A DNA stretch of 38,086 nt from a virus (Duplodnaviria > Caudoviricetes): IMG/VR virus record IMGVR_UViG_3300023238_000018, positions 1 through 38,086 of that record; one strand, 5' to 3'. Below are positions 1-38,086 of this stretch, piece after piece (the stretch's first letter is position 1; every line of letters begins with the position of its first letter). A program made the position numbers and the translations under genes. Below the pieces are notes generated by a model. It saw only the letters and a program-made list of their open reading frames with translations, was not told the origin of the DNA and searched no databases.

Positions 1-910
1 CGCCTACACCAAAGCCTGAAAATCCACCGGTGTCTACCAAACTGTTGTTACCCGAATTAGTAAGTCCATTGCCCGTGATCTGCACGCCGTCTGTCGTCTC
101 GGCGGTCGTAATACTTACTCCAGTAGTCCACCCGTCCGGCGTGCTGCCAGTAAAGTCTGTGAACTCGCCGTGAGACAACGTGTCTACCGCGCTACCCGCC
201 TGAGTCGCCCACGTCGGCAGCTCGCCGGTGGTGCCCCACGTTGCGGATTCGTCGGTGCTGAGTGCGCCGATAATTGCTCGCACGTAGGGAACGCGGCCAG
301 AGGGCCAATCGAGACCAAATCCCACATACGTTGTCGCTACGTTGTTTGGCATCCAGTTGGACCCAGTGCCGAGAGTCTCTATCGTGAACGAACTAGAAAC
401 ATCGACACCGTTAATTTCAAAACGCGGTTTTGTTGAGCTATTACCTTCGGTGAATATGATAGCAACTGAAAGTCCTTTGACCCCAGAATAATCAGCACGA
501 AATCCGCTGTAATTATACCGCTCCCACTGGGTCGAACTTGCGTTGTTTTGCTGAATCCGCAAATTCCCGTCTGTAAATAGACTAAAAATAAAAACGCCCT
601 CCTCTGTAAAATCTAACGGGAACTGAGAATTTGCATAAAATAATCGAGCGGTGGCACTTATATTAGCAGACGGCACGTCAAGCACTGCCAAAATTGTAAG
701 GGGCAAACTCGTCACCGCGCCAATTGCGCCCGGCGTGAGGATCTCACCACGGTTCGCCGTCGCGCCGTCGCTGATGCCGTAGCCTGCCATTTGCCGGGCG
801 GCGAATTGCGGGCCGACCACGTCCTGAAGCCCAATGCGGTCCCGCATCTGTTCCTGTGATGCCGATTGCATGAATGCATGAATGTCACTGCCTACTGTAA
901 TGTCTGCCAT
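1..910 (-). CDS. Putative tail fibre / receptor-binding protein, truncated at the left edge
   Basis: Not in the ORF track. ATG at 910 (MADITVGSDIHAFMQSASQEQMRDRIGL...); I read the frame as open to position 2. G/T/S/N-rich and beta-like, last gene after the fibre adaptor, AAGGA upstream. Confidence 0.65.
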   Translation of the reverse strand, partial: MADITVGSDIHAFMQSASQEQMRDRIGLQDVVGPQFAARQMAGYGISDGATANRGEILTPGAIGAVTSLPLTILAVLDVPSANISATARLFYANSQFPLDFTEEGVFIFSLFTDGNLRIQQNNASSTQWERYNYSGFRADYSGVKGLSVAIIFTEGNSSTKPRFEINGVDVSSSFTIETLGTGSNWMPNNVATTYVGFGLDWPSGRVPYVRAIIGALSTDESATWGTTGELPTWATQAGSAVDTLSHGEFTDFTGSTPDGWTTGVSITTAETTDGVQITGNGLTNSGNNSLVDTGGFSGFGVG

Positions 911-922
911 TTGATTTCCTTC

Positions 923-1066
923 TTAGATTGGTTGATAGTAAAGTGCTGATCCGTCTGGTTGCAGGTAGCGATCCGCGCCTCCCGGTTGCAGGTAGAGTTC
1001 CGTTCCGTCCGGTCCCCCTGAGGAGGAATCCATGACTAGATTGAGTCCGACTCCAATGGAGAGCAT
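923..1066 (-). CDS. Small 47-aa protein with three Y-x-Q-P repeats
   Basis: ATG overlaps the upstream stop (TAATG). Translation: MLSIGVGLNLVMDSSSGGPDGTELYLQPGGADRYLQPDGSALYYQPI. Confidence 0.65.
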   Translation of the reverse strand: MLSIGVGLNLVMDSSSGGPDGTELYLQPGGADRYLQPDGSALYYQPI

Positions 1067-1326
1067 TAGAGTAAAGCAATGATGCTGGTTGCGGTCGTGC
1101 CAGTGCTCTTGATCACGTGGCCACCAATGGGTTGTGCTACCCCGGCAACTACACTCACGAACACGTGGCTGACTCCCTTTTCATCGATGGTGGCCACGTC
1201 GCCACTGATTCCGACATAGATCCCTCGAAAGGGAACGGTCCTGCCGTCTGAGTTGGATAAGACCGGATTGCTGTCGTGCGGTGTTACGTTGATCTGTGAC
1301 CGGGATGATTCGTTGATGTCTCTCAT
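1066..1326 (-). CDS. Small phage structural (tail-associated) protein
   Basis: Pattern VTPHD...RGIYVG.SGDV...TGTTATSIIAL resembles a small beta-rich protein common in phage tail clusters; collinear with neighbours. Confidence 0.7.
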   Translation of the reverse strand: MRDINESSRSQINVTPHDSNPVLSNSDGRTVPFRGIYVGISGDVATIDEKGVSHVFVSVVAGVAQPIGGHVIKSTGTTATSIIALL

Positions 1327-1341
1327 GATTTTTTTGGTAGG

Positions 1342-2247
1342 TTAGACTGCAATTCTGTGAGCGATGATATGTCCTGATGGCCCTTCTGCGCTGCCCACGT
1401 CTAGCTGCTGTGCCTCGCAGAAAACTTTGAACCGGACTACATGGGTCTCTCCCGCAGGAATCGTGATGGTTCCACTCACATTGAGACCTGTTCGGGTCTG
1501 TGCTTCATGGACTGCTGGGCCACCCCCAAACGCTACGTCATCCGTGTCGTCATAGAACTGAGCCCACACTGTATCTGCGGCATCCGAGGTGCGGGCGGTG
1601 ACCCCGCCTGAAAGTATCCACTTGCCCTCGGTCAGCTCCACATAAGGAGCGCGTTGGGCATCGAACACCACGTCCGCACCAGACCCCCCTCCCTCCTTGG
1701 TCACATTGATAGCATCAGCAAGGCTACTCTCCACGGTGAGCGACCCATCCACGGTGCCGTCATCCTTCAGTGACAGGACTGTTCCCGTTGAATCCCAGCC
1801 AAGGAGCTTATTCGCCCGGGATGCTGCTGCTGCGAGCTGCATGTTGGCACCACCAATCTCTTGGGCCGGTAGGCGCAAGCTGCGTGTCAGGATCTCCTCA
1901 AGGCGCTGGATGGTCATGGCTATTGAGTCGAGTGCCAGCTCAACCGTGGCGCTTGGGTATCGGCCAAGGTTGTCAAACGTCTGCTCCTGCTTCCAAGGGA
2001 TCAACCGAAGGATGGTGATCGCTGATCCAATGATCAACCCATTGCCACTTGTGGGCACTGTGGTCAGGGTGCCACCTCCCGGCGCTCCCTCGCCTGAAAG
2101 GGTGTAGTCAGTGGTCTCAACGAGCACCGTGCCGTCACTTTTGATGAGCAGCACGTGGGAGGCATCCACGAAATAAAAGATGGCGATGTCTTGAGCAGCT
2201 GATGTCAGCGTCACATCTACACGGTTGGTTTCGGATGATAGGCTCAT
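1342..2247 (-). CDS. Tail fibre adaptor (T7 gp17 N-terminal-like domain)
   Basis: N-terminal TDYTLSG..GGGTLT...ITILR..P..Q...ELALD.IAM.IQ.L pattern; lies directly after the large internal virion protein. Confidence 0.8.
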   Translation of the reverse strand: MSLSSETNRVDVTLTSAAQDIAIFYFVDASHVLLIKSDGTVLVETTDYTLSGEGAPGGGTLTTVPTSGNGLIIGSAITILRLIPWKQEQTFDNLGRYPSATVELALDSIAMTIQRLEEILTRSLRLPAQEIGGANMQLAAAASRANKLLGWDSTGTVLSLKDDGTVDGSLTVESSLADAINVTKEGGGSGADVVFDAQRAPYVELTEGKWILSGGVTARTSDAADTVWAQFYDDTDDVAFGGGPAVHEAQTRTGLNVSGTITIPAGETHVVRFKVFCEAQQLDVGSAEGPSGHIIAHRIAV

Positions 2248-2288
2248 GGCGGTATCGACAAGCTGGATGCGTTTTTTCGGGATTGCGA

Positions 2289-5200
2289 CTATCGATTGCG
2301 CTTCGATCCTTCACGCTCTTCACGCCGCTTCTGGATCTTGTCCGCGCCTGCACCGAAATGCCAGTAATACGGTGATCCAGCGAACGGGAGAATGCGCCAG
2401 AAGTCGAAGTCCCCGGGCTTAATTTCATCACCGTCCTCGATCTTAGACCATGAATCAAATAGGTCCATGACCGGGAACTGGATGAATGGTGCCGGCGGCA
2501 ATGCGAGCAGGGCCACCGACTCAATCGGGTTTTGCCTGTAGCGGAAGTTCCACAGATGCCAGCGACTCACTCCAGAGAGCTTGAATAGGTTGTCCACCAT
2601 CAGGTCACTGAGCTGGGGATCTCTGCCCATCAGCCAATCCTTGAGCCAGTCAACCGGGACGTTGATCAGGTAGAGCACTCCCATCAGTCGGATCAGGTTG
2701 GCCATGCCCTGTGCCTTCTGACTGGCGTTGCCCGTAACCATCATGTCGATACCCTCACGACGGAAGGCCTCGAGTTGCTTGAGAGTGAATGTCTTGAGCA
2801 TGTAGAACACCCGACCATTTGGATTGGTGAGGTAGGATTCTGGATACTCCGACAGGCTGATCGGTTGGTAGTCGGCCAGCGTGCTGTAGACCGCGAACAG
2901 GACGTCCGAGGACTCCTTGCCAGCTGCGAGATCCGCCACCACCTGTGCGCCTTGCGCCTCACCAAACGAGGTGTTGATGCGGGCGATGGTCTTGGGACTC
3001 AGTTTCCCCTTCTTGGCTTCACGCTGCATGCTTCTCAGCTTCGCGTTGACCAAGGTTTCCTTACCGATCCGGTCGATGTAGCTCAGGCCCGTCAGCTTGA
3101 ACGTCATCTCCAGAGCGCGGTTCATCTTGGTCTTATCCCGAAATTCTTCGGCGATGTTCTCGATGCCCATAGTTTCCTTGGTGACCTTCGACTTACCTGC
3201 AACCGCAGTTCCAGCCGCAATGGCAGTGTCCCAGACTCCTGACTCGTAGATGGAAAACGCGAGATCGCCCAGCTGAGTGAGTGCCGATGTGACCTGCCCC
3301 ATGGTGGTGATGTAGCCAATGGTCTTGAACATCTTGATGACACCACTGGTGATGCCTTGGTTGAATCGGCCTTCCAAGATCGCGATCACTTCACGCTGAC
3401 TTTGGCCATCCAGCTCTCCACTGGATACCAGCGAATCAACCAGCCCGCCGATGGATGCATCTAGGGCCAGCTTCTTGCTCGACTTAACTCCACTGATAGT
3501 CGGGGTATCCACGGCGTAATTACCGAAGAATCGGCGCTTCTCGATGGCGGCATTGGTGCTGTCGATGTAGCCAAGCAGGGCTTGGATCGAGTCTGCGTAG
3601 AATGCGTTGGCATCCACATCGACGACGTCCGTCTTGCGTCCCTTGAAGTTGCCCGGGATCGATCCCTTGCGACCGAGTCCTTGCAGGGTTCGGTTGACTA
3701 CCTCCATGCGTTCTTCGTCGGTCAGGACTCTGCCCATCAGTGCTGCCTTCTTCGATGCTTCCTTAACTGCACGATCTACCACGCCACCTTCTGGCTTCCC
3801 GTAGTAGTGTGCTCGGAGTCCATCGAGGTCCATGACCTTGCGCGGGAAGTAGTCGGTGAGCTCACCAATCTCGTATCCTGCGGCAAGGCCTCGCTTACGG
3901 GTGTCTGCCAGCACTGCTTGCACTTCTGCGTAGGCTTCGCGTAGATCAAACGCCTGAAGGATCTGGTCCCGGGTTTGCGTGTCACCATTCTTTAACGCGA
4001 GATCCAAGATCAGTGCTTCGTTCTGACCCAACTTGGCGAATGCATCGACGAACGGTTTGATCTTGTCGAAATCCGCCTTGATCGCTCTGCCCGTGTCGAA
4101 CTCGAAGCGACGAAGCCGGGCCGCAAGGGTGGGTGCGAATCGATGTAGCCGGCCGGTGATTGGAATGAGTAGGCGAGCAGCCATGCTGGACTCTGCCGTG
4201 CGCTTGGCACGCTTCACCCGGGTGGGGAGTGTCTCACCCATCCTGATACGCCGGACCAGCTCTGCCGTGGCATCCTGTGCCTTGCTGCGGATCTTCTCAG
4301 CATCAGCCTGCAATGACTGCTCTTCGTTCTGAGGCACGCCTGTCAGGCCGAACACCACGTCCTCCTTGGATACCAAGCTGAAGGTGGAGTCTTCGTTGTC
4401 TGACAACTCCTCTTCCATGTCATCCAGTTGGTCCTCTGCATCACGACGGCTCACCATTGCACCATCCAAGTAATCGGCAGGCTTGGCCGCACCTTTGGCG
4501 ACACCGTGGTCTAAGAATAGATTCTTCTCACGATACCACACGATGGCCTGCATGTCTGCCACGGTGAGCTTGAAGCCGAGATCCTTCAGCTTCTGCTGAG
4601 CATTCAGCACGATGGCTTCGAACCAACCGCGCTCCGTTTTGTTTTGGGGAGCTGCCTTCATGCTGGCGTGGATCTGGATGGTGCGGGCTGCTTTCTCAAT
4701 GGCATACCCATCGGCGAACTTGGCGTATCCCTTTTTAGCATACTCATTCTTCTGACTCCATCGGGTAAACAGCTTAACCGCCGCTCGGACAGTGTGCTCA
4801 CCACCACGGTTGGCTTCCTTCATGTCCAAGCCATAGGTGCGAGTGCCGGGCTTGTTCAGCTCTGCACGGAATGCTGCTACCATCTTCTTTGATTTGGGTG
4901 TATCCAGAGGCAGGACCGACTCACCAACGTAGCGATGCATCGTGCGGGTATACCACAGATCCATGGTGATGGTATCGAAGCGCCCACGGAGGTTGTTGAA
5001 GAACGATCCGATCTTGGGACCAAGCACTCGGTTACCTCGCACAATCTCCGAAAGGGTGACCCCATCTGGAGCTGCCCCGAACATCTCCTTCAGTTGTCCG
5101 CCGGTCACTTCCTTGTCCATGAACTCGCGGAACCCATCGAGGCCATACTCCGCGATGATGCTATTCATCGTTGCGAGGTTGTCGTTGATCGGTTTCTTGG

Positions 5201-8200
5201 CGGCGGCGAACTTGGTGTCAGTCGGCAGGACTCCGTTCTTCTTGTAGCTTTCGTAAACCTTACGCGCATACTTGAAGTTCAGGATCACATTGTTGCCCTG
5301 TGAGGTCGCTGCCAGTGCTCCAATAAAGACGGTCATGGCATTAGGGTCTTCGGAGAACTCTGGAAAGATCTTCATCAATTCCCTGAACGTCTCTTGCACC
5401 CGCTCATCATACCACCCCATCCCTGAACCGTCAGTGCTTAGTCCATCAATGATGTCATAGGCCAGCGTGGTCCCACCATTGGTGATGCCCTCTTGGCTTC
5501 CTACTTCGTAGGCACCGACCTCGGTGTTTTCCTTGAACCGGGCATCTAGCCACAGACCGTAGTCGCGGATGGTGTCGAACTTGATTGAGCCCAGTTCTTG
5601 ATCGATCTTCGCCGCCGACTCTGGAGGAACAGGAAGGGACTTGAGCACCTTCTTGGCTTTGCGGGCGACCTTCGCCGCTGCCGCCTGCTTCTTTATTCTC
5701 CGCTCTGCTCTAGATACAACTTCGTTGAGGGCTTCTTGCTGTTGCCCGGCAGGGAGCTTGCTTGCACGAACCCGCGCCTCTCCAGCGATGCTTTCATATC
5801 TGCCACGCTCATCGGATGGGAACTCGGCCCGGCCCTGCCCCTGCGTAGGGATCTCCCCAACGCTAATGCTTCCTTTCTTGGTTGCTTTCTTAATAAAGGC
5901 TTCGACATGTCCATGCATCTCATCATCTGGGGACTTTAAGACAAGTGTGAATCGTCGGTTGGCTACGTCGTAGCTGAAGGCGGGCACCTTGCCCCGGTTC
6001 CAGTCCTTCGCAATAGCGGTCGCTGCTGCATCATTGGCCACGGTGAAGGTAATGATCTGATCCGGCCCGTTCTCGTCGTCTTGCCACACTAGCGCCGAGT
6101 TCTGAAGCTCTGGTGCGCTTGCTGCCACTAGTCCGGCCATCTCTGCACCGATTTCCATGTCGTCGGTGTCAAACTCGACCACTTCCGGCACCTCAAGGCT
6201 CACTTTTCCTCGCTCGGTCCATCCACCGATGACCGGGAAGCGGGCGGTGATCTTCACACCATACGCTGCTGCCACGTCATCGAAGATCTGCTGAAGGTGG
6301 ATGAACTTTGCCGATCCTGATCGCTTGAGCAGTTCGGCCTTGGTCAGTTTCGGCACCGTATCCACTCGGACGGGTGCGACGGTGACACGGAGGCTGAACG
6401 ACGTGTCGGCTACGTCAGGATCCACCGACTCGCGAGGGTTGATGTGGTCACCTGCGTTACCTGCTCGACCATCAAGCCATGTCCATTCCGGCATGAGCCC
6501 CGTCTTCTGCTCAGCGAATACCGTGTCGAACACCTTTGCCGTCTTGTTGGTTTCGCCATGCGGCCCGAAGTTAAGCCAGCTGTTCTGGCCCCGGGTCTCG
6601 CTGGTGAGAGCACCCACGGCGCTTCCCCTGAACAGGCGGACGTGTGCCTGCCATGCGTTCTCCTCACCCCGGGCACGGAAGCCTGCTCCCTCGATACCAT
6701 GGCCAAAGGCATCATGGACTGCTCGGAACAGGTCATTAGCCAGCACTCGCTTCATTGGCCCATCCTTACCGAAGCGCCACGTGATCCCGGTGTCCGACAG
6801 TAGGGGGTTTTCTGAGGTATCTACCGTGGTGGATTCATCGCTACCAAACCCAGCCTCCGTGGCGTAGACTGCCATGCGCTTGTTGGCCCGCAGGTCACGC
6901 ATCGCATTCCATGGGTTGCCGGCGTAAGGATCGTTGCTGTCATCGACCAGATAGAACTCGTAGCCAGCTGCCTCAAGGGCGCGATACTGGGCGGCGGTCT
7001 GGGTGATCAGGTTCTGGTAAGCCTCTGCCACCACCGGGTCACCCGGGGCGTGCTTCATCTTGTCGTAGGCCTGAGCGATCTTCGCCGCTCGGTCTTTGTC
7101 TACGTGAACGAACTCTGCCTGACGGTGAAGAGGGAGGCCAAGGCTCTTGGCATACTCCTCCACTACACTGACGAGGTTCAGGTCCGGTCCGGTCGCGCCT
7201 TCAATAGCTGGCGCACCTTCAAGCGGCGTAAGGACTCCGCTGCCGTATCTTTCTGCTCCGTCTGTTCCGGTGTCTCCGGTAGTGCGTCGGGCATTGGCTG
7301 GCTGAGAGTCTCCTGTAGTTCCTTTGTCATATCTTGGGGTCCGTTGTGCCCCAGTGCCATCCGGTTGTCCATCACTGTCTCCAACAGAGAAGGTGATGTC
7401 GGGATTGGCTGGATCGTAGGTGCCACGGTTGCCGGTGGCGCTCTTGATCTGAGTCGGCTCGAAGACAACAAACATCGAAGTGCCTGCAGCCTTTCCGGTG
7501 CCGGTAACAACGATGCCGTCGTGCCCACCCCGCTTGGCCTTATCCTGTATGTCCTGCCAGCTCTGATCGTAAAAAGACTGAGGCCACTTGCCGCCCGACT
7601 TCCGAACATACGGGTTAGTAATTCTAAGATACACCGGGACGATATTCTCCCTCGCATTGGCTCTGGCGTCCCAGATACCTGCCTCAAAGGCGGAATCTTC
7701 TGCCTCCAGCGGGTTGGTTGTGAAGAAGAAACCTTCGCGTCCCTCAAACTGAGATGACGACGGTCCATCACCTTGGCGGCTTTTGTTAAACTCTGCGAAG
7801 GACGATGACGTCCCATGGTAAACCACTTTTGGCTTTCCGGCATCATTCACGACCTTGCTGTCCCCAAACCACTTGTTGAATGCAGGCGATCCAACAGAGA
7901 AGGTGATGTCAGGATCGACTGGATCGTAGGTTCCTCGGTTGCCGGTGGCGCTCTTGATCTGCGCGGGCTCGAAGACGACATAGATTGTCCCCTCTTCCCC
8001 CCCAGTGCTATCTGGTCCGCCGTCCGACACGTTGTGGATGATGAGCCCATCTGCCTCCATATCCCTAGCGTCCCGAGCCCAACTGTCAGTGGATTTTCCC
8101 CAAGACCTAGTAAACTTCGATGCCTTCCCTTCGTCTACTGCCGCCTGCGCTTCACTTTCCGTGTAGACCGTGTCGAATGTATCACCATCTTCGTCGAAGA

Positions 8201-11200
8201 GATCGAACCCTTCCGATATGTCGTCCCAATTTTGCCCCTTGGCGTCGATAATGATAGGGTCTTTAAGCGCCAAATAAACTTCGTAAACCCCTGAGAAAGC
8301 CTCTGGCTGCAAGTTATCAACTGCTTCGTCCAGAGCGTCCTCCCGGGAGGATCCCTCGAAGGTTTCCCCGTCAGGATTCGTCGCAATCCATATGTCATAT
8401 CTTTCGTCAAATTCCACTTCAATACCGTGGCGTTCTGGGTCTTTTCGGATTTTCTCCAACGAAGGTGGATCCTCAACGCCGCTTCTACCCGAATACGTTT
8501 TTGCAGTGAACAGATCATCCGTGAAAAAGGCACCTGTTCTGGCAGTCTTACCCTTTCCATCGGTGTCAAATTCCGTGAATCCCAGCTGAGTGCTCCCATG
8601 GTAAACCACTTTTGGCTTTCCGGCATCATTCACGACCTTGCTGTCCCCAAACCACTTGTTGAATGCAGGCGATCCAACAGAGAAGGTGATGTCAGGATCG
8701 ACTGGATCGTAGGTGCCACGGTTGCCGGTGGCGCTCTTGATCTGAGTCGGCTCGAAGGCAACGTAAACCGGGAAGGAAATAGCCTTCGGGTCATCACGGT
8801 CTAGGATCTTCAGCCCTTGGGTCTTATGGACTTTTTTAGCGGTTGTTTCACGTGTGATTATTCCATCATAGCCCTGACGTTGAAGATCGAGCTTAGCTGT
8901 CGGGCTGATGTTCCCACTGAACCCTCGGGCCGCGCCGAATGTCTGCCCTTTCTCGATATAACGGGCAAGGTCATCCACGTGATCTACAACGAGTGGATTC
9001 TTGATGCTAAGATAGACCGGGATCGACTTCGGTTGGTTGGGTTCTCCCCGGTATGATTGATTTGATTGGAATCGTTGTCCGTATTCCGTGAATAAATTAG
9101 CACCTGTAATGTCGGAAAAATAGAACCCGTAGCCTGCTTTACCAAACCGTTGTTCACTTACGTCAAAGCTGCTGATTCCGCCATCAGCCGAAAATACGTT
9201 TCCATGGACCACCACTTTCGGCTTTCCGTCAGCGTCCACCACCTTGCTGTCTCCAAACCACTTCTTGAATGCTACTGAGTTCGTAGCCGGTGCCACGCTG
9301 AACGACACATCCCCGTAGCCCTCTTCATCAAGGATGCGCTGAGCCTGCACACTGATCTCTGCGGTTATGCCGTAGACTGGCTCGATCTCTGCCTGAGCCC
9401 GTTGCAGCATGATGGCAGTCAGCTCTTCCTCACGGGACAGCTTGTGCTTCAACCGCTGGTAATTCTCCAGTGACTCACGCTCTGCCGCTTCGGGCTTGAT
9501 CATAGCAAACACCTCTTCCAGTTCCGCCTGCTTCTTCGCCCTCCCCCGGTCTACTGCTGCTGCCACTGCCTCTGCTTTGGGAGTGAGGCCAAGCGCACCC
9601 TTGAGCGCCTGCTCTAGCTCGGTATTCAATTTACCATCACGCTGCATCTTGGTCATCTTCGCGGCCATCTTCATGACCTGCCTGAGGTGATCACCAAGCA
9701 TGCGAAGGAACCCACCCCAGCTCTTCGGCATGTTGTCTGCCTTGCGGTTGCTCACTGCGTAGTCGACGACCCGGGCGCTGAACCATTCCACCAAGCCCTG
9801 CTTGCTGTTGGTGCCGGGGGCAATCCCTGCTTTCGCATCGTATTCGGTTCTCCATGACTGAAGCTCATCGAGACTCAAGTCACCAATCTTCAGGCGCTTC
9901 TTCACGTAACCCTCTGAGACTTCCTCGATCACCGTGAATGCGTTGCCGCCTCTCCAGATCTTGGATACATCAGTCTCCACGTTGTTACGGTATTCGGTGA
10001 TATTGTTTCCCAGAACTACCATATCCCGTGGGTTCGTGCCCTCTGGGATGTTGGCACCGTTCTCGATGGCGATCTTCATGCGCTCCTCTGCCTTCTTTAT
10101 GTCGGCCAAACCTGCGTCAATGAAGTCACCCATGGTTCGCTCCTCCTCCTCGAACTCGATCACCTTGGTCTCGTCATCGAATCGCTTGGTGAGTTCGTTC
10201 GCCACCTCCTGTGCCGCTTTCTTGGATACCTGCGCTTTGAACCGCTCCAAGAACTGGACGTGCTCTTGATTCGAGAGGTTGATGGCGAAGATATTTCCTT
10301 CCTTGTCCTTCAGGACGGGCACCCCTTTGACGTTACCTAAGGTCATGCCCGCTGCTTCCATGCCCTCGGTTGCCGTAAACTGTTCGTTGATCAGCTTCTT
10401 GTTGTATTCCCGCTGAGCGACCACGTCACCATTGACCGCTGCCACCAGTAGCTTGCCGCTCTCTGCGTCTGGTGCGGATGCCATCAGTTCCTCATCGCTC
10501 TTGATCTTGCGCAATGCGTTGAACTCTGGACCTGTTAGCGGGTTGCCGTCCTTGGCTACAACCATGGCACCTTCGGCCTTGGTTGCTGCTGCGGAGTCCA
10601 TTGATTCAGCGATGGCGATAGGGCCACCAAACAGAGCGCCCATGGTAGCACCCGCGACCATTTCGAACAGACGGCGCTCTGCTGCATCACCGGTGATGAT
10701 CATGCGCTTCTCGTCATAGGTCAGGCTTGCGATCATGTCGCCCCATGCTCCCTGAGCAGGCTCGGTCCATGCTTCACCTATTGACGATTCCACGACCCGT
10801 TTCCCCACGTTCTTGAGGTAGTCCCCGAACATGACCTTCCCTCCCACCTTGGCTGTGGCTTTCATCGCCGAGGCCAGCACCTTCTCGATACCTACATACC
10901 GCTCAAGGATCATCTGGGGGACCGCAGACGCTAGGTTGGTTGCTACGCCTTGTTGTGGGTCATACGTGCCGCCTTGCTCCTCGATCGCCCGCTTCTGGTC
11001 CATCTCAGCCTCCCCGAAGAACACCGACTCCATCGCTGCCAATCCACCCGGCCCCATCATCCCCAGAACCGCAGTTGCTGGGACACCTCCTGCCATTTGC
11101 GCGAACTTACCGAGGGTCGTTTCCGCGAACTCAGGATCGATCCCGTAGTAGTGGTTCATCTCCTCAGCCATCTCGTAGAGGGTGTCGGAGTTCTTGCGGA

Positions 11201-11972
11201 CCTGCTTGGCCTTCTCTGCCCGCTCTGGGTTCTCCGATTCGAAATCCTCCGTTGCCTTCGACCACGCTCGCATGTTGACGATATGCTCCTTGTCCAAGCG
11301 GGTGCGTATGCCTCTCATGCGCTTCTCGTTTGCCTCGAGCTGGGGATCGTAGGCAGCAGGGTTGAAGTAGCTGCCCTCTTCATCTCGAACCGAGCTGAAC
11401 TGATAGGGATCCTCCATCTCTTTGTTGCGGCGGGCCAGCGTGGCATACTCACCATCACTCATGGGATCCGGTGCCTGTGGCATGGTCGGTCCACCAATAA
11501 ATGAAGCCTCCTGACTGTGGGCTGCCGCTAACCCCATGTATCCGATTTTTGCTGCTCCTGAGGGGATCGACCGTGCAGCCTGCTCCGCCTTGTAGAGGAA
11601 GGTATTGGCTGGTGCCTTGGGCATACCTCCGACTGGGGAATACTCCTCCGTTGGGGTCTGGGTGCCATCGGTTCCTTCACCCTCTCCGCCGGCGAACTCG
11701 AAGGTCTTTGAGATCTGATCGTATGCTCCAGATGGGGTCACCCCCGGTCCGAAGAATCGCCCGGCAATGGCATCGAAGTTGTCGGCCACCTGTTTCTTGG
11801 GAAGACCCAGCCGCTTGGATAGCCAGAGTGAAGAGAACTGCTTGTCGGCGAACTGTGTGTCGCCTGCCTTTGTTGCCTCCTGTTCTGCTACGGAGAACGT
11901 GTTTCTGACGGTTTCAGGAAGCCGGTTGACCCGGGTGTCACGGGACTCGAAGAAGGGAGATAGATCATCCAT
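2289..11972 (-). CDS. Giant internal virion (ejection-type) polyvalent protein, 3227 aa, with three ART-PolyVal-like modules, metallopeptidase-like domains and an HhH-glycosylase-like domain
   Basis: Occupies the T7 gp16-equivalent position. Three copies of KWFGDSKVV..GKPKVVxHG...FF/YF...VYL...P...DG.I...FEPxQIKSATGNRG; HDAFGH...GEENAW; WY...GPKIG.F..N...D.W..R...QAIVW; helical C-terminus. Confidence 0.85.
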   Translation of the reverse strand: MDDLSPFFESRDTRVNRLPETVRNTFSVAEQEATKAGDTQFADKQFSSLWLSKRLGLPKKQVADNFDAIAGRFFGPGVTPSGAYDQISKTFEFAGGEGEGTDGTQTPTEEYSPVGGMPKAPANTFLYKAEQAARSIPSGAAKIGYMGLAAAHSQEASFIGGPTMPQAPDPMSDGEYATLARRNKEMEDPYQFSSVRDEEGSYFNPAAYDPQLEANEKRMRGIRTRLDKEHIVNMRAWSKATEDFESENPERAEKAKQVRKNSDTLYEMAEEMNHYYGIDPEFAETTLGKFAQMAGGVPATAVLGMMGPGGLAAMESVFFGEAEMDQKRAIEEQGGTYDPQQGVATNLASAVPQMILERYVGIEKVLASAMKATAKVGGKVMFGDYLKNVGKRVVESSIGEAWTEPAQGAWGDMIASLTYDEKRMIITGDAAERRLFEMVAGATMGALFGGPIAIAESMDSAAATKAEGAMVVAKDGNPLTGPEFNALRKIKSDEELMASAPDAESGKLLVAAVNGDVVAQREYNKKLINEQFTATEGMEAAGMTLGNVKGVPVLKDKEGNIFAINLSNQEHVQFLERFKAQVSKKAAQEVANELTKRFDDETKVIEFEEEERTMGDFIDAGLADIKKAEERMKIAIENGANIPEGTNPRDMVVLGNNITEYRNNVETDVSKIWRGGNAFTVIEEVSEGYVKKRLKIGDLSLDELQSWRTEYDAKAGIAPGTNSKQGLVEWFSARVVDYAVSNRKADNMPKSWGGFLRMLGDHLRQVMKMAAKMTKMQRDGKLNTELEQALKGALGLTPKAEAVAAAVDRGRAKKQAELEEVFAMIKPEAAERESLENYQRLKHKLSREEELTAIMLQRAQAEIEPVYGITAEISVQAQRILDEEGYGDVSFSVAPATNSVAFKKWFGDSKVVDADGKPKVVVHGNVFSADGGISSFDVSEQRFGKAGYGFYFSDITGANLFTEYGQRFQSNQSYRGEPNQPKSIPVYLSIKNPLVVDHVDDLARYIEKGQTFGAARGFSGNISPTAKLDLQRQGYDGIITRETTAKKVHKTQGLKILDRDDPKAISFPVYVAFEPTQIKSATGNRGTYDPVDPDITFSVGSPAFNKWFGDSKVVNDAGKPKVVYHGSTQLGFTEFDTDGKGKTARTGAFFTDDLFTAKTYSGRSGVEDPPSLEKIRKDPERHGIEVEFDERYDIWIATNPDGETFEGSSREDALDEAVDNLQPEAFSGVYEVYLALKDPIIIDAKGQNWDDISEGFDLFDEDGDTFDTVYTESEAQAAVDEGKASKFTRSWGKSTDSWARDARDMEADGLIIHNVSDGGPDSTGGEEGTIYVVFEPAQIKSATGNRGTYDPVDPDITFSVGSPAFNKWFGDSKVVNDAGKPKVVYHGTSSSFAEFNKSRQGDGPSSSQFEGREGFFFTTNPLEAEDSAFEAGIWDARANARENIVPVYLRITNPYVRKSGGKWPQSFYDQSWQDIQDKAKRGGHDGIVVTGTGKAAGTSMFVVFEPTQIKSATGNRGTYDPANPDITFSVGDSDGQPDGTGAQRTPRYDKGTTGDSQPANARRTTGDTGTDGAERYGSGVLTPLEGAPAIEGATGPDLNLVSVVEEYAKSLGLPLHRQAEFVHVDKDRAAKIAQAYDKMKHAPGDPVVAEAYQNLITQTAAQYRALEAAGYEFYLVDDSNDPYAGNPWNAMRDLRANKRMAVYATEAGFGSDESTTVDTSENPLLSDTGITWRFGKDGPMKRVLANDLFRAVHDAFGHGIEGAGFRARGEENAWQAHVRLFRGSAVGALTSETRGQNSWLNFGPHGETNKTAKVFDTVFAEQKTGLMPEWTWLDGRAGNAGDHINPRESVDPDVADTSFSLRVTVAPVRVDTVPKLTKAELLKRSGSAKFIHLQQIFDDVAAAYGVKITARFPVIGGWTERGKVSLEVPEVVEFDTDDMEIGAEMAGLVAASAPELQNSALVWQDDENGPDQIITFTVANDAAATAIAKDWNRGKVPAFSYDVANRRFTLVLKSPDDEMHGHVEAFIKKATKKGSISVGEIPTQGQGRAEFPSDERGRYESIAGEARVRASKLPAGQQQEALNEVVSRAERRIKKQAAAAKVARKAKKVLKSLPVPPESAAKIDQELGSIKFDTIRDYGLWLDARFKENTEVGAYEVGSQEGITNGGTTLAYDIIDGLSTDGSGMGWYDERVQETFRELMKIFPEFSEDPNAMTVFIGALAATSQGNNVILNFKYARKVYESYKKNGVLPTDTKFAAAKKPINDNLATMNSIIAEYGLDGFREFMDKEVTGGQLKEMFGAAPDGVTLSEIVRGNRVLGPKIGSFFNNLRGRFDTITMDLWYTRTMHRYVGESVLPLDTPKSKKMVAAFRAELNKPGTRTYGLDMKEANRGGEHTVRAAVKLFTRWSQKNEYAKKGYAKFADGYAIEKAARTIQIHASMKAAPQNKTERGWFEAIVLNAQQKLKDLGFKLTVADMQAIVWYREKNLFLDHGVAKGAAKPADYLDGAMVSRRDAEDQLDDMEEELSDNEDSTFSLVSKEDVVFGLTGVPQNEEQSLQADAEKIRSKAQDATAELVRRIRMGETLPTRVKRAKRTAESSMAARLLIPITGRLHRFAPTLAARLRRFEFDTGRAIKADFDKIKPFVDAFAKLGQNEALILDLALKNGDTQTRDQILQAFDLREAYAEVQAVLADTRKRGLAAGYEIGELTDYFPRKVMDLDGLRAHYYGKPEGGVVDRAVKEASKKAALMGRVLTDEERMEVVNRTLQGLGRKGSIPGNFKGRKTDVVDVDANAFYADSIQALLGYIDSTNAAIEKRRFFGNYAVDTPTISGVKSSKKLALDASIGGLVDSLVSSGELDGQSQREVIAILEGRFNQGITSGVIKMFKTIGYITTMGQVTSALTQLGDLAFSIYESGVWDTAIAAGTAVAGKSKVTKETMGIENIAEEFRDKTKMNRALEMTFKLTGLSYIDRIGKETLVNAKLRSMQREAKKGKLSPKTIARINTSFGEAQGAQVVADLAAGKESSDVLFAVYSTLADYQPISLSEYPESYLTNPNGRVFYMLKTFTLKQLEAFRREGIDMMVTGNASQKAQGMANLIRLMGVLYLINVPVDWLKDWLMGRDPQLSDLMVDNLFKLSGVSRWHLWNFRYRQNPIESVALLALPPAPFIQFPVMDLFDSWSKIEDGDEIKPGDFDFWRILPFAGSPYYWHFGAGADKIQKRREEREGSKRNR
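7380..7464. repeat. Partial copy C of the intragenic module-junction repeat
   Basis: Matches 8673-8757; 7409-7464 is identical to 8702-8757. Confidence 0.9.
7811..7974. repeat. Copy B of the 164-bp module-junction direct repeat
   Basis: 7811-7931 is identical to 8594-8714 (offset 783); I count 5 mismatches over 164 bp. Confidence 0.95.
8594..8757. repeat. Copy A of the 164-bp module-junction direct repeat
   Basis: Matches copies B and C; a diverged partial copy lies at about 9200-9272. Confidence 0.95.
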
Positions 11973-12017
11973 TGCCGGAAGTGAACCTTACTTCCCAAAC
12001 AAAAGCCATTCCAACGT

Positions 12018-13670
12018 CTAGCTGCCCGGTAGCAAATCCCCAAAGGCTTCCTCAACGGTTTGGGCACCGGATAGTTCTCGGACCTCCGACTCCAATACCT
12101 CCTTCAGCTTGGCTACTTCCACTGGTGGTGGGTTGCCCTCATAGGCGTCGTAGAAGCTGCGGATTCGTCTCTCCTGACCGAACATTGCGTCTCCCATTTG
12201 CGTGGCACCAAGACCGACTGACAGCTTACGGTAGGTCTCCAGCATTCCCTTTCGAAGATCCTTTTCCCCTGCCGTAATATCGCGATCAGCGAATGCCCCA
12301 GTTCCCTCTTCTTCTAGGTCATTGATGTCCGTGATCTTCATCAGCATCAGATCATCCATCAACCTGAGTCGGGTTGGCTGGGTCACCTCTGCGTTGAGTA
12401 TCCGGTTTTGCAGGACGATATAAGCAGGGTCCGATCGCTGGGCACCCTCTGCACCTTTGTCCAGCGCATCCCACCATCCCGCTGCCATGTCGGCCTTGAT
12501 CGACCTGTATTCACCTTCTGGATCCTGAATCTCGGTCGTTGATGCCAGTTCAAGTTGGGCAGCAATCTTTTTCCCCTGTTCACCAGTGATCACCCCAAGG
12601 ACTACTTGCTGCTCAACCTCTCGAAGTCCTGCCTCCTTCTTCTCCAGCACGGTTGCCGTCAACGAGTCTGCGGACTTGGCCTTACGGATGGCTTGATCGT
12701 TTGCATCTTCGGCAACCTTGGCCCGGCGCTCTTCGGTGGCTTGCTTGACGTAGGGATCCAATCCCATGGCCGTCCGCTCATCGATCTCTCCATCATCCAG
12801 TGCGGCTTGAACATCTGATGCCGTGGCTTTCCCGGCCCTGATAGATGCGACCAAACTTCGCCCCGTGACGTCCATCTGGCGCTGGGCTGCACGTGCTCTG
12901 GATCCCGCGATTGATTGGAGGTTCACCCGTTGTCCAAGTGCCATGCCCCCTTCCTTTTCTTCCCACTCTGAGTGGGCACCGTCGTCGTTCTTGGCTGTGA
13001 GCCTACCCACGAAGTCACCGTAGGAGTCCAGCTGTTCGGCTGGGGTCTGCTCCGAGATCGAATCGAGTTCGTTGTTGGCCATGCGATAGAGACCCTGTTC
13101 GAGTCCATCACGGATAGCCCGCTGCTTAGCCTCGGGAGCGAGGTTCATCTTGTTCATCGCCTCCTTGAACTTATCGTGGTATCCCCCTCTCAAGTATGCC
13201 TGAGCATTGGTTTCAATGTTCGCATTCGATTTTCGGATACTGGCCCGCTTCGTGGCGATATTAGTCTGCGCTACGAACCTTGCTTTGAAGTCCTCGTATT
13301 GCATGCGGTCAGCTTCGACCACTTGCTTGCTCCACCCATCATCCTTGGCCCGCTTGTCACGGGATTTCTCATACGCACCGAGCGATTCATTGATGTGAGC
13401 TTCCCACGTCTCCGGTTTGTCTTGGTTGTCCTCCATCCACACCTTGATTTCTGAATCGGTATTGATGCGAACGGTGTCCTCATGGGCCATGATTCCCTCG
13501 CCCACGTGCTTCTTCACCTCTTGATCGATGCGCAGCATCACAGCACCGGTCTGGCTGATGGCTCGGCCTGCTTGGGCTATGGCACCACCAGCGGCGATCT
13601 GGGCCGATGGATCAACTGCTCGCGATAGAGGGACTGACCCAACTGGTGGGCGATCTACTGTAGGGATCAT
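12018..13670 (-). CDS. Internal virion protein (T7 gp15-like position)
   Basis: 550 aa, alpha-helical and A/E/K-rich; lies between the small internal virion protein and the giant protein. Confidence 0.7.
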   Translation of the reverse strand: MIPTVDRPPVGSVPLSRAVDPSAQIAAGGAIAQAGRAISQTGAVMLRIDQEVKKHVGEGIMAHEDTVRINTDSEIKVWMEDNQDKPETWEAHINESLGAYEKSRDKRAKDDGWSKQVVEADRMQYEDFKARFVAQTNIATKRASIRKSNANIETNAQAYLRGGYHDKFKEAMNKMNLAPEAKQRAIRDGLEQGLYRMANNELDSISEQTPAEQLDSYGDFVGRLTAKNDDGAHSEWEEKEGGMALGQRVNLQSIAGSRARAAQRQMDVTGRSLVASIRAGKATASDVQAALDDGEIDERTAMGLDPYVKQATEERRAKVAEDANDQAIRKAKSADSLTATVLEKKEAGLREVEQQVVLGVITGEQGKKIAAQLELASTTEIQDPEGEYRSIKADMAAGWWDALDKGAEGAQRSDPAYIVLQNRILNAEVTQPTRLRLMDDLMLMKITDINDLEEEGTGAFADRDITAGEKDLRKGMLETYRKLSVGLGATQMGDAMFGQERRIRSFYDAYEGNPPPVEVAKLKEVLESEVRELSGAQTVEEAFGDLLPGS

Positions 13671-13676
13671 GGGAGT

Positions 13677-14159
13677 TTAACCTTTTTTTAAGTCGTAGAT
13701 TGAACCCGCTGCTGAGCCGAGTCCTGAAAGTAGTGTGGCACCTGCTGCGGTTCGGTATCCAGCACCACGGTCGTATCCGTCCTGCCTTGCTTGGGATCCA
13801 CCTTCACGTAGGCGCTTCGACTTGGCCCGACCGGTGCGGCCCTGCTCCAGTGCGTCCAGCTCCATGAGCCCCGCCGACTCTGCCAACACCTCGAGAGGGG
13901 TGCCTTCCATGACGACACCGGCCTTGGCATACTTGGACCGTTGGGTGCTGCTGGTGGCCTTGTTGCGCTCACGTTGCCGGCGCACTGCTTCGTTGGTGTC
14001 GAGCGTGGTCTGGAGGGCATCCATCTCCGCATTGGCGGCGTTCTGTTCTCCCGCCCGCTCTGCTGCCTTGGCTTGCTTGCGCTGGCCCATGACTTGGACA
14101 CCTGTGCCGATGGCAGAGGCGGCAATGGATCCGATTGCGAGTGCTGTCATTGCTGCCAT
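13677..14159 (-). CDS. Small internal virion protein (T7 gp14-like)
   Basis: Hydrophobic A/G N-terminus, QR..YAKAGV.MEGTPL motif, Ala/Gly C-terminus. Confidence 0.8.
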   Translation of the reverse strand: MAAMTALAIGSIAASAIGTGVQVMGQRKQAKAAERAGEQNAANAEMDALQTTLDTNEAVRRQRERNKATSSTQRSKYAKAGVVMEGTPLEVLAESAGLMELDALEQGRTGRAKSKRLREGGSQARQDGYDRGAGYRTAAGATLLSGLGSAAGSIYDLKKG

Positions 14160-14161
14160 GG

Positions 14162-14563
14162 TTAGTCCCTCAGATTGAGGTTAAGAAGGGTCACACCTTC
14201 GTCGGTCTTGGTGAATCCATTTCTCTCATACAGCGAGACGAGGCCATCCTGTCTGCATGCTGTGAGCATTACGCCATAGTCGTTGTCCAATCCCACCTGC
14301 TTGAGGAAGGTGACGATGCGGCTGATGGCTCGAACTGACTTGAGCGGGCTGGCCTTGGGGTTCGTGACCAACCAGTCCATCCAGCACACGCCAACGCTGT
14401 TGTCCATGTAGAGCCAAGCAGCGGCGATGCCTGACAGGTCTGCGTCTAACACCACGCACCCAATCTTCGGCAGCGCCTGCTCTGGCACCATGGGCCATCC
14501 GTGGCCTACCCACCATTGGCTGATTACTGCGTAGTCCTTGGGGTCGGTGAGTCGGATGTTCAT
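14162..14563 (-). CDS. GNAT-fold acetyltransferase-like protein (gp13-like position)
   Basis: MNIR...DY..I..WW, AAAWLY, WLVTNP, LYERNGF motifs. Confidence 0.75.
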   Translation of the reverse strand: MNIRLTDPKDYAVISQWWVGHGWPMVPEQALPKIGCVVLDADLSGIAAAWLYMDNSVGVCWMDWLVTNPKASPLKSVRAISRIVTFLKQVGLDNDYGVMLTACRQDGLVSLYERNGFTKTDEGVTLLNLNLRD

Positions 14564-17178
14564 TAGCCGTTGATGTCGTATTTTGCGATGATGGCGAGGA
14601 TGGTCATGGGGAGAGGTTGGTCCTGTTTGATCAGGATGTCACCTTCATACCCGTAGCCCCCGTCAAACTCGACTTCTAGGTCTCCGGTGAAGAGCGGGGG
14701 CGATGCGTCCATGGTGTCCTCTACTCCTCGGAAGTTCACGTCGTCCTCGTAGGCTCCATCTCCCACCTTCAATCCAAGAGATGAATACATCCGAACGAAC
14801 AACTGGGTGATGCGTTTCGTCTGACCCATGGTCATTCCATAGCTGGGGTCTACGTCCAACTTCTGGGGCTTCAGGATCGACTCGTAGGAAAGGCCGACAT
14901 GAGCCACCACCGCAGAGTTTTGAAGGGTAATCGATCCACTTCTCACGGTGTGAGTCTCAACCGCACCATCAGCCAGCACCTGCACCTCCATGTTGGTGAG
15001 ATGTCCCAGTCCGGTCAGGGTCTTGACTGACTGGGTGACAGTGCCGCCCGCCAATGAAGGAAGGGTTGGCGATTCAAAAGTGAACTTGAAACGGTCAGCA
15101 ACTACCCATGGGCCTGACTGGCCTTCTTGATCAATCGGCAGGAGATAAAACGTGGTGGTGCTTGCGACGTCTACGGCATACTCACCAGCGAGACCGAAAA
15201 CCACTGAACCTTCGAGCCTGACCACGTCCCCGTCTGTAAGCCCATGCACTGATACCGTCTGAATTGAAACGGTGAACGTGTAGAGTGACCCCACGTTGGA
15301 CAATGGGGCAGCAGTCAGTGTCTGGATATCGGTCGCAGTGCTGGCCGCATCATAGGTCAGGGCGCTGTCCAAGAAGAATGCATCCTGCTTGGTGTCTCCT
15401 TCGTTCGGGCTGAAGTAATTGTGCATGCGCTCAACGTAGCGTTTGATGTATCCGTTGATGGTGCGCTTCACGACGATATAGACCTCGTCATTCCTAGTGC
15501 CGAAGACCACAGCCACGCTCTCAACGGTGCCCTGCGTTTCGTGGTGAGTCCATCCAACCACGTCCTGCTCTCGCTCATAGGTCATGCTGATCAGTTTACC
15601 GTTACCAGTGACTGCCCACAGCGTGTTGTAGGGCAACTGCTGGACTGCCAGCTGCACGATGCCACCGGCTGTGATGTGCTCAGCCACCAAGGTCAGATCC
15701 GGTGCCACGAACTTGTCCTGATCAAATCGATACGTCAGCTCCCTGACCTTGCGGGTGTTGCGCTGCACGAAGACAATCACGTCCCCCAGTAGCCTTGCCT
15801 CGAGCACTGCGCTTCCATGTTCGGACTGCGGGCGGATGGATACATTCGTCGGTGTGATCGCTGATGTGCTATCCCCAGCCGATGCGATGGCGTGCTCTCC
15901 TGAGGTGGTGCCAATGAGCATAGCCTTCTGTGGTGCCATCCAGAGAATGGTTTGGCGCTTCTTCGTGGCCAGCGTGAAGGCAAGTGCATCCGTGTCCAAT
16001 GCCCCATAGTCGAAGTTTAAGTAGTCGTCAGTAGCTGATGCCCAAACCGTCTGGATCTGGTATTCACTCCCCGCATACCACACCCGCTGTTCGAAGATCG
16101 CCACTGCTCTGGGATAGCCTCGGACATCCGACCAAGCGCCTTCGGCCCAGTATGTGGTCGCGTCTGTTGATTCCAGCGCCGTGATGACAGTTGCGGTGAC
16201 TGATGTGGCTGATCCCCGTGCTGTGATCTTAACGGTCCCCCAGATGTCTGCATCCACCGCTTCGATCACTACCCGGGGAGTAGTGGCACCTGCGACCGAT
16301 GGTGCGATCCGGTTCTCGATCTTGACCCTGAAATACGCCTGCGTGTCCTGCGTTCCGACCTGATCGATGTTGCGGTCTTCCTTGCCTGAGAACTTGCGGA
16401 TGGTCTCCCAGTTCGTGGATCCGTCAGCACTGCGCTGGATCAGGATGTCTGCGTTCCAGACTCCGTAGGTGCGGACCTGCCAGTCACCAATGATCTTGAG
16501 CCCGGTTCCAGTCACGTTGGCGCTGATGCTCTCCTCTTCGTAGGTCGATTCGCGAAGGTGTCCGATCCTCCAGTAGCTGCCGACGTGATCATCTTGGAAC
16601 CCGGCCTCGAGCTCACTGAACCCTGCACCGCTTGCCGTGATCGTGATGGTCCCACTCGTTGCTGATGGCGTGAGCGTGATGGCACTCAGGTTCTGGTCCA
16701 GCATGGGTGGCACCTCGAACACTGTATCCGCCAAGGTCCAACTGTCTGCCGCGAGTCTGGTCAGGGTCCGTGATGGGTGGCCCGGGCAGGTGATGTAAGC
16801 GATATCGTTGATCTGGGCAATCTGGAGCAGGAAGCACTCAGCAATCGTGTAGTTGTGGACGACGGTAACAGGGGATCCTCCTCCACTCTCAAGCTCAGCC
16901 CCGTTAGAAATGAACCGAAGGTATCCCTCCACCCACACCAAGATGTAAGACGTGGTGGTCGAGTATTCCCAATCCATCAGTCTCGCCTTATTGTCTCCGA
17001 ATGTGCCCCCCACGTATCGCGATCCCGGCCGGCGTTCGCACTGCCCGTAAAGGCCGGCGATCACATTCTTCATGGTCCTTGCCCCGTTGCGGGTCTTGGC
17101 CACGTCCACGCGACCCTCAAGCAAGGGTGAGATCTCGCCAGCATTGAAGCTGGTCATGACGGTTTTGGATTTAGCCAT
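14563..17178 (-). CDS. Tail tubular protein B (nozzle)
   Basis: SFNAGEISPLL.GR.D, RRPG, GYPRAVAIFEQR, EQDVVGW.HH, FLDS, Q.QPLP.TILAI motifs. Confidence 0.92.
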   Translation of the reverse strand: MAKSKTVMTSFNAGEISPLLEGRVDVAKTRNGARTMKNVIAGLYGQCERRPGSRYVGGTFGDNKARLMDWEYSTTTSYILVWVEGYLRFISNGAELESGGGSPVTVVHNYTIAECFLLQIAQINDIAYITCPGHPSRTLTRLAADSWTLADTVFEVPPMLDQNLSAITLTPSATSGTITITASGAGFSELEAGFQDDHVGSYWRIGHLRESTYEEESISANVTGTGLKIIGDWQVRTYGVWNADILIQRSADGSTNWETIRKFSGKEDRNIDQVGTQDTQAYFRVKIENRIAPSVAGATTPRVVIEAVDADIWGTVKITARGSATSVTATVITALESTDATTYWAEGAWSDVRGYPRAVAIFEQRVWYAGSEYQIQTVWASATDDYLNFDYGALDTDALAFTLATKKRQTILWMAPQKAMLIGTTSGEHAIASAGDSTSAITPTNVSIRPQSEHGSAVLEARLLGDVIVFVQRNTRKVRELTYRFDQDKFVAPDLTLVAEHITAGGIVQLAVQQLPYNTLWAVTGNGKLISMTYEREQDVVGWTHHETQGTVESVAVVFGTRNDEVYIVVKRTINGYIKRYVERMHNYFSPNEGDTKQDAFFLDSALTYDAASTATDIQTLTAAPLSNVGSLYTFTVSIQTVSVHGLTDGDVVRLEGSVVFGLAGEYAVDVASTTTFYLLPIDQEGQSGPWVVADRFKFTFESPTLPSLAGGTVTQSVKTLTGLGHLTNMEVQVLADGAVETHTVRSGSITLQNSAVVAHVGLSYESILKPQKLDVDPSYGMTMGQTKRITQLFVRMYSSLGLKVGDGAYEDDVNFRGVEDTMDASPPLFTGDLEVEFDGGYGYEGDILIKQDQPLPMTILAIIAKYDING

Positions 17179-17788
17179 TGGTCGAAGAGATGCGGGATTG
17201 AATGAATCGTGACTCTGCGGCGGGGTTGCGACGGATGGGCTTGCGCTCTGCCATGTCCTTCATCTGCGCCATGGGCAGCTTGTCAGCTCGATACTCGCGC
17301 ATAAGATTGTGCGCCTTGTCTCCATTGTCGTCTCGGATCGGCGTGGCGATCTCAGCAGCCAGCCGGCAGACCACTGCGGCAGTAAGTAAGGCATCCCATG
17401 CGGCGGTGTCGTGGTCCTCTTTGATGTATTGCACCTGTGCGATATCTGCATTGGTCAGGAGGGATCGCCCTTCGATCTCAAATGCATCACCCGGGTCAGC
17501 ATCGTTTAATGTGCCGTTGACCTTCACGATGCGTGCGCAGTCGGAGGGAAGTGGATACGAGTAGTCCCAACCAAAGGCAGGCGCTGTCGTGTGCTGAGCC
17601 AGCTCAGTCCGGCCCTTCAGGCAGTTCCATTGACCGCTGCGAATTACCTCAGCGACGATGGACGTGAATGCGGCCTTGCAGATGCGTGCGTTCTTCGACG
17701 CGACGTCATCCATTGAAGTGATACGGGAACCTCCCACGCGCATCAGGGCGAGGTTTGCGATAGTGGTCTTGGAAGTAGTGGCAGACAT
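17171..17788 (-). CDS. Tail tubular protein A (adaptor)
   Basis: IANLAL.RVG..RITSMD, W......L, PAFGWDYSY.LPSD, IEGR.LLT, LAAEIA. Start moved to ATG 17788 because the track start lies in a terminator. Confidence 0.9.
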   Translation of the reverse strand: MSATTSKTTIANLALMRVGGSRITSMDDVASKNARICKAAFTSIVAEVIRSGQWNCLKGRTELAQHTTAPAFGWDYSYPLPSDCARIVKVNGTLNDADPGDAFEIEGRSLLTNADIAQVQYIKEDHDTAAWDALLTAAVVCRLAAEIATPIRDDNGDKAHNLMREYRADKLPMAQMKDMAERKPIRRNPAAESRFIQSRISSTNG

Positions 17789-17802
17789 TGTGTTTAGAGT
17801 TG

Positions 17803-17841
17803 AAAGCAAAAGAGCCCCGCCCGCCGAAGCAGACAGGACTC
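17803..17841 (-). terminator. Rho-independent terminator after the capsid genes
   Basis: Minus strand GAGTCCTGTCTGC-TTCG-GCGGGCGGGGCTC-TTTTGCTTT. Confidence 0.88.
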
Positions 17842-17864
17842 AGTTATGACCATCAGCTAGGTGA

Positions 17865-18323
17865 TTAGACCTGAGCCAAATACGGGATCTGGAACGTGAT
17901 CTTCTTGCCAGCGGTCATCGGGAAAGTCCCGGCAAGCGTTGCCTTGAGGGTCACGTTCGCCAACTCGATACGATACGGGGTGACCATGATCGCATTGGTT
18001 GGGGTCACAGTCACAATGCCAGCAGCGGTAAGAGCCACGTTGGTTGCGCTGTAGCGGTCATCATCGGTTGCGTCGCCCAGCTTGCTGATGACAGCGGCAG
18101 TTCCACCAGCGGCGTCGTTGGAGATCTTCACCTGATCAGTCAGGAGCTGGCAACCTACAGGGAGGTCGATGATGTTGAGAACGTCAGCAGCAGCTTCAGC
18201 GGCAGTGACGGTGTGGGTGACCATAGCCACCATGATCGCAGCGGTCAGCTCGCGACCTTTGAGTCGGGATCCAAGCGTTGGTGCGATCTGGATGGCACGG
18301 AGAGCAGTGTTAATATCAGCCAT
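17865..18323 (-). CDS. Probable capsid decoration / minor head protein
   Basis: Beta-rich 152 aa directly after the major capsid gene and before the terminator; LP.G and GDATDDDRY motifs. Confidence 0.7.
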   Translation of the reverse strand: MADINTALRAIQIAPTLGSRLKGRELTAAIMVAMVTHTVTAAEAAADVLNIIDLPVGCQLLTDQVKISNDAAGGTAAVISKLGDATDDDRYSATNVALTAAGIVTVTPTNAIMVTPYRIELANVTLKATLAGTFPMTAGKKITFQIPYLAQV

Positions 18324-18366
18324 GGGAATTATTCCTTAGTAGAATTGTTACGGTTGCGGGGAGGTC

Positions 18367-19269
18367 TTAGGCAGTCTCATCACAGAAGATGAGAGTGACT
18401 CGTTCCTCTTCCATGCGGGTGGCACCAAGCATCATCTTGGTCCGAATCTGAACGGTCTCGTTCATGTCATCACGGATGGACATCTTGACCGAGCGATCCT
18501 TGCTCTCACCGAGAAGCACGCCCGCTTTGTGGTAGGCGATACAGGTGCGAACACTTGTTGCCGCGACAAGCGTAAGTAGCTCCAAGCGGCAGAACTCGAA
18601 ACCAAGGAACCGGGTCACGGTGCCTTCATTGAGCGCCTTGACGTTGGCGTAGTCAGAAGACTTCACCTCGATCACATTCTCCAACAGGTCAGAGAGCTGC
18701 TTGGCACTGTGCAGGAAGTAGCGGTCTTCATCGGGGACTTCCGCCACGTCTTGGAGGTATTTGGCCCGAATGAGCTTGTCCAAGGTCAGGCCGGAATTGG
18801 CAGCACCACCCGATTTGACGTAGGCGACCTCAACCTTCTGGGCGGCTCCTAGGTCCACGGCATCAGTGCCTGTGTTGCCGATGTAGGCAGTGCCCTCGAG
18901 TGCGGCGATGATGACCTCGTCCATGGTGCGCTTAGCAGCCATGGCGTGATTCATCACATGCTCAGAATCTGGTTCCGGCAGCTCGCCCAGCGCAATGCCG
19001 TCGAACTCATCGATGTGGGTGACCTCATCATAGCCGATGGGACGAACCCAACGCTTGGCCATGGTGGTGTTCGACGCGATGGTCTTGCCATTGCGCGTAG
19101 TGATCATCCGCATACGGGACTTACCGAGCTGGGAGAATTGACGTTCCTTGCCCTTAACGGTGGCGCGGCGGCACTTACCCTCAAGGCGGGATTCCTTCTG
19201 CTGAAGGAGGTGTTCCCAGTTACTTGCGAACTGGGTCTGATAATGATCAGGAAGACTTTCGAGAGACAT
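18367..19269 (-). CDS. Major capsid protein
   Basis: QF.SN..HLLQQK.SRL, A..R..D.VII.A..G, LL....V.SSDY..VKAL..G.V..FLGF.F, GATR.EE.RV (BPP-1-like capsid family pattern). Confidence 0.93.
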   Translation of the reverse strand: MSLESLPDHYQTQFASNWEHLLQQKESRLEGKCRRATVKGKERQFSQLGKSRMRMITTRNGKTIASNTTMAKRWVRPIGYDEVTHIDEFDGIALGELPEPDSEHVMNHAMAAKRTMDEVIIAALEGTAYIGNTGTDAVDLGAAQKVEVAYVKSGGAANSGLTLDKLIRAKYLQDVAEVPDEDRYFLHSAKQLSDLLENVIEVKSSDYANVKALNEGTVTRFLGFEFCRLELLTLVAATSVRTCIAYHKAGVLLGESKDRSVKMSIRDDMNETVQIRTKMMLGATRMEEERVTLIFCDETA

Positions 19270-19405
19270 TTTAGAATAGAGATTAGAGTTGGATCGAACC
19301 AGCTGGTGCTGGCGTTACGCCGTTCGCTCTGGGTGTCCTATCGGGCCGTTGCTTCGGATGCTGATAGTTCAGGCTCCCGCCAAGGGAGGTGTCTGCTCTG
19401 TGTAA

Positions 19406-19437
19406 CCACTAATCCGCTACTGTGATGCATCTGTCAA
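19406..19437 (-). promoter_or_regulatory. Putative capsid promoter (TTGACA-N19-TTAGTGG)
   Basis: Perfect -35 hexamer just after a terminator; the same architecture recurs at 28607-28638. Confidence 0.5.
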
Positions 19438-19453
19438 CTGGATACATGCCCAC

Positions 19454-19484
19454 AAAAAAGACCCGGGCTGTTACACCCGGGTCT
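19454..19484 (-). terminator. Rho-independent terminator after the scaffold gene
   Basis: Minus strand AGACCCGGG-tgtaacag-CCCGGGTCT followed by a T run. Confidence 0.88.
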
Positions 19485-19531
19485 CCCCCATATGTCTTAT
19501 GAAACCGAGGTGGCTACCTACCCCTAAGCAG

Positions 19532-20545
19532 CTACCTCGGTTTGATCTTCTCCCCAGACCCTGCCTTATACAAGGACGAAACAGCAGCGACTGCCTGCTC
19601 TTTCGATGGGCCAGCCGGTCCCCAGTATGCTTGGTGCTGCGGGTTGGCTGGGTTGTTGATGATGTCGTTGGCCTTCTCGGTGTTGGTCATCCCGGTGCTA
19701 CCACCTGAGGTGTCACCATTGACCAGCGAGTCCTCACTGATGTGGGGCATCATCTTGGCGAACGCTTTGACTACACTCGCCGATTTGAACATCGGGTCAT
19801 TGGCCGGATCCAACCCGAGGGTGCGGGCGACACGGGATGCGTTGTCTGCCTCCTTGGCGAAGTCACCACCCCATGCTTCTTTAAGGCTATCGATCTGGGC
19901 CTTGTCGTGTGCTGCGGTGGTCACCTCTTGCTGAGCTCGAAGCGATGAGGCTTCTTTGATGTCAGCGTCCACCAATGCCCGAACCAACTCTGGTGATGCG
20001 TTGTGCTGATGAAGGATCCCGACCATCCCGTTGACGTAGTCCCCAGCCCATGCCTCTTCAGGAATGTCATCAGGGCGCTTGATGCCATAGTCTTCGGGCT
20101 TCTCTGGGACTCCGTTGGCAATCCGCATGTGGTCGCTGCGTGCCTGCTTGTCAGCATCGCTGGCATCTGCGGGCAGGGGTTGCATCTGCTTACTGCCAAC
20201 CAGCTTGGTCATGTTGAACATGCCGCGCATCATGTCTGCCTCGGTCTTGTATTTGCCCAAGGTGTCCTTGAACCCACGGATGTCCTCTGGGAGGGTCGCT
20301 AGCCGGTCTGGCACTAGATCACCCTTTTCGTCGTAGAAGCTGCTGAGGCGCACGGAACCGGAACCGGAACCGGCACCACCGGCATCACCTGCGCCTTCAC
20401 CACCAGCGCCTTCACCACCTGCGGCGGAACCTTCTCCACCTGACAGCAGCGTTGTGCCACCACCTGAGCCACCAGATCCACCAGTGCCTCCGTCTCCTCC
20501 ACCATCCTCTTCCCAGAGGGTTCTGAATTGTGTGTATTTGATCAT
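19532..20545 (-). CDS. Capsid assembly / scaffolding protein
   Basis: Gly-rich N-terminus, G.PEKPEDY, LK..WG..F, HQAYW; lies immediately upstream of the capsid gene. Confidence 0.85.
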   Translation of the reverse strand: MIKYTQFRTLWEEDGGGDGGTGGSGGSGGGTTLLSGGEGSAAGGEGAGGEGAGDAGGAGSGSGSVRLSSFYDEKGDLVPDRLATLPEDIRGFKDTLGKYKTEADMMRGMFNMTKLVGSKQMQPLPADASDADKQARSDHMRIANGVPEKPEDYGIKRPDDIPEEAWAGDYVNGMVGILHQHNASPELVRALVDADIKEASSLRAQQEVTTAAHDKAQIDSLKEAWGGDFAKEADNASRVARTLGLDPANDPMFKSASVVKAFAKMMPHISEDSLVNGDTSGGSTGMTNTEKANDIINNPANPQHQAYWGPAGPSKEQAVAAVSSLYKAGSGEKIKPR

Positions 20546-20557
20546 CGGTTACAGGGG

Positions 20558-21103
20558 TTAGTCTGAATACATGTCGCTGTCCGTCTCGCCGGACTGTGGC
20601 AATTCGGTGAGGTGGGTCTTGCGGGTGGCCAAGATGCAATCCTGCTCGTAAGGAACATCAATGGGCTCACCCGTTTCATCGTCCAAGGCCTTGCGCCACT
20701 TGGTGACCTTGCCCGGGCCGATGATGCCATACTTGGCCTTGTATTCTTCGGGCTTGTAGTCCCGATACCACTCCACCAATTCAGGCGTCTTGTCGCCGGC
20801 TTGACGGGTCATCTTGGGCATGGGTGGGATAGCCTGCTTGGAGCGGGCGTGCACTGCTGCCTCATCACCGATCAGGATGACCGACTTCACCGTCTTCAGG
20901 TTGGGCTCACCACTGAGCCAGCGGTTGACCGCTCCTCGATACTTCTGATGGTCAGGATGGATCGAAAGAACCCCTCCTGAGAAGTTGGCCACGTGGGTGA
21001 CGTCGCCGTCGTCGTGGCGCATGATCTTGGTGCCCTCGAAGGCGTATCCACGTTGTGGAGCGTCCTCTGGGTAACCGTCCTCTGTCTTTTTGTCTTCTGA
21101 CAT
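20558..21103 (-). CDS. Hypothetical protein
   Basis: 181-aa ORF tightly packed in the late operon. Confidence 0.75.
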   Translation of the reverse strand: MSEDKKTEDGYPEDAPQRGYAFEGTKIMRHDDGDVTHVANFSGGVLSIHPDHQKYRGAVNRWLSGEPNLKTVKSVILIGDEAAVHARSKQAIPPMPKMTRQAGDKTPELVEWYRDYKPEEYKAKYGIIGPGKVTKWRKALDDETGEPIDVPYEQDCILATRKTHLTELPQSGETDSDMYSD

Positions 21104-21131
21104 GTCTTATCCTTTGCTGATGGTTTGCTGA

Positions 21132-21410
21132 CTATTCGGGTCTTGCCCGAGTAAACTCTTGAATCTCGAGGAACAGCATTCGCTTGCCCTCGGCTTGTGC
21201 AGTCCTGAGTGGGCACAGGTGGCCTGCCTTGTCTGGCACCATGGTGGGGCGGTTGGCGTAGCATGCAGCCATCATGTCGTTCCACACGATCTGCTGTGCC
21301 ACGGTCCTGTCTGCGTCGGTGCCATACACTGACCGGTAAGCCTTGATGCGCCTGATCTTGGCCTTGCGGATCTCTGCTGCGTCTTCCTGCGCCTTCTCTA
21401 TGTTGGTCAT
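21132..21410 (-). CDS. Small protein following the portal (Bbp19-like)
   Basis: Y..V.G......V..DM...C...T...TA..EG.R...L.I pattern and position. Confidence 0.75.
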   Translation of the reverse strand: MTNIEKAQEDAAEIRKAKIRRIKAYRSVYGTDADRTVAQQIVWNDMMAACYANRPTMVPDKAGHLCPLRTAQAEGKRMLFLEIQEFTRARPE

Positions 21411-21412
21411 GA

Positions 21413-23089
21413 TTATGGTGACAGGGTGTTGCGCCCGCCTTCGTTGGCAGAACTCAGATCCTTCACAGCCTTGGCAATGCCGGGCGCTGCTTCAGCTGCC
21501 ATGGCCTGCTGTTGCTGCTCTGCCCGTGCTTCTCGCATTGCGTCCCGGTCGAATACGTCACGCATCCATTCGGTGGGCAGGGCGAGGTTGTGACTGATGC
21601 CACGGGCGATCTTGTCGGTGTCCCAGTTGTCCATGATCTCTGGGGCAATCTCCATCATTGGTTGGAAGATCGAGATCAGCTGGAGGAATGCGTTGTTCTC
21701 CACTGCCTTGATTGCCATGGCCAGCTTCGAGGTGAGCACGACCTTGGGCAGCGGCAGGATGGGTGATCCATCAGGTCCGGCCATCATTGCGCCGATGGGG
21801 GGCTCTTCGAATCTGCCGGCACGATACATCATGTTGAACACCCGGGTGAGCACTGGGGTGAGAACCTCATGGTCAATGCGGTAGAACGTCGGGCTGAAGT
21901 TGGCCACCTTCTCTGCCAATCGTTCGGCGATCTCGTAAGCAGTGCGGTCACCCTGATCCATGGACTTGAGCATCTGGAACAGGTCCACGTGGTAGGCTCG
22001 GTTGATGGCCTCGTCCTTGGACTCGATACGATCCTTGCCGATGTCGTAGCGCCCCTGCGTGCCCCACTCCTCTGGCTTGGCGTGTGGGGCGGCTGGGTTG
22101 ACGTCGTATGGCGTGATGCCTCCTGAGCGTAGATCGATGTCACCCTCTTGGCCGGATGGGGTGAGGATCCGTGGGAATGCTGCGATCTCTGCGAGTGCAT
22201 CCATCTGCTGCTCGATGAAGTTGACCTGCTTGACCGTGGGTAGCGTGGAGATCGATGGGCTGTAACCGTAGGGGTCTTTGCCCCACTTGAGGTAGCGGCT
22301 GATCATGGTGGGCATCTCGTCGTAGCCACCTTCGGAAATGACCTGCGAGTCCTTGACTGCCACGTAGGTGGATCCGATGCGCTTGTTGATGCCATCGAAG
22401 CGTTTCACATCCCGGCCCATGCGTGGCTCAATCACGTGGAGCAGCTCGAACTTCTCATCAGCTGCCTTGGTGTTCTCGCTTTGCTGGTAGTCCTGCCATG
22501 CTTTTAGAATGATCGGTGGCAGCTTGTCCTCACCGAACTTCATGGCGCACTGCCGGGCAGTCATGGAGAACTGTCGGAACACTGTATCCACATACCCCTC
22601 ATCGTCCTCGCAGACACAGAAGTCACCCACATCGAACTTCTGGAAGTTGAGCAATGAACGCTTGCCCTCCTCTAGGTGCAGGGAGGCTGTGCCGAATCCA
22701 CCACGATCTAGGAAATGCTCATGGATGTTCAGGTAGAAGTTGGACCGGGCCAGCTCCATCATCGCCCGCTTGGTGGCCTTTCGATACCACATGATCGCAT
22801 CGTCGTCCTCACCCAGCTCTTCGGGTGGCTCCCATGCGAACCAGTTGCCGCTGACCATGTAGTCCTTCTGGCCAGCTGCGAGCACCCCGTTGGCCTCCAC
22901 TGCAGTCTGGTTGTAGAGGTCCGAGTTAAGGTCTGACCCGGGGGTTCTGCTGGTGGTGATCTGGGCCTTGCGTGGCATCACGTAGTCGGCGATCTCCTGC
23001 CATAGTGATTCCCAGCTGGACGCATTGGTCTTGAGCTGGGAGTGGCGCTTGAGCAAGTCGAGTGCTCGGGGGTCTTTGGTGATCGTCAT
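21413..23089 (-). CDS. Portal / head-tail connector protein
   Basis: WE..WQEIADYVMP, SNFY, FGTA, VDTVFR, R......YG.SP, TAYEI.ER..EK motifs. Confidence 0.95.
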   Translation of the reverse strand: MTITKDPRALDLLKRHSQLKTNASSWESLWQEIADYVMPRKAQITTSRTPGSDLNSDLYNQTAVEANGVLAAGQKDYMVSGNWFAWEPPEELGEDDDAIMWYRKATKRAMMELARSNFYLNIHEHFLDRGGFGTASLHLEEGKRSLLNFQKFDVGDFCVCEDDEGYVDTVFRQFSMTARQCAMKFGEDKLPPIILKAWQDYQQSENTKAADEKFELLHVIEPRMGRDVKRFDGINKRIGSTYVAVKDSQVISEGGYDEMPTMISRYLKWGKDPYGYSPSISTLPTVKQVNFIEQQMDALAEIAAFPRILTPSGQEGDIDLRSGGITPYDVNPAAPHAKPEEWGTQGRYDIGKDRIESKDEAINRAYHVDLFQMLKSMDQGDRTAYEIAERLAEKVANFSPTFYRIDHEVLTPVLTRVFNMMYRAGRFEEPPIGAMMAGPDGSPILPLPKVVLTSKLAMAIKAVENNAFLQLISIFQPMMEIAPEIMDNWDTDKIARGISHNLALPTEWMRDVFDRDAMREARAEQQQQAMAAEAAPGIAKAVKDLSSANEGGRNTLSP

Positions 23090-23092
23090 TGA

Positions 23093-23302
23093 TTAGCCTC
23101 CTAGGAGTGTTTGCGGTGCGGTGACTGCTCCACCCGTCTCACCTGCGATGAGTGTCTTCCGGTAGCCTGACCGGCGCTTGGCATCACGTCTGGACTGCAT
23201 GGATGCTGCCTTCACTTCGGTGGATCGTTCGGTCACGGGTGGCGTGATGGTTGGTTGCGGATTCGATGCCCGGTCTGGGCTTTTTGAGCTTCTGAAACAC
23301 AT
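23093..23302 (-). CDS. Small virion protein upstream of the portal
   Basis: MCF... start, G...T.IAG and terminal TLLGG, typical of this podovirus gene slot. Confidence 0.75.
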   Translation of the reverse strand: MCFRSSKSPDRASNPQPTITPPVTERSTEVKAASMQSRRDAKRRSGYRKTLIAGETGGAVTAPQTLLGG

Positions 23303-23303
23303 G

Positions 23304-23654
23304 TTAGATTTCCCCTATGAATAATTCGCCTGCTCCAAGGCGGGTGAGTCCCAGCCTTTCCAAGTATTGGTAATATGGTGACGTTGTCTCTGTGGGCAAG
23401 ATAATGCGGGCGTGGCCAAGGTCGCGCATGGTCTGTCTGATGTGGCAGAAAACCTTGAACGAAACCATGGGGGTCTGGGCTGAGTGAACCCACATAAACA
23501 CGGCCGGTGCGTAGACCGTCGAGAAGGCAGCGATGATCTGTCCTTGGTCATCTGATACAGCATGGCTAACGCATGGCACGTTGTGACCATCCATCACCAT
23601 CAGGTTGTGGACATAGGCCGACTCGACCGGGGTGGTTATCTGGTATGTTTTCAT
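23304..23654 (-). CDS. Hypothetical protein, possibly GNAT-like
   Basis: Packed between terL and the small virion gene; ends ...YLERLGLTRLG. Confidence 0.65.
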   Translation of the reverse strand: MKTYQITTPVESAYVHNLMVMDGHNVPCVSHAVSDDQGQIIAAFSTVYAPAVFMWVHSAQTPMVSFKVFCHIRQTMRDLGHARIILPTETTSPYYQYLERLGLTRLGAGELFIGEI

Positions 23655-25258
23655 CGGATACTTCTGGGGGCGCGGGCGCGGGGTCTGTTGATTGCACCAT
23701 GGTTGGATCTGATGCCCGTCTTGGCCTGTGGGTTGAGCCCGGTCTTGGGCTTGGCTGGGATGGCTGATCGGTCGGTGAGGTAGCCACCTTTGATCGCTTG
23801 GTGAATGTAGCCAAAGGCTGTGCTGAAGTGGGATGCCCAGTCATGCACCGGCACGTTGCGCACACTCTGCCCGTCGCTCTCCTCCTTGGACCTGAACGCA
23901 TCCAATGCATCGATACCGCCCTCGCACCCGTCGAGGTTGAAGGCACAGCGGGCGATGGATGCCAGACCTTGGTTGATGTTGTCCCACTCATTGATATTGC
24001 GGGCCATGCAGACGGTGTGGTCGAGGCCTGCCCTGATCAGCTGGCCTTGGTAGTCCACTGCAGCGTCATGTGGGAGGAAGTGACCACCGTAGTTGAATGG
24101 CAGCGCCTTGATGCGTTTGGCCCATGCACCGGCGTGGTTGCAGTCGTCCCCACCCGTCAGGGACAGCAGCAGGTTGATGCGATCACCCACCACTTGGAAG
24201 AACCACACCTTGGTGTTCCACGGTGCGCCGATGTCCCATGCCGTGTAGACCGGGAGTGCATCGTAGTGCAGCACCATGTTGTTGATCCGGCCATCACCCC
24301 GGGCCTTGTCCACATCTGATGCGTAGATGGCACCCGGGAATGGGGCACGCCAACACTCCTCAATGGTGCTGGGATACTCCGAGTAGATCATGCGCTTCAG
24401 GCTGACCTTCTTTTTGAAATACCAGAGGCGCTGGCCACCACTCAGCTCGATGCCCAGCTGCGTCTCAAGGTCATCCAGATACTTGACCACCTTGGGCGGG
24501 ATCTGGGAGACGTCGCCCTCCAGCGTGTATCGAGGCTCCAAATACCAGCCAAAGAACAGCACCTTGTAGTCGATCTTGGTCCGGTGCTCTGGTGAGACGG
24601 TCAATGCATCAGTGACCAGATCATACCATGCTCCCCCTTTACCACCCTTGTGCGTCGACTCGAAGATCACGATGGCGCTCTCCCCTGAGGCCGATGGCAC
24701 AGCACCTGTCAGGATCTCTTCCGCCCGCTTTGGATCGTTGAAGGCGATGATGCCGAACTCTGAAACGTGGACATACTGATTGGTCGCACCCCGGGCATTC
24801 TTGCCGGCATACACTGCCGAGTCATTGGCCCAGCCTAGGGCGCTCTGGTTGTCCTCGGTCAGTGCGTCCCGTAGCTCTTGGGGCAGCCGATCATAGGCAT
24901 ACTTGACCATCTTGAGCTTGTTGGCGGCATCGTCGTGGGTCTTGTCCACGATGGAGCAGTTGGTGTCGTTGGTGAACAGTGAGGTGTCCAGCGCGATGAT
25001 CGCCGCTAGGGTGGTGATGCCAAGCTGACGAGCCTTTGGGACGGCAAGGCGCTGCTCATGGTTGATGAACAGCTCATAGAGCACCACGCACTGCGCCCAG
25101 TTGGGGACGAACTTGGTCTCCACTCCCTCGGCATTCTTGATCCAGTAGAGGTTACATATCCGAACCAATGGGTCGGTGAGTAGGTCGGCAACTTGCTCGT
25201 CGGTGGCATCGTCGGGTATCCGATAGTCGGCTACGTCGATAGCTTGGTGGGTGTTCAT
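23651..25258 (-). CDS. terL: Terminase large subunit
   Basis: Walker A KARQLGITT, Walker B YVHVSE, coupling motif EST, nuclease motifs AWDIG, LPHD, HDWASH. Confidence 0.95.
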   Translation of the reverse strand: MNTHQAIDVADYRIPDDATDEQVADLLTDPLVRICNLYWIKNAEGVETKFVPNWAQCVVLYELFINHEQRLAVPKARQLGITTLAAIIALDTSLFTNDTNCSIVDKTHDDAANKLKMVKYAYDRLPQELRDALTEDNQSALGWANDSAVYAGKNARGATNQYVHVSEFGIIAFNDPKRAEEILTGAVPSASGESAIVIFESTHKGGKGGAWYDLVTDALTVSPEHRTKIDYKVLFFGWYLEPRYTLEGDVSQIPPKVVKYLDDLETQLGIELSGGQRLWYFKKKVSLKRMIYSEYPSTIEECWRAPFPGAIYASDVDKARGDGRINNMVLHYDALPVYTAWDIGAPWNTKVWFFQVVGDRINLLLSLTGGDDCNHAGAWAKRIKALPFNYGGHFLPHDAAVDYQGQLIRAGLDHTVCMARNINEWDNINQGLASIARCAFNLDGCEGGIDALDAFRSKEESDGQSVRNVPVHDWASHFSTAFGYIHQAIKGGYLTDRSAIPAKPKTGLNPQAKTGIRSNHGAINRPRARAPRSIR

Positions 25259-25267
25259 AGATTGGTC

Positions 25268-25651
25268 CTACCTCTTGCCCTTGCGGATCCGGTAGAGCAG
25301 CGAGCCTTCAACCTTCAGCTCCATCTTCTCGGGTGCATCGTAGCCACACATCTTGGCTGTGCGCTCAATGGCTGATATCTTGTCCCGGTTGGTGGCCTTG
25401 GGTGACTGGGCTATTCCGGCCAGCAGTTCGAGCGACTTGGCCCGGTCGAGCATCTTGGCTTTATCCTGCTTCGCACGCTCTGTGGCCATGTATACCCGCA
25501 CCCCCTTGTGGGCAACAAGGTCCACTGCCTTCCTCGCTACTGCCCTTGTGCTGCCCCGGGTGTTGTAAGCCCCCCGGTAAGCGTCCGAACCAGTGCTGCC
25601 CTTGAGGATGAAATCGGCGAACGCGATCTGCTTGGCTGATAGAGGTCTCAC
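25268..25651 (-). CDS. terS: Terminase small subunit
   Basis: LSAKQIAFAD...G....AY..AY HTH-type N-terminus, KISAIE..AKM.G, directly upstream of terL. Confidence 0.88.
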   Translation of the reverse strand: MRPLSAKQIAFADFILKGSTGSDAYRGAYNTRGSTRAVARKAVDLVAHKGVRVYMATERAKQDKAKMLDRAKSLELLAGIAQSPKATNRDKISAIERTAKMCGYDAPEKMELKVEGSLLYRIRKGKR

Positions 25652-25989
25652 TTGGATTCAGGGGATGGAGGGCCGTAACGAGGGCGGACTAGGGCGAATG
25701 TGAACGCCCCGTCTATCCACCTGACGATGCTGTAGCCGCAATCGAATACGGCTGCTAGGAGATTCCAGACTGGGAGGATTGCTGCTACTGATCTGCCTAG
25801 GACTGCCCCAATGGTGAGCTGGGGGTTGTAGTATTTCTCTGTGCAGTTCTGGGTGTCTAGCTTCCAGCCTCTGACGCAGCGTCCGCTGTAGCAAATGGTG
25901 CAGATGGTGAGGGGTAACCAGTAAAGGAATACAGCGAGGAGGCTGTTGAATTCGAATGATGTGAGGAGGTGGAATATGCGGTCGAACAT
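25648..25989 (-). CDS. Hypothetical membrane protein
   Basis: Likely start ATG 25989 (MFDRIF...); two hydrophobic segments; overlaps the terS start. Confidence 0.65.
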   Translation of the reverse strand: MFDRIFHLLTSFEFNSLLAVFLYWLPLTICTICYSGRCVRGWKLDTQNCTEKYYNPQLTIGAVLGRSVAAILPVWNLLAAVFDCGYSIVRWIDGAFTFALVRPRYGPPSPESK

Positions 25990-25996
25990 GATGGTC

Positions 25997-27679
25997 TTAA
26001 TTGTTGTTGAACGTTGTGAAGGTGGGGCCGGTGGCTCCGTGGCTGATAGTGGTGCCTCCCATGGCAATGTTGTTGCCGCACTTGTTGGTGGAGGAGGCCT
26101 TGAGCTGGTTGTAGCTCAGCCACGTGGATGAATTGGTGTTTGATAGGACTCCACTGATCAGCACGTCCTCCATGGTCAAACTACCTTGTGATCCTCCCGG
26201 GGTGAGGTAGATGGCTTCGTTGCCTCCGTTGGGGATTTCGATGGAGGTGTTGGCGATGGTGAGTCCTATCCAATTGGTGCCTGATGCTGTTTCGTCGATG
26301 GCTACTCCCCGATAAAATGCTGTATCCGTTTCGCGGATGCTGCCACCAATGATCGCCACGCTGCTGAAGTCTCCGATGTAAATTCCCACGACACTCTTGA
26401 TGTCATCTATTACGTTTTCCGAGCACGTCACATTGTCCGCTCCTGTGATGCGGATTCCGTAGCCTGAGTAGTATCCAACATCCCCTGTGATCATGTTGCC
26501 ACGCAGCTGGATCTGCTCTGGTCGCCCGCCTGACTCTTTGACCACGATGATCCCGGACTGTTTGACCTGACTGATCACGTTGGACTCGACCATGATCTGC
26601 TTGGTATCTGCGAGAATGGCGATGCCTCTGCCCCATGCTGAGATTGCAATGGTTGCAGTTGCGCCGGATCCGCCTCCACCGGTGAACCCCACGGTGATTG
26701 CTGCAGCTACTGCGTCAGTGTGTCCGGTGCCGGAAGTGGTGATCAATACCAGCCTGACGATGCCCCCCGTCACTACTGCTGTAGCTGCTACTCCAGCCGG
26801 TGCTCCGGTCAGGGTTACGGTTGGTGCTGTCGTATAACCTGTGCCTCCTGCTGTGACTCCGATGGTCATAACATCCCTTCGGGCTCGACAGATGTTGTTC
26901 GAGATTAGCACGTCCTGACTTTCACTGCATGCGATGATGTCGTCGTCGCAGCCAAGTATCATGTTATTGGATATGACTGCGTGCAGCAGGTTCTTTGTGT
27001 TGATCCCGTCTGCGTAATTGTTGCCGACTAAGTTGTGGTGGCAGTTGAGGCCGATCATCGGATCAGTGGAGAGGTCTCTGCCCCCCCCGAACTGGAATGC
27101 AAACTCACCTGAGTTGATTACTTCATTGTCGTAGAAACTGCAGTAGTCTGCATCGACTACCACTGCCTGCTGGCCCGGTTTCCGGTAGACGCAATTGCCA
27201 TCAAAGGTCATGCCGCAGATGGTCACGAATACACAGTCCTCATCGACATCCAGCACCCTCCCGCCTGTGGTTGCGGGGTGATCATAGGTGCCGTCAGATA
27301 CCGCTGATGTCCCGGTATTGCGTAGCGTGCTTACCCCTTTCCCTTCCCCCTTTATTGTGATTCCGGTCAGGTTCGATATGGCCACATCTCCAAGGTAGAC
27401 ACCGGGAGGGAAATACAGGACAGAGTCGTCGGTCATTGCTGCCACTGCTGCGTCAATCGCTGTCCGATCATCGGTGGCACCATCACCCACTGCGCCGTGG
27501 TCCTTTACGTTGATCCACCCCAGCTCGGTCATGGTGATGTCACCTGAGCCACCACCACCACTGCTGGTGGGCGTGCCTCCCTTTGCTGCGTTGCCTCCAT
27601 CACTGGGCACGTCAGGTGCTGGGCCTGCTATGGCGCGATCTCTGAGCGTCGAGCCTGAGCTGTTGGTGCTAATGGCCAT
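25997..27679 (-). CDS. Right-handed beta-helix (pectate-lyase-like) tailspike / depolymerase
   Basis: INVKDHGAVGDGATDDRTAIDAA, LYFPPGVY, parallel beta-helix repeats (ISNN, DGI, DD.I). Confidence 0.85.
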   Translation of the reverse strand: MAISTNSSGSTLRDRAIAGPAPDVPSDGGNAAKGGTPTSSGGGGSGDITMTELGWINVKDHGAVGDGATDDRTAIDAAVAAMTDDSVLYFPPGVYLGDVAISNLTGITIKGEGKGVSTLRNTGTSAVSDGTYDHPATTGGRVLDVDEDCVFVTICGMTFDGNCVYRKPGQQAVVVDADYCSFYDNEVINSGEFAFQFGGGRDLSTDPMIGLNCHHNLVGNNYADGINTKNLLHAVISNNMILGCDDDIIACSESQDVLISNNICRARRDVMTIGVTAGGTGYTTAPTVTLTGAPAGVAATAVVTGGIVRLVLITTSGTGHTDAVAAAITVGFTGGGGSGATATIAISAWGRGIAILADTKQIMVESNVISQVKQSGIIVVKESGGRPEQIQLRGNMITGDVGYYSGYGIRITGADNVTCSENVIDDIKSVVGIYIGDFSSVAIIGGSIRETDTAFYRGVAIDETASGTNWIGLTIANTSIEIPNGGNEAIYLTPGGSQGSLTMEDVLISGVLSNTNSSTWLSYNQLKASSTNKCGNNIAMGGTTISHGATGPTFTTFNNN

Positions 27680-28101
27680 TAGTTGCGGGTGTTCAGGTTT
27701 TTCCAGTGCCAGACGTGGTGAAGCTCTGGTCGCCCGCCTTCACCTGTGATGATATGGGTCTCTGGCTCCGTCCGCAGGACCATGGCTACGTCATCCCAGC
27801 ACACCCACACCGTTTGCCCGTCTTGCGACCGCTCGTTTAGGTGATTTTTAATCGATTCCTCCGATTGCTTCTGCCCGGTGTGGACCCGAATTGTCTCTGC
27901 CGTCAGCTCACACAATTTCGCCACGTAGTTGTCGGCAATCTTGGTCGCAAGCACTCGGGTCAGGCCTTCATCTTCCACGACTTGGAAGCTGGATCGCTGC
28001 TCGGTGGTCTCATCGAGGATGGTCATGCCTAGGACATTGGCCAGTTTCAGGCTGCTAGGCAATGATGATTGATGCGCTGCAAAGTCTGGAGGAGCGGACA
28101 C
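27679..28101 (-). CDS. Hypothetical protein
   Basis: GTG start; its stop overlaps the next ATG (TAATG). Confidence 0.65.
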   Translation of the reverse strand: MSAPPDFAAHQSSLPSSLKLANVLGMTILDETTEQRSSFQVVEDEGLTRVLATKIADNYVAKLCELTAETIRVHTGQKQSEESIKNHLNERSQDGQTVWVCWDDVAMVLRTEPETHIITGEGGRPELHHVWHWKNLNTRN

Positions 28102-28164
28102 ACTTCACCTAAGCAGATGAAGTGTGATGATTCGTGCAAATGCAGTTATCGCGTATCACTTTAC

Positions 28165-28340
28165 CCGTAGCAAATCCCCCCGGCATACGTCCAATTCAAG
28201 GGTGTAATTAGCTGAGTCGGTGGCACAGGATTTACGCCTGCCGTCTGGATCATTGTATCCGGTCCAGTCCGCTGCGGTCGCGACCCGCTTGCCAAAACCG
28301 CCTGAGAGGGACCACCGACTCAGCCAATTACATGCTACGG
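28165..28340 (-). ncRNA. Unidentified structured RNA candidate
   Basis: 21-bp stem 28203-28223/28312-28332 (one G-U on the minus strand), outer 8-bp stem 28165-28172/28333-28340, several internal hairpins; downstream of the tRNA. Confidence 0.6.
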
Positions 28341-28417
28341 TCCTCAGCTCTTTCGAGCACGTAGAATTAAGTCCGGTTGGTAGTAGTGTATTCAGGCCGG
28401 ACACCGTAGACAGGCAT

Positions 28418-28493
28418 TGGTAGCAGAGGAGGGATTCGAACCCCCGACTTCCAGATTATGAGTCTAGCGATCTAACCGCTGATCTACTCTGCA
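28418..28493 (-). tRNA. tRNA-Met (CAT), initiator-like
   Basis: 76-nt cloverleaf TGCAGAG TA GATC AGCGGTTA GATC G CTAGA CTCATAA TCTGG AAGTC GGGGG TTCGAAT CCCTC CTCTGCT A CCA, with encoded CCA. Confidence 0.95.
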
Positions 28494-28606
28494 ACAATGG
28501 CCTGTCATGCCTCCCGGGTGGCGCTCTTGCGAGGTTCGAGCCTTGGGGAGGGGTTCCAGTGGCTATCGCTGAGAGCTGGGATCAGTGACCATTCTTCGTG
28601 GTTGAG

Positions 28607-28638
28607 CCACTAAGATCGGATCCGCCCTCCAATGTAAA
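28607..28638 (-). promoter_or_regulatory. Putative promoter for the tRNA/ncRNA unit (TTTACA-N19-TTAGTGG)
   Basis: Same spacing and 7-mer as upstream of the capsid gene; also lies just after a terminator. Confidence 0.45.
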
Positions 28639-28642
28639 CACC

Positions 28643-28674
28643 AAAAAGCCCCAGCCAATGAAGGCCGGGGCTTT
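28643..28674 (-). terminator. Rho-independent terminator
   Basis: Minus strand AAAGCCCCGGCC-ttcatt-GGCTGGGGCTTTTT. Confidence 0.75.
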
Positions 28675-28783
28675 AAGGAAAAACGATCACTGTATGCGAT
28701 AACGCCCCAATTTCTGGGGCCGGCTGCCACCGTCTGCAAGCTAAAATGCAGGTGAGTTTACCACTGTCAGAACACTTTCTTCA

Positions 28784-28810
28784 TATAGCAGTGATTTAAT
28801 TATTGCTATA
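28784..28810. promoter_or_regulatory. Operator-like inverted repeat in the divergent control region
   Basis: TATAGCAgTgAT-tta-ATtAtTGCTATA (10/12 arm match), AT-rich, between the two arms. Confidence 0.5.
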
Positions 28811-28894
28811 CCGCAGCAGGTATGATCCAGATGGAGGCCACGTCAGTCACTGCTTCGCTCACAACGAGGCTTCACCTCCCAAATAACTCAGACC

Positions 28895-29287
28895 ATGAAG
28901 TCCTTCAAGATTCTTTCCCGCCACCCCACCCTCGCCGCCGCTGTTGCAGCTGCTGGCATCGATCTCTCATACAATGAGCCTGAAGCCCGCCGCGAAATCG
29001 CCACCACCGACAAGCAGGTGCTGGAGGCCTTCATCGTCGAGAAGTATGGCGAACCTATTGTCCTGTATGTCTACGACTGCGACATCCGCCTTTTGAACAC
29101 GTTCACCCCGTTTTCCAGTTGCCTGTCCGGCAGTGACTTTGGGGTGGCTGCACTGAGCACGGACGGCACCGAGATCGTTGCCACCGAGGCTTCAGTTCGA
29201 TACAGCCGCAACTGCATTTATCGCGTCCAATCAACCCAATGCATTTCCAAGATTGGTGCGATCTGGGCCACCAAAGATTTCTGCTAA
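28895..29287 (+). CDS. Hypothetical early protein
   Basis: First ORF of the plus arm, ATG after an A/C-rich leader. Confidence 0.75.
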   Translation: MKSFKILSRHPTLAAAVAAAGIDLSYNEPEARREIATTDKQVLEAFIVEKYGEPIVLYVYDCDIRLLNTFTPFSSCLSGSDFGVAALSTDGTEIVATEASVRYSRNCIYRVQSTQCISKIGAIWATKDFC

Positions 29288-29369
29288 CCCTCCCACCTGC
29301 CTGACCCCTGCCCTGACCCTAGCCCGGTCGGGGGTTTCGGGTGCCCGCTTCTGGGCATCCCTTAATCTT

Positions 29370-29621
29370 ATGAAACAATCCCCCACCATCATCCACGCAT
29401 GCCAAGTGCTGCGCTCTCGCGTTGCCTACAAGACGGCAGGTCTTCGGCTCAAAAAATCGTCCCTCATGAACACCGAACGCGACACCAAGGCCATCCAGCA
29501 GGCCACCGAGCGTTACCGCAATTCGTGGATCGATCCGATCATCGATGCCATCGAGACGGGTGACCTGAAGATGCTCAAGGATCTCACGGAACTCGAATCT
29601 GGAACCCACATCGAGTCATGA
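29370..29621 (+). CDS. Hypothetical protein
   Basis: Start adjusted to ATG 29370 (MKQSPTII); ATGA overlap with the next gene. Confidence 0.7.
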   Translation: MKQSPTIIHACQVLRSRVAYKTAGLRLKKSSLMNTERDTKAIQQATERYRNSWIDPIIDAIETGDLKMLKDLTELESGTHIES

Positions 29622-30016
29622 GCCAAGTCATCCCAGCCCGCCACGAACTGGTGCTGATGTTCCCACCCTCCTCGTCGTGGGACAGCGTCCCCTACCCGAT
29701 GAAACGCTACAGGGGCGCACTCACCACCATCGCGGACATCCCCTTTGGATCAATGCAGAAGGCGCGAATAGTCCACCTCTGCGTTCGCCGCAACATGGAG
29801 GCAGCGATCCACGACGGAGCTGGGAACAGGGCAGCCCGCCGGGAGGTGATCATCATCACCGATCAGCTCCAGCGCATCCGCCTCGCAAGAGGCTACCATG
29901 CCACCCTTAGCGCCGTCACCTACTGGGCAGACACACCTCGCCCCACACCTCAATCTGCCCGCCCTCTCCTCATTAACCCACATGGAGACATCGAGTCTTC
30001 AGAACCCTCCCTGTAA
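29618..30016 (+). CDS. Hypothetical protein
   Basis: Translationally coupled ORF. Confidence 0.65.
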   Translation: MSQVIPARHELVLMFPPSSSWDSVPYPMKRYRGALTTIADIPFGSMQKARIVHLCVRRNMEAAIHDGAGNRAARREVIIITDQLQRIRLARGYHATLSAVTYWADTPRPTPQSARPLLINPHGDIESSEPSL

Positions 30017-30023
30017 TATCATT

Positions 30024-30884
30024 ATGACTACATCATCCCCCACCATCATCGTGTCCGCTTTGGATGCGATCACTACCACTGCCACTGAGGCAGCTATTTC
30101 CCGACGTGACGAGTTGCTTGCAACCTGCTCACGTGGACGAAGTGTGCCGACTGCCGAGTCTGCTACCAAGGCCACCGAGGTTCTGCGGGAAGTCACCACT
30201 TTCACGCGCACCATCGAAGCTGCCCGCAGGGATGCCAAAGCGCCGGTCCTAGCTCTGGGCAAGCGCATCGACGCCGTGGCCGCAGATCTGACCGCTGAGC
30301 TCACGGCTGAGTTGGGCCGTATCAATTCGCTAGTGAGCGAGTTCAATGTCACTGAGCAGCGCCGGGCTGCTGAAGAGCGCCGGAAGGCTGCTGAAGAGCA
30401 AGATCGCATCTACCGTGAAGCTGAGCAGAAACGCTTGGACGAAGCTGAAGCTGCCCGTGCTGTTGAGGCTGCTGCCAAGGCCAAGCAGGATGAGTTGGCG
30501 CTGAAGGCATCCCGGGCCAAGTCTGAGGAGCGCCGGGCTGTGCTGGAAGCGCAAGCTGCCAAGGCCAAGGCCAAAGCTGAGGCTGATGCCGTGATCGAGG
30601 CTAAGCGCATCAAGGCTGAGAAGGATCGCGAGGCGCAGGAAATGGCCGCAACCCATGTTGCCGTCGCCATGGCCCAGCCCGTGAAGGCAGCCGGCACCGC
30701 TCTGCGGATGGAGACCAAGTTCGAGATCACCGACATCTACGCATTGTTCGATGCAGTCCCCGGCATGGTCATCCTCACCCCCAACAAGGCCGCGATCAAA
30801 GCCCAGATCAAGACCCTGCCTGAGGGTGCTTCCCTCCCCGGGGTCAAGCACTGGCAGGAGGCTAAAACCACCATCCGCTCGTAA
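30024..30884 (+). CDS. Coiled-coil protein of the recombination module
   Basis: IE..R...KAP.L..GK.ID, long A/E/K/R helix, C-terminal F.I.D...PN..AIK...LPGV. Confidence 0.75.
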   Translation: MTTSSPTIIVSALDAITTTATEAAISRRDELLATCSRGRSVPTAESATKATEVLREVTTFTRTIEAARRDAKAPVLALGKRIDAVAADLTAELTAELGRINSLVSEFNVTEQRRAAEERRKAAEEQDRIYREAEQKRLDEAEAARAVEAAAKAKQDELALKASRAKSEERRAVLEAQAAKAKAKAEADAVIEAKRIKAEKDREAQEMAATHVAVAMAQPVKAAGTALRMETKFEITDIYALFDAVPGMVILTPNKAAIKAQIKTLPEGASLPGVKHWQEAKTTIRS

Positions 30885-31054
30885 TGAAATACGCACTACG
30901 CTCCATTTGGATCCGCTACAATATCACGATGAGCCATGCGGCCAAATTCCTCTCCGACTCTCTCGGTGCCACTGCCTCTGCGCATTGGAATCGTGCTCAG
31001 AAATCAACTGTCGCTTCTCTCAATGAGACGCGAGTAAACCTCGAAATACGCTAA
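30884..31054 (+). CDS. Small hypothetical protein (56 aa)
   Basis: Not in the track; TAATG overlaps at both ends; MKYALRSIWIRYNITMSH...NLEIR. Confidence 0.6.
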   Translation: MKYALRSIWIRYNITMSHAAKFLSDSLGATASAHWNRAQKSTVASLNETRVNLEIR

Positions 31055-31461
31055 TGAAGAATCACACCCACAACCTCAAAACTCCTGCCGGCCATATCCG
31101 GCTCGATGTGCGCCAGTTCGTTGGCCAGCGCACGATACCCAAGGAGCACGTGACCAACATGACCAACTCCGAACTGATCGCTGAGATCAAAGACGAGACG
31201 GGTGATCTGGTTATCCAGAACATCCTGCGCGTGCCCGGCAAAGAGTTCGACAGCAAGGTCGTCTCCTACGGCACCACGTGGTGGGACGCTTGGAAGATTG
31301 CCCACCCCCGGCTCGCTAAGCTGTTCCGCATGGAGCGTCCTCGCGTGACCGTGGCCTCCATCACTGCCAACTCCTTCTACCCATCCCTGCGCGTGCCCAA
31401 TCACAAGGCATTCGTGCAGGTAACGCTAGGTAAGCGCACGGGGACTCTCGATGACTACTAA
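31054..31461 (+). CDS. Hypothetical protein
   Basis: Coupled ORF with typical codon usage. Confidence 0.7.
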   Translation: MKNHTHNLKTPAGHIRLDVRQFVGQRTIPKEHVTNMTNSELIAEIKDETGDLVIQNILRVPGKEFDSKVVSYGTTWWDAWKIAHPRLAKLFRMERPRVTVASITANSFYPSLRVPNHKAFVQVTLGKRTGTLDDY

Positions 31462-31696
31462 GGGAAAACCACATCACAATCAGAAGGGCACGGCACCCCG
31501 GGTCCGGCTGGGTGGTGGTCCGTTCATCGACGTCCGCACCATGGCCAAGTTGAAGGCATGGCGCAAAAACGGAGCATCCTTTGGCGAGATCATCGACCGT
31601 CTAACAACTCTCGCGTGCGATCATGGATTCGATCCAGCAACCCTCGCGTATAACAAGAAAACCAAAAGCAAAGTCCCCAGCACTGCTAAGCAGTAA
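31451..31696 (+). CDS. Small basic DNA-binding protein, ribbon-helix-helix-like
   Basis: FIDVRTMAKLKAW...SFGEIIDRL strand-helix-helix pattern. Confidence 0.55.
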   Translation: MTTKGKPHHNQKGTAPRVRLGGGPFIDVRTMAKLKAWRKNGASFGEIIDRLTTLACDHGFDPATLAYNKKTKSKVPSTAKQ

Positions 31697-31771
31697 CCGG
31701 GGACAATCACGTCGGTCCCAAATAAAAGACCGAGGTGAGTCATCCATAACGTCAGTTAAAATACAATCAAA

Positions 31772-32506
31772 ATGAGTTCAGCAATTATCACTATCACCCA
31801 AATCCTTGCGCTGGTCCCCGGCCCTAAGGGCAAGGCAACTTGGATCAACGAGGAGTTCGACGCTCTCGTCTCCTTCGTCAAGCAGGACGACAAGAAGGCG
31901 GACATCATCCTCCACGACACCAATCAGCCTCAGATCCAGATCGCGGCTACCGTCTGGGGTCGCAACTGCCAGAGCTACCACGGCACGGTCTGCCACCTCA
32001 GCGGCGCTGGCATGTCCCGCACTGAGTTCAAGCAGACCCCTCAGGTCAGCATCGGCGAGAAAGCCGTGATCCAAGTTCTGGGGAATGCCCCGAACGGGAT
32101 GGCGGCACCTGCACCTTCACCACAGACGGCACCCGCTGCCTACGTGCCTCCTGTCGCTCCTGCGCCACGCACCCACGCACCCAAGCCCATCCACGGTGCT
32201 ACGGTGGGGATGGCCATCAATCAGGCCTGTGGCTTGATCAAGGTCACGCTGGGTGGCATGTCGGACACCTCTGCATTCGGCTACCTTCAGTCGTCGGCCT
32301 TCTCGAAGGACATGCATGGGCTGGCCAGTGACATCCTGCGGGTGTCAATGCACCTTGAGGCTGGTAACCTTGCCCCGAGTGCGAAGGTTCGGGAAACGGC
32401 TCCTGCTCCTGCTCCGGCTCCTGCTCCTGCTCCTGCTCCCTATCTACAGGATCCGAAGCCCGCATTCCCGGTAGATGACAACCTCGACGAAGACGTCCCA
32501 TTCTAG
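31772..32506 (+). CDS. Single-stranded DNA-binding protein-like
   Basis: OB-like beta N-terminus, Pro/Ala linkers, acidic tail DEDVPF. Confidence 0.75.
   Translation: MSSAIITITQILALVPGPKGKATWINEEFDALVSFVKQDDKKADIILHDTNQPQIQIAATVWGRNCQSYHGTVCHLSGAGMSRTEFKQTPQVSIGEKAVIQVLGNAPNGMAAPAPSPQTAPAAYVPPVAPAPRTHAPKPIHGATVGMAINQACGLIKVTLGGMSDTSAFGYLQSSAFSKDMHGLASDILRVSMHLEAGNLAPSAKVRETAPAPAPAPAPAPAPYLQDPKPAFPVDDNLDEDVPF
32399..32440 (+). repeat. (GCTCCN)x7 coding tandem repeat (Ala-Pro linker)
   Basis: Read directly from the sequence. Confidence 0.9.
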
Positions 32507-32507
32507 T

Positions 32508-33341
32508 ATGAACGACTCATCACATTGGTATGATCGTGAGGGCAACCCCTGTCATACCCAAGCCACCAAGAAGGGGGCCAAGAATCCTACCCGGGCCACC
32601 ACCGTCCGTGACGCACGGAAACTGGACCTGTTGGGATCCACCAGCGGCATGCTCGACGTGCTCAGCAAGGACGCTCTGATCCGCTGGAAGCTTGAGCAGG
32701 TCACGAAAGCGTGCTTCGCCGACGGTCATATCTCCTCCTCATACGTCTACCTGACGCCCGAGCAATACCACGAAAAAATGGTCGATCAGGCCTTCACCAA
32801 GGTGGAGCAGGCAGCTGATGCTGGGACTCTCATTCATGCCGCGCTGGACTTAGCATTCCAAGGCGCTGAGTGGGATCACGATCAGCAGGTCTTCCTGCCT
32901 GAAACTGGATCGGTCGAACCCATGAGCACATTTATCCTGCCCACCCTCGGATGGCTCACTGCCAACGAGGTCGTGGCCACCGGATACGAGCAGGTCGTGG
33001 TCAACGACAAGGAAGGCTACGCTGGCACAGCTGACCTGCCCTACACCCGGCGCAGTGCAGTGGGTGTAGGTGACTACAAGACCCGCAAGACCAAGGTCGG
33101 AATGCCCGTGAAGGCCTACGACACGCAAGCGATGCAGATCGCCTCCTACCTCGCAGGATTGAATGACAATGTCATCCCAGAGGGTGCCGAGGGGTTCAAC
33201 TTGTTCATCTCCACCACCGAACCGGGCCGTATCGAGGCAGTCTGGTATAACCAATCTGAACTCCAGAAAGCATGGGAGGCATTCAAGGCCTGCTGTGCAA
33301 TCTGGCGCTTCCAGAAAAACTACGATCCTCGGATCACTTAA
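32508..33341 (+). CDS. PD-(D/E)XK exonuclease (RecB/Cas4-like phage family)
   Basis: HWYD, GT.IH, E..V....YAGTADL, DYKT, QIASY motifs. Confidence 0.88.
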   Translation: MNDSSHWYDREGNPCHTQATKKGAKNPTRATTVRDARKLDLLGSTSGMLDVLSKDALIRWKLEQVTKACFADGHISSSYVYLTPEQYHEKMVDQAFTKVEQAADAGTLIHAALDLAFQGAEWDHDQQVFLPETGSVEPMSTFILPTLGWLTANEVVATGYEQVVVNDKEGYAGTADLPYTRRSAVGVGDYKTRKTKVGMPVKAYDTQAMQIASYLAGLNDNVIPEGAEGFNLFISTTEPGRIEAVWYNQSELQKAWEAFKACCAIWRFQKNYDPRIT

Positions 33342-33373
33342 TCCCCCGCACAGGCGGAACAACAACCCATAAA

Positions 33374-33988
33374 ATGAAGATCCTAAAAGTAATCCGTGAT
33401 AATAATTTCGTGCAAATCAAGCACGAGGTTCAAGGCTATCAAGCCGTCGAAGAACGCGACATCAAAGCGCATGAGGCTCCCCTCAAATCGTTTGACGATG
33501 CACTACAGGCACTCGCCCCTGTCGTCGTCAAATTGCTGGAGTATCCACCATCCAGCAGCTCAACCATCGTGATCAAAAGCATCTCGGTGTCCCACACCAC
33601 CAAGGGCACTCGCTCCGTGGGCATCAGCTTCCGAAAGAAGCTCAACGCAACTGGCAACTATCACCCCATGAGCACCCCAATGGTGCAGTTCGATGACGCA
33701 GCTGAAGGAGAGGGCAACCGCAAGGAAGTCCACGCATCCCATGCGGCACTGATCGACCTGTCTATCGCTGAGGCCATCCGGTATTCCGAGGGTGAGCGTC
33801 AGCAGGCCTTGCTACCTCTCGACGATGTCGGAAGTCCGGTCTCGCCAGCTGATGGGGACGAGCTGCGTTACGATACCGCCCCTGCCGGCGATGATGGAGA
33901 GGACAACGTCGAGAAGTTCCCTCCTGCCAAGAAGAAGGCACCTGCCAAGAAGAAGGCACCTGCCAAGAAGACCATCGCTAAAGCCTAA
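33374..33988 (+). CDS. Hypothetical protein with acidic stretch and histone-like PAKK tail
   Basis: Start ATG 33374; the 18-bp unit CCTGCCAAGAAGAAGGCA is repeated at 33923-33970. Confidence 0.75.
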   Translation: MKILKVIRDNNFVQIKHEVQGYQAVEERDIKAHEAPLKSFDDALQALAPVVVKLLEYPPSSSSTIVIKSISVSHTTKGTRSVGISFRKKLNATGNYHPMSTPMVQFDDAAEGEGNRKEVHASHAALIDLSIAEAIRYSEGERQQALLPLDDVGSPVSPADGDELRYDTAPAGDDGEDNVEKFPPAKKKAPAKKKAPAKKTIAKA

Positions 33989-34001
33989 CCCTTAAACGCT
34001 C

Positions 34002-34033
34002 CCCGGGTGCGTCAACCCGGGCCTTTTTCTTTT
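34002..34033 (+). terminator. Rho-independent terminator
   Basis: CCCGGGT-gcgtca-ACCCGGG then CCTTTTTCTTTT. Confidence 0.7.
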
Positions 34034-34402
34034 ATGTCTACTACCCACCTCCCAATCGAACGCCGTCTCTTCATTTCCCAAGCTAGTGGATGGAGTGACT
34101 TCAGGCAAATCGGTGATCGCCTCTTTGGCGTCCCCCCCGGTCATGTCCCGCTTAACGAGTGCGACAAGTTCCGACTCGTCCCAGACTACGACGTGGATCT
34201 CGATGCCTGCCATGCGGCCGAGAACCTGATGAAGGAGTCCCTCGGTGATGCCTACGCTATCACCCTGCGGATGGTTATCCGTGAGCGTTACCGGAAGGTG
34301 AACAAACCCCATTCGAGCGTCCCAGCATGGCGCAACTACAGCGCCACCGCTTCTGAGCGGACCGAAGCAATCTGCCGCCACCTCCAACCCAACCCCCAGT
34401 AA
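34034..34402 (+). CDS. Hypothetical protein
   Basis: Start ATG 34034; PDY..DLDACH.AE and ATA.ER.EA motifs. Confidence 0.7.
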   Translation: MSTTHLPIERRLFISQASGWSDFRQIGDRLFGVPPGHVPLNECDKFRLVPDYDVDLDACHAAENLMKESLGDAYAITLRMVIRERYRKVNKPHSSVPAWRNYSATASERTEAICRHLQPNPQ

Positions 34403-34407
34403 TCATC

Positions 34408-34806
34408 ATGTCCCAGACCCTAGGCCAGTTCGTCGAGTCGGCCATCTTCGACGCCAAGAAAGCGGGCAAGCAATTCCCCCGGGGAGTGTTCGCCCTTGAA
34501 GTAGACAAGCTCCATGCCGCTTGGCTGGTTCAGGACCAGTTCAAACTCGAGGAGGATTGGCCCAAGAATAAGTTCCCCCCCCCGCACGAAGCAGTGACGC
34601 AATACGCGCAGAGCATTGGCTACCCGCTCGACGGTCGATCATTCTGCGACTCCTACGGTCAAAAGGGCTGGTTAGTTGGCAAGGCCAAGATGAAGGACTG
34701 GCAAGCCGCCGTGCGTAATTGGAAATCAAACACGTGGGGCGTGCTCATCACTGCCTCCAGAGCTGCCGACAACAACAACCAAGCCCGCGACTACACCCAA
34801 GTATGA
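34408..34806 (+). CDS. Replication-initiator-like protein (C-terminal domain)
   Basis: FPPP.E.V..Y...D...F.D.Y...GW.VG..KMKDWQAAVRNW; lies upstream of the loader ATPase. Confidence 0.7.
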   Translation: MSQTLGQFVESAIFDAKKAGKQFPRGVFALEVDKLHAAWLVQDQFKLEEDWPKNKFPPPHEAVTQYAQSIGYPLDGRSFCDSYGQKGWLVGKAKMKDWQAAVRNWKSNTWGVLITASRAADNNNQARDYTQV

Positions 34807-35723
34807 CCACCGAAATCACTATCGATCCTGAGGCAGAAGAAAAAGTTCTGGCACTACGAAATCAGCGTGATGCCTTCCGCGAAGCTAAGCCCAACTGCGA
34901 CCGAGTCGTCTTCATCCCGGGTGGTGGCAGCATCCCACACTGTGGAGTCGCTGACATTAACGAGGTTGGCGGACTCAACATGTTCCACTTGGCTGAACTC
35001 CACCGGAACCCTGACCACCCCATGAATGAGGTAATCGACGGGGAGTGCTCGCAGGGATGTGGGACCAAGTTACGGATGTCCCGCTTCTGGATGCCTAAGA
35101 CAGCTTGCGATGAGTGCCGGGCCAAGGCCATCGAGGATGCCATGAACGATGAATGCAGAAAGGAATGGGAGCGTGTATGCCCGAAGCAACTACGTGACAC
35201 CGACTCCAACCACCCGGGCTTCCCTAAGCATATCTATCGCGAGAACATCGGCTACGATGGGAACAGCAGCCTCTTCCTGTTTGGCCCCACAGGGTCAGGG
35301 AAATCACGCTGTGGTTCCCTCCTGATGAAGCGGGCATTGATGAAGCGCAAGACGGTTAACTTTCTATGGCCGGAAGAGCTGAAGGCCTATGCCAAAAGCA
35401 ACAACGAGCGCCTCAAGTTCATCCGCGAATACGGATCAACCAATGTGCTGCTCATGGATGATGCGCTGCTGACTGGCGCTCAGGACGAACGCATCGCTGA
35501 CTTTTTGAAAGACCTCATCGACTTCATGCAGCGCCACGGAAACCAGATGATCATCACCAGCCAGATCGGTGGCGAAGATTACGAAGAGCAGGCCAACAAA
35601 TTCGGCAACATCACCAAGACCGACCGGGAGCGCATCGATGCCCTGATGCGCCGGATCCGTGAATCATTTAAGGTCATCCCCTTCGTCGCCTCATCTGCAC
35701 CTGAAAACAAGGAGATGTTCTGA
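34803..35723 (+). CDS. DnaC/IstB-like AAA+ ATPase (helicase loader) with Cys cluster
   Basis: GPTGSGKS, LLMDD, IITSQ, RRIRE; C..C motifs in the N-terminal part. Confidence 0.85.
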   Translation: MTTEITIDPEAEEKVLALRNQRDAFREAKPNCDRVVFIPGGGSIPHCGVADINEVGGLNMFHLAELHRNPDHPMNEVIDGECSQGCGTKLRMSRFWMPKTACDECRAKAIEDAMNDECRKEWERVCPKQLRDTDSNHPGFPKHIYRENIGYDGNSSLFLFGPTGSGKSRCGSLLMKRALMKRKTVNFLWPEELKAYAKSNNERLKFIREYGSTNVLLMDDALLTGAQDERIADFLKDLIDFMQRHGNQMIITSQIGGEDYEEQANKFGNITKTDRERIDALMRRIRESFKVIPFVASSAPENKEMF

Positions 35724-36049
35724 TGAGTAAATCCACCAAAAGCGTGAAGGTCAAAGCGGTGCCGGGTGAGATCCTGCGCTACCAAGTCGAGAGCTGGGGC
35801 CGGGCCGATCTCCACCACATCGTTGACCTCATGGAGCAAGGCGGAAACGGGGAATGCGGTTGCACCGACTTCAGGATGCAATGCACGACCAACTGGAAGG
35901 AGAACGGGGGCGCGTGGGTGCTCTACGGTTTCCCGGGTCACCCTGATCCTAAGCGCACCCAATGCAGGCACATCTACTGCGCCCGCATGAAGTTCACCAA
36001 CGACACTCTCAAGCTCCTGTCCAAACAGCAGGCGCAACCCCAGTCATGA
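35723..36049 (+). CDS. SWIM zinc-finger protein
   Basis: Y.VES...H.VDL...CGC.DF...C.H motif. Confidence 0.75.
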   Translation: MSKSTKSVKVKAVPGEILRYQVESWGRADLHHIVDLMEQGGNGECGCTDFRMQCTTNWKENGGAWVLYGFPGHPDPKRTQCRHIYCARMKFTNDTLKLLSKQQAQPQS

Positions 36050-36303
36050 GCAAAGGTGTCGGTCGGATCTGCTCATTCTACCCTGACCCCAACATGGTCA
36101 AGCAGTGCGTGGTGCAACCCGGCGCTCAGCGCCTCACCGGGGTCGTCACCGAATGCGTCAAGGCTCCTCCTCCTAAAGGATGGAAGCGCCCAGACTTTAC
36201 TCTAACTGTGCGTGGCAAATCCGGTCGCACCGTCACCATCAGCCTCATCGAAAACTACGCCCAGTTCCACGCAACGTGGCCTGCATCATCCCAATCCAAA
36301 TGA
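36046..36303 (+). CDS. Hypothetical protein
   Basis: ATGA overlaps at both ends. Confidence 0.65.
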   Translation: MSKGVGRICSFYPDPNMVKQCVVQPGAQRLTGVVTECVKAPPPKGWKRPDFTLTVRGKSGRTVTISLIENYAQFHATWPASSQSK

Positions 36304-36752
36304 CTACTCCGATCCAAACATTAACCAACGCCGAAATCATCGCAGAGATGTGCCGATTGTTGCGCCTCCTATCCAAGCGGGCCGACGCCGCCATGCCGGT
36401 CCATTCTCCCGATCGCTCCGCGAACAAATTGATCCTTATACAACAGGCGATTTGCGACGTGTTACGCACTCCGATCGCGGTCATGTCATCCCGAGCCCGA
36501 CCTGACAACTACGTCCAAGCACGGCACATCGCGATGTTCCTGAGCCGCGAGCTGACCGAATACTCCATGCAAGATATAGCCAAATCGTTTCGCCCGACAA
36601 TGAACCACTCCACGATCACTCATGGCCACAGAGCGTGCCTCGATCGCATGATGCACGTCAAAGGATTTGAGTCGCTTGTCGATGCCTGCAAACAACGGGC
36701 GCTGAAGCTAATCGACAACGCCGGCCTCCCCCTCTTCCAGCAATCGTTGTGA
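36300..36752 (+). CDS. DnaA C-terminal (domain IV) HTH-like protein
   Basis: S..R....VQARHIAMFLSRELT.YS...IA..F....HSTI.HG. Confidence 0.85.
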   Translation: MTTPIQTLTNAEIIAEMCRLLRLLSKRADAAMPVHSPDRSANKLILIQQAICDVLRTPIAVMSSRARPDNYVQARHIAMFLSRELTEYSMQDIAKSFRPTMNHSTITHGHRACLDRMMHVKGFESLVDACKQRALKLIDNAGLPLFQQSL

Positions 36753-37123
36753 AAAACATTAAATCCCTATTCCCAAATGCCTCCCCTTCCTTCCTCAAAC
36801 TCAACGGTCTTCCGGATGACGTGCCAACACCGAGTCCCAAGCCTAAACGCGCTGTTCGCTCTAAACCATTGGGGGCGACTAAAGTTAAAAAAAGAGATTC
36901 AAGCTTCTATGTTGTCCGGATTAAAAGCTTCCGAGTCCGATTGCTCGACACAGACAACCTCATTCCGAAGTGGCATGTTGATGCCCTCCGCTACGCTGGA
37001 ATCATACCTGATGACTCGCCGGAGCTTGCCGACATCACGACGACACAAGAAAAAGTCGCCACCAAAGCCGAAGAGCGCACCGAAATCGAAATCACGCGAC
37101 ACCTAGAACGCCCGGCACTGTGA
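36749..37123 (+). CDS. RusA-like Holliday junction resolvase (catalytic half; possibly frameshifted)
   Basis: D.DNL..K..VDAL...G.I.DDS motif; the N-terminal PSLN motif lies in the overlapping frame 36777-37106. Confidence 0.75.
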   Translation: MKNIKSLFPNASPSFLKLNGLPDDVPTPSPKPKRAVRSKPLGATKVKKRDSSFYVVRIKSFRVRLLDTDNLIPKWHVDALRYAGIIPDDSPELADITTTQEKVATKAEERTEIEITRHLERPAL

Positions 37124-37317
37124 TCACATGCATCCCAAACGTCAGGCGGCTCTATTGCTCCTTTTTCGGTCATGCAAAGCAGCACGTAATCGACACCTAC
37201 CCATCCCCAACCCAAGTTCCCGCCTATCCCCGGGCCGAAACCGTGAAGGTCTTGTGCCCTCGATGTCGGCTCATCTACATCACCAAAGTGTTCACCCTCC
37301 ATCCCCCATCAAAATAA
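37120..37317 (+). CDS. Small Cys/His protein
   Basis: C.FFGH...CPRC motif; GTGA overlap. Confidence 0.65.
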   Translation: MITCIPNVRRLYCSFFGHAKQHVIDTYPSPTQVPAYPRAETVKVLCPRCRLIYITKVFTLHPPSK

Positions 37318-37324
37318 GAACCAA

Positions 37325-37606
37325 ATGAACCCTAACCTAATAGACCTCCTACAGCGCGTCCAAACTGGCCACGCGACCTGTATGTTTGCGGCGAAAGAGA
37401 TCGAAGCCAATGAGGAAAAACTCCTCGGCCTAATTGAATCGGCTGCAAACCGGCTCGAAACGATACAGGAAACCGACACCACTGGGCTACAACTGGCCGC
37501 CGACATTAAGCGCCTTCGCGCAGTGTTTCGGTCTGCGAACAACACTATGAGACACGGGCCTGACGCGCCCGAAAACAAAAGCGGCGAACCACCGTTGTCT
37601 CGATAA
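37325..37606 (+). CDS. Hypothetical protein ending inside attC-like site 1
   Basis: 93-aa ORF, stop at 37604-37606. Confidence 0.7.
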   Translation: MNPNLIDLLQRVQTGHATCMFAAKEIEANEEKLLGLIESAANRLETIQETDTTGLQLAADIKRLRAVFRSANNTMRHGPDAPENKSGEPPLSR

Positions 37607-37617
37607 TCTGGTTCAAC
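37534..37617 (-). other. attC-like recombination site 1
   Basis: Plus strand gAAC-aacac-TAT GAGAC ACGG...CCGT [T] GTCTC [G] ATA-atctg-GTTc: core triplets, 5-nt spacers, two extrahelical bases. Confidence 0.7.
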
Positions 37618-37961
37618 TTTTTTACTATGAAACCGATACTCAAATACGATGGTGACCGCGCCGAATCAGCGGCGTGCCTTTTAACAGACCTCGACGAGTT
37701 CGATGGGGAGTCTGCCGACGCCCAACGCATGATCGAAGAAGCGATGGCCTGCGAGGTTCAGCGAGTGCTCAAACGGATAACCCGGCACACGGAAAACGAA
37801 GGCGTCTACGGATGGAGGGTAGTGTTCGATTACGATAACATCCATGACGGGGCGCGGATTCTTGACGGAGACGGCCACTCGATGGCGGAGTGTTATGAGA
37901 AGGGCGAGCCGGACGATCAATTCGTGAGGGCGATAGACTCACTCATTCGCGGCCCGTTGAA
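37540..37961. mobile_element. Putative integron-type gene cassette (422 bp)
   Basis: Lies between the AA|C positions of the two sites; GTTCAAC (37611-37617) is the exact complement of GTTGAAC (37956-37962). Confidence 0.6.
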
Positions 37962-37995
37962 CAACGAGGTCAGACGCGACCCGTCGAAGGCTTAA
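37627..37995 (+). CDS. Acidic hypothetical protein (cassette cargo)
   Basis: 122 aa; stop lies in the loop of site 2. Confidence 0.7.
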   Translation: MKPILKYDGDRAESAACLLTDLDEFDGESADAQRMIEEAMACEVQRVLKRITRHTENEGVYGWRVVFDYDNIHDGARILDGDGHSMAECYEKGEPDDQFVRAIDSLIRGPLNNEVRRDPSKA

Positions 37996-38084
37996 AACCT
38001 CAACCAACCAATAAAAATGTCATACCAAAATAAAATGTCAGAAGCCGGACAGCGAGGGTCGTTGTCTGAAGTGGTTTGTTATGC
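37956..38084 (-). other. attC-like recombination site 2
   Basis: Plus strand gAAC-aacga-ggT CAGAC GCGACCC...GGGTCGT [T] GTCTG [A] Agt-ggttt-GTTa. Confidence 0.65.
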
Positions 38085-38086
38085 TC
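38017..38086 (+). CDS. Partial ORF starting in the loop of site 2
   Basis: In-frame ATGs at 38017 and 38035 after A-rich leaders; MSYQNKMSEAGQRGSLSEVVCYA..., open to the edge. Confidence 0.55.
   Translation, partial: MSYQNKMSEAGQRGSLSEVVCYA

Follow-up and report, generated by a model that had tools for sequence, protein, structure and literature searches.

Analysis of the 38,086-nt stretch of DNA presented above (the window) reveals that the phage to which it belongs, phage A, carries an array of attC-type sites whose cassette genes are inverted relative to ordinary integron cassettes, and that one of these cassettes recurs, identical from edge to edge, in phage B, an unrelated phage from the same samples. 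An exact, identical cassette in two unrelated phages is what is new from this locus, and it makes it likely that such phages trade accessory genes. The array behaves as an integron array would, yet departs from the canonical type in its inverted genes and in having no intI or attI in cis. The best explanation, to which we assign a probability of about 0.85, is an orphan, inverted attC array (CALIN) whose cassettes would be moved by an integron integrase (IntI) acting in trans, the recombination itself being what we infer. The interpretation given in the preliminary description, namely attC-type recombination of single-stranded DNA by which the phage may shuffle accessory genes, is supported by these sequence comparisons.

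Anatomy and polarity of the phage A array

The window is a single phage contig, and the runs in which it occurs are salt-lake metagenomes. Podovirus-type head, portal and tail genes lie on its - strand, and a block of + strand genes extends from about 28.9 kb to the window end, including an exonuclease, a helicase loader, a DnaA-type helix-turn-helix protein and small genes. A longer contig of phage A adds 4,358 nt to the window and gives a closed circle of 42,444 nt. The capsid homologs are all less than 60% identical and name no host. A tRNA gene with a CAT anticodon (28418–28493, - strand) sits at the joint of the two gene blocks; it is the sole match of an Rfam scan of the window, in which neither of the hairpins described below was matched. 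Just 3' of the tRNA lies a candidate structured RNA (28165–28408, - strand; fold z-score -3.3), present in phage B as a copy with 83.6% identity (L088:10521–10757); 8 of its 75 predicted pairs are changed on both sides between the two copies, and no Rfam family is reached at the gathering score. A 3,227-aa protein (2289–11972, - strand), whose PHROG matches are all of unknown function, adjoins the internal virion genes.

Two homologous hairpins with a GAGAC/GTCTC versus CAGAC/GTCTG change had been noticed near the right end of the window. Both are present in the sequence, and this observation is confirmed: both sites have attC bottom-strand geometry on the + strand. Their layout comprises a left box ending in AAC, a 5-nt spacer, 3 bp, 5 bp, further stem and a loop, followed on the return arm by an unpaired T, 5 nt, an unpaired purine, 3 nt, a 5-nt spacer and GTT. 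Unpaired bases on the arm with the distal GTT are described as a mark of the attC bottom strand in the available sections of two earlier studies (Nivina 2016, PMC5027507; Bouvier 2009, PMC2727003). Site 1 (37534–37617, + strand, 84 nt) consists of a left box (37534–37540), a 5-nt spacer, the L box, the loop and a right box (37611–37617). Its unpaired bases are T 37596 and G 37602, the G lying 3+5 nt before GTT as originally reported, and its crossover is predicted at 37539|37540. The earlier account of site 2 stands as regards the hairpin but needed correction in its span, now 37956–38084 (+ strand, 129 nt), in its first unpaired base, which is an A (38069; the T is at 38063), and in the outer 3-bp L segment, which is imperfect (GGT vs. 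AGT); the predicted crossover is 37961|37962. The loops of the two sites are unrelated, the spacers are 5+5 nt, and both lengths fall within the range of 57–141 nt. An unpaired T at the second position is found in all 10 sites of phages A and B. The 5-bp L core has a pairing probability on the + strand of 0.96 in site 1 and 0.74 in site 2; whole-site folding energies are not unusual against shuffled sequences (z-scores of 0.09 and -0.40, respectively). The R boxes (GTTCAAC, TGCGAAC, GTTGAAC) depart from the extended consensus RYYYAAC/GTTRRRY, as do those of IntI-linked sites of Verrucomicrobiota.

Scoring was based on our own geometry scanner (maximum 12) instead of the IntegronFinder/HattCI models, with the three published TJE1 sites as positive control; these are recovered with their genes on the top strand, which also validates strand calling. 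Site 1 scores 12 and site 2 scores 10. Since 30 first-order Markov resamplings of the window, which define the chance level, contained no site at 11 or above and six at 10 or above, site 1 is beyond chance and site 2, taken by its score, is not. Site 2 is established by the fact that two genomes diverge exactly at its AAC.

Together with the extending contig L081, the array comprises four sites and three cassettes. Further sites had been anticipated beyond the window edge, with a next left box resembling GCATAAC, and L081 indeed contains GCATAAC as well as site 3 (38274–38369 in extended coordinates, + strand), followed by a 112-aa gene, and site 4 (38608–38664, + strand), which has a 4-nt right spacer and is followed by an HNH-like gene. 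Cassette 1 (37540–37961, + strand, 422 bp), already delimited in the preliminary description, starts from the C of the AAC in site 1 and contains site 1, a single gene and a left box by which its own R box is completed at 7 of 7 positions; its right border is the junction with phage B. Equally upheld is the finding that the right box of site 1 matches its own left box at 4 of 7 positions and the left box of site 2 at all 7. Along the array, right boxes match the next left boxes at 7/7, 7/7 and 6/7 positions. The 122-aa gene of cassette 1 (37627–37995, + strand) crosses the AAC of site 2 in frame, as Asn; its final residues and its stop codon are provided by the left arm of that site. It has no PHROG, Pfam or homolog match, and its Atlas model is poor. 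Cassette X (318 bp, + strand) occupies 37962–38086 of the window and ends at 38279 in the L081-extended coordinates. Its gene (38017–38086 within the window, + strand) has its start codon in the loop of site 2 and runs through the right arm, and its protein is 99, 102 or 110 aa long depending on the next cassette, with three different tails in phage A, phage B and a variant of B; in five homologs the Asn at the crossover is kept and the sequence beyond it varies. Upstream of the array, a 93-aa gene (37325–37606, + strand) supplies the left box of site 1, crosses the AAC of this site in frame and stops in its right arm; it has no family match and is either a cassette remnant or a native target gene. 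The gene of cassette 3 (in L081) and a phage B gene (L077:10890–11199) are homologous, with 53% identity, and are combined with different sites. The Atlas neighbours of the cassette 3 protein are phage proteins, one similar cluster with 12% ASCH being a lead only. Among 24 loci related through a 124-aa gene at 36749, no array of this site family was found, the matches being five scattered single ones, and a search around the array revealed no excess of promoters or terminators.

Canonical cassettes have a top-strand gene that ends before its own attC and is expressed from Pc, features that are not those of the present array, in which genes start in or after their own site and end in the next one. 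The claim that the genes are inverted relative to ordinary cassettes holds well beyond the window: of 37 phage cassettes, 29 have the longer ORF on the bottom strand and 2 on the top strand, with 6 ties, whereas of 43 host cassettes 37 have it on the top strand and 5 on the bottom strand, with 1 tie. The right box agrees with the next left box at 4/4 positions in 26 of 37 phage cassettes and with its own left box in 5 of 49 sites; these counts, like those of polarity, include pattern-seeded sites and one likely false L081 site, both omitted from the counts that follow, whose sites are not fully independent. The AAC lies in the longest upstream open frame in 8/10 sites of phages A and B and in 19/29 and 27/32 phage sites, compared with 21/52 host sites. 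Inside the site, that frame has a stop in 10/10, 29/29 and 30/32 phage sites, respectively, vs. 36/52 in hosts, and an ATG within the site opens the downstream ORF in 5/10, 21/29 and 22/32, vs. 3/52. A lagging-strand rationale for the inversion (Loot 2017, PMC5371416, in its available text) finds no support: the cumulative GC skew on the + strand is -1.76, which by the skew rule would place the bottom strand on the leading-strand template, phage skew saying little in either direction.

A cassette common to two unrelated phages

A 24-nt probe from site 2 retrieved six metagenome and three viral loci, which sort into phage A and phage B. The two phages share exactly 322 nt at 100% identity (37960–38281 in extended coordinates), corresponding to the 318-bp cassette X plus AACA. 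AAC and AACA form the borders of this segment, and flanking identity at its two junctions amounts to 3 and 4 nt. The rest of the 46.5 kb of phage B compared has in common with phage A only pieces of the tail fibre, a structured stretch of 244 nt, one site arm of 23 nt and a few distantly related proteins, and phage B has its own portal, capsid, RecT-like, exonuclease VIII and integrase genes. The tail-fibre segments (185–298 and 702–810 of the window, against L088:5648–7513) are 89% identical, in line with a shared host. A further natural junction is provided by L078, which is phage B (99.98% identity over 10,235 nt) but has, compared with L077, 528 nt more at AACAA; this difference corresponds to two cassettes of 278 and 250 bp, with 5 nt of flanking identity. 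The three junctions, having 3–5 nt shared on AAC, place the crossover to the triplet and not to the base. Boundaries between genomes had been expected to fall at AAC, and the A/B junctions and the L077/L078 indel all do so. The prediction of relatives lacking exactly 37540–37961 fared less well: no such joint was seen in the contigs of 8 of the 24 listed runs, contigs being a form of data that drops rare variants. Uncovered stretches over cassette 1 in runs X18 and X21 were considered as the empty-site form and rejected, being low-depth gaps without joints.

The array of phage B (L077:7400–12240) contains at least seven well-formed sites in addition to half sites, and an attI-like end junction near 12230. 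One of its sites (about 8590–8712) is without the first unpaired base, and in the same array a right arm identical to that of phage A site 3 lies under a non-matching left arm. BLASTN of the phage A array against 50,697 GenBank phages gave no match, and a left-arm pattern scan of viral contigs gave 52 loci, none of them with the right arm. In right-arm scans, phage B was the only true relative among 18 viral loci, and 22 genome loci yielded none.

Two explanations without site-specific recombination have to be considered here. The first attributes both the shared segment and the indel to misassembly around a repeat and takes the hairpins for translational-coupling or RNA elements. A 78,090-nt contig (L080, L082) that is probably a B+A chimera with cassette X as its joint would fit, as would the start and stop codons that sites often hold. 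The end of the window also falls within cassette X. Independent assemblies, however, contain the same 322 nt as a separate unitig at about the summed depth of A and B: in X11 its depth is 38.5 with flanks at 6.8 and 29.6, and in X4 it is 78.6 with flanks at 46.5–50.3 and 12.7–24.4. Contiguous contexts also exist: in X1 and X16 phage A runs unbroken across the unit, and in X18 and X13 phage B does so on one side. Five of the eight runs examined (X4, X11, X13, X18, X24) have loose contig ends at 37960. All of this A/B evidence stems from salt-lake metagenomes, which a single campaign may have produced, and the window may itself derive from X1 and X4. Moreover, the hairpins have no Rfam match, and their loops are unrelated whereas the arm geometry matches that of IntI-linked chromosomal sites. 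We regard an assembly artefact as extremely improbable.

According to the second, the shared unit was moved by homologous or microhomology recombination of the phages (RecET-like), the hairpins being old relics or hotspots without an active part. Genes for a RecT-like protein and exonuclease VIII are present in phage B and exonuclease-like genes in phage A, and the half sites as well as the 23-nt arm common to A and B under a different left arm suggest some homology-driven events. RecT/Red recombination, however, needs tens of bases of homology, and the flanking identity is only 3 and 4 nt for the A/B segment and 5 nt for the indel, all on the AAC triplet. Complementarity between a right box and the next left box (26/37) is, in addition, expected of circular intermediates and not of homologous exchange, and we consider this explanation very unlikely.

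AAC is where IntI recombines folded attC bottom strands, and on CALINs the enzyme works in trans. If the phage A array is an orphan array used in this way, the + strand would fold as single-stranded DNA, IntI would cut at AA|C, and recombination between attC sites would release circles of 422 or 318 nt, which could then insert at a different site, either of the same phage or of a second phage present in the host cell. The cassette genes would be expressed from the phage's own transcription, no Pc being needed because they are co-linear with the + strand gene block. The site would double as coding sequence, often as the start of its own gene and nearly always as the AAC-frame stop ending the preceding one; as this stop lies inside the site, each move would change the last 10–20 residues of the preceding gene product. 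Observations that count against this model include the lack of a form without cassette 1 in the contigs of the eight runs, the R boxes that depart from the extended consensus and the absence of an attI-like junction in phage A; the 4-nt right spacer of site 4; the spacers of phages A and B, of which 0/10 start with GT and 8/10 are 5 nt long, vs. 47/52 and 4/52 in hosts; and the failure with IntI1 of P12002L attC1, whose bottom strand is on the coding strand like those of the phage A sites, as reported in the accessible part of Qi 2023 (PMC9892861).

Integrases and hosts of the site family

As stated in the preliminary description, the window contains no integrase: neither PF00589 nor an IntI alignment gave a match in the phage A genome (G000), where no tyrosine recombinase was found, and tblastn gave none in the window or in the closing 4,358 nt of the circle. 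A search of phage A for an attI-like junction was negative as well. Two clustered attC sites in the window, four with L081, and no integrase nearby correspond to the definition of CALINs (at least two such sites; Cury 2016). A phage-type two-arm pattern led to 15 viral loci, 13 of them with a true site. Tyrosine recombinases are present in 3 of 13 other records of the array family, and one of these, in L189, is an IntI. It scores 267.9 against the TIGR02249 cut-off of 265, has the IntI-specific insertion and starts about 35 nt after the attI-like junction predicted from the last right box; its relatives number at least 120 at 59–78% identity, one of them named from Prosthecobacter. In a viral scan with an alignment of these relatives, the highest-ranking matches comprised 22 IntI-like loci. 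Sites of the present family lie upstream on the intI strand in 16 of the 22 (15 distinct), and the six without sites include three with less than 500 nt upstream. Eight distinct arrays terminate, near intI, in an attI-like AA|CAG..AT, and the genes are again inverted (12 bottom, 4 ties and 4 top of 20; L209 and L214 were left out of the tallies as repeats). The inverted site family is thus tied to IntI by position. Several of these loci lie next to genes for capsid, protease or transposition proteins and include cassettes that encode methyltransferases. In a tree that took 12 of the 20 viral loci, a 100/99 branch separates 10 of the 12 viral IntIs from 30 host IntIs, some of this clustering arising by construction since they were retrieved by likeness to L189. 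The phage IntI alignment gave no match in 401 Verrucomicrobiota genomes at E ≤1e-100, a strict threshold used without positive control.

Movement of the cassettes by a tyrosine recombinase other than IntI, either Xer-like or a prophage integrase, that recognises the same hairpins is a third alternative. Such enzymes are encoded within a few kb of the arrays in L191 and L195 (2 of the 13 other records), without attI-like link, phage B encodes a 398-aa integrase, and the spacers of A and B differ from those of host attC sites. The enzymes of L191 and L195, however, are far below the IntI cut-off and resemble ordinary phage integrases; that of phage B is of prophage type and about 9 kb from its array, and three partial records of phage B contain no IntI. 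Furthermore, 11 of 14 virus records are without any tyrosine recombinase, and the enzyme found repeatedly at the attI-like junction ending an array is IntI (16/22 viral IntI loci with sites). This alternative therefore appears unlikely. In several integrase-less arrays (L191:6526, L195:2662–2967, L197), a similar small Arg/Ala-rich gene follows the terminal attI-like junction.

IntI above the TIGR02249 cut-off was found in 86 of 301 sampled genomes of Verrucomicrobiota, a phylum listed as integron-bearing in the available text of Cury 2016 (PMC4889954). Among 20 regions around Verrucomicrobiota IntI genes there are arrays with the same L-box cores, e.g. CAGAC/GTCTG and GAGAC/GTCTC in L182, and a host-type two-arm pattern occurs in 8/201 Verrucomicrobiota vs. 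0/201 Planctomycetota genomes. The site family by itself points to Verrucomicrobiota as the probable host of phage A. One phage protein used as query gave no match among 251 genomes each of Verrucomicrobiota and Planctomycetota, a result without weight for the choice of host, and the cassette proteins of A and B gave no match to the ORFs of host loci. One Verrucomicrobiota chromosome (L185) has four short cassettes with the longer ORF on the bottom strand, which are possibly gene-less or captured from the phage type.

Given that IntI acts in trans, the enzyme serving the phage A array would be, by a slight preference, the chromosomal IntI of the Verrucomicrobiota host, favored because host enzymes are common and most arrays are without an integrase of their own. 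An enzyme of the phage IntI clade, supplied by a co-infecting phage, is a serious but weaker candidate, the spacer length of phage A being closer to that of the phage-IntI arrays, and some other enzyme is improbable. Whether Verrucomicrobiota phages possess an integron network of their own, with an IntI clade, attI, a shared cassette pool of reverse polarity, a polarity firewall and rewriting of C-termini, we judge to be an even bet. Such a pool would be common to unrelated podoviruses, temperate and Mu-like phages. Host cassettes, including anti-phage systems, would enter a phage array antisense and silent, and phage cassettes would be silent behind a host Pc; each move would rewrite the C-terminus of the neighbour protein, making attC sites natural coding linkers. 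The firewall role of the reverse polarity is speculative and relies on integrons storing anti-phage genes (Darracq 2024, 10.1101/2024.07.02.601686, in its accessible part). The clean-edged exchange of single accessory genes between unrelated phages has long called for an explanation. A cassette present in two such phages that co-occur, its junctions lying on the crossover triplet, would name a mechanism and provides substrates ready for use. Integrons are known from bacteria, where they also store anti-phage genes; they would be extended to a phage-side pool of opposite polarity, and related phage arrays carry DNA methyltransferases. The attC sites would be natural ones that encode protein, and assembly breaks and fusions at such loci would also be explained.

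Comparison with known integron systems

CALINs in virulent phages have been published, and IntI1 recombined five of the six phage attC sites tested, P12002L attC1 being the one that failed (Qi 2023, PMC9892861, in its accessible sections). These resemble the phage A array in their clusters of attC sites without integrase and in the geometry of AAC, spacer, L box, unpaired base and GTT. TJE1, unlike phage A, has its genes on the top strand, in canonical polarity; P12002L attC1 is the sole published site found with its bottom strand on the coding strand. This comparison covers TJE1 and P12002L, two of the 17 CALINs of that study. The accessible sections of Qi 2023 describe no systematic inversion, read-through of both arms, phage-phage exchange or phage IntI clade. 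Annotated genes of TJE1 (L206:244–293 and 1016–1075) also run into attC sites, in canonical polarity.

With the attC sites known to be recombined by IntI (PMC2727003, PMC5027507 and PMC5371416, as far as their available text goes), the phage sites have in common the AAC crossover, the unpaired central spacer, two extrahelical bases on one arm, a variable terminal structure and a length of 57–141 nt. In the same papers a top-strand gene is required for expression from Pc, whereas the phage A genes are on the bottom strand, and the base after AAC is G, whereas it is A in the phage A sites; changing this G is reported there to have little effect.

The chromosomal integrons of Verrucomicrobiota (L169–L186) are like the phage arrays in their cores (GAGCC/GGCTC, CAGAC/GTCTG, GAGAC/GTCTC), unpaired T, second unpaired base, R-box rule and similar attI start. 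They are unlike them in having genes on the top strand, a left spacer of 6 nt starting with GT and shorter sites (median 71 nt vs. 88–107 nt in phage), with a start codon in 3 of 52 sites.

The full texts searched, among which subscription papers are mostly absent, contained nothing on inverted phage arrays, a phage IntI clade or phage-phage cassette exchange, and as far as these searches show, the phage-borne complete inverted integrons (L189/L209–L230) are not a published family. They share with phage A the site family, the inverted genes, the AAC in frame (27/32) and the stop inside the site (30/32), and they differ from it in the attI-like junction and intI located directly downstream on the coding strand and in the base after AAC, which is mostly G (31/34).
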